Part shown: piece after piece, positions 1 through 64,000 of the stretch | Numbering within the stretch: the stretch's first letter is position 1 | Layout: each line of letters begins with the position of its first letter | NCBI GenBank assembly: GCA_964457375.1 | Contig: CAYWFK010000001.1 | Location: forward strand, 12,894-76,893 | DNA: 64,000 nt | Reading direction: 5' to 3' | From: an uncultured Anaerolineales bacterium | GTDB lineage: Bacteria > Chloroflexota > Anaerolineae > Anaerolineales > UBA11858 | Position numbers and translations under genes: made by a program | The notes under the pieces: generated by a model | What the model was told of the DNA's origin: nothing | Database searches by the model: none | The model's input: only the letters and a program-made list of their open reading frames with translations

Positions 1-840
1 AATCTACGCCTGCTTTGGCGCCGGCAGGGAAGAAGGAAGTGATGAAGTTACCCTGTTTGTGGAGCCAGCATTTGGGGGGCTGGTCGAACATGGGGGTAGG
101 GGCATCACCGAAGAAAGTGGTGACGATGGCCTGACGGCCGCCGTAGACGTACTTGTCGTCCCAGAGATTGGTGAGGATGGAGAGTGCGTTCTTGACTTCC
201 GGAGAAGAGAAGGGGAGTTCGCCGCGTGTCCACTTGTCGTAGTTTTCGAGGGAAGTGGTGCGGAGCATGATGTCTTCCATCCAGTCGGTGGCGGGCCAAC
301 CGGTGGCTGCGCCGGATTCGATACCGATACACCAGGGTTTGTCGCCGTCAGCGGCGATTTGTTCGGTGAGAGCAACGAGTTCGTCCCAGGTTTGCGGGAT
401 TTGGTAGCCGGCGGCATCGAAGTCATCCTTGGGATACCAGACCTGTGATTTGGCGTTGAAGCGCTGCCAGACACCGGCGACGATGGGGCCGGATGGGCTG
501 TCCATGGTAGCCATATCCCACCAGGACTGGTTGTAGTTATCGAAGGAAGACTTGGGGAGGAAGGTCGAGACATCGACGACTTTGCCTTTTTTGACAAAAG
601 TGCCGAGCAATCCGGGCTGGGGGAAGTCGACGATATCCGGAGCATCACCGCCTTCGACGCGGACGGAGATGGTCGCTTCGAATTCCTTGGTGCCTTCATA
701 CTGAATATCGATACCGGTAGCGTCTTCGAAAGCTTTGACGGAGTTAGCGAACTTGACGGCATCTTCATCGGTGAAGGGCCCGGTCATGCTGACAACGGTT
801 CCCTTGTATTCGCCGGCATAGGCTTTTTCGAGGAAGGTTT
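1..840. repeat. Direct repeat copy 1. It is 840/840 identical to 1273-2112 and may extend left of the window.
   Basis: I compared the two stretches line by line and every base of 1-840 equals 1273-2112. The period is 1272 bp, which is 424 codons, so the duplication is in frame. Confidence 0.95.
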
Positions 841-2266
841 CGGCAGCTTTTTCAGTTGGCTTGGCTGCACTTTCTTCTTTGTCCTGCTTTGGCCAGGAGT
901 CATCGATTTCTTTGAGAGCGGTATCCATGTCGATAGCGCCGGAGAAGTAATCGGTCATGGCTTTCCAGAAGGAACCGGCACCGACTTCACCGGGCATGAG
1001 ATCAGAGCCATCGAAACGGACGGCCGTAGCCTTGGAGACGAGGGCAGCGATACCGCGTTCGACGTCGTCACCATACCAATCGAGGGAGGCGTCCTTGTGA
1101 GGTGAGAGTGCGCCGCCGGCAGCGAGCCATTCCTTGACGGAAGCGCCGGTGGTGAAGAATTCCATGACGGCGCGGACTTCTGGTCGGTCGTTGAACATGG
1201 CCATGATATCGCCGGCGACGAGGTAAGGTTTACCATACTTGGGATCGATAGGAGGCAGGTAGAAGAAATCATAATCTACGCCTGCTTTGGCGCCGGCAGG
1301 GAAGAAGGAAGTGATGAAGTTACCCTGTTTGTGGAGCCAGCATTTGGGGGGCTGGTCGAACATGGGGGTAGGGGCATCACCGAAGAAAGTGGTGACGATG
1401 GCCTGACGGCCGCCGTAGACGTACTTGTCGTCCCAGAGATTGGTGAGGATGGAGAGTGCGTTCTTGACTTCCGGAGAAGAGAAGGGGAGTTCGCCGCGTG
1501 TCCACTTGTCGTAGTTTTCGAGGGAAGTGGTGCGGAGCATGATGTCTTCCATCCAGTCGGTGGCGGGCCAACCGGTGGCTGCGCCGGATTCGATACCGAT
1601 ACACCAGGGTTTGTCGCCGTCAGCGGCGATTTGTTCGGTGAGAGCAACGAGTTCGTCCCAGGTTTGCGGGATTTGGTAGCCGGCGGCATCGAAGTCATCC
1701 TTGGGATACCAGACCTGTGATTTGGCGTTGAAGCGCTGCCAGACACCGGCGACGATGGGGCCGGATGGGCTGTCCATGGTAGCCATATCCCACCAGGACT
1801 GGTTGTAGTTATCGAAGGAAGACTTGGGGAGGAAGGTCGAGACATCGACGACTTTGCCTTTTTTGACAAAAGTGCCGAGCAATCCGGGCTGGGGGAAGTC
1901 GACGATATCCGGAGCATCACCGCCTTCGACGCGGACGGAGATGGTCGCTTCGAATTCCTTGGTGCCTTCATACTGAATATCGATACCGGTAGCGTCTTCG
2001 AAAGCTTTGACGGAGTTAGCGAACTTGACGGCATCTTCATCGGTGAAGGGCCCGGTCATGCTGACAACGGTTCCCTTGTATTCGCCGGCATAGGCTTTTT
2101 CGAGGAAGGTTTGTGCTTCCGAGCCGGATGCTTCTTTCGTTGTTTCGGCTTTCGCAGGTTTTGTCTCTTTGGTGGTTTCCGGTGTTGGCGTGTTGCACGC
2201 TGTCAGGATAAAGACCGAAAAGACAAACGCTGCAATCAATTGGAAAAATATCTTTTTAGTTTTCAT
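1..2266 (-). CDS. Carbohydrate ABC-transporter substrate-binding lipoprotein. The 3' end runs off the window. It contains an in-frame tandem duplication giving two binding-protein modules.
   Basis: This frame is absent from the ORF track because it has no stop before position 1. ATG at 2266-2264 with GGAG upstream. The translation starts MKTKKIFFQLIAAFVFSVFILTAC (lipobox LTAC), then TFLEKAYAGEYKGTVVSMTGPFTDEDAVKF...GIESGAATGWPATDWMEDIML...KEIDDSWPKQ. A linker DKEESAAKPTEKAAE follows, and the mature sequence restarts at TFLEKAYAGEYKG. The gene lies downstream of the LacI and PfkB genes. Confidence 0.8.
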   Translation of the reverse strand, partial: MKTKKIFFQLIAAFVFSVFILTACNTPTPETTKETKPAKAETTKEASGSEAQTFLEKAYAGEYKGTVVSMTGPFTDEDAVKFANSVKAFEDATGIDIQYEGTKEFEATISVRVEGGDAPDIVDFPQPGLLGTFVKKGKVVDVSTFLPKSSFDNYNQSWWDMATMDSPSGPIVAGVWQRFNAKSQVWYPKDDFDAAGYQIPQTWDELVALTEQIAADGDKPWCIGIESGAATGWPATDWMEDIMLRTTSLENYDKWTRGELPFSSPEVKNALSILTNLWDDKYVYGGRQAIVTTFFGDAPTPMFDQPPKCWLHKQGNFITSFFPAGAKAGVDYDFFYLPPIDPKYGKPYLVAGDIMAMFNDRPEVRAVMEFFTTGASVKEWLAAGGALSPHKDASLDWYGDDVERGIAALVSKATAVRFDGSDLMPGEVGAGSFWKAMTDYFSGAIDMDTALKEIDDSWPKQDKEESAAKPTEKAAETFLEKAYAGEYKGTVVSMTGPFTDEDAVKFANSVKAFEDATGIDIQYEGTKEFEATISVRVEGGDAPDIVDFPQPGLLGTFVKKGKVVDVSTFLPKSSFDNYNQSWWDMATMDSPSGPIVAGVWQRFNAKSQVWYPKDDFDAAGYQIPQTWDELVALTEQIAADGDKPWCIGIESGAATGWPATDWMEDIMLRTTSLENYDKWTRGELPFSSPEVKNALSILTNLWDDKYVYGGRQAIVTTFFGDAPTPMFDQPPKCWLHKQGNFITSFFPAGAKAGVD
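1273..2112. repeat. Direct repeat copy 2 (identical to 1-840)
   Basis: Identity breaks at 841 versus 2113 (c versus g). The ORF-track pairs 4..768/1276..2040 and 59..448/1331..1720 have identical translations. Confidence 0.95.
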
Positions 2267-2298
2267 TATTCTTCTTGCTCCATCTTGGGATTTGGAAT

Positions 2299-3366
2299 TT
2301 ACACAATAGGGTTATGGGTTGGTTTTTTTGTGTTGGATGTTTCAATCACCTCCTTGATTTTTTTGTCAAAGCGTTCGTTTATCGCTTGATATTGGATTTG
2401 CTGAGCGCGTGAAATCATGTTTGCTCTTGACGGAAAATGCCCGACTGGGCCGAATGATTGAATTTTGTGTTCGGCAGCTGCCTGCCCTAGTCTGGCTGCG
2501 TCTCTGATATTTTGTTTGTCGAGCATGCCGGACAGCAACCCTGCCCAAAAAGCATCCCCCGCTCCTGTGAGATCAGCCGGTTCGATGTCATTTGGCAGGA
2601 TGACAAAAGAACCTTGCTGCCGGTTCGCTACGAAAACTCCGGAATGTCCCATTGTCAAAACCACAGTTTTGACTCCCAGATCGAGGAACCGTTGTGCGTA
2701 GGATGCAGGTGCCAAACCGCTGCCGAACAGACGGCTGCTGTCATCCAGAGACGGTTTGATGATATCTACGAGTGGGAGAACGCTGCAAATTGTTTCCCTG
2801 AAATCTTCGTGGTCAGGCCAAATTTCCGGGTGGTAGTTCGGGTCAAAGGAAATGAATTGGCCGCGTTGTTTGGCGGCACGGGTGATTTGCAGGATCGTGT
2901 CACGCGCCGGATTTCTGGATAATGAAAATGCAGAAAAATGAATGATGGCGGCACTTTCGATTGATTTTGCCAGGTGGGCATTCGGTTGCAAATTAGAATC
3001 AGCGCCGCGAAATAGTATGAACTCAGGCGTGCCCGTTTTTTTTCGTGTGATCAATGCGATGGTGGTCGGGTGACTTTGTGAAAATTGCAGAAAATCCGTG
3101 GTAACTCCGCTTGTTTCCAGAAGATGTACTGCTTTTTCCCCTAACCCGTCTGAACCCAGACAGCAAGCCAGCGCAGAGGAATGACCAAGTTTTGCCATAT
3201 TCATCGCAAGGTTGGCAGGCTGCCCGCCAACGAAGGCATCGAAACGGTTTGCTTGAAAAATCGAACCGGCAATGTCTGTGGAGATTAAATCAATCAGACA
3301 TTCCCCTAGCGCAAAAAAATCGATTTTGTCATTTTTGTCGTTCATTGATTGGCTCATGCGTTTCAT
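2299..3366 (-). CDS. PfkB-family carbohydrate kinase (fructokinase/ribokinase-like)
   Basis: N-terminal FFALGECLIDLIS...GGQPANLAMNMAKLG and C-terminal DLTGAGDAFWAGLL (PfkB signature 2). Confidence 0.8.
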   Translation of the reverse strand: MKRMSQSMNDKNDKIDFFALGECLIDLISTDIAGSIFQANRFDAFVGGQPANLAMNMAKLGHSSALACCLGSDGLGEKAVHLLETSGVTTDFLQFSQSHPTTIALITRKKTGTPEFILFRGADSNLQPNAHLAKSIESAAIIHFSAFSLSRNPARDTILQITRAAKQRGQFISFDPNYHPEIWPDHEDFRETICSVLPLVDIIKPSLDDSSRLFGSGLAPASYAQRFLDLGVKTVVLTMGHSGVFVANRQQGSFVILPNDIEPADLTGAGDAFWAGLLSGMLDKQNIRDAARLGQAAAEHKIQSFGPVGHFPSRANMISRAQQIQYQAINERFDKKIKEVIETSNTKKPTHNPIV

Positions 3367-3396
3367 TCCGGTTGCGGATATATATTCCGGGAAAAG

Positions 3397-4401
3397 TTAG
3401 CGAGAAGGTGCGGCGGTTGTATTGCGGATGGTCAGCTTGATCGAAAGTTCGATTTTGCATGGTTCGTTGGAACCGCTTTGAATCATGGAAAGAAGCATAC
3501 TGGCGCCCTCGACTCCTGATTCGAATAGGTTTTGTTCGACAGTGGTCAGGTTGACATATTCTGCGTCGCGAATACCGTCATAGCCAATTACCGATAATTC
3601 TTCAGGAACTTTCAGGTTGTATTCTCTGGCAACATCCATGACACCAATGGCGTGTGAGTCACTTGCAGCGAAGATTGCTGTCGGAGGGTCTTCCAATGCA
3701 AGTAATTGTTTGGTCATATGCTGGGCGTAAAGCCTGCCCTGGTCTCCCTGTATGTGGTAAGCGGGAATGTACGGGATGTGTTCCTGATCCAGCGCTTCGC
3801 GATAACCGAGATAGCGATAGCGCATAGATTGGTAGAAAGGCGTAGTCAGGTAATCACTGATGTAGGCGATCTTCCTGTGACCGAGTTCGATGAGATGCCT
3901 GGTGGCGAGGCTGCCACCCTGAATATCGTTGACAATGATGCTGCAAAGTTTGGGGTGATAGGCGTCGATGAGTACGACAGATTGATGTTCCCGGATGAAT
4001 TTTTCCGTTTGCTCATCGGTCGGAGGTAAGGACATGATGATCAAGCCATCCACACGGGATTTGTCGGCGAGCCTTTCGAAGAAAGCATCCCGTTTTTCCG
4101 GCGTTTCTGCAACGAACAAAATCAAGTCGTAATTCGACTCATCCAGAACGGATTGGATTCCCCGAAGTCTTTCGACATAGGAAGGCAATGTGAGATAGGG
4201 GAGGATGACACCGATCGTTTGGGTTTTGCCGAGTGAGAGCTGGCGGGCGATGAGATTTGGTTTGTAGTTAAGTTCTTTGATGGCGGCGAGAACGCGTGTG
4301 CGCGTTTCTTCGCTGACCGCAGGATGATTGTTGAGTACCCGCGAAACGGTAGCAATTCCAACTTTTGCATATTTGGCAACATCACGAATGGTTGCAGTCA
4401 T
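3397..4401 (-). CDS. LacI-family transcriptional regulator
   Basis: N-terminal helix-turn-helix TIRDVAKYAKVGIATVSRVLNNHPAVSEETRTRVLAAIKELNYKPNLIARQLS, followed by a periplasmic-binding-like fold. Confidence 0.9.
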   Translation of the reverse strand: MTATIRDVAKYAKVGIATVSRVLNNHPAVSEETRTRVLAAIKELNYKPNLIARQLSLGKTQTIGVILPYLTLPSYVERLRGIQSVLDESNYDLILFVAETPEKRDAFFERLADKSRVDGLIIMSLPPTDEQTEKFIREHQSVVLIDAYHPKLCSIIVNDIQGGSLATRHLIELGHRKIAYISDYLTTPFYQSMRYRYLGYREALDQEHIPYIPAYHIQGDQGRLYAQHMTKQLLALEDPPTAIFAASDSHAIGVMDVAREYNLKVPEELSVIGYDGIRDAEYVNLTTVEQNLFESGVEGASMLLSMIQSGSNEPCKIELSIKLTIRNTTAAPSR

Positions 4402-4430
4402 AAGAAGGTAAAATCCTTAATCTGTATGCT

Positions 4431-4448
4431 TATGGAACCGGTTCCATA
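4431..4448 (-). promoter_or_regulatory. Candidate LacI-family operator, an 18-bp perfect palindrome TATGGAACCGGTTCCATA
   Basis: Perfect inverted repeat with a central CG, typical of LacI/CcpA-type operators (TG-AA-CG-TT-CA). It lies just downstream of the predicted -10 of the lacI-family gene. Confidence 0.6.
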
Positions 4449-4453
4449 AATAG

Positions 4454-4482
4454 AAGATAGCATAATTTTATCGACTTGTCAA
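4454..4482 (-). promoter_or_regulatory. Sigma70-type promoter for the LacI-PfkB-binding-protein operon
   Basis: On the minus strand: TTGACA (4482-4477), a 17-nt spacer, then TGc-TATCTT (-10 at 4459-4454). Confidence 0.55.
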
Positions 4483-4794
4483 TAAAATGACCCCGACTTT
4501 CCGCATTTTTCAGCCGGATTACGGTGAATTCGGCTGAATCCGGTACGTATTGACCAGAGAAAATGGATAACAGGGCAGTACATCGTGATGAACCCGCGCA
4601 TGAACGAATTGCCGGTTTATCATCATGGCGTTCTCCAATAGGTTTTTTTTGCGATGATGGTTGGAATCTGCTGCTGGCTGCTTTCAGGATTTATGATGGT
4701 TGTGGCCATTTTCATCGTCTAACCATTTGCCAATTTATTGCGAAAATGATGGCAACCTGATGACGTCGATGAACGATGGCAATCAAATCCGGTG

Positions 4795-4836
4795 ACAATA
4801 AAAACAAACGGGAACAGTGCGCCGCATTGTTCCCGT
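4795..4836 (-). terminator. Rho-independent terminator after the membrane-protein gene
   Basis: The minus strand reads ACGGGAACA-11 nt-TGTTCCCGT followed by TTGTTTTTATTG. Confidence 0.6.
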
Positions 4837-4882
4837 GATGGTTGTGGATTGTTTTCCGGCGGACGGCCGGATGTCCGGTGCT

Positions 4883-5563
4883 TTATCTGGATTCGCGTAG
4901 AGGTATTCGGGTGATTGCTTTCTCCGTTCGTTTTTCAAGGTGTGAAAGGCGGATGAGGATGCCAACACCCGAAATGATTAAAGAAACACCGCTAATGAAA
5001 AGAGGAACTTGCAAGACCAAAACCAGGTTGTACCCGTTCATGGTATGGCTGGGACCAGCCCAGTATTGTACGGTGAGTGCCTGAATGCCTGCAAGTATCA
5101 AGGCTACCCCCGCACCGGTCGCTCCGCTGGTGTCCTTGTTGGTATGAGAAAAATCAACTTTTTGGCGGATGAATGGCAAACCGAGAAACAGCAGGTAAAC
5201 CAGGGTAACAATCGTGAGATACAAACGAATATCTGTCGGCATTGTGCTGCCGCGCAACATGCGGGAATAGTGCATCTTTGTCAATGCGGTTGTGATACCG
5301 ATGAGTAATGCCAGGATGGCAGCGTTATAAGCATTCTTCTTGCCGCGGATTAAACCGATCAATGCCCAGATTCCGATGAATGCCGCAATGAAAGTGAAAA
5401 TCGTTGCCACCTGGTAGATATGTTTGTACGGGATGACGGCTATCAGCTTCTCATATTTTTCCGGGAACCAGGAAATACAAACCGACCCGACTGCTCCCAG
5501 CAATGTCTGAGCCGCTGTGAGTCCCAAAAGGATATATGCTGTAATTCGCAATAGTTTACTCAT
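4883..5563 (-). CDS. Hypothetical integral membrane protein (about 6 TM segments)
   Basis: ORF 4883..5659 trimmed to the ATG at 5563 (MSKLLRITAYILLGL...), which has AAGGATGA upstream. The sequence is hydrophobic throughout. I recognise no family. Confidence 0.6.
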   Translation of the reverse strand: MSKLLRITAYILLGLTAAQTLLGAVGSVCISWFPEKYEKLIAVIPYKHIYQVATIFTFIAAFIGIWALIGLIRGKKNAYNAAILALLIGITTALTKMHYSRMLRGSTMPTDIRLYLTIVTLVYLLFLGLPFIRQKVDFSHTNKDTSGATGAGVALILAGIQALTVQYWAGPSHTMNGYNLVLVLQVPLFISGVSLIISGVGILIRLSHLEKRTEKAITRIPLRESR

Positions 5564-5906
5564 GGATATATCATCCTTTCTCTTTTCGATTATGCCGATT
5601 GCTGAGTGGTTACCGATATCATCGCACATTGTACCCGGAATTTCAAGTTTCATTGTCATGGTTTCGGGGGGATGAAATACCTGCGATATACAGAAATGAA
5701 AGATGTGTCAAAACGATTGTAAAGCTGGTGATGGGTTTTTATCGCTCCTGATGGTGTCGGCAGGACGTTTGTTATTGGCTTTGCGGGGGAATTTGCCGTT
5801 GTGCATTGACAATCCGGCAGAACCATCGTATAAGCAGGAAAACTCATTTCCATGACATACTTGTGAATAGAAAATCCCTAGCAGGCGATAGAGGGACGAA
5901 AATTTT

Positions 5907-6575
5907 ATGAAAATTTTGTCCATCAGTGATGTCGTTGTCCCGTATATCCATAGCATCCAGATTGCCAACCTGTTCGAAGATATCGATCTGGTGATTGGGT
6001 GTGGTGATTTGCCATACGCTTATCAGGAATTTATCGTCAGCATGCTCAATGTCCCCTTGTTTTACGTGCATGGAAATCATGACAAAGTGTTACGGAAGTA
6101 TTCCGGGGGAAAGTACAGTGAACCGAACGGGGGAACAAATCTGCATGACAAAGTTATCCGGTATCATCAAATTGTCATGGCAGGGATTGAAGGGTCTATT
6201 CGATACAAACCGGAAGGACGTTACCAATATACGCAGCGGGAAATGTGGCAGCATGTCTTTCGGCTGGTGCCCGGTTTGTTCCGGAATTATATGCTTACGG
6301 GGCGATATCTGGATGTGTTCGTAACGCATGCGCCGCCATGGGGAACCCATGACAAAGAGGATTTACCTCATCAGGGTATCAAGGCGTTTGCCTGGTTCAA
6401 CAAGGTTTTTCAACCTGCTTATCATTTCCATGGCCATATTCATGTTTATCGACCGGGGGTCGAGATGGTCTCCAAAGTTGATTCAACCGTAATTATCAAT
6501 ACGTATGGCTATCGAGAGACAACATTGGAAATTCAACCGGCGAGAATCATGCCGGGGAGACGGTCGCATTCGTAA
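5907..6575 (+). CDS. Calcineurin-like metallophosphoesterase
   Basis: Motifs ISD (D-x-H variant), GCGDL, VHGNHD, THAPP and GHIHV, in the canonical order. Confidence 0.8.
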   Translation: MKILSISDVVVPYIHSIQIANLFEDIDLVIGCGDLPYAYQEFIVSMLNVPLFYVHGNHDKVLRKYSGGKYSEPNGGTNLHDKVIRYHQIVMAGIEGSIRYKPEGRYQYTQREMWQHVFRLVPGLFRNYMLTGRYLDVFVTHAPPWGTHDKEDLPHQGIKAFAWFNKVFQPAYHFHGHIHVYRPGVEMVSKVDSTVIINTYGYRETTLEIQPARIMPGRRSHS

Positions 6576-6594
6576 GTTTCGCAGTACTGAACGG

Positions 6595-8322
6595 TCAACG
6601 ACAAATCAGCATGGGGGCTATTGCAGCGGCAAGTAACTGATCGACGACGCTGCCAACGAACGTCTCGATAAGCGGTGAAGAACCGTACCCGCCGATTAAA
6701 ATCAGGTCGTGATTGCCGTGTGTTGTTGCGCGCAGGATTCCGTCAGCCGGTTTTTGTGTCTGCTCGATGAGAAATTTTGCTTCTATCTTTTGTTCTTCCA
6801 GATAATGTTTTGCCGATTCCTGAATTTTGCGGGCTTTTTCCTTTTGCCCGATGGTGATGACCGATAAGCTGGTTTCCCATTTGCTGGCAAGGTAGGCGCT
6901 TATGAATAATGCTTCGCGTGATTTCGGGCTGCCGTCGAAAGCGAGGATCGGGCGTGACATGGTGGTTACCTTCCCCGGGGTTGCCAGAATTGGTCTCGGG
7001 CAGCGGAGAATCATCGTGCGGAAACCGGAGCTCAATCGGGCAATGGGGATGGAGCCGGGCGGATGGGCAATATGGCTGATGATCAGGTCGGCAAGCCGTG
7101 CCCGTTCACAAATCTGGCGGGCAATCGTACCGGTTTCGATGCGCAAATTTCCCTGAATGTCATTTTCCAGACAGATTTGCCGGAATTTTTCCTTGATTGC
7201 TTCATATTTCTCGTCAGCCGGTTCGGTTTTTTCAGGGATGATGTGCAAACCAAGAATGTTGGCACGCTCTCTTTTGGCGACATTGATTGCCTGGAACAAG
7301 GCGCTCCAGTTTTTATCTTCCTTGCTGATAGTTACCAGAACATCGTGAAACAGGATATCGTCTTTCCGTGCCCGAATGATTTCCTCGCGCCATTTTCCGG
7401 GGGGAGGTCCCCCTTCCAACGAATCGGGGAGGATTGAATCGATGATGCGGGATGTCAGGCGCGTGGCTTGTTTCAGAGGGCTGAGTTCTTCTGCAAGGTT
7501 GACTGCGGCGTTTTCCACGCTGATATTCCATCCGAGTTCGTATTCGAGGGAGGCGTGATGCTTGCTTAGCCACAGGTAAAGATCGGTTTCTGTCCTGCCC
7601 GGAAAGTAGCGCAGGATGCCTTGAGAGCGGATGATTTTGATGATTGGGCAATAAACGACATCGTACCAGTGTGCCACTGCTTCTTCGTATGGAATTTCAC
7701 GTTTTTGTTCGATGCCCATGAAATAACGGTGGACATCGATGTGTTCTTCCAGAATGGGGTATTGGCCGGGGCTGGTGAGCACAAGGTTGGCTTTTGGCCT
7801 CAGTTGGTTGATTTTGGTTTTTTCAAGAAAGCGCGTATATTCGGCTTTGATGATCAGGTCGGTTGGGTTGGTGTCCTTGTCGAACGGGACATTCGTAGAG
7901 ACTTCTGTAACATAGGCTTCGATGTATTCTGCGCCCAGTTGTTTGGCAACTGAGACGCGGTGATTGCCGTCCAGAATGAAGTAAGAATCCCCGATTTTAT
8001 AGACATCAATCGGCGGCAGGCCTTCCATGCTTTGTGCTTTTTTCATCACCCGAGCCCAACGTTGGGCGTTTGAGTCTTTGAGCGGCATGAAATCGCGATT
8101 GAAGTCGGAATAGCGGCCGACACTTCCCACAATCGACGCAATGGGAATTTCTTTGAGTACGGTTCTGCTCCCTTCGATGCCATGGAGTTTCTTGCGGATT
8201 TCTTCGTAAGATAACAGTTCCTTGGTATTCCCGGTGAGCAGCGAAAAAATACTTTGCAAATCGGCTTTTCTGCGTGCTTTGCGGAAGTCTTGAATTGCTT
8301 TGCTATACGATGTTTCATTCAT
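6595..8322 (-). CDS. ParB/sulfiredoxin-like N-terminal domain fused to a central helical domain and tandem universal-stress-protein (USP) domains
   Basis: N-terminus PIDVYKIGDSYFILDGNHRVSVAKQLG (ParB/Srx DGxHR motif). The C-terminal half has two USP-like alpha/beta units (ILGLHIIPE..., ILAFDGSPKSREAL...DLILIGGYGSSPLIETFVGSVVDQLL). Confidence 0.65.
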   Translation of the reverse strand: MNETSYSKAIQDFRKARRKADLQSIFSLLTGNTKELLSYEEIRKKLHGIEGSRTVLKEIPIASIVGSVGRYSDFNRDFMPLKDSNAQRWARVMKKAQSMEGLPPIDVYKIGDSYFILDGNHRVSVAKQLGAEYIEAYVTEVSTNVPFDKDTNPTDLIIKAEYTRFLEKTKINQLRPKANLVLTSPGQYPILEEHIDVHRYFMGIEQKREIPYEEAVAHWYDVVYCPIIKIIRSQGILRYFPGRTETDLYLWLSKHHASLEYELGWNISVENAAVNLAEELSPLKQATRLTSRIIDSILPDSLEGGPPPGKWREEIIRARKDDILFHDVLVTISKEDKNWSALFQAINVAKRERANILGLHIIPEKTEPADEKYEAIKEKFRQICLENDIQGNLRIETGTIARQICERARLADLIISHIAHPPGSIPIARLSSGFRTMILRCPRPILATPGKVTTMSRPILAFDGSPKSREALFISAYLASKWETSLSVITIGQKEKARKIQESAKHYLEEQKIEAKFLIEQTQKPADGILRATTHGNHDLILIGGYGSSPLIETFVGSVVDQLLAAAIAPMLICR

Positions 8323-8559
8323 GACATTGGTTATTTTACCTGACTTGAACGGATTTGTCGCGCTTTTTGTGAGAACGAAAACAAACTGGTAGGTTTTTGT
8401 AATGTCCGGTATTATGGAGCAGGTGATGACCGATTGGTTTTATTCGGGGATGAAATTCATGTATTGGAGCACATGTTTTCGTCTATAATTCAATCCGGGT
8501 ATGTATGGAGTAATCGGTTTTTAGGTAAAAACTGTAACCCTGGATTGAAAGGATTGAGT

Positions 8560-10362
8560 ATGCAGCCTGTTTTGACAGTCGATTTGACAAACCGCGAGGT
8601 TGGTGAACTCGCAATTCCGGCGGATTGGTTCAATGCTTATTTGGGAGGCTCTCCGCTTGCTGCACGAATACTTTGGGACAGGTTCGATGCGGACACGGAT
8701 CCTTTATCAGCGGATGCGCCGCTTTTGTTTCTCAACGGGCTGTTGACTGGCACCAAGGGACCATCGACAAGCCGCTGGGTAGTTTGTGCACGTTCCCCGG
8801 CAACCGGATTGTGGGGAGAAGCGAATATCGGAGGGTTTTGGGGGGCGGAATTGAGAAAAGCCGGCTATTATGGGCTGCTGATAACCGGTAAAGCGCAAAC
8901 GCCGGTATTCCTCCAAATCCTGAACGACAAGGTGACGATTGAGCATGCCCGGGACTTGTGGGGATGTGATACTTATGATACCCAAAACCGGGTGCAACAA
9001 AAAACCGGGGCGGAAAAATACAGGATTGCCGTGATTGGCCCTGCCGGTGAGGCGCTAAACCGTTTCAGCCTGATATTATGTGATCATGGACGTGTAGCGG
9101 GCAGGACGGGGATGGGCGCAGTAATGGGATCGAAAAATCTTAAAGCAATCGCTGTTCGGGGAACAGGGGATGTGCCGATTGCGGAAAAGGAATATCTCGC
9201 GTTGAGGTCGGAAACCAACCGCATTTTACGCAACGACACGCTTTCGAGTACTGTGAGAGCTTTGGGTACAGCAGGGGTTGCGGATTACCTGGATTATGTC
9301 GGTGAAATGCCGAAGAAGTATTATCAATCGGGCGTGTTCGATGGCGTTGCAAAGGTTTCCGGGGCAACAATGTCGGAAACGATGCTTAAAGGGGTAGCTG
9401 CATGCCACGGGTGTGTCATCGCCTGCGGCAGGGTGGTCGAGTTGAGTGACCGGCGCAAACATAAGGGCCCGGAATATGAGACGGTTGTGGGGTTTGGGCC
9501 GAATTTGCTGATTGACGATTTGGTATTCATTACACGGATGGGCGAGTTGTGTGACCGCTACGGGATGGATACAATCAGTTTGAGCAATACGCTGGGGCTG
9601 GCGTTTTCCTTGTTCGAAAAAGGGGTGTTGACAACGGAAGACACCGGCGGATTGTCTTTGCAATGGGGAGACAAACAGGTCGTTGCTGAACTTGTGCGTC
9701 AAACAGGTGAAAACAAAGGGTTTGGGCAGGCGTTGGCAAAGGGGGCACGTTTTCTGGGAAAGAAATTCGGTTGTGAAGAAGCTGCTGTTCAGGTGAACGG
9801 TCTGGAATTGCCTTACCACGACCCTAGGGGTTCTTCGGGGATGGCGATTTCTTATGCCACCTCACCGCGTGGAGCTTGCCATAACCAGTCCGATTATTTC
9901 TTTGTCGATATTTACGGGCAAGTCGAAGAGGCTTTGGGCATGCGAAATGTAGACAGTCATGACGATATTGGAAAGATAGGGAATATTGTCATTCATCAGA
10001 ACTGGCGAACGCTTTTCAATGCGTTGGGCATGTGCTACTTTGCCAACGTTCCACCGGAATCCGTGCTTGGGCTGGTCAATGCTGCCGCAGGAACGGACCT
10101 TACCCTGGATGATCTCATGCAAATTGGCGAAAGGGGGTGGACGATCAAGCGTTTGCTTAATCGTAAATTCGGGTTGACGAAAGTTAACGACCGGCTCCCG
10201 AAACCCCTGCTTGAACCGTATCAGGATGGCGGTTCTTCCGGGTATGTGATTCCTTTTCGCGAGATGATCGAAGCGTATTATTCCGCCAGATGCTGGGATG
10301 TACAAACGGGTTTTCCCGAAAAGGAAAAAGTGCGTACGCTGGGTTTGACATGGGCGGTTTGA
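8560..10362 (+). CDS. Aldehyde:ferredoxin oxidoreductase family (tungsto/molybdopterin enzyme)
   Basis: ORF trimmed to the ATG at 8560 (MQPVLTVDLTNREV...). AOR N-terminal domain, GRTGMGAVMGSKNLKAIAVRG, a Cys motif CHGCVIACGR for the 4Fe-4S cluster, and YATSPRGACH. Confidence 0.85.
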   Translation: MQPVLTVDLTNREVGELAIPADWFNAYLGGSPLAARILWDRFDADTDPLSADAPLLFLNGLLTGTKGPSTSRWVVCARSPATGLWGEANIGGFWGAELRKAGYYGLLITGKAQTPVFLQILNDKVTIEHARDLWGCDTYDTQNRVQQKTGAEKYRIAVIGPAGEALNRFSLILCDHGRVAGRTGMGAVMGSKNLKAIAVRGTGDVPIAEKEYLALRSETNRILRNDTLSSTVRALGTAGVADYLDYVGEMPKKYYQSGVFDGVAKVSGATMSETMLKGVAACHGCVIACGRVVELSDRRKHKGPEYETVVGFGPNLLIDDLVFITRMGELCDRYGMDTISLSNTLGLAFSLFEKGVLTTEDTGGLSLQWGDKQVVAELVRQTGENKGFGQALAKGARFLGKKFGCEEAAVQVNGLELPYHDPRGSSGMAISYATSPRGACHNQSDYFFVDIYGQVEEALGMRNVDSHDDIGKIGNIVIHQNWRTLFNALGMCYFANVPPESVLGLVNAAAGTDLTLDDLMQIGERGWTIKRLLNRKFGLTKVNDRLPKPLLEPYQDGGSSGYVIPFREMIEAYYSARCWDVQTGFPEKEKVRTLGLTWAV

Positions 10363-10447
10363 CATCTAACCGTGATGAAAAACGGATTGTGCAAACCGGA
10401 TTAAAATTAGACATCGAAAAGAAATCATTAAGCAGTGAGGTGTTTTC

Positions 10448-12067
10448 ATGAAGTATGTAAGCGTCGAGGAAATGAGAACGATCGACCGGGAGTCGGACAA
10501 GAGCGGCCAGACTTATGCCATGCTGATGGACCGTGCCGGGAAAGGTGTGGCTGAGATTGTCGTTCAGAAATACGGGAACCTAAAAGAAAAACGTGTCCTG
10601 GCGTTGGTTGGGTCGGGGAACAATGGGGGAGATGCTTTGGTCGCCTGTACGTATTTGATTGAGTGGGGATGGTCGGCTGTTGTATATCTGGTGCTTCCTC
10701 GTCCCAAAGATGATCCGTTGATTTCGAAATTCGTTTCGCTGGGCGGGAAAGTCGTTTCTCCTGAAGAAGATTCCGGATACAGAAAACTCAAACGTTTGAT
10801 TGAAATTCACCCGGTTTTGCTGGATGGCATTTTAGGCACAGGTGTGCATTTGCCGTTACGCGGGAATATTCCCGATGTGTTGAAGCATGTGAAAAGAATG
10901 GCGGCAAGCAGAAAAGTTCATGTTGTGGCAATCGATTGTCCTTCCGGCGTGGATTGTGATTCCGGGGATGCAGCAAAAGAATGTTTCCCGGCTGAAGTAA
11001 CTGCGACGATGGCCGCAATCAAGCAAGGGCTGCTGCGTTTCCCTGCTTACAACCTTGTCGGTGAGATTCGAGTTGTCGATATCGGGGTGCCCAAAGGGCT
11101 GCCTGTGTATAAATCTATCCGCCGTGAGGTGGTAGACGGTGCTTTGGTCAGGCGCATTTTGCCGGAACGTCCGTTGGATGCGCATAAAGGAACTTTTGGT
11201 ACCGCATTGGTGATTGCCGGATCGGTAAATTATACGGGGGCGGCATTGTTGGCTTCGGAGGCTGCTTATCGGATTGGCGCCGGATTGGTTACCGTTGCTG
11301 TCCCTGCTGCAATTCACGGGAGTTTGGCGGGGATGCTTCCGGAAGCAACGTGGATATTGTTGCCGCACGAAATGGGTGTGATCAATGCTTCGGCTGTGAA
11401 GGTTGTCAGAGAGAATCTCGGGAAGGTTACCGGATTGCTTTTTGGCCCCGGTTTCGGGCAGGACGAAGTGACTGCGGAATTCGTTGCCAAACTGGTTGGC
11501 TATGATAACGGGAAACAGCATGCCGGGCTGGGATTTATTCCAGCACCCCAGGAAGGAAGCTCACCGAAGAAAGTCAAACTTCCACCGCTGGTTATCGATG
11601 CGGACGGGTTGAAATTGCTTGCCAGGGTACCGCAATGGCATAAGCGAATTCCGGCGATATCGGTGCTTACGCCTCATCCCGGTGAGATGGCAGTTTTGAC
11701 GGGACTGGATACGAAGGAAATCCAGGCTGACCGTGTTCGCATAGCCGAGAAGTATGCGAAGGCGTGGGGGCATGTCGTGGTATTGAAAGGCGCTCATACC
11801 GTGGTTGCATCCCCGAAAGGGAACACGGCAATCATACCGGTGGCAACGCCGGCATTGGCGCGTGCCGGTACGGGAGATGTGCTTGCCGGTTTGATTGTGG
11901 GGCTCCGGGCGCAGCGTGTTGGGGCTTTTGGCGCAGCGATAGCGGGTGCATGGATCCATGCACAGGCAGGGCTGCGTGCCGCAGTCAGGATGGGAAGCAC
12001 GAGCGCCGTTCTGGCCGGAGATGTATTGGCTTCTGTCGTCGATATTCTGGCGGAAACAGGTTCGTAG
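10448..12067 (+). CDS. nnr: Bifunctional NAD(P)H-hydrate repair enzyme (epimerase plus ADP-dependent dehydratase, YjeF)
   Basis: N-terminal YjeF_N domain (GSGNNGGDALV) and C-terminal carbohydrate-kinase-like domain (HKGTFGTALVIAGS...GTGDVLAG). Confidence 0.9.
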   Translation: MKYVSVEEMRTIDRESDKSGQTYAMLMDRAGKGVAEIVVQKYGNLKEKRVLALVGSGNNGGDALVACTYLIEWGWSAVVYLVLPRPKDDPLISKFVSLGGKVVSPEEDSGYRKLKRLIEIHPVLLDGILGTGVHLPLRGNIPDVLKHVKRMAASRKVHVVAIDCPSGVDCDSGDAAKECFPAEVTATMAAIKQGLLRFPAYNLVGEIRVVDIGVPKGLPVYKSIRREVVDGALVRRILPERPLDAHKGTFGTALVIAGSVNYTGAALLASEAAYRIGAGLVTVAVPAAIHGSLAGMLPEATWILLPHEMGVINASAVKVVRENLGKVTGLLFGPGFGQDEVTAEFVAKLVGYDNGKQHAGLGFIPAPQEGSSPKKVKLPPLVIDADGLKLLARVPQWHKRIPAISVLTPHPGEMAVLTGLDTKEIQADRVRIAEKYAKAWGHVVVLKGAHTVVASPKGNTAIIPVATPALARAGTGDVLAGLIVGLRAQRVGAFGAAIAGAWIHAQAGLRAAVRMGSTSAVLAGDVLASVVDILAETGS

Positions 12068-12094
12068 CAGAAAACGTTTGAGGAGTGAACAATA

Positions 12095-12125
12095 AACAGC
12101 GCATCTTCATGATGCGCTGTTTTTG
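12095..12125. terminator. Bidirectional Rho-independent terminator between convergent nnr and the YtxH gene
   Basis: CAGCGCATC-ttcat-GATGCGCTG (9-bp stem), flanked by an A-run upstream and TTTTTG downstream. Confidence 0.85.
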
Positions 12126-12155
12126 AATTTGATGATTAAGCCGGAGTGGGGTAAT

Positions 12156-12680
12156 TTATTCTTTTGCTTTTTTGTCGTTTTCTTGTTCTTCCGGCGCCTG
12201 GTCTGCAGTGGATTTCTTGCTTTTGGCTGATTTACGGGTTGTGATTTTCTTGCCGGTGTCGATGGCTTCCTGCAATTTGGACTTTTGTTCTTCAAGTACG
12301 ACTTGCCCTTTTTGCGCCCATTCATCGCTTTTGGTTTTCACCTGCTCGGCAACCACGTTTGCTTTTGTTTTTGCTTCTTCTGCCAGTTTTTCAGCACGCG
12401 ACTTGGTTTCTTCCGCAAGTTTTTCGGCGCGCTGTCTGGTTTCTTCTGCCAGTTTTTCGGCACGCAAACGAGCTTCTTCTTTTAACTGCTCAGCCCGGGC
12501 TTTGGCTTCTTCAGCGGTTTCGGTTGCTTTGTCTTTTAATTCGATACTTTTTTCTCTGATGATGGTTCGGGTTTCCTCACCTGATTGCGGGGCAAGCAGA
12601 ATGGCAACAACTGCACCGACAATACCTCCGAGCATGAAGCCGGACAAGAATGCTCCCAAATCACTATTGTTGTCTCCCAT
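12156..12680 (-). CDS. YtxH-like general-stress membrane-anchored coiled-coil protein
   Basis: N-terminus GAFLSGFMLGGIVGAVVAILLAPQSGEETR (YtxH motif), followed by a charged helical repeat region (AEKLAEE...). Confidence 0.75.
   Translation of the reverse strand: MGDNNSDLGAFLSGFMLGGIVGAVVAILLAPQSGEETRTIIREKSIELKDKATETAEEAKARAEQLKEEARLRAEKLAEETRQRAEKLAEETKSRAEKLAEEAKTKANVVAEQVKTKSDEWAQKGQVVLEEQKSKLQEAIDTGKKITTRKSAKSKKSTADQAPEEQENDKKAKE
12375..12473 (-). repeat. Three imperfect 33-bp tandem repeats inside the YtxH gene (11-aa AEKLAEE-x-x-x-R units)
   Basis: Units at 12375-12407, 12408-12440 and 12441-12473 all begin TTCTTC-GC-A-GTTTTTC-GC-CGC. They encode RAEKLAEETRQ / RAEKLAEETKS / RAEKLAEEAKT. 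Confidence 0.8.
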
Positions 12681-12731
12681 AATATACTCCTTTGCGAATG
12701 GTTCTCTATGAACGTTACGGTACGATAAAGC

Positions 12732-13223
12732 CTATTTTTTGTTTCGGCGAACGGGGTTTATCAGCCCGACAATATGTTGAATACCTGCGAGATATTCGTT
12801 GAGTTTGATAATCGGTTCGGTTACATTGTCGCTGATGAAGCGGGTTGTGCCGCGTAATGTGCTGATTGTTTCGTTGGTGGAATCGAGAATTGGCTTGATT
12901 TCGTTTTGCAGCAGGTTCGTCAACCGGGCAATCTGCACGACAAGGACGATCAATACCAGCCCGATTACCAGGAATTCCAGTGCCATCATGATGATGAATA
13001 CATCCCGGATGCGGGCAGTTACTTGTGCGGGGGTGCCCGGGTTGAGTAGGAAAACCAGCCCGGCAATCAGTAATCCCACCAAAATGATGACAACGAGGAT
13101 GATTCCCGCAATGGTTAATTTTTGTTTGCGGATTTCAGCAGGCGTTGCTTTGCTTTCGGGCGTGTTTGGCTGTGATTCCCTGCTGGCAGGTTTGTGATTA
13201 GTATCGTTTATTTTTTCGTCCAT
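12732..13223 (-). CDS. DUF948-like (YoxC-type) membrane protein
   Basis: Two TM segments followed by a helical segment (LQNEIKPILDSTNETISTLRGTTRFISDNVTEPIIKLNE). It is adjacent to a YtxH gene, a pairing common in Gram-positive genomes. The family call is from memory, not a search. Confidence 0.5.
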   Translation of the reverse strand: MDEKINDTNHKPASRESQPNTPESKATPAEIRKQKLTIAGIILVVIILVGLLIAGLVFLLNPGTPAQVTARIRDVFIIMMALEFLVIGLVLIVLVVQIARLTNLLQNEIKPILDSTNETISTLRGTTRFISDNVTEPIIKLNEYLAGIQHIVGLINPVRRNKK

Positions 13224-13333
13224 ATCGTCATAATTATAGCATAAGAAGGTTGAAGATTTGTTAGAGAGCTGTATGGAAAACGTTAATGATGCGTGAGTTG
13301 GGATGAAATGGCAGGCTTTTCAGGAAAATCTGA

Positions 13334-13364
13334 TATAATCTGGTAACTGGTCAGACCAGTTACC
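13334..13364 (+). promoter_or_regulatory. Extended -10 (TGaTATAAT) plus a 23-bp perfect palindrome GGTAACTGGTC-A-GACCAGTTACC, a candidate FadR operator
   Basis: TATAAT at 13334-13339. The palindrome at 13342-13364 contains AACTGGTCAGACCAGTT, which closely matches the E. coli FadR box consensus (A-CTGGTC-GAC-TGTT). The RBS GAAGGAG follows. Confidence 0.65.
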
Positions 13365-13379
13365 GAAGGAGCGGACTTT

Positions 13380-14072
13380 ATGACGAAACGAAACAACCTG
13401 AAACCAGCGGCTTATGCGGAAAAACAAATCATCGATGCAATTCTTTCAGGCCGTTACCCGGTGAACACCAATTTGCCGGGGGAACGGGAGATGGCAAGTC
13501 AACTGGGCGTTACCCGCCCGACACTCCGCGAGGTTTATCAGCGCCTGAAACGCGATGGATGGCTGGAAATTCACCACGGCAAAGCGACGCGGGTGCGGAA
13601 TTTTTGGGAAGAAGGAAGTTTAGGCGTGCTGGCAGAAATTGCCAAACATGTCGAAACGCAACCGGCAAATTTTGTGCGTGATTTGTTGTTTGTCCGCAGC
13701 CTGATTGCTCCGGCTTATACACGGCTGGCAATCGAAAACCAGGCACACACGCTGGCAGTGTTCATGCGCCCGTATCAGGATGCTGAAAGCACACCTGAAG
13801 TGTACGCACGTCTGGATTGGCAGTTGCATCGCAAACTGGCGAGTCTGTCGGGTAATCCGATTTTTCCTTTGATGTTGAACGGATTTGCCGATTTGTACGG
13901 CGTGGTTGGATTACGCTATTTCCAGAATCCGCATGCGGTTGCTGCTTCGGGCGGGTTTTACAAGGCATTGCTTGCCTGCGCCGAAAACGGTGATGCTGAA
14001 AAAGGCGGTGTGGTCATGGCGCAGGCGATGCAGCAATCCTTGGAGATATGGCAGGCTATGCAAAAGGAATGA
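13380..14072 (+). CDS. fadR: GntR-family regulator, FadR subfamily (fatty-acid-responsive)
   Basis: YAEKQIIDAILSGRYPVNTNLPGEREMASQLGVTRPTLREVYQRLKRDGWLEIHHGKATRVRNFWEEGSLGVL parallels the N-terminal region of E. coli FadR almost position for position. Confidence 0.8.
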   Translation: MTKRNNLKPAAYAEKQIIDAILSGRYPVNTNLPGEREMASQLGVTRPTLREVYQRLKRDGWLEIHHGKATRVRNFWEEGSLGVLAEIAKHVETQPANFVRDLLFVRSLIAPAYTRLAIENQAHTLAVFMRPYQDAESTPEVYARLDWQLHRKLASLSGNPIFPLMLNGFADLYGVVGLRYFQNPHAVAASGGFYKALLACAENGDAEKGGVVMAQAMQQSLEIWQAMQKE

Positions 14073-15811
14073 CATGTATGAAAAAAGATAGCATTGATCC
14101 CGGATGGTATGAAGGGAAAATACCATCGCATTCTTATCGTTCGTTGTTCAAATGGGGAAAGCCGGATACGTACAAGCATCCGAATGAACGTTTGGTGAAA
14201 TATTTGATGGCGTCATTGAAGCTCGAAGAAAATGCCTTTCGGAAACCGGCCGGATTGGGTTTGGAGAGGGTTTCCGCACAAAAGGGCCCGAAAATGCCTG
14301 AAAAGCATCTTCAGGCTTTCACAAACATCCTTGGAAAGGGCAATGTTTCCGTATCGGACTATGATCGTCTGAAAGCTGCTTCCGGGCAGGCGATGGTTGA
14401 CATCCTGCGCTTGCGCGGATTGGGGATGCCGGCTTTACCTGATGTCGTTCTTCATCCGAAAGACAAGGAAGACGTGCGGTGTGTGGTGATGTATTGCGAT
14501 CAAAACCGGATTCCTCTCTATGTGGTTGGCGGCGGCACCTCTGTAACGAGAGGTTTTGAACCAGTAAAGCACGGTGCAGTGCTGGATGTCAGCACGCATA
14601 TGAACAAGGTGCTGGATTTCAGCGAAACAAATCAAACTGTGACCGTACAGCCGGGTATCAGCGGGCCGGAACTGGAATCCTTCCTGAACCATGCTCCCGA
14701 AAAGGCGGGGGCACAATATGCTTATACGTGCGGTCATTTTCCCCAGTCTTTCCAGTTTTCTACCGTGGGCGGATGGGTGGTTACGCGTGGTGCGGGGCAG
14801 AATTCTACCTATTACGGGAAGATTGAAGATTTGGTGCTGAGCCAGGAATATGTCACACCTGCCGGGGTGATGCGAACGCCGGACTACCCGAGGCAGGCAA
14901 TGGGTCCTGATGCGGATCAAATTTTGATAGGCAGCGAGGGGATTTTCGGTGTTCTGGTTCGTGTAACTTTGAAAGTGTTCCGTTATATGCCGGAAAACCG
15001 GCGGTATTTCAGCTATTTGTTCAGGGATTGGCAAAGTGCAACGGATGCTGCCCGCCATATTCTGCAATCGGAAGCCGGCAAGCCTTCTGTCTTCCGGATA
15101 TCGGATGGCGAGGAAACGGATGCTGCCTTGCGTTTGTATGGCGTTTCGGAGACGATTGCTGATACATTCCTTGACCGGCTCGGTTTCACTGCCGGAAAAC
15201 GCTGCCTGATGCTTGGCTGGGCCGATGGAGAAAAGGGGTACGCCCGGAACGTAGCTCGTCAAGTCAATAAAATTTGCCGCTCGAAAGGCGCTTTTCCGTT
15301 GAGTGTTTTTCAGGTTACCCGACGATGGGAAAAAGGACGATTTTTGGACCCGTATATGCGTGATGATCTGGTCGATTTCGGGTTGATAATCGACACACTG
15401 GAATGTGCGGTAACCTGGGAGCGCCTGCCAAAAGTACATCGTGAAGTGCGGAAGGTCATCAAGCAGGACGGGGAAACCATCGCAATGTCGCATATTTCTC
15501 ACGCATATCCTCAGGGTGCAAACTTGTATTTTATTTTCATCCGGCGCAACAAGGGCTTGCAGGATTATTTGCGTACCCAATATGGGATTTTGGATGCGAT
15601 TGTTGCCAATGGCGGATCCGTCAGCCATCACCATGGGATTGGGAAACACCTTGCGCCGTGGTTGGCAGAACAACAAGGGGACGGATATATCCGGATGTTA
15701 CGTAGTCTTAAACAGTATTTCGACCCGAACGGGATTTTAAATCCTGGCGGCACATTGGCTTTGGACCTGACAGCGGAGCAAGCCGGGAAGCAATGGGGGT
15801 TGAACGAATGA
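14048..15811 (+). CDS. FAD-linked oxidase, alkyl-dihydroxyacetonephosphate-synthase (AGPS)-like
   Basis: FAD_binding_4-type N-terminal half (VVLHPKDKEDVRCVVMYCDQNRIPLYVVGGGTSV) and C-terminal SVSHHHGIGK. The start is uncertain (14048, 14069 or 14078). Confidence 0.7.
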   Translation: MAGYAKGMTCMKKDSIDPGWYEGKIPSHSYRSLFKWGKPDTYKHPNERLVKYLMASLKLEENAFRKPAGLGLERVSAQKGPKMPEKHLQAFTNILGKGNVSVSDYDRLKAASGQAMVDILRLRGLGMPALPDVVLHPKDKEDVRCVVMYCDQNRIPLYVVGGGTSVTRGFEPVKHGAVLDVSTHMNKVLDFSETNQTVTVQPGISGPELESFLNHAPEKAGAQYAYTCGHFPQSFQFSTVGGWVVTRGAGQNSTYYGKIEDLVLSQEYVTPAGVMRTPDYPRQAMGPDADQILIGSEGIFGVLVRVTLKVFRYMPENRRYFSYLFRDWQSATDAARHILQSEAGKPSVFRISDGEETDAALRLYGVSETIADTFLDRLGFTAGKRCLMLGWADGEKGYARNVARQVNKICRSKGAFPLSVFQVTRRWEKGRFLDPYMRDDLVDFGLIIDTLECAVTWERLPKVHREVRKVIKQDGETIAMSHISHAYPQGANLYFIFIRRNKGLQDYLRTQYGILDAIVANGGSVSHHHGIGKHLAPWLAEQQGDGYIRMLRSLKQYFDPNGILNPGGTLALDLTAEQAGKQWGLNE

Positions 15812-17400
15812 CGACGTGGCAAAGAGGCTGGCGGGCAAGCGTTTGGTCTGTGCTGGATCAGACGTGGGATGTCATCATCATTGGCGGGGGAATTACCGGC
15901 GCAGGAATCATGCGTGAGGCGGTGCGCCTGGGGTTGAAAGTGCTGTTGGTTGACGCCAACGACTTCGCTGCGGGGGCTTCGAGCCGTTCTTCGAAACTGG
16001 TTCACGGCGGTTTGCGTTATTTGAAAAACCTTCAGTTCAAAACGACGCTGGAATCAGTAAGGGAACGGGAGCGGTTGCTGGCGCATGGCAAGGGACTGAT
16101 TCAGCCCCTGAATATTCTTTTTACCAGTATTGGCGTGGACAGACTATACCATTGGGAAATTGGACTTGGTATTGCTCTTTATGGATTGCTGGCGCGGAAA
16201 TGGCAGGTGCACTATCTTTCTCCGCAGGAATTGCGGAGGCTTTGTCCTTCGTTGACTTCAGAGCGCGTCCGCGGAGGGTTCGCTTATTATGACGCCCAAA
16301 CGGACGATGCCCGCTTGACCCTGCGGATTATCCGGGAGGCTGTTATGGACGGGGGAATAGCGGTGAACTATGCCCGGGTCATTCGTCTGATGCGGGATGT
16401 CCGGGGTGATGTTTGCGGAATTGTTTTACAGGATGAAGTACCGGAAAGCAACCTCCCGGCGATTGAAGTTCAAGGGAAACTGGTCATCAACGCCACAGGT
16501 CCCTGGACGGACGCAACGCGTGCTTTGGTCGAAAAAAAGAAACGCATGCGTCCTTTGCGGGGAAGCCATTTGGTCTTTCCACGAGAGCGACTGGCGTTGA
16601 CGTATTCTGTGAGTATGGCGCACCCCCGGGACAGGAGACCGGTTTTCGCCTTCCCGTGGGAAGGTGTGGTGGTGGCTGGTACGACCGATGTGGATACGGG
16701 AGGCAGCGTTTCCGTCAATCCGCACATCAGCCGGGAAGAAAGCGCGTATTTGCTTGAATTCGTTCAAACGGCATTTCCCGGGCAGGGGATTACTTATGAC
16801 GATGTGCTGGCGAGCTGGTCAGGTATCAGGCCGGTTGTCGATACGGGAAAATCAGACCCGTCGAAGGAATCGCGCGAACACGTGATTTGGCATGAAAATG
16901 GCTTGTTGACGGTTACCGGAGGAAAATTGACAACGTTTCGCGTGATGGCTCGTGATGTGTTGAAGGCAGCCCGGCGTGTCTTGCCGTCGATACCAGTCTG
17001 CCGGGACGAAACCCGCGTGCTGGAAAAGGTGGACACTCCGGAGAATATTCCTGATTCGCTGATTGTTTCAGGAGACATCCAGCGGTTGTTGGGGCGATAC
17101 GGGCTTGAAGCGGGGGCGTTGTTGCGAACCTCGAAAGCGGATGAACTTGCACGGATTGGGAACACATCGTATTTGTGGGCGGAACTGCGCTGGGCGGCAC
17201 GGGAAGAAGGTGTTGTCCACCTGGATGATTTGCTCCTCCGCCGGGTGAGGATTGGCTTGTTGTTGCCGGATGGTGCGATACAGCTGATTGGGCGGGTGAA
17301 ATCCATCGTTCAGGAAGAACTTGGCTGGAACGATCGGCGCTGGCATGAAGAATATCGGGATTATATGGCGCTTCACAGGAAGTCGTTCAGTGTTCAATAA
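15808..17400 (+). CDS. glpD: FAD-dependent glycerol-3-phosphate dehydrogenase
   Basis: DVIIIGGGITGAGIMREAVRLGLKVLLVDANDFAAGASSRSSKLVHGGLRYL. The ATG at 15808 overlaps the upstream TGA stop (ATGA), which suggests translational coupling. Confidence 0.85.
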   Translation: MTTWQRGWRASVWSVLDQTWDVIIIGGGITGAGIMREAVRLGLKVLLVDANDFAAGASSRSSKLVHGGLRYLKNLQFKTTLESVRERERLLAHGKGLIQPLNILFTSIGVDRLYHWEIGLGIALYGLLARKWQVHYLSPQELRRLCPSLTSERVRGGFAYYDAQTDDARLTLRIIREAVMDGGIAVNYARVIRLMRDVRGDVCGIVLQDEVPESNLPAIEVQGKLVINATGPWTDATRALVEKKKRMRPLRGSHLVFPRERLALTYSVSMAHPRDRRPVFAFPWEGVVVAGTTDVDTGGSVSVNPHISREESAYLLEFVQTAFPGQGITYDDVLASWSGIRPVVDTGKSDPSKESREHVIWHENGLLTVTGGKLTTFRVMARDVLKAARRVLPSIPVCRDETRVLEKVDTPENIPDSLIVSGDIQRLLGRYGLEAGALLRTSKADELARIGNTSYLWAELRWAAREEGVVHLDDLLLRRVRIGLLLPDGAIQLIGRVKSIVQEELGWNDRRWHEEYRDYMALHRKSFSVQ

Positions 17401-17732
17401 TCGCTTAAATTGCTGGTACAGGCTCAATGACTTCGTTGGTGTTCCGGATGTGTTGGGGGAATTTTGTGCGTAAGGTTGCCATGGGACGTCAGGCAGGCAA
17501 GAATGCCATTGCTGGTTTTGACACTGGCAGGGATTGAACAACAAATCGCTCTGAGCAAAGTTCATGATACGAAGCAAGAAGATACGAAAAATCATGAAAA
17601 TTATCATCTCAAAGAGCGTCAACTTTTGTTACAATAGAAGTGAAATTTTTTATAGTACCTTTGGTATAAATGAATATCTGTTGTGAACGTGTATAATTCA
17701 GGTATTCTATCCTATGAAAAACGGACCTCAAA

Positions 17733-18440
17733 ATGGCATCAGGACTGCTTACGAAATTCTCGAAATCTTATTCAATCAAGGCAACAATCGAGTACATCAA
17801 CGCATTGCGAAACGTCCTGGGGGATAATGGGGTATTGACTGTTCTTCGTGAAGCGGGGATGTTGAAAAAGATAGCTACACCGGTCGGTAAAGGAAAACGA
17901 GTAATTATTTCTTATGATGAATTTTCTGCGTTGAACTACGCAATCGAACGTATTTATGGCCCGCAAGGGTTGATTGTGGTTGCCCATCAGGCAAGCAGAA
18001 AAAGTTTCCTGCCGAGTTTTCAGGCATACACTGAAATTTCCCGTATTCAACACCCTGATTTTCAAAATCTGCCGCTGGAGAAAAAACTATTTTTCGGATT
18101 ATTGTCGATTGGCCAGGTGCTTGAACGTGTGAGCAATCAGAAAATTACTGTCGAAGATAAAGGGGATTATTATCTGTTTCTGATTTCCGATTGTGTGGCT
18201 TGCTGGCAAAGGACATCCCATGTTCCGATTTGTTACTACCAAACCGGATTAATTCGCGGGGGGCTGGAGTGGATTACTCAGGGGGCTGATTTCCCGATTC
18301 ATGAGGAAACCTGTATTGCGAGGGGGGATGAACGCTGTGGATTTCTCATCAGAAAGAAGCCGTATACGCGGGAAGAAAAAGGTTCCGGTATTACGAGCTA
18401 TCTCACCCGGGCAAGCAGCATGTTCGACCAGAACCGATAG
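17733..18440 (+). CDS. V4R (4-vinyl-reductase-type) domain protein, a putative small-molecule-binding protein
   Basis: The C-terminal region CVACWQRTSHVPICYYQTGLIRGGLEW...HEETCIARGDERCGFLI matches the V4R pattern (Cys pair ... C-x-A-x-G-D-x-x-C-x-F). Confidence 0.6.
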   Translation: MASGLLTKFSKSYSIKATIEYINALRNVLGDNGVLTVLREAGMLKKIATPVGKGKRVIISYDEFSALNYAIERIYGPQGLIVVAHQASRKSFLPSFQAYTEISRIQHPDFQNLPLEKKLFFGLLSIGQVLERVSNQKITVEDKGDYYLFLISDCVACWQRTSHVPICYYQTGLIRGGLEWITQGADFPIHEETCIARGDERCGFLIRKKPYTREEKGSGITSYLTRASSMFDQNR

Positions 18441-18577
18441 CCTGAAACGCTCATCGACAAACACGCAGCGGGCATTTCGGTAATAGCGGGTGAACGCGGG
18501 CGGTATCATGGAGTGCCGTAACGGTGCATAGCATTGTTGTTGTAATGCGACAATTCATGGCAAACTTTGGCAACCGT

Positions 18578-21121
18578 TCACGGGTTGATGTGATGGAACC
18601 AAAAATCCAATACACTTTCCGCAGGTTTGCCGTGAACGGATGTGGATTTATCCAGTAAAACAGCAGGGGGATAATAGCCCCTAGAAACAAACCCACCGAT
18701 CCAGTTATATTGGTTGGCGGCTGATAGTACAGCCTGGTAGGCATCTGCCTGCTCTTTGAGATCGATTTTGACGGACGGGTAATCGGGGGCAGGGTATTCG
18801 AGATTGCGGATATCGAAACATTGAGAAACCGGATCTTCCGGACATCCGGAAATTCCTCCGTCTACCGACGGGAAAGATACAGCCAGAATAAGCGCCGGTT
18901 TGGTGCCGATGGATTCAGCAGAATTCTTGCCCGCGGTCGGGTTCACTTTGGGAGTCCAGGAAAGCCAAAAAGGATGGACTTTTTTCTCGAGGATAAAGGC
19001 GGCTTTTTCGGTAACGCGTTCAAGTTCCGGGTGGTTGTTTTTTGCCAGCCGGGCATCGAATGACAAATAAAGCTGGTCGACCTTGTTGATGAAATACGGG
19101 GGCTTTTCGATGCCGTCCGGGTACGGAAGATCCCAGATGATTTTGCCGGAATAAACTTTTCTGATTTGTTCGATGATTTTTTCCCATCTGTCATTTGCAT
19201 CCAAAGGGACTTGTGAATTGCTGCCATCCGCCAATTTTCCGTGGGGCAGTGCGGGGGCAAGCCATTCTCCCCCGATGACAAGCATTTTTACCTGGTAGAT
19301 TTCTGCTAATTTTGCGTAATGCAGAATGAAAGTTTCATATTGATCGAACCAGGAAACCCACCATGAGAAAGTGCGCGGCGCTTTTACCCACCAGTCTTCC
19401 GGATTGGTGGGAAATTGGGGGGTTGGTTTGATGGCTGCTGACATTCCTGATGATTGTGTTTGTTGAATGAAGGCGGTCAGTTCCATCCAGTGCATGCTGT
19501 TCCCGGAAGCGGGGAGCAGTACCGGAGGATTGTTTTCGACGAATGACCAGCGGGGAGTGAAAATCACAGTGTTGACGCCGAGTGATGCCAAATGTGCCAG
19601 CGATGACGGCATGAGCGGTCCCCAGTCCGGCTTGTATCCCGGTTGAAATTCGACTGCCTGGATGAAGTCATGCCTTTTCCTGACCTGTGGTTCTCCCGGA
19701 ATTGTGTATTTGCTATTCCCTTCGAGCCATGCCCATTTTTCGATTTGGTCCTGAATGATGATTGGTTGATTGCCTGGTTTCACCACTTTCCCGGATGAAT
19801 AGTCTCCGACTGTTCTCAGGTCGTCTGCATGGTTACACTGTCCCTGGCGGCAGTATCTGACCCCGACTTTTTGAACAGTTTGCAGCGGGCTGGTGAGAAT
19901 ATAAACCCATCTTCGATCCCCGACTTTCCACATCGGCAGAGGTTCGGTCCAGCCATAGGGGTTGAATTGGATGAAAATTTTCTCGTCCGCAGGGGTGTCT
20001 TCCGGAACGGTGATATCGAAGGTGATCGGTTTGAGACCGCTGGTGTTGAAAGATGCGATTTCGTCTTCGATGACGGTCGAGGTTGGGGGAACGATGAACG
20101 AACGGACGATGAAATGGTCTCCCTGTTGTTGTTCGGAGTTCCAGAAACCATCTCCAAGCGTATATTTGTAATGGATGTCGGTGCCGGAGGGGAGCGAAAG
20201 AATGATGCCATATCTTCCGTCAGGAAGTGGAGAAAGAACAGGCATGCGGGTTGCCAGACCATTGATCCCGCCGGCGAGATCGGAAAAAGTATTCCCGAGC
20301 TGGAAAAGATTTCCGGCAAGGCGTAAGGGGACGGCGGGGATCATATCGGGAGGAACCTTGACAATGAAAGCGACATCCACGAAAACAGCCGGCTGGAGAG
20401 AAACGTTCACCGGTGTATTGGAATCTTCGGCAACCAGAGCGCCTTGTTGGTGAGGTTGAAAAGAACCGTCGATAGCGTAAATCACCAGGTTGTGTGTGCC
20501 GGGAGGCAAGCCTTGCAATGCGAAGGATCCGTTTGCATTGGTGTAGGTTTGTGCACCACCGGCAGAGACAAGAAGCCCTGGCAGCGGTTCGCTGTCGGGT
20601 TCCCGCGTGATTGTTCCTGAAATTCTTCCGGTTTTCCCTTTGTATTGTGTGTCAGTCCAGCGGGTAACGATATCATGGATTTCCGCCGGTGCGGTAATCC
20701 ATGCAAGCCTGTATCGTACCGGGTCTCCTTCGAAGGTGTGTTCTTCGCTGAGGATGTTGCCTTTTCTGGAATATCGGTATTTGACGATAGTTCCGATTTC
20801 GAAAGGGAGCTGGATGGTGTATTGGCGGGGACCGGTTTTTTCCATCGAATAGCGTTTGGCATTCAGCGCCAATCCGGTGACTTCATCGAGAATACTGATG
20901 AGGATGGGGTCGCTTTCCGGTGTGTTTGCCGGCACGGTAACTGTGAAGGTAATCAACGTCTCTTTGGGTGTCTCGGTATTTACTACCGGTGTTTGTGTTG
21001 CCGGTTGCACGGTCGGTTGCACCGGAACTATGCCGCAGGCTGTAATCGTGAATATCAGCAGCACACCCGCCAGAAAGACCTTGATGAACGTGCCTCGCAA
21101 TATTTGTGGGTTGTTATTCAT
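18578..21121 (-). CDS. Large secreted lipoprotein with three CBM20-like beta-sandwich modules, a carboxypeptidase-regulatory-like domain and a C-terminal TIM-barrel glycoside-hydrolase-like domain
   Basis: Signal peptide with lipobox ITAC. Three repeats of the pattern ITF-V-VP..TP....(I/L)....G......Y.I.L....T...YKY/RY. GRISGTITRE...TNANGSFALQGLPPGTHNLVIY is CarboxypepD_reg-like. The C-terminus has LGVNTVIFTPRW...MLVIGGEW. The hydrolase family is not identified. Confidence 0.55.
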   Translation of the reverse strand: MNNNPQILRGTFIKVFLAGVLLIFTITACGIVPVQPTVQPATQTPVVNTETPKETLITFTVTVPANTPESDPILISILDEVTGLALNAKRYSMEKTGPRQYTIQLPFEIGTIVKYRYSRKGNILSEEHTFEGDPVRYRLAWITAPAEIHDIVTRWTDTQYKGKTGRISGTITREPDSEPLPGLLVSAGGAQTYTNANGSFALQGLPPGTHNLVIYAIDGSFQPHQQGALVAEDSNTPVNVSLQPAVFVDVAFIVKVPPDMIPAVPLRLAGNLFQLGNTFSDLAGGINGLATRMPVLSPLPDGRYGIILSLPSGTDIHYKYTLGDGFWNSEQQQGDHFIVRSFIVPPTSTVIEDEIASFNTSGLKPITFDITVPEDTPADEKIFIQFNPYGWTEPLPMWKVGDRRWVYILTSPLQTVQKVGVRYCRQGQCNHADDLRTVGDYSSGKVVKPGNQPIIIQDQIEKWAWLEGNSKYTIPGEPQVRKRHDFIQAVEFQPGYKPDWGPLMPSSLAHLASLGVNTVIFTPRWSFVENNPPVLLPASGNSMHWMELTAFIQQTQSSGMSAAIKPTPQFPTNPEDWWVKAPRTFSWWVSWFDQYETFILHYAKLAEIYQVKMLVIGGEWLAPALPHGKLADGSNSQVPLDANDRWEKIIEQIRKVYSGKIIWDLPYPDGIEKPPYFINKVDQLYLSFDARLAKNNHPELERVTEKAAFILEKKVHPFWLSWTPKVNPTAGKNSAESIGTKPALILAVSFPSVDGGISGCPEDPVSQCFDIRNLEYPAPDYPSVKIDLKEQADAYQAVLSAANQYNWIGGFVSRGYYPPAVLLDKSTSVHGKPAESVLDFWFHHINP

Positions 21122-21879
21122 GCGATAACCTCATCCTGTATGATTTGCATCATTACTTCGGGGTTCATAATTTTATCAATCGGGATCTTGACAGGGCGTA
21201 TGTGGAACAATTCTATCACCAGCTGCCCGTTCCTGATGTCTACCAGCCGGACTTTTTTCCAGGGGATGGTTTTTTGTTGGGCTGTGAAGTGGTATTTCGT
21301 GATGGAAATTGGACCGTAGTCCAGTGCGGCGCCTGTTTTTAGTAACGCCCTGTCGCGTGAAAGGATTTCCGGGTAGCGCTTTGCTTTGATTTTCGAAACG
21401 ATTTCAGGGAAGTTTTGGCTATTGACCGGCAGCCGGATGGGTTTGCCGGTTGCGGGGAAGATGACCAAATCATAGTGGCTCGATATTTTAATCCCTAAAA
21501 AGGTTTTATCGGTAATTGCCGTTGAGATTCCGGCGATATGTTCCCACGCCAGTGTTTTTTCCTTGCGGAACGGCAGCCGGATGATTATCCCGTGTTTGTA
21601 GATGGTCAAACAACGGTGTGCATGCTTGATCTTATGCAGGAGCCAAACGATGATTGAAACCAGAAGCGCACTGGCTAGCCATAGCCAGGGTTTGGCGCGG
21701 GCTTCTGCGACAACGGGTCCGTATTGCAGAGCAATTTGACTTTTTTTCAGTAGGGTGATTATAAAAACGAAAAGTACAAAAGTGCTGGCCGGAAGAAAGC
21801 GGAAAAGGAAAAATTTCCATGTCAGGCGTTGCTGGCAATATTTTTTGCCAGTTAGATAGCGTGATTGTTTCTTTTTCAT
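21118..21879 (-). CDS. Hypothetical membrane protein (2 TM segments plus two PH-like beta-rich repeats)
   Basis: ORF with two hydrophobic helices. Its stop overlaps the ATG of the downstream lipoprotein gene (ATGA at 21118-21121). Confidence 0.55.
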   Translation of the reverse strand: MKKKQSRYLTGKKYCQQRLTWKFFLFRFLPASTFVLFVFIITLLKKSQIALQYGPVVAEARAKPWLWLASALLVSIIVWLLHKIKHAHRCLTIYKHGIIIRLPFRKEKTLAWEHIAGISTAITDKTFLGIKISSHYDLVIFPATGKPIRLPVNSQNFPEIVSKIKAKRYPEILSRDRALLKTGAALDYGPISITKYHFTAQQKTIPWKKVRLVDIRNGQLVIELFHIRPVKIPIDKIMNPEVMMQIIQDEVIA

Positions 21880-22157
21880 AGAACCTTTGGCAAGTAAAGC
21901 CCTGTAAGGGCGTATTATTTGTTATCTCAGTCGATTGCAATACTCGTGCCTGATTGTACACCAAACTATGCAATCGTTCATCCCTGTGCCGGCGGTGCTA
22001 TTGGTGGAATGCATCGGCGACGCATAGGCAACGAGGAGCGGGATGATCGGGGAAACGGTTTTAGCGAAGGAAGAGTAAACCGTTGTTCGGGTGTTTTTTC
22101 GGGCGGAGTTAACCAACCGGGGGCCCTATTTGGGCAGATGAACCGGATGCGGTGCAA

Positions 22158-23060
22158 TCAGGGATTGTGCAGTTTGTTTTGTTCTTTTTCTTTTTTCCCC
22201 TGGGCGATTTTCGCCAGCCCGATGCTGGCAAAATATAACAAAATCATCGGACCCATGACCAGACCCATGTTTACCGGGTCGACGGTAGGGGTGATGATTG
22301 CTGCGATAACAGCAATCAGGATGACGGCAATCCGCCATTGCGACAACAAGGTTTGTGCTTTGACGATGCCCATTCTTGCCAGCGCGAAGACGACCAGCGG
22401 AAACTCGAAAGCAACACCGATCCAAAACAGGAGACTGGTAACGAATTTGACGTAGGAAGCCGGGCGGACGGCTGTTTTGATGCCCATGAAGTGCAGCAAG
22501 AAGGGGAGTGCTGTGGGCATCATGACATAGTAGGCAAACGCCATTCCGGCAACGAACAACAGGGTTGCAACGGGGATCAATAGGAGGCCTCTGATGCGGG
22601 CACCTTTTTTCAGGCCGGGAGCAGCAAACAACCACAGTTCAAGGGTGATATACGGAATGGCAAGGGAAAAACCGGCAAGCAAAACGACGCGCATTACGAC
22701 TCCGACCGGTTCAGTAACTTCGATTGCCTGAAGAGCGCCAATTCCCCCGATGGGCTTGGTAAGCCATTCGAGCAGCTGCTGCGCAAATACAAACGAGAAC
22801 ACCGTGGTAATGATCATAAAAAGCAAAGCACGGAAAACATGTTTTCGGAAAACCTCGATGTGTTCCATCAGCCCCATCGGGTTTTCGATGGCTTTGGCAA
22901 ACGCATCGGGTAATGGTGTGTCTTCCGGTTCTTCGGTGAACAGCTCGTGGATGTTTGCATAGACGCTTGCGATCCATTTGGAGATACTTTTCCCCAGCCA
23001 AAAGAGCAGGCGAAAAGGCGCGGTGATCGTTCGCCATAAGATGTTCAGGAACTTGCGCAT
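22158..23060 (-). CDS. tatC: Twin-arginine translocase subunit TatC
   Basis: MEHIEVFRKHVFRALLFMIITTV... plus six TM helices typical of TatC. There is a roughly 60-aa N-terminal extension, so the start may instead be 22877 or 22868. Confidence 0.85.
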   Translation of the reverse strand: MRKFLNILWRTITAPFRLLFWLGKSISKWIASVYANIHELFTEEPEDTPLPDAFAKAIENPMGLMEHIEVFRKHVFRALLFMIITTVFSFVFAQQLLEWLTKPIGGIGALQAIEVTEPVGVVMRVVLLAGFSLAIPYITLELWLFAAPGLKKGARIRGLLLIPVATLLFVAGMAFAYYVMMPTALPFLLHFMGIKTAVRPASYVKFVTSLLFWIGVAFEFPLVVFALARMGIVKAQTLLSQWRIAVILIAVIAAIITPTVDPVNMGLVMGPMILLYFASIGLAKIAQGKKEKEQNKLHNP

Positions 23061-23063
23061 AGG

Positions 23064-23486
23064 TTATTGTTCGGTTCTTTCTGTTTGTTCTGTTTCGGTT
23101 TCAGATGTTGAAGAAGTTTCAGCCGGAGGTTTGACGAATTGTGCCGATGCCGGCGGAGGGGTTGTCCATGCAGAGAGACCCCGGTTGATTTCCGCTTTTT
23201 CCTGTGCAAGGGTGTTGTTCAAATCAGCAAGAGTATCTTCGGGCAGCGTTTCTTTGATGTCTTTTTGGAGTTCTTCAAGTCCGGCTTCCCGCATCAGGCG
23301 GTTAGGCAGGTGCCTGATTTCACGGGAAGTTTGCTGGAAGATGCGCCATCCGTCGGAGGTGACGAGTTTCCGTAAAAACTTCCCGATTGTCTTTCCTGTT
23401 TTTACCATTTCATTAGGCCCAAGGACGATGAGTGCAATGATCAGCACGAAGAGAATCTCCATGGGGCCTACACCTAAAATTTCCAT
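23064..23486 (-). CDS. tatA: TatA/TatB-family Sec-independent translocase subunit
   Basis: MEILGVGPMEILFVLIIALIVLGPNEMVKTGKTIGKFLRKL: TM helix, hinge, then amphipathic helix. The 140-aa length is more TatB-like. Confidence 0.8.
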   Translation of the reverse strand: MEILGVGPMEILFVLIIALIVLGPNEMVKTGKTIGKFLRKLVTSDGWRIFQQTSREIRHLPNRLMREAGLEELQKDIKETLPEDTLADLNNTLAQEKAEINRGLSAWTTPPPASAQFVKPPAETSSTSETETEQTERTEQ

Positions 23487-23487
23487 G

Positions 23488-23940
23488 TTATTTGTTTTTT
23501 TGTTCGACTGTCAAGGATTGAAGGGATTGGCGGATTTCATGATAGCGGGGTGCCAAACTGCCCAGTACACCATTGACGAATCTGGGCGCGCTGTCGGAGC
23601 CAAATAGTTTGGCTAGCTCTACGGCTTCATTAATTGCTACTTTTAGGGGAGTATCGCCTTGGACGCCAAATTCCCAGAGGGCAATTCTGAGAATGTTCCG
23701 ATCGATGATGGCTACCTGATCAATTGGCCATTCCGGTGCGTGCTCGGCAATAAACGAATCGAGTGATTCCCTGAGCGGCCAAACGCCAACGACGATTTGC
23801 TGGATAAATCTTTCCAATCGTTCGTCCAAATCACTATCATCCAGCCTGTTCTTGATGACTTCGCCGGATGGATGACCAACCAGATCAATTTCGTAAAGTG
23901 CTTGCAGAGCAATCCCGCGTGCTCTGGTACGGGGTTTCAT
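23488..23940 (-). CDS. nusB: Transcription antitermination factor NusB
   Basis: RTRARGIALQALYEIDL... and DRNILRIALWEF...VAINEAVELAKLFG. Confidence 0.9.
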   Translation of the reverse strand: MKPRTRARGIALQALYEIDLVGHPSGEVIKNRLDDSDLDERLERFIQQIVVGVWPLRESLDSFIAEHAPEWPIDQVAIIDRNILRIALWEFGVQGDTPLKVAINEAVELAKLFGSDSAPRFVNGVLGSLAPRYHEIRQSLQSLTVEQKNK

Positions 23941-24312
23941 CTAGGGTTGGGCCTCCTCGTTGTTTTCCTTGTCGTTGAAGTCGATATCCTCGATGTGAAT
24001 ATTGATTTTACCGACTTCCATACCAACCATTTTCGAGACAGCACGGGATACGGCTTTTTGTATGTTCCGGCTGACTTCCCGGATATTGACGTCGTTTTCC
24101 ATGACGACATAGATATCTGCGTTGACAAGGTTATCGGCAATTTCCAGGTGGACGCCCTCGCTTTGTGTTTTCTTGAAAAACTGATCCATGCGCGGCGGGG
24201 CGGGGCTCAGGCGGCTTACCCCTTCCACTTCGAGGGTTGTTAACCGTGCGATGGTGAGAATTACGTCTGGCGAGATGGTGGTTTTTCCTGGTGTTCTTGT
24301 GTTCTCGTCCAT
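23941..24312 (-). CDS. Asp23/Gls24-family (alkaline shock) protein
   Basis: GKTTISPDVILTIARLTTLEVEGVSRL and VNIREVSRNIQKAVSRAVSKMVGMEV. It abuts nusB with no gap, as in Firmicutes (yqhY-nusB). Confidence 0.85.
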   Translation of the reverse strand: MDENTRTPGKTTISPDVILTIARLTTLEVEGVSRLSPAPPRMDQFFKKTQSEGVHLEIADNLVNADIYVVMENDVNIREVSRNIQKAVSRAVSKMVGMEVGKINIHIEDIDFNDKENNEEAQP

Positions 24313-24339
24313 AACTTATCTTGTTCCTTTTCGGAAAGA

Positions 24340-25104
24340 TTACATCATAGCCATACCGCCATCCACACCGAGTATTTGACCGGTGATGTAGGCGGCTTGT
24401 TCCGAAGCGAGAAAAGCAACGGCGTAGGCAATTTCTTCCGGGGATCCTTTTCTTCCCAAGGGGATGAGCTTGATTACTTCCTGGCGCATTTCTTCCGGCA
24501 CACCTGCCCAGATTTCCGTTTCGATATATCCTGCGGCAATGCCATTGACGGTAATGTTCCGTGTTGCCACTTCCCGGGCGAGTGCTTTGGTAAACCCGAT
24601 TTGGGCGGCTTTCGAAGCGGAATAGTTCGTTTGTCCTGCGTTCCCCATTTGGCCGGCGACGGAGGTAATGTTGATAATACGCCCGTAGTGCTTTCTCATC
24701 ATATGGCGCACAGCGGCTTTCGAGCAGTTGAAAGTGCCCTTGATGTTGATGCGCTGGACTGCGTCCCAGTCTTCTTCTTTCATCATCATGATGAGTTTGT
24801 CGCGGGTGATACCGGCGTTGTTGACGAGAATATCCAGCCCGCCGAGTATGGAGATGCTTTCTTTTACCAGGGTTTGTGCTTGTCCGAAGTCTCCGACGTC
24901 TGCCTGAAAAACGAAAGCTTTTCCGCCGTTTTCCTCAATGGCAGCCAGGACCTTTTGGGCACGTTCTTTGGAATGATTGTAATTGATCATCACAACAGCG
25001 CCGCGCTTTGCCAGTTCCAGAGCGATGGCTTCTCCGATGCCCCTCGATGCTCCTGTTACCAGTGCTTTTTTTCCTTCAAGGCTGAGAGATTTGGTTTCTG
25101 CCAT
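24340..25104 (-). CDS. fabG: 3-oxoacyl-ACP reductase
   Basis: SDR motifs TGASRGIG, NNAG and YSASKAA. It lies next to fabD. Confidence 0.85.
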   Translation of the reverse strand: MAETKSLSLEGKKALVTGASRGIGEAIALELAKRGAVVMINYNHSKERAQKVLAAIEENGGKAFVFQADVGDFGQAQTLVKESISILGGLDILVNNAGITRDKLIMMMKEEDWDAVQRINIKGTFNCSKAAVRHMMRKHYGRIINITSVAGQMGNAGQTNYSASKAAQIGFTKALAREVATRNITVNGIAAGYIETEIWAGVPEEMRQEVIKLIPLGRKGSPEEIAYAVAFLASEQAAYITGQILGVDGGMAMM

Positions 25105-25170
25105 AATTTTCCCGGATACTTTTCAATAATTATACCGCACCTGAACTTGTCATGTTAGGCAGGTGCCGGT

Positions 25171-26124
25171 TTATTCTTCATTTAAGAGAGAAATCACCTG
25201 TTCGATTTCCGACGCGGTGTTGGTGGAATACCGCCCGTAGTGGCGGTTGATTCTTTTCGTCAGGCCGGTGAGAACGTTGCCGTTACCGATTTCAATAAAG
25301 GTCTCGATGCTGAAGCTGCCCATGACACGGATTGATTCAGTCCAGCGTACTCTGGATGTTAATTGTGCCTGGAGGTCGGCTTTGATTCGCTGAGCGGTTT
25401 TCATGGGGCACGCCGCGACGTTCCCGACAACCGGGATGAGCGGATCTGCCAGACCGGCTTGCCCAACGGCTTCGCTGAATTCGGAAGCTGCTGCTTGCAT
25501 CAACCGGGAATGAGCAGGGATGCTCACTGCCAGCCGGATGACTTTTTTGGCACCGGCAGCCTTGGCAGAATCCATGGCTTTTTCCAGGGCTTTGTTCGAG
25601 CCGGAGATTACCACTTGCCCGGGGCAATTGTCGTTTGCGATTTGTACGGTTTCCGTTCCTGTGCTTGCCTTGCTGCAGATTTCTTCCAGCGTGTGGATAT
25701 CCAACCCGATGATGGCAGCCATTCCGCCGGGGGTGTTTTCTCCGGCTTGCTTCATGAGCAACCCGCGTGCGCGTACCAGGCGAAGTGCGGATTCAAAAGA
25801 AAGGGCATTCGCTGCAACCAATGCACTGATTTCGCCCATGGAGTGACCTGCCAACAGGCGGGGATTTAGACGGGTAACTTGTTTTTCCAGAAGCCTGAGA
25901 ACTGCAACAGAATGAACCAGTAAGGCGGGTTGGGTATTGGCGGTATCGTTGAGTTCGGTTGCCGGCCCTTCCCATGCGATTTTCGATAGTGAATATTGCA
26001 GGATCTCGTCAGCTTCCTGAAAAGTCTCGCGAATGACGGGAAAGTTGTTCGCCAGCTCTTTCCCCATTCCGACAGATTGGGAGCCTTGCCCCGGAAATAT
26101 AAAAGCGTAGTATTTTTTCGTCAT
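25171..26124 (-). CDS. fabD: Malonyl-CoA:ACP transacylase
   Basis: FPGQGSQSVGMG, the active-site motif GHSMGE, and VRWTESI. Confidence 0.9.
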   Translation of the reverse strand: MTKKYYAFIFPGQGSQSVGMGKELANNFPVIRETFQEADEILQYSLSKIAWEGPATELNDTANTQPALLVHSVAVLRLLEKQVTRLNPRLLAGHSMGEISALVAANALSFESALRLVRARGLLMKQAGENTPGGMAAIIGLDIHTLEEICSKASTGTETVQIANDNCPGQVVISGSNKALEKAMDSAKAAGAKKVIRLAVSIPAHSRLMQAAASEFSEAVGQAGLADPLIPVVGNVAACPMKTAQRIKADLQAQLTSRVRWTESIRVMGSFSIETFIEIGNGNVLTGLTKRINRHYGRYSTNTASEIEQVISLLNEE

Positions 26125-26239
26125 AGCACTCTTTTATGAAACGAGAACCACCGGGCAGGATGATTTCGCCCGGTGATTGTTTCTGTGTAATCCATCTGAT
26201 TCTTGGTCAGTCAGGTAAAATGTTCGGTTACCTGCCGGC

Positions 26240-26425
26240 TTAATCTTCTTTGATTTCGACGACTTCACGTCCTTTATAAAAACCGCAATTCGGACACACG
26301 CGATGGGGAAGACGCATCTCCCCGCAGTTGCTGCACTGAACAAGATTTTTGGCTTTTAAAGCATCGTGAGCACGCCTTTGATCGCGTCGCGTTCTGGATG
26401 TTTTTCGTTTTGGAAGCGGGGTCAT
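26240..26425 (-). CDS. rpmF: 50S ribosomal protein L32
   Basis: PLPKRKTSRTRRDQRRAH...CSNCGEMRLPHRVCPNCGFYKGREV. Confidence 0.95.
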   Translation of the reverse strand: MTPLPKRKTSRTRRDQRRAHDALKAKNLVQCSNCGEMRLPHRVCPNCGFYKGREVVEIKED

Positions 26426-26534
26426 GATCTTACTCCTAACAATTAGACAATATCAAGGCCTGTGTGTTACAGGCTTGCCGATTATACGGACGGGGTGAAG
26501 ATGTGTCAAGGTGTTTTTCACGATACGTTGGTTT

Positions 26535-29003
26535 TCAGGGCGTGCTTTTGGGTTTTCTTGCCAATTGGAAGAGATAACAGCCGTCTTGCTTGTAAAGCGT
26601 TTCGAAACCTGCTGAATTTTCGAAAGTTCCCGGGCGGAGAATGCCGCCTTTGCTGCCCAGATAGACGTAGCGGATGTCATTCCGGATTAGGAAGCGCCGG
26701 ATATTTTCCGGGTTGTCTGCGTTTTCGATGGCATAAGCCAGGTTTTGATTGATGTCCCGGACGTAGTCGCTTGAACCCAGCCCGTAAATTACGGGAGGGG
26801 GCAGCGTTGGGTTCCCGGCAAGCGGGGCAATCCAGTACCCGCCGTCGGTGCCCATGTACAATCCGTATCCCCAACCGCCGGGATTGATGAAAATCCGTTC
26901 GTTTTCGGGAATGTTTTGGCGAATCCAGGTGATGGCTTTCAAATCGGCCTTGCGGGTGATGAAAGTTACCGGATTGAGAATGGGAATGAGATTTTGAGCG
27001 GCGAGTATGCTCAGGATAGCCAACAAGGTGATGGCGGTCGGACGGAAAAGGCTGCGGATTCTGGCAGGCAGGATTTTTTTGACAAGGCTGCCGAAATAAC
27101 CGAGGGCGAATCCGGCAAAGGCGGAAACTGGCAAAAAGAGCATGATTTCCACCGAAAGATTGTTGATGAATTCCGGCACAGGAATCCCGATGGCTTTCAG
27201 ATTGGCAGCAAGAAAAATGCCGGTCACCCAAAGCAGGGTCATGGCGGCTGCTTTCCGAAAGCGAAAGAGTGCCAAAAGTATACCGGCGAGGGCTAATCCA
27301 AGGGCATAGGTGCCCCAGCCGGCAGTCAGAAAGCGCCATGAGAACCCTGCGAACAATGTCTGGGTGCCTTTGCCCCATGCCGATACTTTGGGGATGAGCA
27401 AATCAGCCCATAATGGTACAAGCGATGGAAGCACGAAAATCATTGCCAGCAGCCCGGCGGCGATCAAAGGTTTCGTCATGTTAAGTTCGATGGTTTGTCT
27501 GAGCCTGAATAGAAGGAAGAAAAACAGGAAGACAAGCGTAAAAGCGAGAACCCGGTAATGCGTGAGAAACAAACCGGCAAGTGCAATCGATGTAAGGATG
27601 AAGGCCGCTCGCTTTTCTTTTTCCGTGTGAGCATTATACAGTTCGGGTAACTTGTCCAGCATGGCGAAAGGTACAGGCAAAATAAGCAATCCTGCCAACT
27701 GGGTGTAACGCCCCCAACTGGCATAATAGGCGGGCATGGGGGTTAGTACGGCAGTGACCAATGCTGCCAGCAGAGCAGCTGAAGAGTTCCTGAATAATCT
27801 TTTGGTGAACAAAAATGTTGCTAATACGACTGCCGCATTGAGCAATTGCCCGAAGAACAACAAGGCTTTGGCGAGATTCAATCCGGAAAGCCAGACAAAG
27901 AAACTAAATGTGCTGTGAAAGCCGGTGTGGTAGGAAGCCGCTTCCGCAGGAAGGTAAGGCAGGAAGGTGGGCGGGAGCTTTCCGTTGGCGAGAATAAGCC
28001 TTGTAATCAGGGCGTGATGGATTGAATCTACCCAGGCAGGGGTGGCAAGATCGCGCGTCATGATTAGTCGAATGACCAATGCGAAGAGAATGATAACGAG
28101 TAACCAGATTATCTCCGGGTTGATGTGCGGACGGGTAAGCAGTGGGGATTTTCGGTTGCCGGGACCGGGTTTTGACGGACGGAAAAGAGAAACGATGAAG
28201 GCGATAGCGAGCAGCGCAAAACCACCAAGGACAATGTGCCGGTTCAGAACAAAACCGAAAAACGATAACCATTGCATCAATAAAGGAAGCAGCGCGAGGC
28301 TAAGCCCTAACGAGATTGCCAAGGTTTCGCCGGCAGAGAAACGGTGAGTGAGCCGGAATGCACGCAGCAGAAGCCATCCGGGCAAAAGGATGACCAGCAG
28401 AGCGGGGATGCTCATGCCCCATTCTCCCAACCCGGAGGAAAAATCCTGCATCAGGGCATGGATGTCATAGTCATAGGTCGTCCGGAAAGCGAGATCGGCG
28501 GGGGATTGTTTTCCGTTTTCGATCAGGGTTCCGTGCGGATATTGGGGATTGCTGCGCCCGTAGACAAATACCTGTGCATCATCGCTGTGCATGCGCAAAT
28601 AGAATCTGGTTGCCGGTTTTTCTCCAAGCGGGGGGAGCGGAATACGGAACCCGTCTTTTGGGTTCATGGACGCAACCGGCAAAACACGGGTGAGCAGCGG
28701 TTTCGCTTCGTCAGGTGAATGAAACAAATCGAGGACAATCTTGCCGCTTTTGGATTGCGGCGCAAGCCAGAGTGTCAGGCTGTTGAGCCGGGGACGCCGG
28801 GAAACAAAGGTTTGCCCGCAGGTGTTTTGTGAATCGACAAGACAGACCACATCGGATCTGGAGAGCTGGGAGGCTTCCGGGTCTGTCAGGGTCATGCAGC
28901 CGGTGATTAAAAACGAGAGTGTAATCAGAATGAAAAGACCGGGAAGAACAAAACGCTGCCCGGTCTGGATTTCATCAATTCGATTTCTTGCCATTGCCGA
29001 CAT
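26535..29003 (-). CDS. Polytopic membrane protein, possibly a GT-C-type (PMT/ArnT-like) glycosyltransferase, with an N-terminal lipobox-like signal and extracytoplasmic N- and C-terminal domains
   Basis: 822 aa. The N-terminus LFILITLSFLITGC is followed by about 190 soluble residues, at least 12 hydrophobic helices and a C-terminal soluble domain of about 170 aa. The functional call is weak and based on architecture only. The start overlaps the 3' end of prfB. Confidence 0.4.
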   Translation of the reverse strand: MSAMARNRIDEIQTGQRFVLPGLFILITLSFLITGCMTLTDPEASQLSRSDVVCLVDSQNTCGQTFVSRRPRLNSLTLWLAPQSKSGKIVLDLFHSPDEAKPLLTRVLPVASMNPKDGFRIPLPPLGEKPATRFYLRMHSDDAQVFVYGRSNPQYPHGTLIENGKQSPADLAFRTTYDYDIHALMQDFSSGLGEWGMSIPALLVILLPGWLLLRAFRLTHRFSAGETLAISLGLSLALLPLLMQWLSFFGFVLNRHIVLGGFALLAIAFIVSLFRPSKPGPGNRKSPLLTRPHINPEIIWLLVIILFALVIRLIMTRDLATPAWVDSIHHALITRLILANGKLPPTFLPYLPAEAASYHTGFHSTFSFFVWLSGLNLAKALLFFGQLLNAAVVLATFLFTKRLFRNSSAALLAALVTAVLTPMPAYYASWGRYTQLAGLLILPVPFAMLDKLPELYNAHTEKEKRAAFILTSIALAGLFLTHYRVLAFTLVFLFFFLLFRLRQTIELNMTKPLIAAGLLAMIFVLPSLVPLWADLLIPKVSAWGKGTQTLFAGFSWRFLTAGWGTYALGLALAGILLALFRFRKAAAMTLLWVTGIFLAANLKAIGIPVPEFINNLSVEIMLFLPVSAFAGFALGYFGSLVKKILPARIRSLFRPTAITLLAILSILAAQNLIPILNPVTFITRKADLKAITWIRQNIPENERIFINPGGWGYGLYMGTDGGYWIAPLAGNPTLPPPVIYGLGSSDYVRDINQNLAYAIENADNPENIRRFLIRNDIRYVYLGSKGGILRPGTFENSAGFETLYKQDGCYLFQLARKPKSTP

Positions 29004-30076
29004 TCGCCCGCAAGTATGCGGTAATCAACCCGTCCAAATCGCCGTCGAGTACGGATTGTGCGTTCCCGACTTCATAATTAGTCCGATGGTCTTTCACCAT
29101 TTGGTATGGATGGAGAACATAAGAGCGGATTTGACTTCCCCATTCCGCTTTTGTATATTCTCCGCGAAGCTCTGCCATATGTTCTGCGTGTTCCTGCTGT
29201 TTCATTTCGAGGAGCCGGGCACGAAGCACCCGCATCGCATTCTCGCGGTTTTGCACCTGGGAACGTTCATTTTGGCAGGTAACAACGATGCCGGTTGGCA
29301 GGTGGGTTATTCGAACGGCAGTATCGTTTTTTTGCACATTCTGCCCGCCAGCACCGGCAGAGCGATACGTATCGATGCGAAGTTCGTTCGGCTTGATTTC
29401 GACAGCCGTGTTGTCTTCTACCTGGGGTAATATTTCAACCAGGGCAAAAGACGTGTGCCTGCGGTGATTGGCATCGAAAGGAGAAAGCCTCACCAAACGA
29501 TGAACGCCCTTCTCGGATTTCAGATAACCGTAGGCGTATTTTCCTTCTACGGAAACGGTAACGCTTTTTATACCGGCTTCTTCGCCGGGGGTGGTATCCA
29601 AAATTTCGGTTGTATAGTGTCGTTTTTCTGCCCAGCGCAGATACATGCGCAGGAGCATGGCTGTCCAGTCTTGTGAATCTGTGCCTCCGGCGCCGGCGTG
29701 AATGGCAAGCAAGGCATTCCCTTTGTCGTATTTTCCGGAGAGCATGGCGTCGAATTCCCGCTTGCCGACTTCTTTTTCCAGTTCGAGTGTTTCCTGTAAC
29801 AGCTCCGCTTCAAGGCTGGTATCATTCATCTGAGCCAGTTCGATAGTATCCTTGATGCGTTGCCGGAGTGTTTTCCAGCTGTCGATTTCGTCTTGCAGGT
29901 TGGCAAGGCTTTTCATCACCCATTGGGCGCGCTCGGGGTTATCCCACAGGTTTTGGTTTTCGGATTCTTTTTTTAGTTTGTCGAGTTTTGTTTCCAGGGA
30001 AGGTAAGTCAAAGACGCACCAAAATGTTTTCGGTTTTTTCTTCACATTCCCGTAGGCGGGAGAGTATATCTTCCAT
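28975..30076 (-). CDS. prfB: Peptide chain release factor 2, expressed via a programmed +1 frameshift (join 30076..30011, 30009..28975)
   Basis: Frame 0 reads ATG(30076) MEDILSRLRECEEKTENILVRL and ends in CTT TGA C. The +1 frame continues DLPSLETKLDKLKKESENQNLWDNPERAQ... with SPF (RLSPFD) and GGQ (GAGGQNVQ). Confidence 0.9.
30008..30022 (-). other. RF2 autoregulatory +1 frameshift site (GGTG-CGT-CTT-TGA-C)
   Basis: The canonical CUU UGA C slippery/stop context has an SD-like GGUG 3 nt upstream, the same geometry as in E. coli prfB. Confidence 0.85.
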
Positions 30077-30131
30077 GAGTGCCCTCTCAAGTGTAGTAAC
30101 GGTTAAAGTAGGTTGTTATTATAGCGGATTG

Positions 30132-30863
30132 TCAGGTTTTGGGTAGCTGTGTTTGGTAAAGGGTGATAGCTACCGAGACAGCAAGATTGAAGGAATCGAT
30201 TTGATTGGATTGGGGGATGGTTACGCTTGTGCCGAGTGACAGGACTGATGAATCGATACCGCTGCTTTCGTTTCCGAAAATCAGGGCGTAAGGTTCGTTG
30301 AAATGAACTTGATCGAGCCGGGTTTCTCCTGCTCCGGTGAGTAGATAAGCATGCCGCGGGTTCATTGCAAGATAGGCTGGCAATGATTCGAAGCGGGCAA
30401 CCCGAAGGCGGAAGACTGCGCCCATGGAGGCACGAATGGTTTTGGGGTCGAATGGGTCTGCTGCGGGTAGAATGATCGCCAGATCATGGATTCCGAACCC
30501 CAGCATTGTCCGCATGATGGTGCCGAGATTGCCCATGGAACCGGGATGAATCAGAACGACATGGTTTTTCGCGGGTGCCAGTTCATGAAAGTGTTTGGTG
30601 AATACGCCCGCGGCAAATACATTTGCTTTGCTGGCTAATTTTTCGATAGCCCGGTCATTGGTTTCGATGGGGAGCCGCTGCTTTTCGCACAGGGTGATGA
30701 TCTTTTGCACGCCCCGGTTTCTTTCGCCTTTCGAGTGGATGATGATGCGGTCGATGTCACCGGGTGTGTTTGTAATCAGTTCGAGTGTGGGAAAAACACC
30801 GAAGGTATAGCTGTATGGGAAACTTTTCTTGTATCTTTTCAGCGGGTACATTGGAGAAGACAA
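30132..30863 (-). CDS. SpoU/TrmH-family RNA 2'-O-methyltransferase
   Basis: SPOUT motifs LIHPGSMGNLGTIMRT, ALIFGNESSGI and IPQSNQIDSFNLAVSVAITLY. Confidence 0.8.
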   Translation of the reverse strand: MSSPMYPLKRYKKSFPYSYTFGVFPTLELITNTPGDIDRIIIHSKGERNRGVQKIITLCEKQRLPIETNDRAIEKLASKANVFAAGVFTKHFHELAPAKNHVVLIHPGSMGNLGTIMRTMLGFGIHDLAIILPAADPFDPKTIRASMGAVFRLRVARFESLPAYLAMNPRHAYLLTGAGETRLDQVHFNEPYALIFGNESSGIDSSVLSLGTSVTIPQSNQIDSFNLAVSVAITLYQTQLPKT

Positions 30864-30877
30864 TCCACGGAGCCGGT

Positions 30878-31789
30878 TCAGAAGTGGGCAAGGATACCCG
30901 AGATGAAGGCATCGGGATCGAATTTTTGCAAATCTTCCGGCTGCTCCCCAAGACCGGCGAAGAGGATGGGAAGGTTCAGATCATTCCGGATAGCAAAAGC
31001 CATCCCGCCGCGGGCGGAGGAATCAAGCTTCGCTAAAATTACTCCGGTGACCTCAACGGCTTCCTTGAAAGCTTTCGCCTGGTGCATGGCATTTTGCCCG
31101 GTGGTAGCGTCCATCACCAGCCAAACGGCGTGGGGCGCTCCGGGGCAGGCTTTGCCGACAACCCGGTAGACTTTCTTGAGTTCTTCCATCAGGTTGAAAC
31201 GGGTATGCAGCCTGCCGGCAGTATCAATCAGGGCAATATCGATATTGCGGGACTGGGCAGCTTTGACGGTATCATAGGCTACCGCCCCGGGGTCTCCGCC
31301 CGGCTGGCCTGCAATCACCGGTATATCGAGACGATTTCCCCAAACTTGAAGCTGTTCGATAGCACCGGCCCGAAAGGTATCGGCTGCACCAAAGATCACG
31401 GATTTTCCGTTTTCCTGAAAGAGTTTGCCCAGCTTTGCCATATTCGTTGTTTTACCTGATCCATTGACTCCGACGAGCAAAACAACAGCCGGTTTTTCCG
31501 GAAAGTTTATTTCGGGAGGCTGATCGAGCCGAATGCGAAGTTCTTCTCTGATGGCTTGCAGGAGCTGCGAATTTTGTGTGATTCCTCCGGCTCTGACACG
31601 TTCCTGAAGGGATGAAATCACGTTTTCGGTTGTCTCCAAACCCATATCTGCCTGGATGAAAAGCGCCTCGAGTTCGTCCCAGGTGTTTTCGTCGATTTCA
31701 GTAGCACCAATGATATTGGCAATTCTACCGAAGGTGGTTTTGCTGGTTTTTTCCAGCCCTTTTCGCCATTTGCTGATAAATTCGACCAT
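30878..31789 (-). CDS. ftsY: Signal recognition particle receptor FtsY
   Basis: ORF trimmed to the ATG at 31789 (MVEFISKWRKGLEKT). NG-domain motifs GVNGSGKTT, DTAGR and AKLD. Confidence 0.9.
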   Translation of the reverse strand: MVEFISKWRKGLEKTSKTTFGRIANIIGATEIDENTWDELEALFIQADMGLETTENVISSLQERVRAGGITQNSQLLQAIREELRIRLDQPPEINFPEKPAVVLLVGVNGSGKTTNMAKLGKLFQENGKSVIFGAADTFRAGAIEQLQVWGNRLDIPVIAGQPGGDPGAVAYDTVKAAQSRNIDIALIDTAGRLHTRFNLMEELKKVYRVVGKACPGAPHAVWLVMDATTGQNAMHQAKAFKEAVEVTGVILAKLDSSARGGMAFAIRNDLNLPILFAGLGEQPEDLQKFDPDAFISGILAHF

Positions 31790-31887
31790 GGCTGTGATTA
31801 TATCATTTCTTGTCGGGCGGGTGGAAAAATAACAGGACGGGACGGGAAAAAGAAGAAAGCGGGGCGTATTCAGGTTATAATCTGCGT

Positions 31888-32370
31888 ATGGAAAAGAAAA
31901 CATTATCCCATTTGGATGAATACGGGAATGCCCGTATGGTTGATGTCGGCGCCAAGCCGGTTACCGAGCGGATGGCAATTGCCAAGGGGCAGGTTCGCAT
32001 GAAAGCCGAGACGCTTGATTTGATCGTGCGAGGGGAAATGAAAAAAGGAGATGTTTTTTCTGTCGCACAGATTGCCGGTGTGATGGCTGCCAAAAAAACC
32101 GCTGAGTTGATCCCGTTGTGTCATCCTCTTCCATTGAACCAGATTCATGTCGGGATGGAAGCGGATGCTGATTTGCCGGGTATCACCATTACAGCGACGG
32201 TACGGACGAGCGCCAAGACGGGCGTGGAAATGGAAGCGTTGACAGCCGTTTCCGTGGCAGCCCTGACGATTTACGATATGGCGAAGGCTGTGGAAAAAAC
32301 GATGCATATCGAAAACATTCGTCTGGTCGAAAAGCATGGCGGGCGAAGTGGCGATATCATCAACGAATGA
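31888..32370 (+). CDS. moaC: Cyclic pyranopterin monophosphate synthase MoaC
   Basis: ORF trimmed to the ATG at 31888. [23 protein letters not shown]...[29 protein letters not shown]...[10 protein letters not shown]. Confidence 0.9.
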
Positions 32371-32377
32371 GGCATAT

Positions 32378-33082
32378 ATGAACAGGATTACGGTCTTTTT
32401 CTTTGCAAATGTACGTGAAGCCATCGGCAAGAAATCAATGGAAATCGAACTCCCCAATGACGCTTTGGTTTCGGACTTGCGGAAACTTTTGAAAAGGGAG
32501 TATCCCCAGCTCGATGATTTGCTCGATTATTCCATGGTAGCGGTGAATAAGGAATTCTCGGATGATGACAGGGTGATTCCGAATAATGCGGAAATCGCTT
32601 TTTTCCCGCAGGTAAGCGGAGGCAGTGAACCGCCGACGGTGGTGGCGATTACCAAAGATGCACTTGACCTCGATGGGATTGTCGCAGCGATCACTTCTCC
32701 CGGTTCGGGAGCCGTTTGCATGTTCACCGGTATTGTCCGGGCGAAGACGACCCGGGGAATACCTCACGAAACTTCTTATCTGGAGTATGAAGCCTATGAG
32801 CCAATGGCAACGGACAAACTTCGGCAAATTGCCGATGAAATCCGTCAGCGATGGGATACGGTCGAAGGGGTTGCCATTGTTCAGCGCATTGGGAGGTTGA
32901 AGCCATCGACACCCACCGTGGTGGTCGCGTGCGCAGCAGCTCATCGTGATACCGGCGTGTTCGAAGCTGCACGATTTGGCATCGATCGTCTGAAAGAAAT
33001 CGTAACGGTTTGGAAGAAAGAGATTACCCCTGACGGGGAACAATGGGTCGAGGGGCATTACAAGCCTGAACCCGGAGAGTAA
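32378..33082 (+). CDS. MoaD-MoaE fusion (molybdopterin synthase sulfur-carrier and catalytic subunits in one polypeptide)
   Basis: The N-terminal ~87 aa is a ThiS/MoaD fold ending AEIAFFPQVSGG. The sequence continues directly into MoaE (GAVCMFTGIVR...YEAYEPMA...HRDTGVFEAARFGIDRLKEIVTVWKKE). Confidence 0.85.
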   Translation: MNRITVFFFANVREAIGKKSMEIELPNDALVSDLRKLLKREYPQLDDLLDYSMVAVNKEFSDDDRVIPNNAEIAFFPQVSGGSEPPTVVAITKDALDLDGIVAAITSPGSGAVCMFTGIVRAKTTRGIPHETSYLEYEAYEPMATDKLRQIADEIRQRWDTVEGVAIVQRIGRLKPSTPTVVVACAAAHRDTGVFEAARFGIDRLKEIVTVWKKEITPDGEQWVEGHYKPEPGE

Positions 33083-33136
33083 ACCCGTTTTAGAACAATC
33101 CTGGTTTCCCGGCCTGGATTCCGGAAAGGGAGAGAA

Positions 33137-34243
33137 ATGATGAACCAGACAAACAGCATTCGCTGCACCAATTGCGATGCACCGTTTCCTGATGATGCAA
33201 TCCTTTATCGTTGTCCGGTATGTGGCGGAACGTTCGATTATGTGAAACCGATTTCGTTTTCGGTTGATCAGGTCGATGACCGTGCTCCCGGAATCTGGAA
33301 ATACAGACATACCTTCGGGCTGCCTGAAAATGCGCCGGTCGTGTCATTGGGAGAGGGGAATACACCATTGGTTTGGGCGGATGCTTTTGGCGAAGAGATT
33401 GGGTTCAAGCTGGAGTTTCTCAACCCTACCGGTTCGTTCAAGGACAGGGGAACGGTTCCCTTGATGAGTTTGCTGGTCAGTCATGGCGTAAAAGAGGCTG
33501 TGGAGGATTCTTCCGGCAATGCTGGCGCTTCTTTTGCGGCATATACTGCACGGACGGGGATACGGGCGGAGATTTTCGTTCCGGATTATGCGTCGGGACC
33601 CAAACGGCGGCAAATGGAAATCTATGGTGCAAACGTCGTTCGGGTGAAAGGCAAGCGTTCGAACGCTTCGGACGCTGTCCGACTTGCTGCGGAAGATGGC
33701 AAGGTTTACGCCAGCCACGCCTATTTGCCGCAAGTGCTTCCCGGTTACGCAACGATTGCTTATGAATTGCTGGCACAGATGGGGAAAGTTCCCGGGACGG
33801 TGGTCGTTCCTGCCGGGCAGGGCAGCCTGCTGCTGGGTATTGGCAGAGGATTTCGTGCATTGCAAGCAGCGGGGGTTATCGATGCAATCCCGAAACTTGT
33901 TGGTGTTCAGGCGGAGGCTTGTGCACCCTTGTGGGCGGTTTTTGTCAACGGACGAGGCGGGCTGATGTGGGTTCGTGAAGGGGCCACGCTGGCAGAAGGC
34001 GTGCGTATCATTCATCCCTTGCGAGGCGACAAAGTATTGCAGATGGTGGCGGACAGCGGCGGCAGCATGGTTGCTGTCGAAGAGGACGCAATCATGTCGG
34101 GAAGGGATGAACTGGCAAGACGCGGCTTTTTCGTCGAGCTGACTTCTGCGATTGTCTGGGATGCAATTGGCCAAATTATCGAGGAATTTCCGCATCCAAT
34201 CGTTGCTATTTTGACCGGTTCGGGTTTTAAATCAGTGGACTGA
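33137..34243 (+). CDS. Threonine-synthase-like PLP enzyme (fold-type II) with an N-terminal Cys4 zinc ribbon
   Basis: CTNC...CPVCGG, then LNPTGSFKDRG (PLP lysine) and SSGNAG. The substrate is not assignable from sequence. Confidence 0.7.
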   Translation: MMNQTNSIRCTNCDAPFPDDAILYRCPVCGGTFDYVKPISFSVDQVDDRAPGIWKYRHTFGLPENAPVVSLGEGNTPLVWADAFGEEIGFKLEFLNPTGSFKDRGTVPLMSLLVSHGVKEAVEDSSGNAGASFAAYTARTGIRAEIFVPDYASGPKRRQMEIYGANVVRVKGKRSNASDAVRLAAEDGKVYASHAYLPQVLPGYATIAYELLAQMGKVPGTVVVPAGQGSLLLGIGRGFRALQAAGVIDAIPKLVGVQAEACAPLWAVFVNGRGGLMWVREGATLAEGVRIIHPLRGDKVLQMVADSGGSMVAVEEDAIMSGRDELARRGFFVELTSAIVWDAIGQIIEEFPHPIVAILTGSGFKSVD

Positions 34244-34284
34244 TTGTTAAATTCATCGATTGATTTCATCGTCAGGAGGCGAAA

Positions 34285-35523
34285 ATGGATAAACGGGTTG
34301 TCGTAACCGGTTTTGGCGCAATATCCCCGCTTGGATTGACCGCAGAGGATAGCTGGAAGAATGCGGTCAACGGTGTGTCGGCAGTCGGGAAAATTACCCA
34401 ATTCGACGCATCCGAGTATCTTGTGCAAATTGCATGTGAAGTGAAGGGTTTCGATCCTGCGGCTTATATGCCTGCGAAAGAAGCCCGGCGGATGGACAGG
34501 TATGAGCAGTTTGCTGTTGTAGCAGCACAGGAAGCGATTAATCATGCCGGCTTGAATCCTTCCGAAATGGAACAGGAGCGGGTCGGAGTCGTTGTTTCTT
34601 CTGCAATTGGCGGTTTGCATACATTGCGGGAAACGGTCGAGACTTTGCACGCCAAGGGCCCGCGCCGGATCAGCCCTTTTGCAATCCCGATGCTGATGGC
34701 GAATGGTGCAGCGGGAATGATTGGTATTCGTTTTGGATTCAAGGGACCCGCTTTTTCTGTGGCGTCTGCTTGTGCCTCCGGTGCTGATGGCCTGGGGCTT
34801 GCCTGGACAATGCTAAAACTGGGGATGATCGATGTGGCGATTACCGGTGCAAGTGAATCCACCGTTGACCCGGTTGGTGTGGCTACTTTCGACCGTCTTG
34901 GGGCGATGTCACGCCGGAATGATGACTATTCGATGACTCCTCAGCCTTTCGACCTGAACCGCGACGGCCTTGTTATGGGGGAAGGTGCAGCCATACTTGT
35001 TTTGGAATGTGAAGAGCACGCCAAAAAACGCGGCGCGAATATTATCGCTGAGCTTGCCGGTTATGGTTCGACGGCGGATGCGTTTCATGTAACCGCTCCC
35101 AGTCAGGACGGGGCGGGCGGTAGACAGGCAATCAAACTTGCTCTTGAAAGCGCTGGAGTCAACCGGGATGAAGTGGACTATATCAATGCTCACGGAACGG
35201 CGACTCAATTGAATGACATCTCTGAAACGCTGGCAATCAAAGGCGTTTTTGGTGAAGATGCTTATCGTATTCCTGTGTCTTCGACCAAATCGATGACAGG
35301 GCATATCATGGGCGCGACCGGCGCTCTGGAAGCAATCTTTTGCTCCCGTGTGGTCAGGGATGATGTTATTCCTCCGACGATTCACTATCAAACCCCCGAT
35401 CCGAAGTGTGATTTGGATTATGTTCCCAATCAGGCACGTGAATTGCCTGTGAATGTTGCCGTAAGCAACTCATTTGGGTTCGGCGGGCATAATGCTGTCC
35501 TGGTGTTCCGGAAATATCATTAG
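34285..35523 (+). CDS. fabF: Beta-ketoacyl-ACP synthase II
   Basis: RVVVTGFGAISPLG, SACASG (active-site Cys), NAHGTAT, and KSMTGH...GGHN. Confidence 0.9.
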   Translation: MDKRVVVTGFGAISPLGLTAEDSWKNAVNGVSAVGKITQFDASEYLVQIACEVKGFDPAAYMPAKEARRMDRYEQFAVVAAQEAINHAGLNPSEMEQERVGVVVSSAIGGLHTLRETVETLHAKGPRRISPFAIPMLMANGAAGMIGIRFGFKGPAFSVASACASGADGLGLAWTMLKLGMIDVAITGASESTVDPVGVATFDRLGAMSRRNDDYSMTPQPFDLNRDGLVMGEGAAILVLECEEHAKKRGANIIAELAGYGSTADAFHVTAPSQDGAGGRQAIKLALESAGVNRDEVDYINAHGTATQLNDISETLAIKGVFGEDAYRIPVSSTKSMTGHIMGATGALEAIFCSRVVRDDVIPPTIHYQTPDPKCDLDYVPNQARELPVNVAVSNSFGFGGHNAVLVFRKYH

Positions 35524-35790
35524 TGGATTTTTGCAGCGGGCAGTGTCGTGAACAGGAACGATTGTTGTTCCTGTGAGCACAGTGCCTGATGCCCGATTTT
35601 ATCGGCACGGTGAACACGGGTTGTTGCGGCAATGCCCAATGATGTTTGTTGTATAATCAGCGGTGACGCGGTGAAACCGGCATTTCCGTACCGGGATGGT
35701 TTTTAAACCCGGCGGTTTCCCGTAATAATCGAACAAGGAGGCCTGGAAGTTTTGCCTGTGGCATCCGGCAGTGATTTCCTCAATTTGCTT

Positions 35791-37017
35791 ATGGAAAAAC
35801 AAATCCGAACTTATCTCGAAAAGCATTTGCCTGAATATCTGGATATATTGAAGCAAATGGTGCGTGTCAACAGTTTTAGCGGAAACCCGGATGGTGTGAA
35901 TCGGGTTGGAGAGCTGACCAGGGAGGTCTTTTCTTCGTTGGGGTTCGATGCACAGCAGGTGCAGGCTGAGAATCCGCTTTATGGTAAACATCTCATCCTG
36001 ACGAAGCCGGGTTCTTCGCAGCTGAAAATCGGAATGATTACTCACATGGATACTGTTTTTCCTCCCGAAGAGGAGGAAGCCCATGATTTTCACTGGCGTG
36101 AAGATGGCGATTTGGTCTTTGGCCCGGGGACGAACGACTGCAAAGGCGGAACGGTCTTGATGCTGATGACATTATCGGCAATCAAGGAATTTCTGCCGGA
36201 AGTTTATGACAAGATCAATTGGGTATTGTTGTTGAATGCGGCGGAAGAGCGGCTTTCGGAAGATTTCGGGGCACTGTGTTTGTCCCGCCTGGGGAAGGAC
36301 GCGCTGGCGGCACTGGTTTTCGAAGCCGGGGTTCGGAACGGGAACGTTTTTCAGCTGGTTACTTCGCGTAAAGGGCGGTGTACTTTCGATGTGCAGGTTG
36401 ACGGCAAGAGCGCACATGCTGGCTCCAGTCATTCGGAAGGCGCAAATGCGATCGTTCAATTGGCACATACCATTCAGCGGATTGCCGGTTTGACGGATTA
36501 TTCGCGTGATTTGACGTTCAATGTGGGAACGGTTCGCGGCGGCACTGTGGTCAACCGTGTTCCTCATCAGGCGCATGCAACGGTGGAAATGCGTGCTTTT
36601 TCTCAGGATGTTTTCGATGACGGTGTGCGGAAAATGCTTGCATTGCAGGAAGAAATCGATGTAGCCAGCCACAAAGGAAAATATCCGTGCCGGGTGAGTA
36701 TCCGGATGAGAAATCAGGCGGTGCCCTGGCCTGAGAACCCTGCAACACAAAACCTGCTTGCTGTGTGGCAGCAGGCTGCTGCTCCTCTCGGCTTTTCCGT
36801 AATTCCGGAAGCACGCGGCGGGTTAAGCGATGGCAATGCGCTGTGCCGGATCATTCCAACGATTGACGGTTTAGGTCCTCACGGGGCAAATGCCCATTGT
36901 TCCGAAAGCAGTGAGGATGGTACGAAACAACCGGAATATGTCGATAAGTCGTCTTTTGTGCCAAAAGCGCTGTTGAATACCCTGGCAATTGCCAGGCTGG
37001 CTGAAACAGCCGGATGA
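35791..37017 (+). CDS. M20-family metallopeptidase (glutamate carboxypeptidase/CPG2-like)
   Basis: ORF trimmed to the ATG at 35791. HMDTVF, GPGTNDCKGG, AEERLSED and SAHAGSSH. Confidence 0.7.
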   Translation: MEKQIRTYLEKHLPEYLDILKQMVRVNSFSGNPDGVNRVGELTREVFSSLGFDAQQVQAENPLYGKHLILTKPGSSQLKIGMITHMDTVFPPEEEEAHDFHWREDGDLVFGPGTNDCKGGTVLMLMTLSAIKEFLPEVYDKINWVLLLNAAEERLSEDFGALCLSRLGKDALAALVFEAGVRNGNVFQLVTSRKGRCTFDVQVDGKSAHAGSSHSEGANAIVQLAHTIQRIAGLTDYSRDLTFNVGTVRGGTVVNRVPHQAHATVEMRAFSQDVFDDGVRKMLALQEEIDVASHKGKYPCRVSIRMRNQAVPWPENPATQNLLAVWQQAAAPLGFSVIPEARGGLSDGNALCRIIPTIDGLGPHGANAHCSESSEDGTKQPEYVDKSSFVPKALLNTLAIARLAETAG

Positions 37018-37287
37018 CAGCTTTTGAAAAACCTGCTATGCATTTTGCCCACGATACGGGCAGGTTGTTTTCAGGGAAACAGGAAGAACAGGGCGGATGG
37101 ATGGACGAATACCACAGGGTGGCATGCTGTTTTTTGCTATGTGCCTGATTCGGTAATCGAGCTTCATAAATCATGGAAAAAGGATATAATTACTATCCTT
37201 TTGTGATACTTGAACTAATGGATCGCAAAGTACCCGGCTATTAGTGGGGTGTTTTACGTTCCCTGAGTTCTTTGGAGGTATAGGTCT

Positions 37288-37998
37288 ATGAATCAGGGTA
37301 TCGAAACAGCACAATCTCCTTTGGAAATTGTCAAGAGGCTTAATCTGCATTTCAATGATGTCTTATTGTTGAACAGGGCATTTACCCACCGTTCTTATCT
37401 CAACGAGCATCCGGAAGCGATCGAGGACAACGAACGGCTGGAATTTCTTGGGGATGCTGTTCTGGATTTTCTCGTTGGCGCATGGTTGTATAATCGTTTT
37501 CCTGAAATGGCAGAAGGCGGGCTGACACGCCTGCGTTCTGCGCTGGTGCGAACGGAGCAGTTGTCGAAATTTGCAATTTCGATTGGTTTGAACAAAGCGC
37601 TGAAACTTGGAAGGGGAGAAGCCGAGTCAGGCGGAAGAGAACGGCAGGCACTCGCATGTGCGTTGTTTGAAGCATTCGTCGGAGCGCTTTATTTGGATGC
37701 CGGTATTGTCGCGGTGAGTAAATTCATCGAGCCATTGCTGGAATCGGTGGTTGGTGATCTCATCGAAAACGGTTCGTTGCAGGACCCAAAGAGCAAGTTG
37801 CAGGAGTGGGCGCAGGCATCTCATGGAAACGCTCCGGTGTATAAAACCGTCAACTCATACGGTCCGGATCATGCGAAAGTTTTCGAGGTTGTTGTGTTGG
37901 TGGATGGCGAAGTGCTCGGAAAAGGTACAGGACACAGTAAACAGGCTGCAGCCAAAGAAGCAGCCAGGGATGCTTTGAGAAAGTTTCATTTGGAATGA
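37288..37998 (+). CDS. rnc: Ribonuclease III
   Basis: NERLEFLGDAVLD signature and a C-terminal dsRBD (GPDHAKVFEVVVLVDGEVLGKGTGHSKQAAAKEAA). Confidence 0.95.
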   Translation: MNQGIETAQSPLEIVKRLNLHFNDVLLLNRAFTHRSYLNEHPEAIEDNERLEFLGDAVLDFLVGAWLYNRFPEMAEGGLTRLRSALVRTEQLSKFAISIGLNKALKLGRGEAESGGRERQALACALFEAFVGALYLDAGIVAVSKFIEPLLESVVGDLIENGSLQDPKSKLQEWAQASHGNAPVYKTVNSYGPDHAKVFEVVVLVDGEVLGKGTGHSKQAAAKEAARDALRKFHLE

Positions 37999-38066
37999 TG
38001 GTTGATAGCCGGACGGGTGTTCTTTCAGGCTTGCGTCCTGCTGGATGAATTTTCACGGAAAAATTT

Positions 38067-41000
38067 ATGTTATTGAAATCGCTGGAATTACAAGGGTATA
38101 AGACCTTTGCGGGTAAAACCCTGTTCGAATTTGCTGATACGATTACTGCAATTGTCGGGCCGAATGGTTCGGGAAAATCGAATATTGCCGATTCATTGCG
38201 CTGGGTGCTGGGAGAACAATCTTACCGGCTGTTGAGAGGCAAGAAAACTGCCGATATGATTTTCTCCGGGTCGGACCAACGGCCGCGTGCCGGGATGGCA
38301 TCAGCGACAATTTTGTTCGACAATAGCGAAGGATGGCTCCCGATTGATTTCTCCGAGGTGGCGATTACCCGGAGGGCTTATCGTGACGGGCAGAATGAAT
38401 ATCTCATCAATGGTCAACGGGTCAGATTGAAGGATGTCAGTGACTTGTTGGCAAAATCGGGTTTGTCTCAGCGGACTTATACGATCATTGGCCAGGGACT
38501 GGTTGATGCTGCATTGTCGCTGAAGGCGGATGAACGCCGGTCGCTTTTCGAAGAGGCTGCCGGTATCGGTTTGTATCGTTCCAGAAAACAGGAATCCTTG
38601 AAGCGGCTGGAAAACACACGCAGGAATATCGAAAGAGTGGAAGATATTCTTAGTGAACTGAGGCCGCGTGTGCGCAGTTTGGAAAAGCAGGCGAAACGTG
38701 CCCGTGAATTCAAACAGGTGCAAAAAGATTTGCATGTATTGCTGCGCGAGTGGTACGGTTATCACTGGTTCATGGCTCAAAGAGAGCTGAATGCTGCGAA
38801 AGAATCTTTGCAAACCTATGAGCGTAATTTGAATCAGGCGAAACAGAAAGAAGAAGAGCTTGACCTGAAAATCAAGCGTGACCGGGAACAAATCCAGTCG
38901 CTGCGAACACAGTTATCCGGATGGCATCGGGAATTGTCGAGAACCCACGGTACACGGGAAGGGTTGACCCGGAGAATAGCCGTGCTTGATGAACGGATGC
39001 GGTCGGTTTCCAATCAACTGGAAGCGGCAAAACAGGATGCAACCCGCCTGCAAGATGTGTTGGAAGAAAACCGGCTCAGGTTGAAAGATGCGGAAACCGA
39101 CCATGCTCAGGCAGCCAAGGACCTGGAAGATGCCAGGGTGAAGGCGATGGAAATCGCCCGCATAATCGAGGAAAAAAAGCAGCGAATTCAGGCGCTGGAA
39201 AACAAAATCAGGGGGTTGGAAAAACAGCGCTACCAGCTGAATGACAGGAAAGTGCACCTGAATGCAAAGCTTTCGGAACGCACCATGCAGCGGGAGCGGT
39301 ATCAGCAAGAGATTGCCGATCTGACCCAAAAGATACAAAAACTGGCGAGCGAAAAGGGCGGAGCAAGTTCCGCAGTGGAAAAAGCCAAACACGCGCTGGA
39401 CGTTGCATTGAAAAACGAACAACGCCTCAGGCAGGAACTTGATCAACGGGAAAAAGCTCTTGACGAGGCTTTGAGCAACCGAAAGGTGATAGAAGAGAAA
39501 ATTGCTGCAAAGGAACAACGGTTAACCAAACTAAAAACCCAGAAAAACCTTCTCGAGCAGGCTGAAAACGATTTGGTCGATTATGCGAAGGGCGCCCGTG
39601 TGATTATGAAGTATGCACGCAGCGGGAAAATTACGGGAATGAAGGGGACATTGAGCAGCCGTTTGGTCATCCCGGAAAAGTATGAAACCGCAATTGCAGC
39701 AGTCCTTGGAGAATATATCGATGCAATTCTGATCGAAAGCCGGGATCCTTCCAGAGAAACGCTGAATATATTGAGCAAAGAGGCAGCCCGCGGAATACTC
39801 ATCCCGCTGGCTGAAGTCGTTCCTTTTCGCAAGATTTCTGCATTCACCGGGCAGGCGGGTGTGATCGGAATTGCTTCGGAGCTGGTATCCGGAGACGATG
39901 AAATTCGTCCCACTGTCGACTTGTTGTTGGGACAGGTATTGTTGGTAGAAGACCGCGAGACCGCTGCACGGATGCTGCCCGAATTGCCAAAAACTGCCCG
40001 TGTGGTTACTTTGCGCGGCGAAGTGTTTCACGCCAGCGGTCCGATCATGGCAGGTGTTTCCGGCGAAAGGACCAAACTCAGCCGTCCGCGGCAGCGTATC
40101 GAAATCGGCAAACAAATTGCCGACCTGGTGAAAAGCCTGGATGAAAGCCGGAAAAAGCTTGCGGAGCAAAACCGGCTGCTTGAGAAAAAACAAATTGCCA
40201 TCGACAAACTTCGGGAGAAAGTTCGGAATGCGGAGAAAGAAGTCAATCAGGCAAGGGAAACCCACCGGAAAAGCCTTTTCTCGTTGGATAAATTGACACA
40301 GCAGGAGAGCTGGCTGGATGAAAAACTGGGTTCTTTTCGACTTGAAATCGATACGCTGGAAAAAGATCTTTCCGGGGCGAAGAAAGAAATCAAGGAAACG
40401 GACGAAGCGCTTGCCAATTTGGAGCAGGATTTGCATGAAGCGAAAGAACAACGTTCCCAGTACCTGCTGGATGAGCATTTGGAACAGGAATCTTTCTGGA
40501 AGGCGCAAATTGCTTTCGATGAAAAAACCCTGACCCAGGTTCAAGCCTTGAAAATCGAGCGGGCGAAAAAAGTTCGGGAAGTCGAGGAAAATTCTCGAAT
40601 CAATCAGGAAAAGATTCGGTCATTGAGTGAAGAACTGCAAAAATTGTCGCAGGAAAAGACGGAACTGCATAAAAGGGAAAAGGAGCTTTCTGATGCTGTT
40701 GCCGCTCTGCAAGGGAAAATCAAACCGGCTGAACAAAGCCTGAAAAGCATCGAACAAGGTCAATCGAAATTACTGGGTATTGAAAGCAGCACAAGAAAAG
40801 AATTGAGCAAGGCGGAAAGACAATTCTCGCAGGCACAATTAAATTTAACACGCAAACAAGAAAAACTTGAAAATATCAAAGAACGTATCGAGAATGATTT
40901 CGGTTTGGTCGATTATGAATACGCCAAAGATATCAACGGGCCAAAACCGCTTCCCTTCGACGGCCTGGTGGAGCAATTGCAAATTGTTCGCGAATTGCCA

Positions 41001-41660
41001 AAAGAGCTTGGTTCGCAAATCAAGGAGTTGCGGCATCAATTGCGCAGGATGCGTTCGATCAATCTCGACGCGCAGGATGAATACGAAGAAGTCAAAGAGC
41101 GCTTTGACTTTATGACGGCGCAGATAAATGACCTCCAGCAGGCAGCAGCAGATATTCGGGAAGTGATTGCGGAATTGGACAGTTTGATGGAGAAGGAATT
41201 CCGCAAAACGTTCGACGCGGTTTCCATAGAATTCAGGGATATTTTCAAAAAACTCTTCGGCGGCGGTGCGGCAAAACTTATTCTGACCGACCCGGATGAC
41301 TTGATTGAGACAGGTATCGATATCGAAGCGCGACTGCCGGGCAGAAGGCCGCAGGGTTTGTCGCTGCTTTCAGGCGGGGAGAGGAGCCTGACCGCTGTTT
41401 CCCTGATTTTTGCTTTATTGCGTGTTTCACCGACACCGTTTTGCGTTCTGGACGAAGTGGATGCCATGCTGGATGAAACCAATGTGGGCAGATTTCGGGA
41501 CTTGATCAAGGAACTTTCTGAAAACACCCAGTTTATCGTGATTACTCACAACCGGAATACGGTACAGGCAGCCGATGTCATCTACGGAATTACCATGGGG
41601 GCTGATTCGGCGAGCCAGGTAATCAGTTTGAAACTGGATGAACTTCCGGAATCCGTTTGA
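38067..41660 (+). CDS. smc: Chromosome segregation protein SMC
   Basis: Walker A GPNGSGKSN, long coiled coils, a hinge, and C-terminal LSGGERSLTAVSLIFAL...CVLDEVDAMLD. Confidence 0.95.
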   Translation: MLLKSLELQGYKTFAGKTLFEFADTITAIVGPNGSGKSNIADSLRWVLGEQSYRLLRGKKTADMIFSGSDQRPRAGMASATILFDNSEGWLPIDFSEVAITRRAYRDGQNEYLINGQRVRLKDVSDLLAKSGLSQRTYTIIGQGLVDAALSLKADERRSLFEEAAGIGLYRSRKQESLKRLENTRRNIERVEDILSELRPRVRSLEKQAKRAREFKQVQKDLHVLLREWYGYHWFMAQRELNAAKESLQTYERNLNQAKQKEEELDLKIKRDREQIQSLRTQLSGWHRELSRTHGTREGLTRRIAVLDERMRSVSNQLEAAKQDATRLQDVLEENRLRLKDAETDHAQAAKDLEDARVKAMEIARIIEEKKQRIQALENKIRGLEKQRYQLNDRKVHLNAKLSERTMQRERYQQEIADLTQKIQKLASEKGGASSAVEKAKHALDVALKNEQRLRQELDQREKALDEALSNRKVIEEKIAAKEQRLTKLKTQKNLLEQAENDLVDYAKGARVIMKYARSGKITGMKGTLSSRLVIPEKYETAIAAVLGEYIDAILIESRDPSRETLNILSKEAARGILIPLAEVVPFRKISAFTGQAGVIGIASELVSGDDEIRPTVDLLLGQVLLVEDRETAARMLPELPKTARVVTLRGEVFHASGPIMAGVSGERTKLSRPRQRIEIGKQIADLVKSLDESRKKLAEQNRLLEKKQIAIDKLREKVRNAEKEVNQARETHRKSLFSLDKLTQQESWLDEKLGSFRLEIDTLEKDLSGAKKEIKETDEALANLEQDLHEAKEQRSQYLLDEHLEQESFWKAQIAFDEKTLTQVQALKIERAKKVREVEENSRINQEKIRSLSEELQKLSQEKTELHKREKELSDAVAALQGKIKPAEQSLKSIEQGQSKLLGIESSTRKELSKAERQFSQAQLNLTRKQEKLENIKERIENDFGLVDYEYAKDINGPKPLPFDGLVEQLQIVRELPKELGSQIKELRHQLRRMRSINLDAQDEYEEVKERFDFMTAQINDLQQAAADIREVIAELDSLMEKEFRKTFDAVSIEFRDIFKKLFGGGAAKLILTDPDDLIETGIDIEARLPGRRPQGLSLLSGGERSLTAVSLIFALLRVSPTPFCVLDEVDAMLDETNVGRFRDLIKELSENTQFIVITHNRNTVQAADVIYGITMGADSASQVISLKLDELPESV

Positions 41661-41685
41661 TAGCATGAAGCACAGGAGAGTGCAA

Positions 41686-42417
41686 ATGTCGAGAGATGAT
41701 GGCAGAAAAGCTTACGAATTACGACCTGTTACCCTCCTTCCGGATTTTGTCATTTATCCGGAAGGATCGGTGCTGATCGGGATGGGAAATACGAGAGTCC
41801 TTTGCAATGTCAGTGTCGAAGAAAGTGTTCCTCGCTGGATGCAGGCGTCGGGGAAAGACGGTGGATGGGTGACTGCGGAATATTCCTTGCTGCCACGGTC
41901 GACCCATATTCGAACATCCAGAGAAGAACGCGGGCTTTCAGGAAGGACGCAGGAGATTCGCCGCATGATCGGAAGGAGTTTACGCGCTTCTGTCGATTTA
42001 TCACGCCTGGGAGAACGGACTTTCATCGTTGACTGTGACGTGCTTCAGGCGGATGGCGGCACACGAACCGCATCGATAACCGGCGGGTCGATTGCTTTGG
42101 AAATCGCAATCCGAAAACTGGTGAGGCAAGGAGTGCTTGACGAAAACGTTTTGCTGGATCCGGTGGCTGCAATCAGTGCCGGAATTGTCGATGGAGTGCC
42201 TGTGCTTGATTTGTGCTATCAGGAAGATAGCCGCGCCGAAGCTGATATGAATGTTGTGATGAACAGCCGGGGGGCATTTGTGGAGATACAGGTTACTGCG
42301 GAGCGTGCGGTTTTCGGGCAGGAAATGCTGGACGAGATGGTTTCCCTGGCACGCAAGGGCATCGAAACCCTGATTGTGATTCGGGAAAAAACCATTACCG
42401 CTTATTTTGATCAATGA
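41686..42417 (+). CDS. rph: Ribonuclease PH
   Basis: ORF trimmed to the ATG at 41686. RPVTL...EGSVLIGMGNTRVLC...GRTQEIRRMIGRSLR...CDVLQADGGTRTASITG. Confidence 0.9.
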   Translation: MSRDDGRKAYELRPVTLLPDFVIYPEGSVLIGMGNTRVLCNVSVEESVPRWMQASGKDGGWVTAEYSLLPRSTHIRTSREERGLSGRTQEIRRMIGRSLRASVDLSRLGERTFIVDCDVLQADGGTRTASITGGSIALEIAIRKLVRQGVLDENVLLDPVAAISAGIVDGVPVLDLCYQEDSRAEADMNVVMNSRGAFVEIQVTAERAVFGQEMLDEMVSLARKGIETLIVIREKTITAYFDQ

Positions 42418-42446
42418 GATCCGGTGTGCTGGCGTTTTACGGGAGA

Positions 42447-42484
42447 TAAAAAACAGGCAGGCTTGGAAAAGCCTGCCTGTTTTG
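42447..42484. terminator. Bidirectional Rho-independent terminator between convergent rph and the PPIase gene
   Basis: ACAGGCAGGCTT-ggaa-AAGCCTGCCTGT (12-bp stem), with an A-run upstream and TTTTG downstream. Confidence 0.9.
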
Positions 42485-42505
42485 CATTTCATCAGAGAGC
42501 GTGAT

Positions 42506-43804
42506 TTATGGAATTTTCATTTCCGGTGGAATGGCCGGTTCAGCCGGTACGTTGTCTGTCCATGAATTGTCGATGGTGATATCCGTTTTCTTGCGGATAT
42601 CTTTGAGCCATGCCGTGAAGACTTCATTGCGTTTCATTTCGTATTGATATTCCGATAATGGACGCATTTCGTGTCCCAGTGCTTGAATGATGTGCCAGCC
42701 GAAGGATGATTTAACCGGTTCGCTGATTTCGCCAACTTTGAGGGCAAAGGCTGCATCTTCGAAGGCTTTATCCATTCTTCCTTTGACAAACCACCCCAAA
42801 TCACCGCCGCGTTTTGCTGTTCCGGGGTCTTTGGAGTATTCTTTGGCAAGTGCTCTGAAATCTTCTCCGTTAGCGAGTTTGTCCCGGATTTCCTTTGCGG
42901 TTTTTTCGTCGGAGACAAGGATATGACGTGCCCATACCTGTTCTTGTTCCTTGGGAACATCAGCAGTTACTACATCTCTTAGCCGGGTGCGGTAAAGGAT
43001 GCTTCTGATGTAATTTCTCAGGAATTCTTCCCCGACCCCCGCCTGTTTTTTCAGGTTTTCCAGTGTTTTATCGAAGTTTTCCTGAAAAGCGCTTTCGGTG
43101 TAGGTGGTTGCTGTGGGCAACGGGGTGGGGGATTGTGCCGGTGCGCTGGCTGTGGGAAGTGATGTTGCTGTCGGGGTAACGCTTTCCGTTGCCACAGTTC
43201 CGGAGACGGTTTCGGTGTTTTCCGGTTCAGGTGGCATGAGAGCAAGCTGCGTGGGTGACAATGTGGATGTGGGTTTATCAACGTAAGTCGGCTTCGGGGT
43301 TGGTGACCCGTCAGGGAAGTAACCGAATTCGGCTTTGAGCCGGTTGTCGATTTCTTTTTTGGTAACTTCGATGCCGCGTTTTTTGGCTTCTGTGATGATG
43401 ACAAGTTCGTCGGCCATCTTGTTGATGACTTTTTGCCCGAACACCAAAGGTTCGAGTTCGATTCCCAACTGTTTGAGGTTGGTTTCGAACATCTTGCGGG
43501 TTTTTTCATCCTGAATGGTTGTCATGTATTTGAAACTGTTTTTGTAGCGGTCGACTTGCTGAAGTCTTTCGAATTTCACCCGGTCCTGAAATTGTTTGAG
43601 GGTTACTTTTTCCGAGCCGACAGTGATGATCGGTTTTTGAAATTTGAGTACTTTTTCTTCCAAAACACCATAACCGGCCAGAAGGAGGACGATCAGAATT
43701 ACAGCGATACTGCTGGAAATGATAATCCTTTTCTGGTGGTTTTCGCGTTCGATGCGAGCGAGGTGTTTTTTATTGACAATTCTTTGTTTTTGACGATTTG
43801 CCAT
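42506..43804 (-). CDS. Membrane-anchored parvulin-type peptidyl-prolyl isomerase (PrsA/SurA-like)
   Basis: N-terminal TM segment, a chaperone-like region, a Thr/Pro-rich linker, and a PpiC domain ARHILV...GGDLGWF...FGWHIIQ. Confidence 0.8.
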   Translation of the reverse strand: MANRQKQRIVNKKHLARIERENHQKRIIISSSIAVILIVLLLAGYGVLEEKVLKFQKPIITVGSEKVTLKQFQDRVKFERLQQVDRYKNSFKYMTTIQDEKTRKMFETNLKQLGIELEPLVFGQKVINKMADELVIITEAKKRGIEVTKKEIDNRLKAEFGYFPDGSPTPKPTYVDKPTSTLSPTQLALMPPEPENTETVSGTVATESVTPTATSLPTASAPAQSPTPLPTATTYTESAFQENFDKTLENLKKQAGVGEEFLRNYIRSILYRTRLRDVVTADVPKEQEQVWARHILVSDEKTAKEIRDKLANGEDFRALAKEYSKDPGTAKRGGDLGWFVKGRMDKAFEDAAFALKVGEISEPVKSSFGWHIIQALGHEMRPLSEYQYEMKRNEVFTAWLKDIRKKTDITIDNSWTDNVPAEPAIPPEMKIP

Positions 43805-43874
43805 AACTGTTCCTCAAGAGCGATAGTAGATTGTTCCGTGATGATGATGTATTAGTCCTGTGGAACAAACTCAG

Positions 43875-43910
43875 GGGAAAAGAGGGCATAGAGAGATTTC
43901 TCTCTATGCC
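43875..43910 (-). terminator. Rho-independent terminator of the rpsF-ssb-rpsR operon
   Basis: GGCATAGAGAG-aaat-CTCTCTATGCC on the minus strand, followed by CTCTTTTCCCC, about 22 nt after the rpsR stop. Confidence 0.7.
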
Positions 43911-43931
43911 TCTGATGTGAATAGGGGGTAT

Positions 43932-44225
43932 CTAGCGCAGCGATTCGCTTGAGAAAGGAAGCAAGGCAATATGGCGTGCACGTTTGACAGCTTTGGCAAG
44001 TTTCCTCTGATGTTTGGCGCAAGTCCCTGTTTGCTTTCTGGGGCGAATCCGCCCGTCGTCCATGACAAACCGCCGCAAAAGATCGATGTTTTTATGGTCG
44101 ATAACGATGGTCTTGTCGGTGCAAAACTGGCACGTTTTGGGGCGGGAATAGTACCTGCGATAAGGACGCCGCGTTGTGCCCCTTTCTGTGCCCTGATTTT
44201 TTGTTGCATTTGTTGCTTCACTCAC
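43932..44225 (-). CDS. rpsR: 30S ribosomal protein S18
   Basis: CQFCTDKTIVIDHKNIDLLRRFVMDDGRIRPRKQTGTCAKHQRKLAKAVKRARHIALLPF. GTG start with GGAGAG upstream. Confidence 0.95.
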   Translation of the reverse strand: MSEATNATKNQGTERGTTRRPYRRYYSRPKTCQFCTDKTIVIDHKNIDLLRRFVMDDGRIRPRKQTGTCAKHQRKLAKAVKRARHIALLPFSSESLR

Positions 44226-44268
44226 GATTAACTCTCCTCGTGGTTATTGTTCTTACCGTTTTCCAATT

Positions 44269-44658
44269 TCAAAACGGAAATTCATCTTCTTTTGATTCAA
44301 TTTTTCTGGCGTCATTGGATGTCTTTCTATCGCCGAGAATGATCATTTCGTTGGCAACGATTTCTACCGTTGTGTGTGTTTTGCCGTCGTTGTTTTCCCA
44401 GCTGCGGGTTTGCAATCTGCCTTCGATGTAAACCTGCTGTCCTTTGGAGAGATGCTGCTTGCAGATTTCTGCAAGATTTGCCCAGGCAACGATGTTGAAC
44501 CATTCGGTTTCCTGGTGCCGTTCTCCGTCTGCTGTATTCCAGCTTCGGCTGGTTGCAACGCTGAAAGTGGTTACCGGTTTCCCTGACGGGGTGTAACGCA
44601 TTTCAGGGTCTCTGCCAAGTCTGCCAATGATCATGACTTTATTCAAATCGCGGCTCAT
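44269..44658 (-). CDS. ssb: Single-stranded DNA-binding protein
   Basis: LNKVMIIGRLGRDPEMRYTPSGKPVTTFSVA...WFNIVAW and an acidic tail EDEFPF. ATG at 44658 with GGAG upstream. Confidence 0.95.
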   Translation of the reverse strand: MSRDLNKVMIIGRLGRDPEMRYTPSGKPVTTFSVATSRSWNTADGERHQETEWFNIVAWANLAEICKQHLSKGQQVYIEGRLQTRSWENNDGKTHTTVEIVANEMIILGDRKTSNDARKIESKEDEFPF

Positions 44659-44684
44659 TTCGGACTCCAATAATCGAAAGAAAC

Positions 44685-44969
44685 TTACTCAATAATGGTA
44701 ATCAAGTGCCGTAAGATGGTTTCAAGGTAGCGAATATTGCGTTCAAGTTCACGAATAGAAGCAGGTTCCATTTCTGCCTGGATGAGATAGTATTGGCCAT
44801 CTTTCACTTTGCGAATTTCGTAAGCCAGTTTTCGCTTTCCCCAGGGCTCAGCTTTTACGACCTTGCCCCCGCCATCTGTAATCCAACCGGTAACACGATC
44901 GACAACTTCTTTGGTTGCGTTTTCGTCCAAATCCGGATGGACGATAAAGATGAGTTCATAATTGCGCAT
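44685..44969 (-). CDS. rpsF: 30S ribosomal protein S6
   Basis: MRNYELIFIVHPDLDEN... ATG at 44969 preceded by GGAAAGGAGG. Confidence 0.95.
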   Translation of the reverse strand: MRNYELIFIVHPDLDENATKEVVDRVTGWITDGGGKVVKAEPWGKRKLAYEIRKVKDGQYYLIQAEMEPASIRELERNIRYLETILRHLITIIE

Positions 44970-45195
44970 GGGATTAATCCTCCTTTCCACGGGATTGCCT
45001 TTGACATTGCGCAAACGCCAAAAGCGGAAAGCCTAACCTGCAAATGCAGGAATGAAAACCAAGGATAACATTAAATCTTAAAATATGAAAGGTTAATCAG
45101 GGGAATTTCCGGCGTGTTTAGCCGGAAGGATGTTTCGGTGTTTTTATGGTTGAGGTGCTTGCCTGCCGGAAAAGCGGATGGTGTTCGTGCAAGGT

Positions 45196-45534
45196 TCAGA
45201 ACAAGCCCCAGTCCGCTCCTGCGCCTTCTTCCATGTAGGTCGGGTCCCACGGGTCCATGCCCATTTCGATTGTCGTTTCCATGCCCAGAACCGATTGGGC
45301 TTTGGAACGGGCGGCTTCAAGCAGTGCCGGCGCAAAGGGGCAGAATGGCGTGGTCATGATCATGACGATGTGTGCCTTGTCAGCGTTGATGCTGACATCA
45401 CGCACCAAACCCAGTTCCATGATGTTCAACCCGATTTCGGGATCGTGGATTTGACGAAACACTTCGTCCAGCGGTTTGACGAAATCCGGATGCGTTTTTT
45501 CGATGTGCCACTCAGGGGGTTTGCGTTCGCTCAT
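45196..45534 (-). CDS. sufT: DUF59/MIP18-family Fe-S assembly protein (SufT-like)
   Basis: VFRQIHDPEIGLNIMELGLVRDVSI...IVMIMTTPFCPFAPALL. Confidence 0.8.
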   Translation of the reverse strand: MSERKPPEWHIEKTHPDFVKPLDEVFRQIHDPEIGLNIMELGLVRDVSINADKAHIVMIMTTPFCPFAPALLEAARSKAQSVLGMETTIEMGMDPWDPTYMEEGAGADWGLF

Positions 45535-46177
45535 GGGTTTCTTTCTCCGTTATGGGGGGATTGTTCATATTGATGACATACGTGCAGACTGAATCGCCAT
45601 CCAAAATGCACTGTACTTTTTCGACCGGTACAGAGAGAACGTTTGCGATAAGGGATGAATCCACTGTGCAGATTTCAGGATGGGACTGGCCGACGTGATA
45701 ATACGGGCAATTGGCTTCGTGGATGATATATTGATTTTTGGTTTTTTCCCAGTTGACATTGAAACCTTCCAGCATCAGCAATTCTTTGATGATATCCAGC
45801 CTTTTTTCGATTGGCAGGTTTTCCAGCTCCAGTTCCTGGGTGTACTCGTTGACCAGGTCATCAGCAATGCGTGTGAAAAATTCGTCGACCATTTGCGGCG
45901 GCAGGGATTCTTTCAGTTGCTGTAAAAGGCGGACGGTAAGTTTCAGGTAACGGGTAGGGAATTGTTCCATGCCCTTTTCGGTTAGAAAATAAACCAGCCG
46001 CGGTCTGCCGACCCCGTGTTTGAGTTCTTCTGATGCAATCCATCCGATTGCTTCGAGTTTGTCGACATGATGGCGCACAGAGACAGGGTTTATTTCAGCA
46101 GCTTTTGCAAGTTCGTTGATCGTACAGCGCTGCTTGTTCAATAAGGTTTTGAGTATTTTTTCTCGTGTGTTTACCAT
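45512..46177 (-). CDS. sufR: ArsR-type winged-helix regulator with a C-terminal Cys cluster (SufR-like)
   Basis: ORF trimmed to the ATG at 46177. The helix-turn-helix is REKILKTLLNKQRCTINELAKAAEINPVSVRHHVDKLE. The C-terminus has CPYYH...C...C-x-x-x-x-x-x-C. The gene is divergent from sufCBD. Confidence 0.7.
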   Translation of the reverse strand: MVNTREKILKTLLNKQRCTINELAKAAEINPVSVRHHVDKLEAIGWIASEELKHGVGRPRLVYFLTEKGMEQFPTRYLKLTVRLLQQLKESLPPQMVDEFFTRIADDLVNEYTQELELENLPIEKRLDIIKELLMLEGFNVNWEKTKNQYIIHEANCPYYHVGQSHPEICTVDSSLIANVLSVPVEKVQCILDGDSVCTYVINMNNPPITEKETHERTQTP

Positions 46178-46230
46178 ATCTCGCCGGTTGTTTTTCTGTT
46201 TGTGATGAAAATACCTGTAAAAGTAGTTCG

Positions 46231-46259
46231 AGTATACCAAAAGGGATGATGATTGTCAA
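46231..46259 (-). promoter_or_regulatory. Sigma70-type promoter of sufR-sufT
   Basis: On the minus strand: TTGACA (46259-46254), a 17-nt spacer, then TATACT (46236-46231). The -35 is embedded in the palindrome ATGATTG-A-CAATCAT (46249-46263). Confidence 0.6.
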
Positions 46260-46286
46260 TCATTTCTATGATAAATATCATAAATA

Positions 46287-46315
46287 TTGACGCTTGTTCA
46301 CGGGCGTGCTATAAT
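46287..46315 (+). promoter_or_regulatory. Sigma70-type promoter of sufCBD-sufSU
   Basis: TTGACG (46287-46292), a 17-nt spacer, then TGc-TATAAT (46310-46315). The -10 lies inside the palindrome CTATAATTATAG (46309-46320). Confidence 0.7.
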
Positions 46316-46393
46316 TATAGAATTGTATATGGGACAATTTGTCTCAATAAAGATGAGATAAATTGCAGAATTGAATAAAGGAGTTTTCTTCCG

Positions 46394-47167
46394 ATGTCCG
46401 AGTTGGTGATTAAAGATTTACACGCAGGAATTGACAACAAAGAGATACTCAAAGGACTCAATCTTACAATCCGGCAGGGTGAAATTCATGCCATCATGGG
46501 GCCTAACGGTACGGGAAAATCGACACTGGCGTATGTGTTGATGGGACATCCTAAGTATACAGTCAGCCGGGGGGAAATCTGGTACAAGGGTGTCAATGTG
46601 TTGGATCTGCCAACTGATGAGCGTGCACACCTGGGTTTGTTTCTTGCTTTTCAATATCCTGTGGGAATTCCCGGGGTAACTGTGGCAAACTTTTTGCGAA
46701 CGGCAATCAACGCGAAGCGCAAGGCTGCGGATCCGGCGTATCGTGGCATTCCGATTCCGGAATTCAGGAAACTGTTGAAGGAACACATGGACTTGTTGAA
46801 AATGGATCACAAGTTCGCGGGCAGGTACCTGAACGATGGCTTTTCGGGGGGGGAGAAAAAACGGGCTGAAGTTTTACAAATGGTCTCTTTGAAGCCGGAA
46901 ATTGCTATTTTGGATGAAACCGATTCGGGGCTGGATATCGACGCGTTGAGAATCGTTTCCGAAGGGGTGAATGCCTTGCGTGGTCCGGATTTCGGAGCGG
47001 TAATCATTACCCATTATCAACGAATTCTCAACTATATCAAGCCGGATTTTGTTCATATTATGCTCAATGGCAGAATCGTCGAGTCGGGGAGTGCAGAATT
47101 GGCTTTGCATTTGGAGGAACAAGGTTACGACTGGGTACGGGAAAAATATGAACCTGCAAGTGCGTAA
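46394..47167 (+). CDS. sufC: Fe-S cluster assembly ATPase SufC
   Basis: [18 protein letters not shown] and [10 protein letters not shown]. Confidence 0.95.
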
Positions 47168-47201
47168 AGCATGGCTTTTCCCGGTATATTTGGAGGCGTA
47201 A

Positions 47202-48608
47202 ATGGATTCGGAAGCAAAAATCTTGGAAGGTGTCGGCGAATACAAGTATGGTTTTCATGACCCTGATACTTATGTGTTCAAGTCGCAGCGCGGATTGAGC
47301 AGGAAGGTCGTTGAACAAATTTCGCACATGAAGGGAGAGCCGGAGTGGATGTTGGCATACCGGCTGAAAGCTTATGAACACTATATCAAACGGCCCATGC
47401 CGACTTGGGGCGGTGACCTTTCCGTATTGAATTTGGACGATATTTATTATTATGTTAAACCAACTGACGGTGAAGGGCGTTCCTGGGATGATATTCCGGA
47501 CACAATCAAGGATACGTTCAATCGTTTGGGAATTCCCGAAGCGGAACAAAAATTCCTGGCTGGGGTCGGTGCGCAGTATGAATCCGAAATGGTGTACCAT
47601 AGTATTCAAAAAGAACTGGAAAAGAAGGGCGTCATCTTCGTGAGTATCGAAGATGGTTTGCGTAATTACCCTGATATCTTCCGGGAGTATTTTGGAAAAA
47701 TCGTACCAATCGAAGACAATAAATTTGCTGCTTTGAACAGTGCGGTGTGGTCCGGCGGTTCTTTTGTTTATGTGCCGCCCGGGGTGAAGGTGGATTTGCC
47801 TTTGCAGGCGTATTTCCGTTTGAATGTTGCCAATATCGGCCAGTTCGAACGCAGCATCATCATCGCGGATGAAGGCTCGCAGGTGCATTATGTCGAAGGC
47901 TGTACTGCTCCCCAGTATTCCACTGATTCGCTTCACAGCGGTGTAATCGAAATCATGGTGAAAAAAGATGCCCGGGTACGGTATTCTACAATTCAGAATT
48001 GGTCTCACAATGTGTACAATCTGGTAACCCAGCGGGCAGTTGTGGAAGAAGGGGGAACGATGGAATGGGTGGATGCGAACATCGGCTCGAAACTGACGAT
48101 GAAATATCCGTCGTGCTATTTGATGGGCCCGGGGGCGCATGGCGAAATTCTTTCGATGGCTTTTGCCGGGAAAGGACAGCACCAGGATACCGGTGGAAAA
48201 ATCATTCATTTTGCCCCGCATACAACCAGCAAGATTGTTTCGAAATCCATCAGCAAGGATAACGGGCGGGCTTCTTACCGCGGTTTGCTAAAAGTTCATC
48301 GTAAGGCAAACGATGTTCGTTCGAGTGTCGTTTGTGATGCCCTGATTTTGGATGATCATTCCCGTTCGGATACTTATCCGTATATCGAAATCGATCAGGA
48401 AGATGTTACTGTCGGACACGAGGCGACGGTTTCGAAAATCGGGGAAGCGCAGCTGTTTTATCTGATGAGCCGCGGTTTGAGCGAGGAAGAAGCAACAACC
48501 ATGGTGGTCTCAGGTTTCATCGAGCCGCTTGTCAAGGAATTGCCGATGGAATACGCAATCGAGATGAACCGGCTGATTCAGCTGCAAATGGAAGGTTCGG
48601 TTGGCTAA
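47202..48608 (+). CDS. sufB: Fe-S cluster assembly scaffold SufB
   Basis: YKYGFHDPD..., [20 protein letters not shown], and C-terminal [22 protein letters not shown]. Confidence 0.95.
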
Positions 48609-48660
48609 AGCCGACGTGCAGGTTTAGATACAAGAAAGAAACGGATACAGGAATAACATT

Positions 48661-50001
48661 ATGGCAAACGCAGTACAAAAAACCGGCAGGAAGACAAGGT
48701 TCGAATTACCGGAGTTCTCGTTCATCCAATCAGAAACGTCTGCTGCCGCCGGTCAGGGCGGTGTTTTGCACGCATTCAGGCAGAATGCTTTGGATGTTTA
48801 TCGGAAGCTGCCTTTTCCCGCAATGACGGATGAGCCATGGCGGAGAACAAGCTTGCGCGGGTTGAAAACTTCGGAACTGCTTCTTGCGGAGGGGCGTAAA
48901 ACAAACGGGCTGGCTGATATTCCGGATGATTTAATCCGGCCTTTGGCGGGTGAATCTCATGGCGGGATGGTAACGCTGACACCAAACGGGGTGACGATTA
49001 CCCTCGATGATGAGCTTGCCGGGCAAGGTGTTATCCTTGCCGATTTGTCGACGGCAAACGAACGTCATCCTGATTTGTTGAAGAAGGTGTTGGGCAAGGT
49101 TGTCAAACCCGATGACGGGAAGTTCGCTGCATTGGCAAGTGCAATGGCCGGACAGGGCGTTCTGATTTATATTCCCAAAGGTGTTCAGGTGGAGAAGCCG
49201 TTGCATAGTATTCTGTGGGCACCGGGAAATGGCCTGGCGTATTTCTCTCACATTTTGGTCTATATGGAGGAAAACGCTTCCTTGACGTTTGTCAACGAAT
49301 CCGCTTCGGATGATGTGGATGGCGGGCAAACGATGCATGCCGGGATCGTTGCCATTCGGATTGGAGATGATTCTCATCTGAAATATATCGAGTTACAGTC
49401 CTTTGGAAAACATATCTGGAATTTTGTGCATGAACGGGTTGATGTCGGACGAAACGCCTCGGTAGATTGGGTGTTCGGGGCAATTGGATCACGGATGACG
49501 AAAAATTTTTCAGATTTGGAATTGACCGGAAGTGGTGCCAGCGGGAGAATGAGCGGGTTTTATTTTACCGATGGCAACCAGCATCTGGATCATGATACGC
49601 AGCAAAATCACCATGCCTCTTTTACAACCAGTGATTTGTTGTACAAGGGTGCATTGAAGGGACGCAGCCGTTCGGTTTGGCAAGGGATGATTTACGTGGC
49701 GCAAGGTGCGCAGCAGGCGGATGGATACCAATCGAACCGGAATTTGATCCTCAGCAAACATGCACGCGCCGACTCGATTCCGGGGCTGGAAATTCTAGCG
49801 AACGATGTGCGTTGTACTCATGGCGCAACTGTCGGCAAAATTGACCCCGAAATGATTTTCTATCTGCAATCACGGGGAATCCCGGAGAAAACCGCTCAAC
49901 GACTGGTTGTCGAAGGGTTCTTCGAACCGATTATGCAGCGAATTCCTTTCGATGGTGTTCGCGAGCGTTTTCAAAATGCAATTCTGGTGAAAATGAATTA
50001 A
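48661..50001 (+). CDS. sufD: Fe-S cluster assembly protein SufD
   Basis: SufB/D beta-helix paralogue (HLDHDTQQNH...RCTHGATVGKIDPEMIFYLQSRGI), immediately after sufB. Confidence 0.9.
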   Translation: MANAVQKTGRKTRFELPEFSFIQSETSAAAGQGGVLHAFRQNALDVYRKLPFPAMTDEPWRRTSLRGLKTSELLLAEGRKTNGLADIPDDLIRPLAGESHGGMVTLTPNGVTITLDDELAGQGVILADLSTANERHPDLLKKVLGKVVKPDDGKFAALASAMAGQGVLIYIPKGVQVEKPLHSILWAPGNGLAYFSHILVYMEENASLTFVNESASDDVDGGQTMHAGIVAIRIGDDSHLKYIELQSFGKHIWNFVHERVDVGRNASVDWVFGAIGSRMTKNFSDLELTGSGASGRMSGFYFTDGNQHLDHDTQQNHHASFTTSDLLYKGALKGRSRSVWQGMIYVAQGAQQADGYQSNRNLILSKHARADSIPGLEILANDVRCTHGATVGKIDPEMIFYLQSRGIPEKTAQRLVVEGFFEPIMQRIPFDGVRERFQNAILVKMN

Positions 50002-50091
50002 TCAACTATTGTTTATACTGTATAATGACTATGTGCGATTTGACAAAAAGGATTATTATCTATTTCAGAAATTCATAGGCAGGAGTGAACG

Positions 50092-50376
50092 TTGGCAAGT
50101 TTACCTTTTAAAGCAACTCCGAATGATGATCGGGATTATCATGTTGGGGATATTGTAGAAGTATATTGTGATCACGAACAAGAAGGCGAGCGGGTTAGGG
50201 GATGGCTTGAAGGTGTGGTTGTGCAGGTAGACCTGAAAATGGTGGCTGTACAATTCCATGAGGCAGTATATCTCACAGATGGCTGGATGGTTCCGGACCA
50301 TGTTCTTTGGTGCCCCAAAGATGCATCGACGATTCGGCGTCCGAAAAAAAGACGGCGTCGCTCGTATAAAAAATAG
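50092..50376 (+). CDS. Small hypothetical protein, an SH3/Tudor-like beta-rich core with a strongly basic tail
   Basis: TTG start with AGGAG 6 nt upstream. HVGDIVEVYCDHEQEGERVRGWLEGVVVQVDLKMVAVQF, then the tail RRPKKRRRRSYKK. It sits between sufD and sufS. Confidence 0.5.
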   Translation: MASLPFKATPNDDRDYHVGDIVEVYCDHEQEGERVRGWLEGVVVQVDLKMVAVQFHEAVYLTDGWMVPDHVLWCPKDASTIRRPKKRRRRSYKK

Positions 50377-50432
50377 TCCCCATTCAATCGTTTGGTTACC
50401 TTTGAACTGTTATCTATCGAAAAGAAGGATGT

Positions 50433-51692
50433 ATGGCCTCAGCCCGAAAAGACCTTAAATCTGTAAAATCATTCGACGTGGAGAAAATCCGGGGTGATTT
50501 CCCGATTTTGGCGCGGGAAGCTCATCCGGGTGTTCCGCTCGTGTATCTTGATTCAACCGCAACCAGCCAAAAGCCGCAACAAGTGCTTGAAGCGATGGAT
50601 GTGTTTTACCGCCATTCGTATGCCAACATCCATCGGGGGGTTCATCAATTGGCAGAAGAAGCGACCGCAGCTTATGAGGCTGCACGGAATAAAGTCGCAA
50701 GTTTCATTGGCGCCAAATCTGCCAAAGAAATTGTCTTCACCCGGAACACAACCGAAGCGATCAATCTGGTGGCAATGACATGGGGCAGGGCATTTTTGCA
50801 CAAAGGCGATCTTGTCGTGTTGACCGAGATGGAGCACCATTCGAATCTTGTGCCCTGGCAAATGCTTGCCGCGGAAAAGGGAATTGTTTTGGATTTCATC
50901 CCCGTGACGGACTCCGGCACACTGGATTTGGCAGCCTACGAGAAAATTCTGGAAAAGAAACCGAAACTGGTTTCATTTACGCAAATGTCCAATGTTTTGG
51001 GGACAATCAACCCGGCGAAGAAAATCATCGAGCTGGCTCACCAGGCAGGTGCACTGGCTTTGGTGGATGGCGCCCAGTCCGTTCCCCATTTGCCGGTCGA
51101 CGTGCTGGATTTGGACGCGGATTTTCTGGCGTTTTCTGCTCACAAGATGTGCGGGCCTTCGGGGATTGGGGCGTTGTTTGCGCGAAAATCCATTCTGGTA
51201 TCAATGCCTCCGTTCATGGGGGGCGGCGATATGATCAAACGGGTAACGCTGGACGGTTTTTCGGCGAACGAAATTCCGTATAAATTCGAAGCGGGAACCC
51301 CTGCAATTGCGGAAGCAGTAGGTTTCGGCGCTGCGGTTGATTACCTGACTGCAATCGGGATGGACAGGATTTTGGCTCATGAACAGGAGCTTGGCGCTTA
51401 TGCGTTGGACAGGCTGGTAGAGGTCCCGGGTATTCATGTTTACGGACCCTCCGCCGAAGAAAAGGGTGCGGTCTTTTCCTTTACACTGGATGGCATCCAT
51501 GCACATGATGTTTCCCAGCTGCTGGACAGGGAAGGAATTGCTGTCAGGGCAGGGCATCATTGTGCCATGCCATTACACGAAAAACTCGGTTTGGCTGCCA
51601 CTTCGAGAGCCAGTTTCTATTTATACAACACCAAAGATGAGGTTGACCGGTTAATCAATGCACTTTACCGGGTCAAGGAAGTATTTGCTTGA
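50433..51692 (+). CDS. sufS: Cysteine desulfurase SufS (class II)
   Basis: YLDSTATSQKP, SAHKMCGPSGIG (PLP lysine) and RAGHHCAMPL (active-site Cys). Confidence 0.95.
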   Translation: MASARKDLKSVKSFDVEKIRGDFPILAREAHPGVPLVYLDSTATSQKPQQVLEAMDVFYRHSYANIHRGVHQLAEEATAAYEAARNKVASFIGAKSAKEIVFTRNTTEAINLVAMTWGRAFLHKGDLVVLTEMEHHSNLVPWQMLAAEKGIVLDFIPVTDSGTLDLAAYEKILEKKPKLVSFTQMSNVLGTINPAKKIIELAHQAGALALVDGAQSVPHLPVDVLDLDADFLAFSAHKMCGPSGIGALFARKSILVSMPPFMGGGDMIKRVTLDGFSANEIPYKFEAGTPAIAEAVGFGAAVDYLTAIGMDRILAHEQELGAYALDRLVEVPGIHVYGPSAEEKGAVFSFTLDGIHAHDVSQLLDREGIAVRAGHHCAMPLHEKLGLAATSRASFYLYNTKDEVDRLINALYRVKEVFA

Positions 51693-51704
51693 GGTTTTTA
51701 TTAG

Positions 51705-52100
51705 ATGGATGACTTGTACCGTGAAATAATTATCGAACGTTATAAAAGCCCTTTCTATCGCGGTGTTCTGGAACCGCATGATATCTCATTCGAAGACGAT
51801 AATCCGGTTTGCGGGGATCATTTGCGAATCGACTTGCGTGTAGATGAGCATGGTAAAATCACGGAGGCGGCGTTTTCCGGCGAGGGGTGTGCAATTTCGC
51901 AGGCTTCTGCGGATTTGTTGATTGAATCGATCATTGGCAAGTCGCTCGATGATGTCAAGCGTTTGACCAAAGATGATATTCTCGAAATGCTTGGGTTCGA
52001 ACTCGGTCCGGTGCGTTTGAAATGTGCCTTGCTTTCGTTGAAGGTGCTCAAAGCCGGGGTATACGGCGTGGGTGAAGCTACTGACGATCTTGTCGAATAA
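51705..52100 (+). CDS. sufU: SufU/IscU-like sulfur-transfer scaffold
   Basis: NPVCGD, GEGCAISQASA and LKCALL. Confidence 0.9.
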   Translation: MDDLYREIIIERYKSPFYRGVLEPHDISFEDDNPVCGDHLRIDLRVDEHGKITEAAFSGEGCAISQASADLLIESIIGKSLDDVKRLTKDDILEMLGFELGPVRLKCALLSLKVLKAGVYGVGEATDDLVE

Positions 52101-52109
52101 GGACACAAG

Positions 52110-52139
52110 GGTGATGGAAAGCTCCATCACCGTTTTTTT
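52110..52139 (+). terminator. Rho-independent terminator of the suf operon
   Basis: GGTGATGGA-aagc-TCCATCACC followed by GTTTTTTTA. Confidence 0.9.
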
Positions 52140-52289
52140 ATTGCAGCAAAATGATGGTTTGGGTTATCCGGTTTTGAAACTCGGCTGAACTGCGTAGATG
52201 TTGCCGGGCAAGTTCCCTGCAAAAGATGGCGGATGATGGGAGCACCAGGGGGGATTTTGTTGTCAGCCAGCCGCGGATTTGATAAAAAG

Positions 52290-52323
52290 ATAAAGGCTTT
52301 CTGCCGGATTATTATGCCGGCAG
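52290..52323 (-). terminator. Possible terminator hairpin after the methyltransferase gene (weak U-tract)
   Basis: The hairpin CTGCCGG-9 nt-CCGGCAG starts 6 nt after the TAA stop. The downstream sequence is only moderately T-rich. Confidence 0.35.
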
Positions 52324-52329
52324 GTGTGT

Positions 52330-53085
52330 TTACTTTCTTCCCCAGGCGTAGAAAACCGGTACGAAAAGCACCCGTTTCCCTTGTTCTCTGGAAGCCCTTT
52401 CGGCTTCCAGGGTGGTTTTCAAATTGCGTGCGGGGATAGAAGTTTGTTTCAAATCGAGTTCGAGTACATCCGTTTCAAAATCGTTCGATGATTGTTTGGG
52501 CGCTATCTGCCATTCTCCCCCTAAAACGCCATAACCGGCATCACGAAAACCTGCATCGATGAATAAAGATGCCAGCTTTCTGCCAATCAGCGGATCGGCA
52601 CCCTGATGAAGAAGGGAATTGGTTTGCTGAGTCCCGCTGTTTTCGAGAATGGCGGGGAAATCGATTCTGCCGCCATAATCCGGTTCGGCAAATGCGATAA
52701 CGGCACCGTTTTTTTTGGTAACCCGTTTCATTTCTGCGAGCACAGCCAGAGGATTGGAGACCCATAGAAACAGGAAATGGCAAAAAACGAACGGGTAAGT
52801 TCCCGTGGAAAACGGCAGGTGTGCACCGTCAGCCTGGATGAGCGCAGCAGCAGGAATTGTTTTCCGGGCAAAGGCAAGTGCTTTGCGATCGGTGTCGATG
52901 CCAGTCAAATCGGAAAAACCGCGCCGGTGTAAAGCTTGCAGCATTGCACCGGTGCCGCAACCAATTTCAAGCCCTTTTTCTTTCGGGTTGATTGTCAGTT
53001 TATCTAACAAATATGGACGCAAGGATTGCGTCCATATAGTTTGTTGTTTGTAGCGTTCATGCCAAAACCGGATGTCTGACGCCAT
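52330..53085 (-). CDS. Class I SAM-dependent methyltransferase
   Basis: Motif I is LEIGCGTGAM, with an acidic post-I residue and a Rossmann-like layout. It is the last gene of the radical-SAM/lipid operon. Confidence 0.8.
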   Translation of the reverse strand: MASDIRFWHERYKQQTIWTQSLRPYLLDKLTINPKEKGLEIGCGTGAMLQALHRRGFSDLTGIDTDRKALAFARKTIPAAALIQADGAHLPFSTGTYPFVFCHFLFLWVSNPLAVLAEMKRVTKKNGAVIAFAEPDYGGRIDFPAILENSGTQQTNSLLHQGADPLIGRKLASLFIDAGFRDAGYGVLGGEWQIAPKQSSNDFETDVLELDLKQTSIPARNLKTTLEAERASREQGKRVLFVPVFYAWGRK

Positions 53086-53091
53086 CGGGGG

Positions 53092-54252
53092 TTATTCCTT
53101 GAGCGCATGTTTCCAAATGGTTTCCCATGAATCCCTGAGCATATTTCCGAGTACGCGGGTGATTCCCTGGGCCGGTAAAACATCTCCGTCGGGTTCTACG
53201 TAGAGCCAGGCTCTGCCTGCCCCGTCGGGCAGGCTTTCCTTGGTGGTTTCCATGGCTACGGGGTTCTTTGCTGAATACGGAACGGGGAGATCCCAAATCA
53301 AATCCATATGCAGGTCACTGACCGTTCTCGCATAATCCTGCAAGTGTGCAATCGTTTCTTGCGAAGAGGCACTCAAAGAAATTGCGTTCGTGCCCATGGA
53401 TGCCAACCGGTTCAATAAATCCGGCACGCGGTCTTCGATGTGTGGTGTAACGGTGATGTGTACGATGGTATATAAATCATCGGGCAGGATGACTTTCAGC
53501 GCGTCCCAGGATTGCTGATTGTCTGGTTCGAGGGTCATCATCAAGTGGTCGAGGCCGGATTGAAGAAGGGTTTGCAGGTAGTCTTTTTCCCGCAGCCGTA
53601 ACCCATTTGAAAGCAGTCCGGTAACTTGTCCGTTGGTTTCTGCTTTTGCAATCAATGCCGGCAAATCTTCCCGCAGTGTCGGTTCCCCTCCGGTAAAAAC
53701 GATGTGAGGAATGCCCGCATCCCATGCAGTATCGATTATCTGTTCCCATTCGTCTGTGGTGAGTTCCCGATCTACATTTTTGACAGGGGCTGCTTCAGCC
53801 TCGCTGCCATCAGGGAGCCTGTATGTGATTGCGCAGTCCAGCCGATAGGGTGCGGTAATTTTTCCGCTGTATGGGGCGGTTCTTTCGATACCGAGATAGG
53901 TAACCGGATCCAGATCGGGTACATCGATGATGGTGTAAATTTTCTGGCGCACGTCTTCGAAATCGGTTTTAACTTGTTCTTTCGAGACGTGATAGCGGGC
54001 TGCGATTTGTTCAACGGCAGTTTGCGGATCGGTGCCGCGAACGATATGATATGCATATTCCGCAGCTGTCATGTTGAGGTGGAGAACAGTAGCCGCATTG
54101 ATGATCAGGATTCCTGTCCCGTCCGGTTCGATGCGGAGGTGAAGGCGGGTTGGGTTATCTGAATCTGCCGGTGTCTGGGAATGGTATATTCCCGGGGAAA
54201 TTGGTTTTGCTCTCTTGAAGAGATTGCGGAAGAATTGGGTGGTTTTTGCCAT
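53092..54252 (-). CDS. Cysteine-less paralogue of the neighbouring radical-SAM/SPASM enzyme (pseudo-rSAM) that retains the PqqD/RRE-like N-terminal domain
   Basis: ATG at 54252 with AGGAGG 6 nt upstream. It aligns with the 57759..59189 protein (RLHLRIEPDGTGILIINAATVLHLN vs RIHLRVDPDGFGTLIVNANSVTHLN; GIPHIVFTGGEPTLREDLPALIA vs GIPHIVFTGGEPTLRNDLPALIA). CNNDCAHC is replaced by LPDGSEAE, and there is only one Cys in the whole protein. Confidence 0.75.
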   Translation of the reverse strand: MAKTTQFFRNLFKRAKPISPGIYHSQTPADSDNPTRLHLRIEPDGTGILIINAATVLHLNMTAAEYAYHIVRGTDPQTAVEQIAARYHVSKEQVKTDFEDVRQKIYTIIDVPDLDPVTYLGIERTAPYSGKITAPYRLDCAITYRLPDGSEAEAAPVKNVDRELTTDEWEQIIDTAWDAGIPHIVFTGGEPTLREDLPALIAKAETNGQVTGLLSNGLRLREKDYLQTLLQSGLDHLMMTLEPDNQQSWDALKVILPDDLYTIVHITVTPHIEDRVPDLLNRLASMGTNAISLSASSQETIAHLQDYARTVSDLHMDLIWDLPVPYSAKNPVAMETTKESLPDGAGRAWLYVEPDGDVLPAQGITRVLGNMLRDSWETIWKHALKE

Positions 54253-54286
54253 GATAACCTCCTGAGGTTTCACGTATCACGGGGAT

Positions 54287-54889
54287 TTATACCGGAATAT
54301 GGAGATAGAAGCGGACGAGAAACAATGCGAGCGCGGCACCAAGCAGCCCTAATCCGCTGCCAGTCAAGGTGTCGGTAATGAAGTGAGCGCCCAGTACAAT
54401 TCTGCCGGCAGTAACAAGCAGTGCAATTGCGGCGGTAACGTATCCGGCGTATGGCGGAAGCGCAAACAGTATGGGAAAAACCATTGCCAGCAGCCAAATT
54501 CGCAATGCATCTCCGCTGGGGAACGACGTATCTTGCGGAATTTTCGGCTGGTGGATTTCAATCGCTGACGAGCAGCGAAACGGGCGTTTGCGTTTGAAAT
54601 CCTTTTTTAAGGAGCGTTCGATGATTGCGAAAAAAAGATAAGAACCACTGACAATCAAACCGCTAGGTAGATGATGCATCGTCAGCAGGATCAGGGCAAC
54701 GATGAGCACTCCGGAAGTACCCAGTACCCATAATTCACGAAAAAACGGCAGCACAAGGCGCTTTGCTGATAAACGCGGTTGAATGGTTTCGATCCAGCGA
54801 AGTTCCCGGTTGGCGACTGCGGGTATACGGAAGGTAAAACCGGCAGCTACCATCAGAAATCCGAAAATCGTCAGGGGTGTCAGGTTCAT
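54287..54889 (-). CDS. PAP2-family membrane phosphatase (variant motif 2)
   Basis: The motifs are KKDFKRKRP (K-x6-RP), FPSGDA (PSGD instead of PSGH) and GRIVLGAHFITD (R-x5-H-x3-D). The ATG at 54889 overlaps the upstream stop (ATGA). Confidence 0.7.
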   Translation of the reverse strand: MNLTPLTIFGFLMVAAGFTFRIPAVANRELRWIETIQPRLSAKRLVLPFFRELWVLGTSGVLIVALILLTMHHLPSGLIVSGSYLFFAIIERSLKKDFKRKRPFRCSSAIEIHQPKIPQDTSFPSGDALRIWLLAMVFPILFALPPYAGYVTAAIALLVTAGRIVLGAHFITDTLTGSGLGLLGAALALFLVRFYLHIPV

Positions 54890-55809
54890 GGCAGCTGGTC
54901 TAAAAATTGGGGCCAAACCGGATAGAACATGAGCCATTGTTCCGGAGCCATGAGAATGTATTTTTCGATAACCTTGAGAACGGCTTCTCCATTGATGCGG
55001 ATTGATTCAATCAGGTTGTCTTTGTGAATCATTTCGATGGGATCGGAAATGTAAATATCGTACTCCCCGGAGGGAAGCATTCTGGGAGCGACAACGGTAA
55101 TGGGAACGTTGGCTTCGAGTGCCATGCGGATATGCCCTGCCGGAAGAGGACTGGGGTAACCAAAAAAGTTCATCATATGGCGTTTGTTCTGCACCGGCCG
55201 GTCGACTCCGGTGATGACGAAGCCTTTGTTTTTCATCCGGTTCAATGCTCTGGTGTAAAAATCTGCTGAATTGATCGGGACAATTTCCAATCCGGTCAGT
55301 TCCCGAATCTGGTTTTGGATGTGATAGCCGCTTGTCGGTTGTTCGTAAGTGAGCACCATACCCTGCAAGCCGCGATAGCCATTGGCGAGAAACACGAGAT
55401 CGAAATTGCTCATGTGCGGGCCGGCAATGAATCCGCCGATTTTTCCGTTTTGGGTCAGCTCGATCCATTTTTTTGCGTTGGGTGTCAACGGGGCAAGCGA
55501 GAGCAGTTTTTCTTTATCTGAAAACACGTGAAAGAAATCGTACAAACAACGTGCCCCATGCGTAAGCACTTTTTTGACTTGAAGATCCAGCTCTTCGGCG
55601 TTGAGCTGCTTATCGTGTATGATCCATTGGTTCAGGCGAATGGATCGGTTGATTGGTGAATTCCTGCGTTTGAGAATCAAACCGATAATCAACTTGCTGA
55701 TGAAATAGCCCATGCGGGGAGGAAAGACTTTGCCGATTGTCATTCCTGTACGAACCCCAAAGCGGCTGTTGATAATCGTCTGAATATCCATCGACGTTTT
55801 ACTACTCAT
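54886..55809 (-). CDS. LpxL/HtrB/PatA-type (lysophospholipid/lipid A-like) acyltransferase
   Basis: HX4D motif in GPHMSNFD. The length and layout are typical of the Lip_A_acyltrans family. The ATG overlaps the stop of the upstream gene (ATGA at 55806-55809). Confidence 0.65.
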   Translation of the reverse strand: MSSKTSMDIQTIINSRFGVRTGMTIGKVFPPRMGYFISKLIIGLILKRRNSPINRSIRLNQWIIHDKQLNAEELDLQVKKVLTHGARCLYDFFHVFSDKEKLLSLAPLTPNAKKWIELTQNGKIGGFIAGPHMSNFDLVFLANGYRGLQGMVLTYEQPTSGYHIQNQIRELTGLEIVPINSADFYTRALNRMKNKGFVITGVDRPVQNKRHMMNFFGYPSPLPAGHIRMALEANVPITVVAPRMLPSGEYDIYISDPIEMIHKDNLIESIRINGEAVLKVIEKYILMAPEQWLMFYPVWPQFLDQLP

Positions 55810-56426
55810 CGCGAATCAGCATCTTTTGCGGCAACGGGCGGATTTTTGATGAGGCTGTATCCTTCGACGAGTACCGGCAACCCTCTGGCGATGGTCAGAC
55901 TAATGGCGAACCAGGAAAGAATCATAGCTGTGGTGTGAATTGCCGGCTGCCAGGTGCTGCCTTGTGTCATCAGGCTGAGATCGAGCGTGAGAAAAGAAAA
56001 CGCAAGCGCTTTGGCTACACCGTACCCGGAACGCATGATTTTCGAAGATACCAGAAAGCGGCTGATTGGGGAGTGCACCTGATCGAAAGCGGCAACGCCG
56101 TTGCGCATCCCCACGGCGCGGATTGCGTCGACTGTGGTTCCCCGTGTAATGGCGATGAGGGGAATGATGATAGGTATCAAGCCGATTTGTGCAAAGACGA
56201 CCCACAAAACGATTTCCAGCGTTCTGTCTGTGGCGATATCGAGAACGCTGCCCAGCAGGCTGACTTCACCTCTTGCCCGGGCAATGATGCCGTCGACAGT
56301 ATCCATGAGAATAATCAGGATGATGAACGGGACATCCCATAACTGGAGCGTGGGATTGTTCGTGTAGAGTAATCCTACGTAAACGAATAAGAGCGGAAAA
56401 CGTGCCAAAGTAATTAAATTTGCCAT
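55806..56426 (-). CDS. CDP-alcohol phosphatidyltransferase
   Basis: ORF trimmed to the ATG at 56426 (MANLITLARF). The complete signature is DTVDGIIARARGEVSLLGSVLDIATD (D-x2-DG-x2-AR-x8-G-x3-D-x3-D). Confidence 0.85.
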   Translation of the reverse strand: MANLITLARFPLLFVYVGLLYTNNPTLQLWDVPFIILIILMDTVDGIIARARGEVSLLGSVLDIATDRTLEIVLWVVFAQIGLIPIIIPLIAITRGTTVDAIRAVGMRNGVAAFDQVHSPISRFLVSSKIMRSGYGVAKALAFSFLTLDLSLMTQGSTWQPAIHTTAMILSWFAISLTIARGLPVLVEGYSLIKNPPVAAKDADSR

Positions 56427-56430
56427 ATAT

Positions 56431-57744
56431 CTATTGTATTTCTCCAAAACGTTGAAGTGCTTTGTAAATTGCGTTGGTGCCGAAATCAACAGCTTCTACG
56501 GGAATGCGTTCGTTTGCTGCGTGTACCAGCGAAGAAAATTTGAAGTCCGGAGCCAGCTGCATGGGGGTGAAACCATAGGTTTGTATCCCCAGCCGGGAGA
56601 AAAAGCGTGCGTCTGTTACAGCTGCCAGGAAGAAAGGCATCGGATGCCCGGATGGGTCTGCTTCTTTGAGAATCTTTGCAAGCACCGGGAAAAGTGACAT
56701 GTTTGGCGCGCTGGGTCCTTTGTCGGCAGCGACGATTTCGATTTTCAGGTCATCTCCCAAGAGCTGGTGAAGTTCGGTGATCATATCTTCTGCTGAAAAC
56801 CCGGGCAGCAGTCTGCCATCCAGTTGCACGGTTATTTCCGATGGGATGACGTTGACCTTGTCCCCGCCTTTGATGATGGTCGGATTGACCGTGTTATGCA
56901 TCAGAGGATAAAACAATTCGCTGTTCTTGCCAAGAGATTTCAATATCGTATCTGTCAGGGCGGGGTTGAGAATCGATTTGATGATCATGTTTTTGGGAAA
57001 AGGCAGCGCTTCAGCCATGCCTTCGAACATCAATCTGGCAGCACTGGTAACATGCACCGGCAGCCCTTTTTGATCGAGTGTGGTGAGTGCTTTTCCAAGT
57101 TTTGCCATCGCTCCGCTGTGGTGCACGAGGGAGCCATGCCCTGCCTGCCCGTGGAATGTCAGTTTCATCCAGCAAATCTGTTTTTCTGCAACCATAATCG
57201 GATAGAAACGTTTCCCGGCTGTTTCCATGGTGAACCCACCGAATTCCCCAAAGGCGAAACGGACATCCTTGAAAAGTTCCGGATGTTCTTCGACGAGAAA
57301 GGCTGCACCGGCGGAACTTCCTTCTTCTTCGTCTGCCAGCACGGTGAGAATAACATCCCCGGGAAGTTTGACATTGTTTTTCTTTGCCTTGATGAAGGCG
57401 GAAATCATCATGGCAACGGCGCCTTTCATATCCAGCGTTCCGCGCCCCCAAATGTAGCCATCGATGATCTCTCCGCCGAACGGAGGATGTTCCCACTGCT
57501 GGTTTTTGGTGGTAACTACATCGATGTGCCCTTGCAGTAACAAAGGCGGGGCGTTGCCTTCACCTTTCAACCGGGCGACAAGATTAGGACGATGCGGGAA
57601 CTTGGCGTACGTTTGGCTGGCAATACCGTATTGATCGAGTAGTGATTTGATCCAGGCGATTGCCGCTTCTTCGTTACCGGGCGGGTTGGTGGTATCGAAG
57701 CGTACCAGGGTTTGCAGGATGTCGATGGGTTTGAGAGCGTTCAT
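56431..57744 (-). CDS. M20-family metallohydrolase (peptidase/deacylase)
   Basis: GHIDVV, GRGTLDMKG, LADEEEGS and GHGS. The dimerisation-domain layout is typical of ArgE/DapE/CPG2 relatives. Confidence 0.75.
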   Translation of the reverse strand: MNALKPIDILQTLVRFDTTNPPGNEEAAIAWIKSLLDQYGIASQTYAKFPHRPNLVARLKGEGNAPPLLLQGHIDVVTTKNQQWEHPPFGGEIIDGYIWGRGTLDMKGAVAMMISAFIKAKKNNVKLPGDVILTVLADEEEGSSAGAAFLVEEHPELFKDVRFAFGEFGGFTMETAGKRFYPIMVAEKQICWMKLTFHGQAGHGSLVHHSGAMAKLGKALTTLDQKGLPVHVTSAARLMFEGMAEALPFPKNMIIKSILNPALTDTILKSLGKNSELFYPLMHNTVNPTIIKGGDKVNVIPSEITVQLDGRLLPGFSAEDMITELHQLLGDDLKIEIVAADKGPSAPNMSLFPVLAKILKEADPSGHPMPFFLAAVTDARFFSRLGIQTYGFTPMQLAPDFKFSSLVHAANERIPVEAVDFGTNAIYKALQRFGEIQ

Positions 57745-57758
57745 GCGTGCACCTTTTC

Positions 57759-59189
57759 TTAGTCGAAAGTATTCAGGATGACAAAATCTTTGTCCAGTTC
57801 GTCCGGGTCGGGTATCTTGTCGAATGGTTCCAGTACGGGGTGATTGGCTTCAAGGGAAAGCGGGCAGCCGCCGCCGCATTCGACAAGCAGGGAGCAGGAT
57901 TTGCAAACCTTGGGTACGTAATTCCGCTCTCGCAAATTGACCGCCAGTTCATGATTCCAGATCGATGTCCAGGGGTCTTTGAGGATATTCCCCAATTGGA
58001 CGTAATATGATTGGCAAGGAAGAACACCGCCATCCGGTTCGATGCACATATTGTAAAGGGCTGCGGTGCAACCTTTGACGCCTAATCCGTATTGTGTCGG
58101 ATCGAAATGGCAGTATTGTGTCGGGGTATACCAGATTAATCGCTGGTTGTATTTCGATGTTTTTTTGTGAGCCAGTTCAAGAAGGGAGGGGAGGACTTGA
58201 TCATCCAGCCCTGTACCGACTGTTTTCCCGTGCCCCGAATAAATCAGGGCATTCAAACCGACTGTGGGTATGCCCAATTCTCCGAGAAAATCCAGGGTTT
58301 CACCAAGTTTGCGGTAATTCGCCTGGAGCATTGTTGTGTTCGTCATGAGATAGAGTTTGCTCGCGAGGATGTTTTTCAAGCCTTGCAAGGTTTGTTTCCA
58401 GGCACCTTTTTTGTTTACCATAAAGTCGTGAATTTCCGGGTCGTGGGATTCAAAAGTGACTTGTACATGGTCCAGTCCGGCGTCGATCAGTTCCTGAAGA
58501 AATTTCTCATCGCTCAATCGTCTTCCATTGGTGTTCAATCCGGTGATTTGCCCGTTATTTTCTGCGTGGGCAATCAATGCCGGCAGGTCGTTTCGCAGGG
58601 TGGGTTCTCCGCCGGTGAAAACGATGTGGGGAATACCAAGTTCCCACGTTTTGTCGATGACCTGTTTCCATGCTTCTGTATCCAGTTCGGGGTAATTCCG
58701 GGCACGGGCGTTGTAGCAGTGGGCGCAGTCATTGTTGCAGCGGTAAGTAACTGCCAAATCCATACGGTAGGGGGCTGTCGGTCTGGCGCTAAAAGGGGCA
58801 TCGATTTCAAGATCGTCGAAGGTGCAGATTGCGCATTGAGCCGGGTCCAGCAAAGCATCGATGCGGGCAGTCAAATTGGCGAAGTCTTTCTTTGCAGTTT
58901 TTGGAGAAACCTGAAAAGCTTTTGTCAGTCTGGAGATGACGTTTTTTTGAGGATAACCTTGTAAATAGGCATAAGCCATCCAGGTGGCGGTAGGGTTGAG
59001 ATGAGTGACAGAATTGGCGTTGACAATCAGCGTTCCGAAACCGTCCGGGTCGACCCGCAGGTGAATACGGCTTTTCGATTGGGGTCCTTCGTTGCGGAAA
59101 TGGTGAATGCCGACGATTTGCCTGATAAGAGGCAAATCGTCGGTGGTTTCTACCGTGTGGTTTTTTTTGATCCCGAACAGATTCATCAT
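57759..59189 (-). CDS. Radical SAM/SPASM-domain enzyme with an N-terminal PqqD/RRE-like domain (RiPP-maturase architecture)
   Basis: The 4Fe-4S/SAM motif is CNNDCAHC, with FTGGEPTLR. The SPASM cysteines are GCTAALYNMCIEPDGGVLPC...GNI...CKSCSLLVECGGGCP. The first ~115 aa have a beta-beta-beta-alpha-alpha-alpha pattern (HLRVDPDGFGTLIVNANSVTHLNPTATWMAYAYLQG...VISRLTKAFQVSPKTAKKDFANLTARIDALL). Confidence 0.8.
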   Translation of the reverse strand: MMNLFGIKKNHTVETTDDLPLIRQIVGIHHFRNEGPQSKSRIHLRVDPDGFGTLIVNANSVTHLNPTATWMAYAYLQGYPQKNVISRLTKAFQVSPKTAKKDFANLTARIDALLDPAQCAICTFDDLEIDAPFSARPTAPYRMDLAVTYRCNNDCAHCYNARARNYPELDTEAWKQVIDKTWELGIPHIVFTGGEPTLRNDLPALIAHAENNGQITGLNTNGRRLSDEKFLQELIDAGLDHVQVTFESHDPEIHDFMVNKKGAWKQTLQGLKNILASKLYLMTNTTMLQANYRKLGETLDFLGELGIPTVGLNALIYSGHGKTVGTGLDDQVLPSLLELAHKKTSKYNQRLIWYTPTQYCHFDPTQYGLGVKGCTAALYNMCIEPDGGVLPCQSYYVQLGNILKDPWTSIWNHELAVNLRERNYVPKVCKSCSLLVECGGGCPLSLEANHPVLEPFDKIPDPDELDKDFVILNTFD

Positions 59190-59204
59190 TTTACTCCGGA
59201 AGGG

Positions 59205-60866
59205 TTAGCGGCCGCCGCCGGCACAGGCACAGGCACATCCGGCACAAGCGCAGGCGCAAGCGCAACCACCACCGCCGCCATGGTAACCGCCGGAAGAAGA
59301 CGATACCGGAGCCGGGTTGGTTTTTTCGGTAATGCCGCTGGTGAAGCTGGTAATATCACCGACCACATTGCTCGAAAAATTTTGAAGGCCGGTAACAACC
59401 GAAGCTGCAAAAGTACTTCCGGGCAGCGTAGGCATGGAGAAACTTCCGCCGCTTCCCGATGTCGATGGCTGGGAAGATGACGTTGCCGGGGATCCGTGCC
59501 AACCCGGATCATAACGGTTCCACCATACCGGTACGAAAACCGGTCCCTGACTGAAGACGTCTTTGGTTCGGTCTTCGAAATCCTTGTCGAGCATTGTCCA
59601 TCCCATATACTCGTCGTATTTTTTACTTTTCACTTCGGGGGTATCCGCCGCTTTGATTTGCTGCCATGCCTTATCCATAATTTTTTCGTAATAGGCAATG
59701 GTTTCCTTGCGGCTGAACCCTTTCATTTTCTTGCTGACGCTTTTGATTAAATCGATGATCAATGCCTGGAGTTTCTTTTTTCTCCTTGCCGGAGATTTTT
59801 CGTCGAAGGCTTCGAGAAAATCGATTTCGTATTTCCGCAGACCGGCAGGGCGCGGTTCGGTCGTTTTGATTTTTAGAGGCTCTTTTGCGATGACTTTTGC
59901 AGCATTCTTTTTGATTACGCTGAAAAGTATCATGGTCAGAATCTTGTCGACCGGATGTTCCATCAGAATGGCTGCTTCGACTGCTGTCAAACCGCGCTTG
60001 ATGCCATGCCCTTCGATACTGAGCTTGGGCGGCAGGTATTGTAATTTGCGTTTTTTGCTGGTCGTCTTACCTAACCAGGCGAAGAAAGCGAACATTGCCA
60101 GCACGGAACCCCAGCATGTGCAGCCGAAGATGGTATCTTTGCTTATCCCCAGCGTTTCGAAAAAGCCCGGGGTGACGATCGCAGTTTTGGGGACATAAGT
60201 TTTGGGGAAGGATGCCCCGAACTTGTAGGTTGAATGCCCGTTGGCTTGCGGATTGTGCCACGCGTAGACGACGCGTCCATGTTTGTCAAGATAGGTTTCC
60301 GGGGTTTGCGGAAAACCGTCAGGGGCTTTATGCCATTTGGGTTCTTCCGGTTTTACCCCCGGTGGCAGGTGAAAAACAACCGTCAGGTCTGTCGTTCCAT
60401 AGACATATTCGTCTCCGAACCAGGTGGGGGCAAAAACTGCGCTGGCGTATTCCTTGTTTTTGGAATCCGTGTAGAGAACATGCGTGATGCCTTTGATGTA
60501 GAGATGAACCTTTCCGGTATCTCCGGGCTGGATAGCATGACTCCCCAGTCCCAAAGCAACGCCGTTATCCACATAGGGGGAAGTATCGATGTCCGTTATC
60601 GTCAATCCGTCGACATCTGCTGAAACATTGGCAATGTCGAAATGTTCGTTTGGAAAACCGACATCGACATAATCGATGGGATCTGCACTGGTGCTGTTGG
60701 AGAAGATGAAAACGTAGTCGATGGAGAGCGTGCCATCTTTTTCCCAGTAGGCGTTTACGATTTCTTTGTCGAGGCTGAAATAGTATGTTTGGGATAATGC
60801 CGGTGAAGGAATGGCAAACAGGAATATCAGCAAAAGTAACCCGGCGATGATTTTCTTTTTGAACAT
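59205..60866 (-). CDS. DUF2207-like membrane protein ending in a Gly-flanked Cys-Ala repeat tail
   Basis: ATG at 60866 with GGAGA upstream. Signal peptide MFKKKIIAGLLLLIFLFAIPSPALSQ, then an extracytoplasmic beta-rich domain (YYFSLDKEIVNAYWEKDGTLSIDYVFIF), a TM segment, a Lys-rich region, and the C-terminus ...SSSGGYHGGGGGCACACACAGCACACAGGGR. Confidence 0.7.
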   Translation of the reverse strand: MFKKKIIAGLLLLIFLFAIPSPALSQTYYFSLDKEIVNAYWEKDGTLSIDYVFIFSNSTSADPIDYVDVGFPNEHFDIANVSADVDGLTITDIDTSPYVDNGVALGLGSHAIQPGDTGKVHLYIKGITHVLYTDSKNKEYASAVFAPTWFGDEYVYGTTDLTVVFHLPPGVKPEEPKWHKAPDGFPQTPETYLDKHGRVVYAWHNPQANGHSTYKFGASFPKTYVPKTAIVTPGFFETLGISKDTIFGCTCWGSVLAMFAFFAWLGKTTSKKRKLQYLPPKLSIEGHGIKRGLTAVEAAILMEHPVDKILTMILFSVIKKNAAKVIAKEPLKIKTTEPRPAGLRKYEIDFLEAFDEKSPARRKKKLQALIIDLIKSVSKKMKGFSRKETIAYYEKIMDKAWQQIKAADTPEVKSKKYDEYMGWTMLDKDFEDRTKDVFSQGPVFVPVWWNRYDPGWHGSPATSSSQPSTSGSGGSFSMPTLPGSTFAASVVTGLQNFSSNVVGDITSFTSGITEKTNPAPVSSSSGGYHGGGGGCACACACAGCACACAGGGR

Positions 60867-60944
60867 GGACATTCTCCAAATGAACAAACTTAACCGATAG
60901 AGTTTAATACACTATACGCAGTATCGAAAGATAAGTTGTAATGC

Positions 60945-61316
60945 TTACCATTTGGGGTCTTCGGTAAGTTGATAAGTTGTATGGCAGTAGGGGCAGGTAA
61001 TCACCGGAGCGCCGGCAACCATCTTGATATCACCCTTGGTCAACGCTGCACCGCAAGATTTGCATTTCAGAGTATCCATATTGACATTGGACGGCAAATC
61101 GATGTTGAGGGTGACATTTTCGCCGTTGCCAGCGGCAGACATTGCTTTTGATTTGCCCAGAAACCAGATAATGCCGAAGCCAATGCCTACACTGATAACA
61201 CCGACGATGAGCCAACCGATTTGCCCTTGCGGGCTGAATGTTGCCCAGATGAAGAGAATGCCAAAGAAAACCAAGATAGCAGCGAAAATGTACCCGATAA
61301 TTTTACCGGCTGACAT
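60945..61316 (-). CDS. Small membrane protein (2 TM segments) with a C-terminal Cys4 zinc ribbon
   Basis: ATG at 61316 preceded by GGAGG. Two hydrophobic helices are followed by CKSCGA...CPYCHTTY. Confidence 0.6.
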   Translation of the reverse strand: MSAGKIIGYIFAAILVFFGILFIWATFSPQGQIGWLIVGVISVGIGFGIIWFLGKSKAMSAAGNGENVTLNIDLPSNVNMDTLKCKSCGAALTKGDIKMVAGAPVITCPYCHTTYQLTEDPKW

Positions 61317-61408
61317 GATAACCTCCATTGAAATGACGGTTTTTGTTTAATTGCTGGGTTGTTTTCATCATTTTTTCTATCGATACGATTAAAACACCTT
61401 GCCATGCA

Positions 61409-61417
61409 ATTATAGCA
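61409..61417 (-). promoter_or_regulatory. Extended -10 element (TGcTATAAT), a candidate promoter of the radical-SAM/lipid operon
   Basis: The minus strand reads TGC-TATAAT (61417-61409), immediately downstream of the phoU terminator. I found no good -35. Confidence 0.35.
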
Positions 61418-61420
61418 TTA

Positions 61421-61456
61421 AAGAAAAAATGGCTTCTTGAGCATCAAGAAGCCATT
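61421..61456 (-). terminator. Rho-independent terminator of phoU
   Basis: The minus strand reads AATGGCTTCTTGA-tgc-TCAAGAAGCCATT followed by TTTTTCTTT. Confidence 0.85.
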
Positions 61457-61475
61457 GATTTGACGGTTCTGGGAT

Positions 61476-62159
61476 TTACAAAGGGGCGTCGATAACGTTA
61501 TCCATCGACCCGATTTCGATCATTTTGCCTGTTGCAACGTAAATAGTGCGCTCGCAAATGTTCGTTACACGGTCAGCCGCCCGTTCCAAATTGTGGGCAA
61601 CCCAAAGGAGAAAATTGGCACGGTCGATTGTCGTAGGGTCTTGAATCATGAAGGTGAGCAATTCACGATACACCTGATTGTAAAGTGCGTCTACATCGTC
61701 ATCCCGTTTCGGTATCTGACGTGCTTTTTCGACATCGGTTCTGACGAAAGCCGCAATGGCGTCCTGAAGCATCTGTGCGGTAATTTCAGCCATCCGGGGG
61801 AGATCGATCAGGGGTTTGATGGGAGGTTCCGACCCCATCAGGATGGTGATGCGTGCAATCCCTTTGGCATAATCACCGATGCGTTCCAGTTCACCAACCA
61901 CTTCGAGAACCGAAGCCATGATCCTTGTATCTTTGGCTACCGGTCCCTGTGTGGCAATGACCATCATCGTCTTGTTTTCGATTTCGAAACGTTTTTCGTT
62001 GATGTTGGCGTCATTGTTGTAAATTTCCCGTGCCTTTGCAAAATCCCTTTTTTTCAGGGCTTCTATCGATGAAAGTATCGATTCTTCCACCATGCTGCCA
62101 AGGACGATGACATCATGGTACAGTTCTTTGATTTGACGATCCAGAATTTCTCGGGACAT
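61476..62159 (-). CDS. phoU: Phosphate-signalling regulator PhoU
   Basis: ORF trimmed to the ATG at 62159 with an AAGAGG RBS. It has two PhoU repeats (E..I...D and ELERIGDYAKGIA; NLERAADRVTNICE). Confidence 0.9.
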   Translation of the reverse strand: MSREILDRQIKELYHDVIVLGSMVEESILSSIEALKKRDFAKAREIYNNDANINEKRFEIENKTMMVIATQGPVAKDTRIMASVLEVVGELERIGDYAKGIARITILMGSEPPIKPLIDLPRMAEITAQMLQDAIAAFVRTDVEKARQIPKRDDDVDALYNQVYRELLTFMIQDPTTIDRANFLLWVAHNLERAADRVTNICERTIYVATGKMIEIGSMDNVIDAPL

Positions 62160-62511
62160 GATTGCCTCTTTCTTCCGGAAATCAAGGTGTCTATCCCTGG
62201 TCAATCCTTGATAGAAAACTTGTCCGGTCTAGATAGTTGGATTTTGTGTTTTTTCCCTGCAAGAGCCTCTTCGGTTCGAGATTGCCATGGTTTAAACCCG
62301 TTGCTGTCCGTTGAAAATCCTGACTGGCGCTTTTTCTTTCGCGTTGCGGGCAAGAAACAGGTCAGGTGTAGAATATCATTCAGGGCTGTGGTGGTACTAG
62401 TTGCCGATGTTCAACCCTTTTCTTTACGGAAGGACAATGTTGTTTTTGAACACATCAATTTGCAGCAATACCGGATGTGGTATTGTTTTCCATTGTATCT
62501 TATCCGAAGGA

Positions 62512-62561
62512 TGTTAACGAATGCAGAAAGATTTGTTAAATTTCCGTCAAAGCCTTGTTAA
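62512..62561 (-). repeat. Three TTAACA hexamers at exact 22-bp phasing (Pho-box-like direct repeats)
   Basis: TGTTAA occurs on the plus strand at 62512-17, 62534-39 and 62556-61. On the phoU strand these read TTAACA, which is the B. subtilis PhoP half-site consensus TT(A/T/C)ACA. Confidence 0.45.
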
Positions 62562-62591
62562 TTGAAAAAACAAAACAGTTTTATAAAGAGG

Positions 62592-62620
62592 ATTATATCA
62601 ATACCAATCTTTTCTATCAA
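62592..62620 (-). promoter_or_regulatory. Strong sigma70-type promoter pointing toward phoU
   Basis: On the minus strand: TTGATA (62620-62615), a 17-nt spacer, then TGa-TATAAT (62597-62592). Confidence 0.55.
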
Positions 62621-62680
62621 TGCTTGTAGTTTTCTGCGGAAGCGGAAAAGAGACGAAAAAGCAGGTGCACTTAGGCTTTT

Positions 62681-64000
62681 TTAACTTTCTTCAGAAAGTT
62701 TTGCGAGCGGAATGGTAAAAAGGAACGTGCTGCCTTCGCCTTCTGTGCTTTCTACCCAAATTACCCCGTTATGTGCCTCGATGATATGCCGGGAAATGGC
62801 CAGCCCCAAACCGGTACCGCCACCGGTTCTTGCCCGATCCGTTTTGTAAAAGCGCTCGAAGACTCTGGGCAAATCATCCGCGGGGATTCCAATGCCGGTA
62901 TCCTGAATGGAAAAGAGGATGGTTTGCCCTTTTTTGCGGGTGGAGATTGTGATTTTTCCGGGAGGGGGTGTGAACTTGATTGCGTTGTGAATCAGGTTGA
63001 CCAGCACTTGCTCCAGGCGGGGTTTGTCAGCCCGCACTTTCTCATTGCCATCATGGATGTCTACCTCGATTTCCAGCCCTACTCTTTGCGCCTGGACGAT
63101 GAGCCGCTCGACAGCGGAGGTGATTAATCCCTGTGGTGAAACAGGTGCAAATTGAAATGGTACCTGCCCGGATTCGATTCGTGTCAATTCCAGCAGTTCC
63201 GAAACCATGTGGCTCAATGCATCGACTTCGGTCACCATTCTGTCAAGGAAACGGCGGGCAGCCGGAGGGTCTTCAAGCGCACCGGCTTGCAGGGTTTCGG
63301 TGAGGGCTTTCAGCGATGCCAATGGGGTGCGTAATTCGTGAGAAATGTTGCTGACGAAATCCCGCCTGACTGTTTCCAGATGGCGGATGCGGGTGAGGTC
63401 CTGAAAGAGCAGCAGGATTTGCCCGTTCAGCGAATCGCCCAATGGAATGGCGATACTTTGGATGAATTTTTGCTGAAGGGTCAGCTCGATGGCACTGGAT
63501 TCTTTCGAACCGGAATCATGGCAGGTTTGCCAGAGATTGATTAATTCGTAGTGCCGAAGCACCTCGGCAACCGACGGCTGGCGCCAATTTTCGATTGTGA
63601 CACCAAACATGGATTCGGCTGCCCGGTTCATCAGGGTGACAATTCCCTGTTCATCGACAATCAATACCCCGTCGGTCATCTGCTGGAGAATTGCGGAGAG
63701 TTTTTCACGGTCGGTTTGCAATGCGGAGAGTTTGTTTTTCAGGTTTTCCGTAATGGTATTGATTGTTTCGGCAAGTGTGTGTTCGACCCCGTGGTATTCG
63801 TGAGCCGGTATTTTATCCCCGGATGTTGCTGTGTTCAGTTGCCGGGCTGCTTGGGCAAGTTTTCGGATTTGTTCCGATGTTTTGGACGAGATGCCGGAAA
63901 CGACGAATACGGCAAGTGCGGAAATCAGAAGACATGCGCCAAAAATGATTTGCCGGATGGTGTTAATCGATGAAATGATTTGGTCGTAAGGACGGGCAAG
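62681..64000 (-). CDS. phoR: PhoR-like sensor histidine kinase (TM-HAMP-PAS-HisKA-HATPase). The 5' end is off the window.
   Basis: The frame stays open to position 64000 (LARPYDQIISSINTIRQIIFGACLLISALAVFVV...), and the track's M at 63721 is an internal TTG. H-box FVSNISHELRTPL, plus N, G1 (DTGIGI) and G2 (GGTGLGL) boxes. Confidence 0.85.
   Translation of the reverse strand, partial: LARPYDQIISSINTIRQIIFGACLLISALAVFVVSGISSKTSEQIRKLAQAARQLNTATSGDKIPAHEYHGVEHTLAETINTITENLKNKLSALQTDREKLSAILQQMTDGVLIVDEQGIVTLMNRAAESMFGVTIENWRQPSVAEVLRHYELINLWQTCHDSGSKESSAIELTLQQKFIQSIAIPLGDSLNGQILLLFQDLTRIRHLETVRRDFVSNISHELRTPLASLKALTETLQAGALEDPPAARRFLDRMVTEVDALSHMVSELLELTRIESGQVPFQFAPVSPQGLITSAVERLIVQAQRVGLEIEVDIHDGNEKVRADKPRLEQVLVNLIHNAIKFTPPPGKITISTRKKGQTILFSIQDTGIGIPADDLPRVFERFYKTDRARTGGGTGLGLAISRHIIEAHNGVIWVESTEGEGSTFLFTIPLAKLSEES

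Follow-up and report, generated by a model that had tools for sequence, protein, structure and literature searches.

In known systems, RRE domains bind substrate peptides. The closest characterised relatives of the radical-SAM (rSAM) enzyme described here are thioether and cross-link maturases: its top Foldseek matches are SkfB, SuiB, CteB and PqqE (the first three over about 430-460 aligned columns), and PqqE and SkfB are also its PDB sequence matches. Here, we propose that this enzyme, g3, belongs to an operon made of two units, a tail-maturation module and a lineage-specific lipid cassette, and that it modifies the Cys-Ala tail of the membrane protein g2, a proposal that we regard as probable.

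Within the window (the whole stretch of 64,000 nt that was analysed), nine minus-strand ORFs, g1 to g9, occupy positions 52330-61316 between two terminator-like hairpins:

61428-61456, minus strand: phoU intrinsic terminator, 13-bp stem then T-run; 5' boundary of the operon, with phoU upstream
60945-61316, minus strand: g1, small 2-TM protein, zinc ribbon (CxxC...CxxC) at the C-terminus; part of the core
59205-60866, minus strand: g2, single-pass membrane protein, proposed substrate
57759-59189, minus strand: g3, RRE(PqqD-like)-radical SAM-SPASM enzyme, proposed catalytic maturase
56431-57744, minus strand: g4, M20 metallohydrolase (Pfam Peptidase_M20); sporadic cargo, not core
55806-56426, minus strand: g5, CDP-alcohol phosphatidyltransferase with complete catalytic motif (Pfam CDP-OH_P_transf, 8.1e-14)
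54886-55809, minus strand: g6, LpxL/PatA-type acyltransferase, HX4D (Pfam Lip_A_acyltrans, 3e-13)
54287-54889, minus strand: g7, PAP2 phosphatase in which PSGD replaces PSGH (Pfam PAP2, 3.8e-14)
53092-54273, minus strand: g8, pseudo-rSAM paralogue of g3; accessory core component in Anaerolineales
52330-53085, minus strand: g9, class I SAM methyltransferase (Methyltransf_11, 1.1e-20); accessory core component
52301-52323, minus strand: 7-bp hairpin ctgccgg-N9-ccggcag with T-rich tract, beyond the g9 stop; marks the 3' end of the operon

Recalculated from the ORF coordinates with the best-supported starts, the junctions measure 78 nt (g1/g2), 15 nt (g2/g3, the g3 start lying just 3' of the stop codon of the tail), 14 nt (g3/g4), 4 nt (g4/g5), 13 or 34 nt by choice of start (g7/g8) and 6 nt (g8/g9), while g5/g6 and g6/g7 are joined by 4-nt ATGA overlaps (55806-55809 and 54886-54889). 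The g1 start at 61316 is supported by a GGAGG Shine-Dalgarno sequence 5 nt before its ATG. A previous sequence-only reading had described a nine-gene minus-strand operon with these junctions, motifs and flanking terminators, and recomputing the coordinates bore out all of it, including the complete g5 motif and the HX4D of g6, which can be read directly from the sequence. The Pfam matches of g4 to g7 and g9 all exceed their cut-offs. In the clade of the window, suf Fe-S assembly genes neighbour the operon.

In the proposed substrate g2, a signal/anchor helix and a beta-sandwich ectodomain precede the one TM helix, which is followed by a helical cytoplasmic domain, a disordered linker and the Cys-Ala tail. 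Profile searches found no Pfam or NCBIfam family that covers the protein, and the earlier label "DUF2207-like" has to be given up, as no HMM match to DUF2207 appears even at E<=10. At E<=1e-5 there are 4598 homologues (1055 clusters at 50% identity). The ectodomain of the AF2 model has a pLDDT of about 95, the TM helix spans residues 250-283, and Foldseek finds matches to ribophorin I/Ost1 and to the M1 aminopeptidase N-domain. Both AF2 and hydropathy give a single TM helix followed by KKRK, with no later TM segment found, and the tail is predicted to lie in the cytoplasm. The protein is conserved over its whole length; being large and conserved, it is unlike a disposable precursor, which speaks against reading it as a substrate. 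Two of its C-terminal elements matter for the argument:

59208-59264, minus strand: tail CACACACAGCACACAGGGR, final 19 codons of g2, with seven Cys alternating with Ala
59307-59432, minus strand: leader-like segment, residues about 486-527, conserved and linear, preceding the tail; may be where the RRE binds

Of 120 close g2 homologues, 112 carry the exact tail, and 84/84 homologues encoded at a locus keep it, with synonymous variation at every codon; the tail is identical in members whose body identity is only 29-32%. In more distant members the tail is built as (Cys-Ala/Val)n and, with few exceptions, ends in CACACAGGG[R]. The non-Cys positions are Ala or Val only, plus fixed G/S breaks and the GGGR end, and are constrained almost as tightly as the cysteines. 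A metagenome scan that used the pattern alone found the tail on g2-like proteins and nowhere else, and tandem tail-protein genes have one rSAM in common. In the literature we found no description of this tail. The leader-like segment (P.LPG..FAAS...F...VVG....FT..IT.KTNP.P) is conserved despite an AF2 pLDDT <60, and its invariant columns are P486, L488, P489, G490, F493, A494, F515, T520, T523, N524, P525 and P527.

The enzyme g3 matches Pfam Radical_SAM (5.9e-28) and SPASM (1.8e-10), both above cut-offs, and falls under all NCBIfam equivalog cut-offs, with PqqE as best match. Its motifs CX3CX2C and CX2CX5CX3C, read from the sequence, recur in 69/70 and 68/70 family members, respectively. The RRE domain is N-terminal:

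roughly 58848-59111, minus strand: RRE domain of g3

A PqqD/RRE-like N-domain had been claimed for g3, and this holds at the level of the family, where 21 of 26 N-terminal domains match PqqD and the joint profile matches TfuB1, a lasso-peptide RRE protein (1.6e-5). Scored singly, the proteins of the window fall short: the g3 N-terminus gives no Pfam PqqD match, and g8 reaches E=0.002, under the cut-off. In the AF2 model of g3, strands followed by three helices make up the RRE topology. The RRE-rSAM-SPASM architecture of g3 stands.

Equally well founded was the description of g8 as a cysteine-less paralogue of g3 (37% identity over 396 aa, E=1e-79), although a single cysteine is present. It has a partial Radical_SAM match above the Pfam cut-off and retains an RRE-like N-domain and the region of the GGEP SAM motif, while the cluster cysteines are absent. 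Across its family, CX3CX2C occurs in 1/65 members, the SPASM motif in 0/65 and GGE[PA] in 65/65. For g1, Pfam gives weak Zn-ribbon matches only and hydropathy shows two hydrophobic stretches, with GKSK after the second. The gene directly precedes g2 in 46/47 loci, and an archaeal orthologue matches it at E=1e-16; g1 would be an obligatory membrane partner of g2, with two TM helices and its zinc ribbon in the cytoplasm.

The same genes recur together in other genomes. Among 47 species-level loci with >=9 kb downstream, 46 have g1, 45 have g3, 46 have g8 and 43 have g9. The suggestion that the rSAM would be syntenic with the tail-bearing protein is upheld by these loci (g3 beside g2 in 45/47) and by a second, independent sample picked by the tail DNA pattern only, in which g3 adjoins g2 in 51/52. 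Gene order varies: locus L212, from a different bacterial lineage, has the rSAM, its paralogue and then the tail protein, in L014 and L073 the rSAM is encoded on the other strand, and L104 holds the minimal g1-g2-g3 trio alone. Archaeal contigs with Alba and TBP carry g1-g2-g3, where the rSAM shares 45% identity with g3 over its full length and starts 1 nt after the g2 stop; g8 is absent from the archaeal loci and from L104. At two loci or more, among them L039 (10 kb flanks) and L211 (7 kb flanks), g2 is present and a SPASM rSAM was not found, which speaks against the linkage.

What might this module do? In the reading we favour, g3 modifies the Cys-Ala tail that g2 exposes to the cytoplasm, and g8 probably takes part. 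A type-I-like g2 would use its conserved body to hold the disordered C-terminal region in the cytoplasm, where the PqqD-like domain of g3 may dock on the leader-like segment and g3 may carry out radical chemistry on the Cys-Ala repeats. Cys-derived thioether cross-links would be the likeliest product, given the kind of maturases to which g3 is closest among characterised enzymes; epimerisation, or a different reaction begun by H-atom abstraction, is possible. Having lost all three Fe-S sites, g8 is probably a non-catalytic partner or scaffold in a putative g3-g8 complex, and g9 probably adds a methyl group. Of the three options offered by the sequence-only reading, cross-linking of the tail fits best for these genes, and the chance adjacency of two cassettes best describes the lipid genes.

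A different role for the tail, as a metal- or Fe-S-binding element on a g2 that serves as membrane scaffold or sensor, we consider unlikely. The RRE domains would then recruit g3 and g8 for another substrate, or serve the receipt or hand-over of a cluster. Alternating Cys is typical of metal-binding (metallothionein-like) sequences, and the CXCXC spacing of the tail resembles metallothionein motifs; the whole-length conservation of g2, the zinc ribbon on g1 and the suf genes beside the operon agree with such a role, as does the absence of a conserved, dedicated leader protease or exporter from the loci. However, other clades lack the suf neighbours, RRE domains are found on both paralogues, and the constraint on the non-Cys positions of the tail is better explained by an enzyme active site that recognises the tail than by simple metal ligation.

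The lipid genes have a narrower distribution. The trio g5-g7 is found in 8-10 of the 47 loci (g5 in 8) and g4 in only 3 (L023, L028, L037), plus L087 and the window. In the tree, the cassette-bearing loci form one monophyletic clade, so that the cassette has a single-clade origin, and every sufficiently long member of this deep clade has it. The g5 motif (DX2DGX2ARX8GX3DX3D) is conserved in 14 orthologues; AIP synthase, PgsA and PIP synthase are the best named NCBIfam relatives, each match falling well short of its cut-off. The HX4D of g6 is HMSNFD (pH.S.FD in the family), and the protein scores 52.5 against a PIM acyltransferase model with a cut-off of 209. For g7, K..R.RP / PSGD / R...G.H...D is kept in 12/12 orthologues, and g4 exceeds the NF005913 cut-off (394.6 against 382). 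We suggest that g5-g7, with g4 nearby, are a PI-type head-group and acylation cassette, inserted once, in one Anaerolineales clade, at a permissive g3/g8 junction, and that it would be co-transcribed with the core and dispensable for core function.

The sequence-only reading had raised a single pathway joining the rSAM pair to the phospholipid enzymes. As a general feature this is not supported, because about 80% of species-level loci have the core without any lipid gene. Even restricted to this lineage, an integrated pathway acting on one product (a lipid on the Cys-Ala tail, or a phospholipid bearing a tail fragment freed by the M20 hydrolase) appears decidedly improbable. In its favour, the cassette is placed between g3 and g8, spaced by gaps or overlaps of 4 nt, and is retained across a deep clade, 3/4 sampled g5 orthologues (60-73% identity) occupy exactly this slot, g5 fits no named CDP-alcohol transferase equivalog, and at L086 the slot holds an additional second acyltransferase and a sulfotransferase. 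Yet unrelated genes (PAS-like, DUF155-like, peptidase, nitroreductase) fill the same slot in other genomes, and the trio occurs in 0/26 loci picked by tail pattern only and is absent from the archaeal loci, L104 and L212. In addition, M20 varies independently of the trio (at L028 it occurs where lipid genes are absent), at L213 the trio is present and g1-g3 were not found in 8 kb upstream, and CDP-alcohol transferases use alcohols, not thiols, as acceptors.

That unrelated genes lie together by chance, and that the tail is low-complexity sequence without particular function, is scarcely credible: Gly/Cys-rich low-complexity C-termini do occur in other membrane-protein families, but a tail kept exact over 85 loci and across domains of life while its synonymous codons turn over, and a g1-g2-g3 adjacency close to 100%, stand against it, and synteny, codon turnover, the tail-pattern sample and the archaeal loci refute it as far as comparative data can.

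The two units of the operon differ in reach. Within its clade the lipid cassette may be functionally linked to the core, since it is stably retained and ATGA-coupled there. The conserved core comprises g1, g2, g3, g8 and g9; its pairing of an rSAM with a tail-bearing membrane protein is found in many Chloroflexota and some archaea, and the proposed tail-maturation module is ancient and undescribed.

We propose that the operon at window 52330-61316 carries an ancient bacterial-archaeal module in which an RRE-bearing radical-SAM (rSAM)/SPASM enzyme, often accompanied by a pseudo-enzyme paralogue, puts a ladder of radical modifications on the near-invariant (Cys-Ala)n C-terminal tail of a full-length single-pass membrane protein. 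The ladder could consist of consecutive thioether cross-links or of alternating D-residues. Its carrier would then be no secreted RiPP but a new class of membrane protein, modified after translation and fitted with an inbuilt structural or redox element. The module may be functionally coupled to a PI-type lipid cassette in one clade of Anaerolineales. We put this proposal forward tentatively, at somewhat less than an even chance of being right as a whole. The conserved core itself is widespread, common to bacteria and archaea, and unannotated.

ORF calls recovered nine minus-strand ORFs (g1 to g9) where the sequence-only reading had set them, and the junctions that it described, recomputed from the ORF coordinates with the best-supported starts, also stood: 78, 15, 14 and 4 nt, two 4-nt ATGA overlaps (55806-55809 and 54886-54889), then 13-34 and 6 nt. 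A GGAGG box 5 nt ahead supports the g1 start at 61316, and the g2 start at 60866 is consistent with the 553-aa database protein P0121.

Genes of the operon in order, with Pfam domains over cut-off, and flanking features
g1: 2-TM zinc-ribbon protein
g2: tail-bearing membrane protein
g3: RRE-rSAM-SPASM enzyme (Radical_SAM and SPASM)
g4: M20 hydrolase (Peptidase_M20)
g5: CDP-alcohol transferase (CDP-OH_P_transf)
g6: acyltransferase (Lip_A_acyltrans)
g7: PAP2 protein (PAP2)
g8: pseudo-rSAM (partial Radical_SAM)
g9: methyltransferase (class I methyltransferase)
61456-61428, minus strand: phoU terminator, found
downstream of the g9 stop: 7-bp hairpin and T-rich tract, read from the sequence

Searches of the window matched no Rfam RNA family and found no tRNA. 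A separate observation concerns window 50092-50376 (plus strand), where sufD and sufS are separated by a 94-aa ORF whose C-terminus is strongly basic (KKRRRRSYKK); unannotated ORFs of 91-95 aa occupy the same position in three homologous loci from other genomes (L002, L085, L087).

The nine window proteins were compared by tblastn with 80 loci of species-representative genomes, and synteny was counted in the 47 loci whose sequence runs on for 9 kb or more downstream of g2.

Loci with each gene, n=47
core: g1 46/47; g3 45/47; g8 46/47; g9 43/47
lipid and M20: g5 8/47; g6 10/47; g7 8/47; g4 3/47

In the pattern-only sample g3 followed g2 in 51/52 loci. The core arrangement turns up in at least 432 matching stretches from species-representative genomes and in metagenomic sequences by the thousand, and it also occurs in archaea. 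Among cultured carriers is Leptolinea sp. HRD-7 (L079). One divergent cluster contains members annotated Aigarchaeota. Loci L208, L209 and L210 encode the g1-g2-g3 trio, the first two on contigs that also bear Alba and TBP genes. The L208 rSAM begins 1 nt past the g2 stop and shares 45% identity with g3 along its full length, and the small protein of that locus matches g1 at E=1e-16.

Departures from the arrangement are of several kinds. L104 has g1-g2-g3 alone. In one lineage (L014 and L073) the pseudo-rSAM stands directly after g2, g3 does not, and an active RRE-rSAM is encoded close by on the opposite strand, in loci that also code for a tail-less protein.

Minus-strand genes at the two loci
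L014 15351-17057 and L073 14579-16228, minus: active RRE-rSAM with a Cys/Gly-rich C-terminal extension, GGGGCSGCSGSC
L014 14455-15351 and L073 13400-14401, minus: tail-less paralogue of the g2 cytoplasmic domain

L212, from a divergent lineage, has the order rSAM, paralogue, tail protein, with multihaem-cytochrome neighbours and a permuted tail, CACACAGCACACACAGGGR; its paralogue (2668-3951) has lost CX3CX2C and retained the SPASM CX2CX5CX3C, a degeneration stage unlike that of g8. On the chromosome CP070785 (L039, 9590-11713), g1 and g2 with an intact tail occur with no g3, g8 or g9 within 10 kb on either side.

The g2 family is large, with 4598 homologues at E<=1e-5 and, counted separately, 1055 clusters at 50% identity, all of them unannotated; g2 matches no Pfam or NCBIfam family, and the Pfam field is empty in 120/120 homologues. 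The label "DUF2207-like", which the sequence-only reading had attached to g2, was dropped, as the whole protein, its separate domains and divergent members gave no match to PF09972 even at E<=10. In the AF2 model a signal/anchor helix is followed by a beta-sandwich ectodomain (pLDDT ~95), one TM helix at 250-283 with KKRK after it, a helical cytoplasmic domain and a disordered C-terminal region. The ectodomain (window 59205-60887, residues ~35-235) resembles the ribophorin I/Ost1 luminal domain and the M1 aminopeptidase N-domain (Foldseek E ~1e-6 to 1e-7), with a weak Pfam TRAP_beta match (E=0.05); this likeness, read from the predicted model, is structural only. Hydropathy identified no segment past the TM helix hydrophobic enough to cross the membrane, and we therefore infer that the tail is cytoplasmic.

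The tail itself, the last 19 codons of g2 (CACACACAGCACACAGGGR), is exact in 112/120 close homologues, one CA unit shorter in 6 more, and kept in 84/84 homologues encoded in the fetched loci. Members that share no more than 29-32% identity with the body of the window's g2 still have the identical tail; the 19-residue motif is better conserved than its carrier protein. Each tail codon varies synonymously across 85 loci (TGC about as often as TGT, all four Ala codons and six Arg codons), so selection acts on the peptide. The tails of the most distant representatives can be written as (Cys-Ala/Val)n with optional breaks (G, S, VS, DS or HA), and nearly all of them end in CACACAGGG[R]. Upstream of it, a linear segment (residues ~486-527) has many invariant residues although model confidence is low there, and would appear to be leader-like. 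A metagenome scan with a degenerate DNA pattern for the tail only picked out 81 tail-bearing ORFs, of which 71 were g2-like and 9 too truncated to judge; the last, on a 1.1-kb contig, was the single short complete tail ORF (73 aa). No convincing case of the tail on another scaffold or as a free peptide was seen among these 81 pattern-picked ORFs. A g1-g2 fusion in divergent metagenome loci, where long tail ORFs spanned the g1 match, was rejected because g1 matches in a different frame and the extra length is upstream ORF extension.

Some genomes encode a ~770-aa g2 paralogue with the same tail, and others have tandem pairs of tail proteins.

Tail-protein paralogues and tandems
L024: 7627-9804 and 10001-11506
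L078: 7588-9207 and 10001-11575
L163: two matches
L211: 7001-8851 and 8953-10602
L086: 4448-6751

In each of L024, L078 and L163 the tandem genes share a single downstream rSAM. L211 has a variant tail, CVSCACACACVCVSCACACAGGGR, beside a canonical one, and no SPASM rSAM was found within its 7-kb flanks.

Turning to the enzymes, g3 matches Radical_SAM (PF04055) at 98.6 bits (gathering cut-off 29.5) with the motif CNNDCAHC, and SPASM (PF13186) at 41.4 bits (cut-off 21.5) with CKSCSLLVECGGGC. It is ~60-68% identical over hundreds of species, as a housekeeping protein would be. Its paralogue g8 (37% identity over 396 residues, E=1e-79) gives a partial Radical_SAM fold match of 48.6 bits and has a single Cys in the whole protein. 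CX3CX2C is present in 69/70 members of the g3 family and 1/65 of the g8 family, and the SPASM CX2CX5CX3C in 68/70 and 0/65, while GGE[P/A] is kept in 70/70 and 65/65. This pattern marks g8 as a pseudo-enzyme that retains the fold and has lost the radical-SAM cluster motif; it derives by duplication of the neighbouring active enzyme. The motif counts and the identity agree with the earlier description of the two as an rSAM enzyme and its cysteine-less paralogue. A further feature of g3 is a CxxC at residues 119-122 (~58824-58835), in the linker between RRE and rSAM core, which is near-invariant (at least 90% conserved). Neither g8 nor certain members of the cassette clade (L025, L030, L034) have this CxxC, and it may form an additional metal site.

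The RRE/PqqD-like domain that the sequence-only reading had assigned holds at the level of the families and not for each window protein. PqqD (PF05402) was matched by 21/26 N-terminal domains from the g3 and g8 families (best 7.3e-10), and a joint N-domain profile matches the lasso-peptide RRE protein TfuB1 at 1.6e-5; the window's own g3 has no PqqD score and g8 only E=0.002. In its AF2 model g3 has strands at 27-64 followed by three helices at 66-114, a region that the SuiB and CteB Foldseek alignments span.

In light of these features, what might the module do? We suggest that g3, probably complexed with g8, would dock by its RRE onto the leader-like segment of g2 and then modify the Cys-Ala repeats in the cytoplasm, with g9 acting as methylating enzyme and g1 as the putative membrane partner of g2. 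Our best guess at the chemistry is thioether formation on the tail, since this target is rich in Cys and the nearest enzymes of known function produce thioethers or other cross-links; a possible alternative is epimerisation. The main rival holds that the tail is a set of metal or cluster ligands and not a substrate. Against it stand the tight constraint on the non-Cys positions of the tail and the occurrence of two RRE domains, in g3 and g8.

The lipid genes call for a separate reading. Within the cassette, g5 scores 52.7 bits against PF01066 (cut-off 22) and its motif, DTVDGIIARARGEVSLLGSVLDIATD (DX2DGX2AR...GX3DX3D), is complete and conserved; g6 scores 50.1 against Lip_A_acyltrans (cut-off 22.3), with HX4D present; and g7 (window 54287-54889) scores 53 against PF01569 (cut-off 27.2), with KX6RP and SRX5HX3D present. 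The second g7 motif is PSGD, not PSGH, in 12/12 sequences (g7 and 11 orthologues), which may reflect altered chemistry, e.g. as a phosphotransferase. As in the actinobacterial PI/PIM core, the CDP-alcohol phosphatidyltransferase gene of the cassette comes directly before that of a putative PatA-type acyltransferase, an order that presumably mirrors the pgsA1-patA pair, and by analogy g7 could be a PIP phosphatase. The best named matches are the archaeal AIP synthase for g5 and the PIM acyltransferase PatA for g6 (52.5 vs 209), all far under cut-off: against the PIP synthase, AIP synthase and PgsA equivalogs g5 reaches 45.8 vs 180 (AIP synthase, its best), 30.3 vs 170 and 35.1 vs 109. Unlike the PI/PIM core, the operon has no mannosyltransferase or inositol-phosphate synthase, and PSGD is unusual.

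The sequence-only reading had considered, among other possibilities, the rSAM pair and the phospholipid enzymes as parts of one pathway. As a general pathway this is not supported, the trio being present in 8-10/47 loci and in 0/26 pattern-only loci with at least 4.5 kb downstream. In a neighbour-joining tree of g2 and g3 every cassette-bearing locus falls in one clade, whose only two cassette-less members are contigs ending just past g3. Three of the four g5 orthologues sampled for context lie in the g3|g8 slot, with PhoU and Suf flanks as in the window; the fourth (L213, 8001-9889) is a g5-g6-g7 trio at 63%, 40% and 37% identity with an adjoining DDE transposase; the 8 kb upstream of it contain no g1-g3, and its contig stops inside g7. 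The cassette is best read as a lineage-specific operon insertion of single-clade origin, and an integrated peptide-lipid pathway is possible only as a clade-specific function. The M20 gene (g4; PF01546 97.6 vs 24.6, NF005913 394.6 vs 382) varies independently of the trio, as in L028, which has M20 without lipid genes. In other clades the g3|g8 and g8|g9 slots hold three tandem secreted HExxH proteins of ~350 aa, an M28-like lipoprotein, a DUF155-like protein (~334 aa), a PAS-like protein (~113 aa, 10 loci), a nitroreductase and others.

Loci with other cargo
g8|g9 slot: L060, L064, L069
g3|g8 slot: L058, L071, L080

Among known systems, the proposed module would work like an RRE-dependent rSAM/SPASM maturase system. 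Like SkfB, CteB, AlbA, PapB and SuiB, g3 has an N-terminal PqqD-like RRE, a CX3CX2C core and a CX2CX5CX3C SPASM, and as with the sactisynthases and the ranthipeptide and streptide maturases its putative substrate is Cys-rich and encoded directly upstream. Its closest solved relatives by sequence are PqqE and SkfB, and the best structural matches of its AF2 model are SkfB, SuiB, CteB and PqqE (Foldseek; ~430-460 aligned columns including the N-domain), with maturases of this group also among the best sequence matches. RiPP maturation acts on a short leader-core peptide, whereas the putative substrate here is the C-terminal end of a conserved membrane protein of ~555 aa. In addition, g3 is paired with a cluster-less paralogue and scores far under every NCBIfam equivalog cut-off, and all 72 such matches are under cut-off, including PqqE, NirJ, AhbD, MftC, ScmE, GeoRSP and SkfB. 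The module falls outside the sactipeptides and ranthipeptides because it showed no convincing short precursor among the 81 pattern-picked ORFs and no conserved protease or exporter across the sampled neighbourhoods.

The nearest conceptual precedents would be QhpD and anSME, the latter among the structural matches of g3. QhpD introduces multiple Cys thioether cross-links into the QhpC subunit of quinohemoprotein amine dehydrogenase, and anSME targets Cys or Ser of full-length sulfatases for oxidation; both are SPASM-type rSAM enzymes that act on Cys in a functional protein, not a secreted natural product. Unlike either pair, the module has no sequence-level membership in these systems, and its tail motif, membrane-protein context and pseudo-enzyme and zinc-ribbon partners have no counterpart there.

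PqqE is the top match of g3 in NCBIfam (1.1e-40) and by PDB sequence (1e-17), and in PqqE/PqqD/PqqA and MftC/MftB/MftA, as proposed here, an RRE guides radical chemistry close to the C-terminus of a peptide. PQQ/mycofactocin-type clusters can also include accessory genes for a methyltransferase or a peptidase. Yet g3 scores far under cut-off, 139.7 vs 381.35 for PqqE, its best equivalog, and 90.3 vs 265 for MftC, its RRE is fused and not separate, and the module's putative substrate lacks a Glu/Tyr or Val-Tyr motif; the Pfam-annotated genes in the sampled neighbourhoods included no member of the PqqB, PqqC, MftD or MftE families. The haloarchaeal TIGR04347 pseudo-SAM/SPASM family is another case of an rSAM-fold protein without CX3CX2C, with weak matches to g3 (1.7e-31) and g8 (1.6e-11), but g8, at 44 bits, falls short of the cut-off of 525 and has lost the SPASM Cys as well. 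A Tes/MSS-type lipid rSAM identity was rejected, as it had only a 31.8-bit partial g8 match and a distant GDGT-MAS match, and the paper on bacterial membrane-spanning lipids deals with other families.

Literature searches found no description of the tail motif, the g2 family or the gene set. To our knowledge, almost all that is known of RRE-guided radical-SAM chemistry comes from short, secreted natural-product peptides; here the RRE-rSAM architecture is tied to a conserved membrane protein and its putatively cytoplasmic tail. The phospholipid-gene fusion is a lineage-specific insertion and not evidence of a peptide-lipid pathway. The tail and its putative enzyme would provide a well-defined substrate-enzyme pair for finding new rSAM chemistry, and the active enzyme with its pseudo-enzyme a natural model of how pairs of this kind work. 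The conservation of the tail suggests a housekeeping modification of proteins, as yet without a name in database families or papers.

Follow-up and report, generated by a model that had tools for sequence, protein, structure and literature searches.

Catalytically dead paralogues that serve active enzymes are known from METTL14 with METTL3 and from ADAT3 with ADAT2, and in the YcaO cyclodehydratases the C protein is an inactive, E1-like subunit that bears an RRE. In these cases a duplicate has lost catalysis but kept its fold and its substrate recognition, and serves an active partner. Among radical SAM (rSAM) proteins, we know of no curated pseudo-rSAM family with a tested function. The GG-Bacteroidales family TIGR04150 (IPR026418) comprises rSAM-like proteins that lack the Cys triad, their genes lying next to those of a genuine rSAM maturase and a precursor, and these pseudo-rSAMs keep a Cys-containing SPASM domain. 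Members of IPR026418 co-occur with an rSAM and a precursor, and a partnership with the rSAM is hypothesised as their function (PMC10352776). This remark was the sole relevant text that our literature search returned, and the search yielded nothing on a pseudo-rSAM/CA-tail system. The haloarchaeal family TIGR04347 is likewise a curated radical-SAM/SPASM homologue that lacks a functional SAM-cluster motif.

Here we describe a pseudo-rSAM gene in the window, a stretch of 64,000 nucleotides from an uncultured Anaerolineales bacterium of the Chloroflexota. A first-pass annotation had compared its product to the pseudo-rSAMs of some SPASM systems, which is apt given the co-occurrence of IPR026418 with an rSAM and a precursor. 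The likeness has its limits, however, as the Chloroflexota protein carries no auxiliary ligands and no SPASM C-terminus, has an N-terminal RRE, and has as its presumed substrate the tail of a 555-aa membrane protein instead of a GG-leader peptide. TIGR04347 belongs to another lineage and another context, while METTL14, ADAT3 and the YcaO C protein have unrelated folds, and it is synteny that points to a complex in the present system. We propose that the pseudo-rSAM probably, though far from surely, acts as the non-catalytic, RRE-bearing binding or adaptor subunit of a module that matures the cytoplasmic CACACACAGCACACAGGGR tail of this membrane protein.

Sequence and fold of the pseudo-rSAM

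The pseudo-rSAM had been described as aligning over its whole length with a second rSAM protein of the locus, and the pairwise comparison agrees: BLASTP of 53092-54273(-) against 57759-59189(-) gave 37% identity over 396 columns (241 bits, E 1e-79), end to end. The perfect AGGAGG ribosome-binding site is found as annotated (Table 1), and since orthologues align from residue 1, the ATG at 54252 is taken as the true start. In the CX3CX2C region of the pseudo/active pair, MDLAVTYRCNNDCAHCYNARARNY is aligned with LDCAITYRLPDGSEAEAAPVKN, and the loop itself has become RLPDGSEAEAAPVKN in the pseudo-rSAM, where its family shows the conserved pattern L.P....AP..RV.REL. In the SPASM hairpin region, GCTAALYNMCIEPDGGVLPCQSY is aligned with AGRAWLYVEPDGDVLPAQGI, so that the hairpin is kept while its Cys is gone. 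The pseudo-rSAM stops about 23 residues after this hairpin, and therefore the CKSCSLLVECGGGC block of the active paralogue is absent. A single Cys (C140) remains in 386 residues, compared to 13 in the paralogue. As such, the replaced cluster motifs, the missing terminal block and the lone Cys of the first-pass annotation all hold, and its statement that neither the rSAM nor the auxiliary Fe-S clusters can be bound is correct as far as the protein's own ligands are concerned. Without any Fe-S ligand the protein is incapable of radical chemistry. The sequence alignment additionally places two 14-residue deletions in the pseudo-rSAM, at the ES...HD..M....GA and GLNALIY.G.G segments of the paralogue. 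SAM binding in the superfamily relies on GGE, a ribose motif and a GxIxGxxE-like beta-6 motif; of these, FTGGEPTLR (GGE) is invariant in the pseudo-rSAM family, and both paralogue families share the segment FTGGEPTLR.DL..LI..AE..G as well as the RRE strand motifs.

The AlphaFold model (pLDDT 83.9, pTM 0.85) and the Foldseek matches bear out the earlier reading that the RRE-like domain and the barrel core were kept. The best matches are the RiPP maturases SkfB (381 columns), SuiB and PqqE, with E values of about 1e-11 to 1e-12, and the alignments to SkfB and SuiB include the N-terminal RRE; the model also resembles BlsE and MoaA, and the PDB sequence-profile match is to PqqE (5.7e-17). Like SkfB, SuiB, and PqqE with PqqD, the pseudo-rSAM has an N-terminal RRE, a partial TIM barrel and a C-terminal extension in the same order and fold. 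Those enzymes, however, bind an rSAM cluster plus one or two auxiliary ones, where the pseudo-rSAM has none and no reductive SAM cleavage. The RRE is modelled as strands 21-26, 36-41, 47-51 and 55-59 followed by helices 61-72, 76-87 and 91-110 (pLDDT 87-97), which is the expected winged-helix-like arrangement of an N-terminal RRE ahead of a catalytic domain. Pfam PqqD (PF05402) scores 18.9 bits, below its cut-off of 23.4, and precomputed PF05402 matches are present on several orthologues. For PF04055 the score of 48.6 bits exceeds the cut-off of 29.5, with profile positions 22-110 only being covered. By homology and by its partial (beta/alpha)6 TIM barrel the protein thus belongs to the radical SAM superfamily, but it is not a functional member, having no CX3CX2C triad after beta-1. 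A SPASM domain (PF13186/TIGR04085) is defined by the seven Cys of C-x9-15-G-x4-C ... C-x2-C-x5-C-x3-C, binding two auxiliary clusters; the pseudo-rSAM keeps the Cys-free EPDGDVLP.QG hairpin and ends before CX2CX5CX3C, and with the Pfam profiles it has zero matches to PF13186. Membership of TIGR04347 was rejected, as the score of 44.1 bits lies far from the curated 525 and comes from a local match at residues 160-246 only. The 25 best NCBIfam matches, which extend down to 23.9 bits, do not include TIGR04150/IPR026418, and every NCBIfam score for other curated rSAM families is far below its cut-off.

Is the barrel, then, still an enzyme of another kind? On the former active-site face, at the C-terminal ends of the strands, the residues have not decayed but have been exchanged for the pseudo-specific, invariant polar residues Y144, D216, H265, T267, S292 and S294, together with C140, which at least 90% of the family retain. 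The motifs PDLDP and PVPYS..NP...E are invariant too, and the protein is selected as strongly as its catalytic paralogue. The barrel could therefore have a new non-radical activity, in which these Asp, His, Ser, Tyr and Cys residues would act on the tail or on the rSAM product, by for example hydrolysis, elimination or isomerisation. We nevertheless regard such a neo-functionalised enzyme as unlikely, because a specific binding cavity predicts invariant residues equally well, and because no non-radical enzyme family similar to the pseudo-rSAM was found in Pfam, NCBIfam, PDB-sequence or Foldseek searches, in which all matches were radical SAM enzymes. Furthermore, conserved residues lie in low-confidence loops of the model (150-160 and 326-343), as would be expected of interaction segments.

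Gene neighbourhood

The locus contains a conserved cassette of a Zn-ribbon membrane protein, the CA-tail protein, an active rSAM, the pseudo-rSAM and a class-I methyltransferase (Table 1).

Table 1. Features of the pseudo-rSAM locus, in positions of the window
Feature	Position	Strand	Remarks
Class-I SAM methyltransferase, 251 aa	52330..53085	(-)	starts 6 nt after the pseudo-rSAM stop
Pseudo-rSAM protein	53092..54252	(-)	386 aa; RRE, degenerate partial TIM barrel and Cys-free SPASM hairpin remnant
First SPASM beta-hairpin remnant of pseudo-rSAM (GAG..W.Y.EPDGDVLP.QG)	53158..53223	(-)	invariant, Cys-free; remaining SPASM deleted
Degenerate radical-SAM barrel of pseudo-rSAM	53293..53850	(-)	residues ~135-320
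RRE-like (PqqD-like) N-terminal domain of pseudo-rSAM	53923..54195	(-)	residues ~20-110; modelled with four strands and three helices
AGGAGG ribosome-binding site of pseudo-rSAM	54258..54263	(-)	5 nt upstream of the ATG at 54252; read from sequence
Inserted non-core block	54287..57744	(-)	M20 peptidase, CDP-alcohol phosphatidyltransferase, lipid-A-type acyltransferase, PAP2 phosphatase
Active-looking paralogue, 476 aa	57759..59189	(-)	RRE, radical SAM (CNNDCAHC) and full SPASM (C..G....C ... CKSCSLLVECGGGC)
CA-tail membrane protein, ~555 aa	59205..60872	(-)	ends in invariant CACACACAGCACACAGGGR
19-residue invariant C-terminal tail CACACACAGCACACAGGGR	59208..59264	(-)	presumed substrate or core
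Small membrane protein	60945..61328	(-)	C-terminal Zn-ribbon-like CxxC...CxxC; directly upstream of the CA-tail gene

From 61328 to 52330 all genes point the same way and either overlap or are separated by no more than 57 nt, and terminator-like sites on the minus strand within this run are weak, with stems of 5-7 bp. Together with the direct adjacency of pseudo-rSAM and active rSAM in 22 other genomes, this makes the single operon that had been assumed plausible. Four unrelated genes (M20, CDP-alcohol phosphatidyltransferase, acyltransferase and PAP2) do separate the two paralogues here. Among 80 loci, lipid genes intervene between the paralogues in 18 and M20 in 2. The rSAM and tail genes lie upstream of the pseudo-rSAM in 64 of 69 informative loci, and the Zn-ribbon membrane gene immediately precedes the CA-tail gene in 61 loci as well as in L082. 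Downstream, the methyltransferase follows in 65 of 71 loci, and its gene overlaps that of the pseudo-rSAM in L085 and L086. Translational coupling to the methyltransferase is as frequent as adjacency to the rSAM. Apparent fusions of the pseudo-rSAM and the methyltransferase (P0287, P0367) were discarded as Rosetta-stone evidence, their junctions looking like frameshifted overlapping genes. In about 26 of the 80 loci, a suf Fe-S assembly operon adjoins the cassette.

The cassette is not uniform. In two loci (L036, L060) the pseudo-rSAM comes straight after the tail gene and the available flanks contain no rSAM, and in two others (L017, L038) the pseudo-rSAM stands alone. Conversely, L088 and L091 have a CA-tail system with an active rSAM, without pseudo-rSAM or methyltransferase, which means that the pseudo subunit is not needed everywhere for the core reaction. 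A second, divergent lineage (L093, L082) combines the same tail protein, a Cys-less long form, an active rSAM and a methyltransferase, with the order of pseudo and active genes swapped; L082 is not a case of a degenerate copy alone beside the CA tail, as an active rSAM gene begins at L082:5219. Pairing of an active and an inactive paralogue is thus recurrent. The system is widespread in the Anaerolineae, and relatives occur in other bacteria and on archaeal-looking contigs.

Pseudo-rSAM and active paralogue share the RRE motif R.HLR...G...L..NA.T.LHLN, and since their RRE motifs are the same, the two could compete for the same site. The pseudo-rSAM, encoded within the same co-directional gene run, might then be a regulator or holdase that sequesters the recognition helix or the tail, either timing or limiting modification by the rSAM or guarding the seven thiols of the tail until modification or metal loading. 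This strikes us as improbable: the protein has no regulatory domain, and both the tight coupling to the methyltransferase and the conserved, remodelled barrel exceed what a simple competitor would need.

The membrane protein and its tail

The CA-tail protein consists of a signal helix, a beta-sandwich ectodomain, one TM helix, a cytoplasmic winged-helix/helical region, a conserved helix and a tail that is predicted to be disordered and cytoplasmic. The tail is a 4+3 Cys array, seven Cys in all, and the same peptide is specified by 69 distinct DNA sequences, which indicates that it is under selection. No Pfam or NCBIfam family was found for the protein, apart from a single member with DUF2207_C at E 0.065, and sequence searches gave no solved relative. 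A fold search returned a generic beta-sandwich ectodomain only, like those of ribophorin I/Ost1 and the N-domain of M1 aminopeptidases. Our impression is that the protein may be a distant relative of DUF2207.

An invariant 4+3 Cys array on a flexible tail also brings to mind a composite Fe-S protein, in which the pseudo-rSAM would house a cluster or metal with ligands supplied in trans by the seven Cys of the tail and by its own C140. The wide retention of C140 and the nearby suf operon would suit this, and in the sactisynthase CteB a substrate Cys reportedly serves as ligand of an auxiliary cluster. However, these points are purely circumstantial, suf adjacency may be plain synteny among related genomes, and active-rSAM-only systems have the same kind of tail, which fits the tail as a substrate. 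We regard such a composite protein as very unlikely. An equally long shot is the wider version, in which the rSAM-like fold has a cluster-independent job on the membrane protein, and pseudo-rSAM and seven-Cys tail, together with C140, form a composite metal or Fe-S site in the Anaerolineae. A cluster-independent job would account for the repeated origin of Cys-less forms and for their persistence even without a Cys tail. If the composite site is true, the 'dead' enzyme would represent the apo-half of an Fe-S protein that has two chains and is tethered to the membrane, and not a mere chaperone.

Conservation and selection

The 120 best database homologues of the pseudo-rSAM, 55-66% identical and from Anaerolineae/Chloroflexota, all lack CX3CX2C and have one to three Cys each, and about 40 full-length representatives of 50% clusters have neither CX3CX2C nor SPASM cysteines. 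Around 40 columns are invariant over 121 pseudo-rSAM sequences. The gene is intact, as had been stated, and full-length intact orthologues were found in 80 of 80 loci examined, which were drawn from 588 matches to either paralogue. From multiple alignments, dN/dS in close pairs was 0.03-0.25 for the pseudo-rSAM, with the catalytic paralogue in the same range; over 136 unsaturated pairs the pseudo-rSAM had a median of 0.27, compared to 0.21 in the rSAM and 0.28 in the tail protein. The pseudo-rSAM is thus under purifying selection, with no sign of relaxation. While all catalytic ligands are missing, as would befit a decaying pseudogene or a sequencing artefact, we reject this reading as next to impossible, given the intact frame, the repetition of the Cys-free state in all close homologues, the invariant columns and the low dN/dS.

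Conclusions

The non-catalytic partner suggested in the first-pass annotation stands in part: ligand loss, purifying selection and synteny favour it, but non-catalysis, and the rSAM as the specific partner, are suppositions. For the proposed adaptor subunit we envisage that the pseudo-rSAM arose by tandem duplication of the RRE-radical SAM-SPASM maturase beside it, and that its radical chemistry was lost irreversibly with the cluster ligands, the erosion of the SAM-site segments and the truncation of SPASM. It has retained the RRE, a putative peptide-recognition domain, the barrel scaffold with a remodelled, conserved cavity, and the first SPASM hairpin. Its RRE may dock on the conserved helix that immediately precedes the tail (…VVGNVTDFTS.IT.KTNP.P…), with the dead barrel holding the tail or the modified tail. 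In this way it could couple the substrate to the active rSAM and to the co-translated methyltransferase, an enzyme that itself lacks a recognition domain. A subunit of a tail-maturation module fits better than a chaperone of the rSAM, in view of the methyltransferase coupling, the loci without an rSAM and the CA-tail systems without a pseudo-rSAM.

The pseudo-rSAM/CA-tail family matches no annotated pseudo-rSAM family of other SPASM systems. The Cys motif serves to define, annotate and mine radical SAM proteins, and in public records the orthologues go by the name of 'radical SAM protein' or 'organic radical activating enzyme', yet none of them can bind the cluster. There is also a natural series from enzyme to pseudoenzyme, running from full clusters, through loss of CX3CX2C and most SPASM Cys, to loss of everything with truncation. 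As a large, strongly selected dead duplicate paired with an active paralogue, the family allows the purpose of a dead rSAM scaffold to be tested. Moreover, it points to an undescribed modification system, whose presumed substrate would be the invariant Cys-Ala tail of a large membrane protein rather than a small peptide.

Results

The ORF listing of the window gives the pseudo-rSAM gene as a 393-aa frame with a GTG start (53092-54273, minus strand). In the window sequence AGGAGG stands 5 nt before the ATG at 54252, and orthologues begin aligning at the Met of this ATG; since both point to the same start, the length of 386 aa is correct. BLASTP aligns the protein with its active RRE-radical SAM-SPASM paralogue at 37% identity over 396 columns (E 1e-79), placing YRLPDGSEAEAAPVK opposite the CX3CX2C loop YRCNNDCAHCYNARA and VEPDGDVLPAQ opposite the first SPASM hairpin CIEPDGGVLPCQ, and the pseudo-rSAM C-terminus comes before the CKSCSLLVECGGGC block. 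A single cysteine, C140, compares with 13 in the active paralogue. In Pfam, the pseudo-rSAM matches Radical_SAM at profile positions 22-110 only, with a sub-threshold PqqD match, whereas the active paralogue matches Radical_SAM end to end, plus SPASM. The first-pass annotation, which described an intact, well-initiated ORF alignable along its whole length with its paralogue, with the triad and SPASM ligands replaced, the terminal block missing and one Cys left, is thereby borne out.

The 120 best database homologues, all from Anaerolineae/Chloroflexota metagenome bins, are 55-66% identical and about 381 aa long; every one lacks CX3CX2C and has 1-3 Cys. When one genome per species was scanned, 588 relatives emerged, a number that includes active-paralogue matches as one search pattern fits both paralogues, and the best 80 of these are all Chloroflexota. 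About 40 columns are invariant in a 121-sequence alignment, active paralogue counted in. Nei-Gojobori dN/dS is 0.03-0.25 in the closest genome pairs, the range also seen for the active rSAM and tail protein in the same pairs, and the medians over 136 unsaturated pairs are 0.27 (pseudo-rSAM), 0.21 (active rSAM) and 0.28 (tail protein); the dN/dS check proposed in the first pass thus indicates purifying selection. In public annotation, NCBI names homologues P0004-P0116 'radical SAM protein' and JGI 'organic radical activating enzyme'; as statements of function, both are incorrect across the whole Cys-free family.

An AlphaFold2 model built on the 121-sequence alignment (pLDDT 83.9, pTM 0.85) has four strands and three helices at the N-terminus, a beta/alpha barrel, and a C-terminal hairpin and helix. 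In the PDB, Foldseek ranks two RRE-bearing RiPP maturases first, SkfB (381 aligned columns, E 8e-12) and SuiB, followed by PqqE, BlsE and MoaA, and sequence profiles likewise match PqqE (5.7e-17) and SkfB, in agreement with the earlier claim that an RRE-like domain and the barrel core were retained. Comparing 81 pseudo with 66 active sequences, the pseudo family has lost the Cys triad, all SPASM cysteines and two 14-residue segments, which in the active family carry ES...HD..M....GA and GLNALIY.G.G and which we take, by analogy with other rSAM enzymes, to be the ribose and beta-6 SAM-site motifs. In the RRE-barrel linker, a conserved Cys (…P…C…) of the active family, which may be an extra cluster ligand, is replaced by an invariant PDLDP. 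Common to both families are the RRE strand motifs R.HLR and NA....H.N, as well as AP.R.D.A.TY, the long stretch PH..FTGGE.TLR.DL..LI..AE..G, GLDH, E.DG.V.P.Q and GN.L...W..I. Invariant gains of the pseudo family are C140, L.P....AP..RV.REL, GLL.DG, VH.T, PVPYS...P...E and GAG..W.Y; the former active-site face thus appears from the sequences to have been remodelled under selection, not abandoned. The model gives two conserved segments, 150-160 and 326-343, as loops of low confidence, which is what interaction segments would be expected to show.

The ~555-aa tail protein, for which no Pfam or NCBIfam family was found and which is annotated 'hypothetical', carries CACACACAGCACACAGGGR at its C-terminus. 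This end recurs in 112 of 120 database homologues, and identically in ~70 species-level genomes (loci L002-L079, L081, L082, L086 and L093), in proteins otherwise only 45-62% identical. Because 69 different DNA sequences encode the same 19 residues, with synonymous variation free at every codon, the constancy reflects selection on the peptide and not a DNA repeat. In the model a signal helix precedes a confidently predicted ectodomain, a beta-sandwich that resembles ribophorin I/Ost1 and the M1 aminopeptidase N-domain; after one TM helix, the cytoplasmic part consists of a winged-helix and helical region, the conserved helix …FAASVVTG.Q.FS..VVGNVTDFTS.IT.KTNP.P… and, beyond a disordered Gly/Ser linker, the tail. 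The active rSAM starts 15 nt past the tail stop codon; this layout mimics leader, core and maturase, with the 'precursor' forming part of a membrane protein. For the tail chemistry, the obvious candidates for an rSAM/SPASM enzyme would be sactionine-type thioether cross-linking or Cys oxidation. In L008, L009 and L020 (P0127, P0130, P0147 and others), the gene for the ~555-aa protein stands in tandem with that for another CA-tail paralogue, ~770 aa long and ending in the identical invariant tail.

Searching the window proteins by tblastn in 80 loci, mostly from metagenome bins, revealed a conserved co-directional cassette of Zn-ribbon membrane protein, tail protein, active rSAM, pseudo-rSAM and class-I methyltransferase. 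The Zn-ribbon protein (two N-terminal membrane helices, C-terminal CxxC…CxxC motif) is probably the fifth member, its gene directly preceding that for the CA-tail protein in 61 of the 80 loci and in the distant L082. Both active rSAM and tail protein lie upstream of the pseudo gene in 64 of the 69 loci having at least 3 kb upstream, with the paralogues directly adjacent in 22 of those 64. The methyltransferase is downstream in 65 of 71 (at most 300 nt away in 26), and overlaps the pseudo-gene stop in L085 and L086, a divergent subclade. In L036 and L060 the pseudo gene directly follows the tail gene, and in L017 and L038 it stands alone. In L077 the active rSAM gene is split across frames upstream of an intact pseudo-rSAM, either through a frameshift in a long-read assembly or genuine inactivation.

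All window genes from 61328 to 52330 share one orientation, and no gap between them exceeds 57 nt. Upstream of this run, the PhoU-like gene is followed by a strong terminator-like hairpin; the sites within the run are all weak. What separates the paralogues in the window is a lineage-specific insertion; of the 80 loci, 18 hold lipid genes in this slot and 2 hold M20. The lipid trio (a CDP-alcohol phosphatidyltransferase most similar to (archaetidyl)inositol-phosphate synthases, an acyltransferase of the PIM type and a PAP2 phosphatase) may have a functional tie to the membrane protein or may have hitch-hiked there. A suf-like Fe-S assembly operon (SufC, SufB, SufD, SufS and SufU, by eye from translations) converges on the cassette.

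Features of the window and of related loci
Feature	Position	Strand	Remark
Suf-like operon	46394-52100	+	
Class-I methyltransferase	52330-53085	-	
Pseudo-rSAM	53092-54252	-	386 aa
RRE-barrel linker, pseudo-rSAM	53905-53919	-	residues 112-116
M20 peptidase and three lipid genes	54287-57744	-	insertion between paralogues
Active rSAM	57759-59189	-	476 aa
RRE-barrel linker, active rSAM	58824-58835	-	residues 119-122
Invariant tail	59208-59264	-	19 residues
Tail membrane protein	59205-60872	-	~555 aa
Small Zn-ribbon membrane protein	60945-61328	-	127 aa
Terminator-like hairpin	61456-61428		
Split active rSAM gene	L077:7684-8963		
Cys-tail-less membrane protein and triad-less rSAM-like gene	L083:5822-8460; L084:86-3108; L087:1672-4754		start and stop overlap

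A profile search over 1.84 billion cluster representatives gave 166 proteins at E <= 1e-30. On a rough NJ tree, the same on which independent losses are read, the short, Cys-free pseudo clade comprises ~40 of the full-length relatives; many others are active and have a complete SPASM domain, and several long forms (404-460 aa) without the triad branch with the active clade or separately. L093 reads tail protein, Cys-less long form P0349 (degenerate 'FCGGGTP'), active rSAM, methyltransferase; L082 reads Zn-ribbon protein, tail protein, Cys-less long form P0302, an unrelated gene, active rSAM. A second lineage therefore also has the active and inactive pair, in swapped order and with a SPASM region that has decayed without being truncated. 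Distant relatives carry shorter or variant CA tails: L088 (archaeal-looking; …SCACACAGGGIR) and L091 (…CACACACVSCACACACAGGGGCT) have the active rSAM only, without pseudo-rSAM or methyltransferase. In L083, L084 and L087 the membrane-protein homologue has no Cys tail, and the only rSAM-like protein after it lacks the triad; of these, P0315 still has the CX2CX5CX3C block. The three contigs look archaeal, with r-protein L15e in L083 and an MJ1316 domain in L087, L084 being without such a marker. That the Cys tail goes with the active rSAM is consistent with the tail being its substrate, and because triad-less relatives persist beside the membrane protein after tail loss, the family is suggested to have, in connection with that protein, a second role without radical chemistry.

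Discussion

The pseudo-rSAM is not a match to the curated pseudo-rSAM family TIGR04347 (44 bits against a cut-off of 525), and TIGR04150/IPR026418, another such family, is absent from its best 25 NCBIfam matches. The IPR026418 pseudo rSAMs have no assigned function and are hypothesised to partner the rSAM (PMC10352776). By analogy, our protein would fit that idea while belonging to neither family; unlike the curated families, it has lost every auxiliary ligand and kept the RRE, and its substrate context differs. METTL14 and ADAT3 are catalytically dead paralogues that serve as subunits, and YcaO cyclodehydratases have an inactive, RRE-bearing C protein, all of which the pseudo-rSAM may resemble by analogy.

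What, then, might it do? We slightly favour duplication followed by subfunctionalisation into a putative non-catalytic binding or adaptor subunit. The active copy would retain the radical chemistry and the pseudo copy the recognition domain and a remodelled cavity, docking the recognition helix and tail and linking both with the rSAM and with the co-translated methyltransferase, itself without any recognition domain. Of the non-catalytic partner first proposed, conservation, selection and synteny with rSAM and tail gene (64/69 loci) hold up; evidence against a strict rSAM-partner role comes from the tail-then-pseudo (L036, L060), pseudo-alone (L017, L038) and active-only (L088, L091) loci. A barrel with a new, non-radical activity is an unlikely alternative to the adaptor, and a holdase or regulator is less likely again. 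That the tail supplies the ligands of a composite Fe-S or metal site we consider improbable. The suf operon does adjoin the cassette in about 26 of 80 loci, with homologues within 10 kb of the pseudo-rSAM in about 19-26, but this may be plain synteny. A pseudogene is effectively ruled out by the 120/120 triad-less homologues, the ~40 invariant columns and the dN/dS of 0.03-0.25. As judged from its sequence, this is a real, conserved, cluster-free pseudo-radical-SAM protein of an uncharacterised kind, which sits in a putative and apparently undescribed tail-maturation system.

Follow-up and report, generated by a model that had tools for sequence, protein, structure and literature searches.

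A gene whose product ends in an invariant Cys-Ala repeat and a gene for a radical SAM (rSAM) enzyme of the peptide-maturase type travel together across phyla and domains. This pairing points to an undescribed protein modification system. We analyzed a 64,000-nucleotide stretch of DNA from an uncultured Anaerolineales bacterium (the window), in which both genes belong to a recurring cassette encoding a zinc-ribbon membrane protein, the tail protein, an RRE-rSAM-SPASM enzyme and a class I methyltransferase (Table 1).

Table 1. Positions of the cassette genes, the parts of the tail and the inserted genes in the window
Feature	Position	Strand	Remarks
Small membrane protein, 127 aa, first cassette gene	60945..61328	-	Two TM helices and a C-terminal C4 zinc ribbon
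Tail-bearing membrane protein (predicted type I)	59205..60866	-	553 aa from ATG
Pre-core motif F-T-x-x-(V/I)-T-x-x-T-N-P-x-P	59307..59345	-	aa 508-520; conserved
Gly/Ser-rich flexible linker VSSSSGGYHGGGGG	59265..59306	-	aa 521-534; pLDDT <50 from residue 524
(Cys-Ala)4-Gly-(Cys-Ala)3-Gly3-Arg core	59208..59264	-	aa 535-553, extreme C-terminus; stop codon 59205..59207
RRE(PqqD-like)-radical SAM-SPASM enzyme	57759..59189	-	476 aa; RRE ~aa 27-114; SPASM region aa 360-442
Insertion between the two rSAM paralogues	54287..57744	-	M20 peptidase, CDP-alcohol phosphatidyltransferase, LpxL/PIM-acyltransferase-like protein, PAP2 phosphatase (Pfam/NCBIfam)
Pseudo-radical-SAM paralogue, 393 aa	53092..54273	-	Lacks CX3CX2C and SPASM Cys; PqqD/RRE-like N-terminus kept
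Class I SAM-dependent methyltransferase, 251 aa, last cassette gene	52330..53085	-	Methyltransf_11 1.1e-20

The Cys-Ala tail and its membrane protein

Translation of the open reading frame gives the C-terminus ...SSSSGGYHGGGGG-CACACACA-G-CACACA-GGGR-TAA, with a Gly run (GGGGG) before CACACACA; as a peptide, the candidate substrate end reads FTSGITEKTNPAPVSSSSGGYHGGGGGCACACACAGCACACAGGGR. The earlier note had described seven Cys alternating with Ala around one Gly break, and the translation agrees, with Cys at residues 535, 537, 539, 541, 544, 546 and 548 and the single Gly break at residue 543. No further (C-A/G/S)n run with n≥3 was found in any frame of the whole window. The closest 120 homologues (55-100% identity) terminate in CACACAGCACACAGGGR in 118 cases, the remaining two being truncated. 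Among the matches listed for GTDB species genomes, one identical 17-residue peptide is encoded by 122 distinct DNA versions in 122 tails. Codon usage in these tails comprises TGC and TGT for Cys at about equal frequency, all four Ala and all four Gly codons, six Arg codons and all three stops. The final Gly, Arg and stop are present in 122/122 of the listed tails, though they lie outside the search pattern, and every listed GTDB tail is located at the very C-terminus. An artefact of a DNA-level repeat or of assembly is ruled out because the synonymous sites are scrambled; the assembly error that had been named as a possible refutation is contradicted by the 122 DNA versions together with the 118 intact homologues, which also exclude chance. 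In a 103-sequence alignment reaching ~30% identity, the last CACACA and the next Gly (G551) are invariant, and the tail is kept by family members as distant as ~30% identity.

The core is preceded by a linker that, across 116 tails among the matches listed, spans 10-24 residues (mode 15) and consists of 43% Gly and 30% Ser. Upstream of the linker, an xNPxx motif is found in 110 of the 116 listed tails. We consider this pre-core motif a candidate "leader-like" recognition segment for the RRE, a role that is inferred. It cannot be universal in this role because TNPxP is absent from some lineages that keep the rSAM; the variant lineages without the motif include loci L024, L069, L086 and L208.

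The tail protein is predicted to be a type I membrane protein, with its C-terminal half, the disordered linker and the (CA)n-GGGR end in the cytoplasm. A longer ORF call, from a TTG start at 60887, yields 560 aa. The AF2 model (mean pLDDT 89.6) and hydropathy outline a signal peptide (residues 1-26), a beta-sandwich ectodomain (~30-221) similar to ribophorin I/OST1 and to the M1 peptidase N-domain, a TM segment (243-275), a cytoplasmic winged-helix and helical domain (276-520) and the tail (521-553). By hydropathy and charge distribution, no Lys or Arg flanks the TM segment before it and six follow it. The cytoplasmic location that had been predicted for the tail is thus upheld by both the structure prediction and the Lys/Arg distribution. 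A TM anchor formed by the tail itself was rejected because the mean hydropathy of the last 19 residues (1.48) is below the TM threshold of 1.6, the AF2 model shows mostly coil and no TM helix there, and each residue is invariant.

The tail protein has no Pfam or NCBIfam match at E≤0.01, and there is no Pfam or NCBIfam model for its family, which is unnamed and comprises 868 representatives at 50% clustering. The name "DUF2207-like" used in the earlier note denotes at most a resemblance in architecture. DUF2207/YciQ proteins appear to follow a similar overall plan, in which a signal peptide and a beta-rich ectodomain precede a TM helix with a basic stretch, and a segment resembling a winged helix leads to a Gly-rich tail at the C-terminus. 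HMM support is lacking: neither PF09972 nor PF20990 matches the tail protein at E≤0.01, DUF2207_C appears at E=0.43 in only one distant homologue in a Pfam search to E≤10, and hhalign against E. coli YciQ gives a probability of 5.6%. YciQ terminates in ...GGGAGGGAGGGGGGGW, has no Cys in its tail, and shows extra hydrophobic stretches in its C-terminal half, as read from its sequence; in E. coli K-12 yciQ is flanked by yciO and rluB, neither of which encodes an rSAM enzyme.

Linkage of the tail gene to an rSAM gene

The Cys-Ala repeat tail is confined to one protein family among the matches listed, and its carriers there are mainly Anaerolineae. Other carriers belong to Acidobacteriota, Aminicenantes, Zixibacteria, Coatesbacteria, Planctomycetota, Sabulitectum and the Asgard archaea, and cultured carriers are Ornatilinea apprima P3M-1 and Leptolinea sp. 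HRD-7. The total tail counts and the numbers of second loci per genome obtained by the GTDB pattern scan are "at least" values. Literature searches on the motif, on DUF2207 with radical SAM, on Cys-Ala repeats and on SPASM/RRE with membrane-protein tails found nothing relevant.

In the window, the ATG of the rSAM gene at 59189 is separated from the tail-gene stop by a 15-nt spacer, CCCTTCCGGAGTAAA, which contains GGAG, confirming the spacing first described. Of the 117 testable GTDB loci among the matches listed, 108 have an rSAM-type gene that starts less than 700 nt downstream of the tail gene. These include Asgard loci (L049, L051, L069 and L086) and loci from Zixibacteria (L062), Coatesbacteria (L066), Planctomycetota (L061), Aminicenantes (L045) and Sabulitectum (L014 and L020). 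The proposal that Cys-Ala tails occur only beside an rSAM/SPASM gene was checked, with a positive outcome for one family at 108 of 117 loci, in several phyla and in Asgard archaea; the opposite outcome, tails widespread without an rSAM neighbour, was not seen in the 117 testable loci. Variant tails are linked to an rSAM gene as well (archaeal L204, L209 and L208). Gene order is permuted at L208, where the pseudo-rSAM gene precedes the tail gene, and the association is retained. In the reverse direction, a tail gene lies upstream in 73 of the best 80 rSAM-anchored metagenome loci. This test reaches close rSAM orthologues only, because the best 80 loci are all 59-67% identical.

In two of the nine exceptions, tail genes stand in tandem and the exception is the first of the pair. 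The other seven (L005, L008, L024, L027, L041, L108 and L110) have no adjacent rSAM gene yet carry a perfect tail. The MAG of L024 contains a full cassette elsewhere; it is the only one of the seven whose genome-wide status is known. At about seven of the 108 linked loci (seven Anaerolineae loci), only the Fe-S-less paralogue directly follows the tail gene. Both groups of seven count against the modification model set out below. The tail gene and the rSAM gene share a reading frame in the window; a programmed read-through fusing the two proteins was ruled out, as in-frame spacing is not kept at the other loci.

The rSAM enzyme and the other cassette genes

In the rSAM enzyme, a peptide-recognition domain of the PqqD type is combined with the SAM-cluster motif and with the motifs for both auxiliary clusters. 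The protein matches Pfam Radical_SAM (5.9e-28) and SPASM (1.8e-10). The CX3CX2C motif (C151-x3-C155-x2-C158) is invariant in 20 orthologues from several phyla, and the seven-Cys SPASM set (C360, C374, C382 and C392 plus CX2CX5CX3C) is invariant across phyla; both Cys motifs are present in 69/69 true rSAM orthologues. No PqqD match was obtained at E≤0.01 for the window enzyme itself. PF05402 (PqqD) is precomputed for many of its orthologues, some of which are named "PqqD family peptide modification chaperone", and the N-domain of the AF2 model has four strands and three helices. The nearest PDB structures are SkfB, SuiB (aligned over 443-454 columns), PqqE and anSME, and CteB is also among the nearest solved maturases. 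The identification as a SPASM maturase is thus upheld by the PqqD/RRE domain, the CX3CX2C and complete SPASM motifs, and the RiPP-maturase structural neighbours. No NCBIfam equivalog reaches its cutoff. The best score is for PqqE (139.7 bits, cutoff 381), MftC reaches 90.3 (cutoff 265), the sactipeptide models StsB and SkfB reach 77 (cutoff 625) and 74 (cutoff 300), and the SCIFF maturase model is not among the best 25 NCBIfam matches.

Outside Chloroflexi, the four cassette members are the only recurring gene families. No recurring protease or exporter, no room for a separate precursor-peptide gene and no other conserved candidate substrate gene was found in the cassette. The small membrane protein shows weak zinc-ribbon HMM matches and two hydrophobic segments; its gene lies upstream of the tail gene in most loci, and it is found in 12 non-Chloroflexi loci and in archaeal L204. 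In most Anaerolineae loci, the methyltransferase gene comes after the rSAM genes; in Asgard, Zixibacteria, Coatesbacteria and Planctomycetota loci, which have a single rSAM gene, it is immediately 3' of that gene. The Fe-S-less pseudo-rSAM is an Anaerolineae addition to the cassette. It has a partial Radical_SAM match and a weak PqqD match in Pfam, and 53/53 of its orthologues lack both Cys motifs. The block between the two rSAM paralogues is a lineage-specific insertion outside the conserved cassette. Its four proteins have no tblastn match in 120 GTDB loci among the matches listed, and its lipid genes are found in the window lineage and in L001-L003.

A possible modification of the tail and its alternatives

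We think it probable that the tail is a substrate of the rSAM enzyme. This reading, already offered in the earlier note, is supported by the genomic linkage and by the RRE/SPASM type of the enzyme; it rests on linkage without activity or binding data, and no chemistry has been shown. With moderate confidence, we favour an overall model in which the four genes form a protein-modification cassette and the Cys-Ala tail serves as its RiPP-like core, which is not cleaved off; the modification itself is inferred. In this model, the RRE of the rSAM, or that of the pseudo-rSAM, would dock on the FTxxVTxxTNPxP segment or on the core, and the flexible linker would deliver the C-terminal core to the active site. 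The 5'-deoxyadenosyl radical may then take a hydrogen from C-alpha or C-beta of a neighbouring Ala or Gly, and Cys thiolates at an auxiliary cluster could close several sactionine- or ranthionine-type thioether bonds. The methyltransferase would subsequently cap a leftover thiol or the free C-terminal carboxylate. The product, whether a rigid knot of cross-links or a metal or redox site on a tether, would remain on the membrane protein as a fixed chemical entity. The rSAM maturase PapB is known to introduce multiple Cys thioethers both into short repeated motifs and at C-termini (PMC12373016). That thioether formation specifically is the chemistry on this tail is inferred, not shown, and we propose it only tentatively.

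We compared the pair with known systems. Sactipeptide and ranthipeptide systems (SkfB, AlbA, CteB, PapB, SCIFF) likewise encode an RRE-rSAM-SPASM enzyme beside a Cys-rich substrate, and they hold the nearest solved structures and sequences to the window enzyme. The window core differs in that it ends a 553-aa membrane protein instead of a short leader-core peptide, is invariant across phyla, comes without a protease or exporter and, if cross-linked, would have to use Ala or Gly as acceptors; moreover, its enzyme is below the cutoff of every NCBIfam maturase model. The sactipeptide and ranthipeptide cores known so far are variable, cleaved and exported. The tail core is neither variable nor cleaved and exported, a point against our model. 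QhpD/QhpC and anSME/sulfatase also pair an rSAM-SPASM enzyme with a protein Cys, and the modification is kept in the mature protein; anSME is in addition a structural neighbour of the window enzyme. The QhpC subunit is small and soluble, is exported afterwards and carries cross-links to Asp or Glu. The motif in which anSME generates formylglycine, C-x-(P/A)-x-R, is missing from the window tail, and only the window tail is a C-terminal repeat.

The tail might instead be a metal- or Fe-S-binding module with metallothionein-like C-x-C spacing and no need of covalent modification. In that case the rSAM and methyltransferase would act elsewhere, or the tail would supply them with a cluster or sulfur or be their redox partner in one membrane complex. 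The seven thiols of the tail are on a flexible cytoplasmic segment and, if the alternating pattern formed a beta-strand, would by inference lie on one face; a perfect tail is also kept at loci without an adjacent rSAM gene, and the cassette includes a zinc-ribbon protein. However, metal-binding tails usually drift in length and spacing, whereas the Ala, Gly and terminal Arg are here as invariant as the Cys. The rSAM bears a peptide-recognition domain typical of maturases with a peptide substrate, and the cassette holds no other conserved gene for such a substrate. We consider metal binding alone unlikely, and less likely than when it was ranked as an equal possibility. S-acylation, which had been ranked likewise, has also become less likely. 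A lipidation or membrane-association signal, in the form of an S-acylated or S-alkylated tail or a short hydrophobic anchor, would draw its lipid from the nearby enzymes; CDP-alcohol phosphatidyltransferase, acyltransferase and PAP2 genes are indeed in the same operon of the window, and the hydropathy of the last 19 residues is only slightly below the TM threshold. Lipid attachment through these operon genes is ruled out because they form a lineage-specific insertion, being restricted to the window lineage and L001-L003, while neither 120 other loci nor any of the non-Chloroflexi cassettes contain them. The tail is not accompanied by a conserved acyltransferase, the poorly ordered coil in the AF2 model contains no TM helix, and residue-by-residue invariance is unlike a membrane anchor. 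We regard a lipid signal as very improbable.

A further alternative is a true RiPP precursor, whose core, once modified, would be cleaved to yield a free small molecule or a cofactor like PQQ or mycofactocin, with the window M20 peptidase as the releasing enzyme. PqqE and MftC, which share the dependence on a PqqD-type RRE, have the best HMM similarity to the window rSAM, albeit far under their family cutoffs. An invariant core is typical of peptide-derived cofactors, and in PqqA and MftA it is at or near the C-terminus, as in the window tail; the M20 gene follows the rSAM gene in the window. Unlike the tail, the PqqA and MftA cores lack a Cys repeat, and their excision yields a free cofactor. 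The M20 gene has no match in 120 GTDB loci among the matches listed, the cassette has no recurring protease or exporter, and it would be wasteful to build a cofactor precursor onto a 553-aa membrane protein whose ectodomain is conserved. Release of the core is therefore quite unlikely in our view.

Returning to the uncleaved core, one specific form of the model is that the cassette makes a protein-tethered prosthetic group, the CACACA-GGGR end being converted by the rSAM and methyltransferase into a defined poly-thioether or other sulfur structure that serves as a fixed cofactor or a metal or redox site at the cytoplasmic face of a conserved, receptor-like membrane protein. We consider this somewhat unlikely. 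If true, the system would be old, common to Chloroflexota, several anaerobic bacterial phyla and Asgard archaea, and would represent a new class of rSAM-made protein modification, with a chemistry of Cys to Ala/Gly ladders that is not known to have been described.

The peptides that RiPP-type rSAM enzymes are known to decorate are short, variable and exported. Here, such machinery is tied to an invariant repeat ending a large membrane protein, without genes for cleavage or export, and the pairing is seen in Asgard archaea as well as in many uncultured lineages of anaerobes. The invariance of the tail core suggests that the product is a single defined one, like a peptide-derived cofactor, and not an antibiotic. 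The cassette further provides a conserved case of an Fe-S-less pseudo-rSAM that retains its peptide-recognition domain. With a short, clear pair of proposed substrate and enzyme and with carriers in culture, the proposal is testable. Taken together, the pairing offers a way into a family that counts thousands of "hypothetical" proteins and is a candidate for new Cys chemistry.

An invariant Cys-Ala C-terminus

The tail protein begins at an ATG at position 60866 (minus strand, stop at 59205..59207) and terminates in ...TEKTNPAPVSSSSGGYHGGGGG-CACACACA-G-CACACA-GGGR. A run of five Gly residues precedes the repeat, in which seven Cys (residues 535-548) alternate with Ala, interrupted by Gly543, and GGGR forms the end of the protein. 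The next gene encodes a radical-SAM/SPASM enzyme (rSAM) and follows a 15-nt spacer, CCCTTCCGGAGTAAA, that includes GGAG. The ORF, Cys positions and spacer GGAG were rechecked, and the earlier note had described the tail and the rSAM start correctly. No second Cys-Ala-type run was found in any frame of the window. The two genes share a reading frame here, but other loci do not preserve the in-frame spacing, which makes read-through into a fusion protein improbable as a property of the system.

Features of the locus (window positions) and of the tail protein (AlphaFold2 model unless noted)
Feature	Window position	Residues	Remark
Class I methyltransferase	52330..53085 (-)		one of the four cassette genes
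Pseudo-rSAM (rSAM paralogue)	53092..54273 (-)		added in Anaerolineae
M20 peptidase, CDP-alcohol phosphatidyltransferase, LpxL/PIM-acyltransferase-like, PAP2	54287..57744 (-)		between the two rSAM paralogues
rSAM/SPASM enzyme	57759..59189 (-)	476 aa	one of the four cassette genes
Tail-rSAM junction	59187..59207 (-)		TAA and five codons between
Tail protein	59205..60866 (-)	553 aa	one of the four cassette genes
Signal helix		3-18	
Beta-sandwich		30-221	
Single TM helix		243-275	
Winged-helix-like unit		295-335	
Helical domain		to 516	
Disordered end		from 524	pLDDT below 50
OST1-like ectodomain	60141..60788 (-)	27-242	Foldseek match
Small protein, two TM helices and C4 zinc ribbon	60945..61328 (-)		one of the four cassette genes
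PhoU and PAS-HisKA-HATPase histidine kinase	61476..63721 (-)		upstream of cassette

Among the candidates scored in a protein search, 4815 were homologues of the tail protein at E<=1e-3. Among the best 120 of these (55-100% identity; Anaerolineae and Chloroflexi MAGs), CACACAGCACACAGGGR forms the end of 118, and the other two are truncated. An exhaustive HMMER search yielded 868 family representatives at 50% identity. Every full-length member, to as low as about 30% identity, has this kind of tail, tail-less entries being fragments. Variants include CACACAGCACACACAGGGR, CACACACACAGGGR and CACACAGGGR, with longer forms in archaea (e.g. ...CVCACHACACACACVSCACACAGGGAR), and the invariant columns of a 103-sequence alignment are one ectodomain Gly and the last CACACA-G. 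One genome per GTDB species was scanned for the DNA pattern, which gave at least 120 loci. Among the matches listed, all 122 tails lie at the exact C-terminus and have 122 different DNA sequences, with synonymous codons used freely; the last Gly, Arg and stop, which lay outside the search pattern, are likewise present in 122/122. Selection is therefore on the peptide. Chance, artefact or a DNA repeat were rejected as origins of the tail, given the retained ends of the homologues and the 122 differing DNA sequences.

Carriers among the matches listed are mostly Anaerolineae. Outside this class, homologous proteins with the same tail are found in Acidobacteriota and Aminicenantes (L010, L045, L063, L089, L107), Sabulitectum/Hyd24-12 (L014, L020, L083, L088), Planctomycetota (L024, L061), Zixibacteria (L062), Coatesbacteria (L066, L108), Edwardsbacteria (L110), a Clostridia MAG (L074), a deltaproteobacterial MAG (L123) and the Asgard archaea (Hodarchaeota L049; Heimdallarchaeota L051; Promethearchaeota L069, L086, L087). 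Two carriers are cultured, Ornatilinea apprima P3M-1 (L047) and Leptolinea sp. HRD-7 (L106). Some Anaerolineae have tandem tail-gene paralogues before the rSAM (L001 8252..12331; L077; L090). The pair measures about 555 and 775 aa, the longer copy having a larger ectodomain, or else both are about 570 aa; both copies have the same tail. At L202 (about 1..190), the region upstream of the rSAM has ...CAGCACACAGGGR-stop twice, 76 nt apart, and at L038, L042 and L064 the tail is in a short ORF with the remainder of the gene in a different frame. Frameshift errors in long-read MAGs, or else pseudogenes, are the probable explanation in these cases.

Architecture of the tail protein

The tail protein has no Pfam or NCBIfam match at E<=0.01. 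The AlphaFold2 model built on the family alignment is confident (mean pLDDT 89.6). No segment other than the signal peptide and the TM helix exceeds the hydropathy threshold, and Lys/Arg residues are absent from the 15 positions before the TM segment and number six just after it. On these grounds the tail, with the rest of the C-terminal half, is predicted to be cytoplasmic, in agreement with the earlier note. The label "DUF2207-like" proposed there amounts at most to an architectural resemblance and lacks HMM support: DUF2207_C was matched by one distant homologue only (E=0.43), and hhalign against E. coli YciQ gave 5.6% probability, at the equivalent post-TM segment. The YciQ tail is also Gly-rich, but Cys-free. 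By Foldseek, the modelled ectodomain is similar to ribophorin I/OST1 from the eukaryotic oligosaccharyltransferase (E 1.8e-8) and also to the N-domain of M1 aminopeptidases.

A conserved cassette with a peptide-maturase-type enzyme

We assessed linkage by tblastn of the window proteins against oriented genome loci. In 108 of the 117 testable tails among the matches listed, a same-strand gene of the rSAM type begins no more than 700 nt downstream, which bears out the suspected adjacency. Of the nine exceptions, L077b and L090b each come first in a tandem pair of tail genes; the others are L005, L008, L024, L027, L041, L108 and L110, and the L024 MAG also contains a full cassette (L061). In the reverse test, with the best 80 metagenome loci found via the rSAM (59-67% identity), the tail gene lies within 700 nt upstream in 63 and 0.6-1.7 kb upstream in 10 more; in the other seven the upstream sequence is too short. 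Among loci with variant tails, the archaeal locus L204, whose neighbours include Alba and TBP, has the order zinc-ribbon protein, tail protein, rSAM/SPASM, and L209 the order tail, rSAM, methyltransferase. L208 is permuted (rSAM, pseudo-rSAM, tail protein), which shows that the association is more than inherited gene order.

Only four real gene families recur across 27 non-Chloroflexi loci: those of the tail protein, the rSAM/SPASM enzyme, the small zinc-ribbon protein and the class I methyltransferase. There is no recurrent protease or transporter. The M20 and lipid genes are a local insertion: the lipid genes recur in L001-L003, but the four window proteins had no tblastn match at 120 other genome loci among the matches listed. 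The zinc-ribbon gene lies upstream of the tail gene from Anaerolineae through archaeal L204 (5660..6007), and its product has a conserved C-terminal (L/E)-x-E-(D/E/Q)-P-(K/T)-W. In L001-L003, pstSCAB-phoU occupies the position equivalent to that of PhoU and the histidine kinase, a neighbourhood conserved in Anaerolineae only. The nearest solved relatives of the methyltransferase are merely generic class I enzymes, among them the RiPP methyltransferases LahSB and BamL (E about 1e-7).

The rSAM has Radical_SAM and SPASM domains (Pfam) and no NCBIfam equivalog near cutoff (best PqqE, 140 bits vs 381). Across an alignment of orthologues drawn from many phyla, at 40-62% identity to the window's own rSAM, the invariant parts are the N-terminal HLRV..DG.G.L.INA.R..HLN.TA stretch, CX3CXHCY and all seven SPASM cysteines. 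Many orthologues have a precomputed PqqD match, some being named "PqqD family peptide modification chaperone". In the AF2 model (pLDDT 75, pTM 0.78), residues 27-114 form four strands and three helices. Structure comparison ranks SkfB, SuiB (443-454 aligned columns, which cover most of its length), PqqE and anSME highest, and sequence comparison with solved structures favours PqqE, SkfB, CteB and SuiB. Taken together, this places the rSAM among enzymes of the peptide-maturase type and gives it a recognition domain of its own. The pseudo-rSAM lacks CX3CX2C and the SPASM cysteines in 53/53 orthologues, both being present in 69/69 true rSAM, and retains a PqqD/RRE-like N-terminus. It directly follows the tail gene at seven loci and may be a non-catalytic substrate-binding partner.

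A proposed modification retained on the protein

The system combines a flexible, invariant Cys-Ala C-terminus, cytoplasmic by prediction, with a co-inherited rSAM that has a peptide-recognition domain (RRE) and, from its Cys motifs, two auxiliary clusters. The cassette contains neither a separate precursor gene nor genes for cleavage or export. Invariant cores are typical of the peptide-derived cofactor precursors PqqA and MftA. The tail core resembles these rather than antibiotics in its invariance, and by this analogy one defined product, retained on the tail protein, would be expected. An FTxx(V/I)TxxTNPxP segment is found in 110/116 tails. It lies 10-24 residues ahead of the first Cys, and the linker to the core is 43% Gly and 30% Ser. 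We infer that the RRE would bind this segment or, alternatively, the Cys-Ala core itself. The rSAM might then form several thioethers from Cys to adjacent Ala or Gly carbons, a chemistry that is untested, and the methyltransferase could cap a thiol or the terminal carboxylate. PapB demonstrates that enzymes of this kind can form six thioethers on repeated motifs and can couple Cys to the C-terminal residue of a peptide (PMC12373016).

Other roles for the tail have to be weighed against rSAM modification. A metal or Fe-S site, with no modification required, fits in part: it agrees with the number of thiols and with the orphan loci that have a tail without an adjacent rSAM, but explains neither the invariance of Ala, Gly and Arg nor the RRE. 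With the lipid genes not conserved, lipidation is left without its main support, and release of the core as a free cofactor lacks a conserved protease.

The enzyme class of the rSAM is already known. No curated Pfam or NCBIfam model names the tail protein, and our literature search found no mention of the Cys-Ala tail motif. What is new is the type of substrate, a role that is inferred, together with the invariance of the core, the absence of cleavage and a distribution that extends to Asgard archaea. As the tail-protein family occurs in these archaea too, its OST1-like ectodomain may be of interest.
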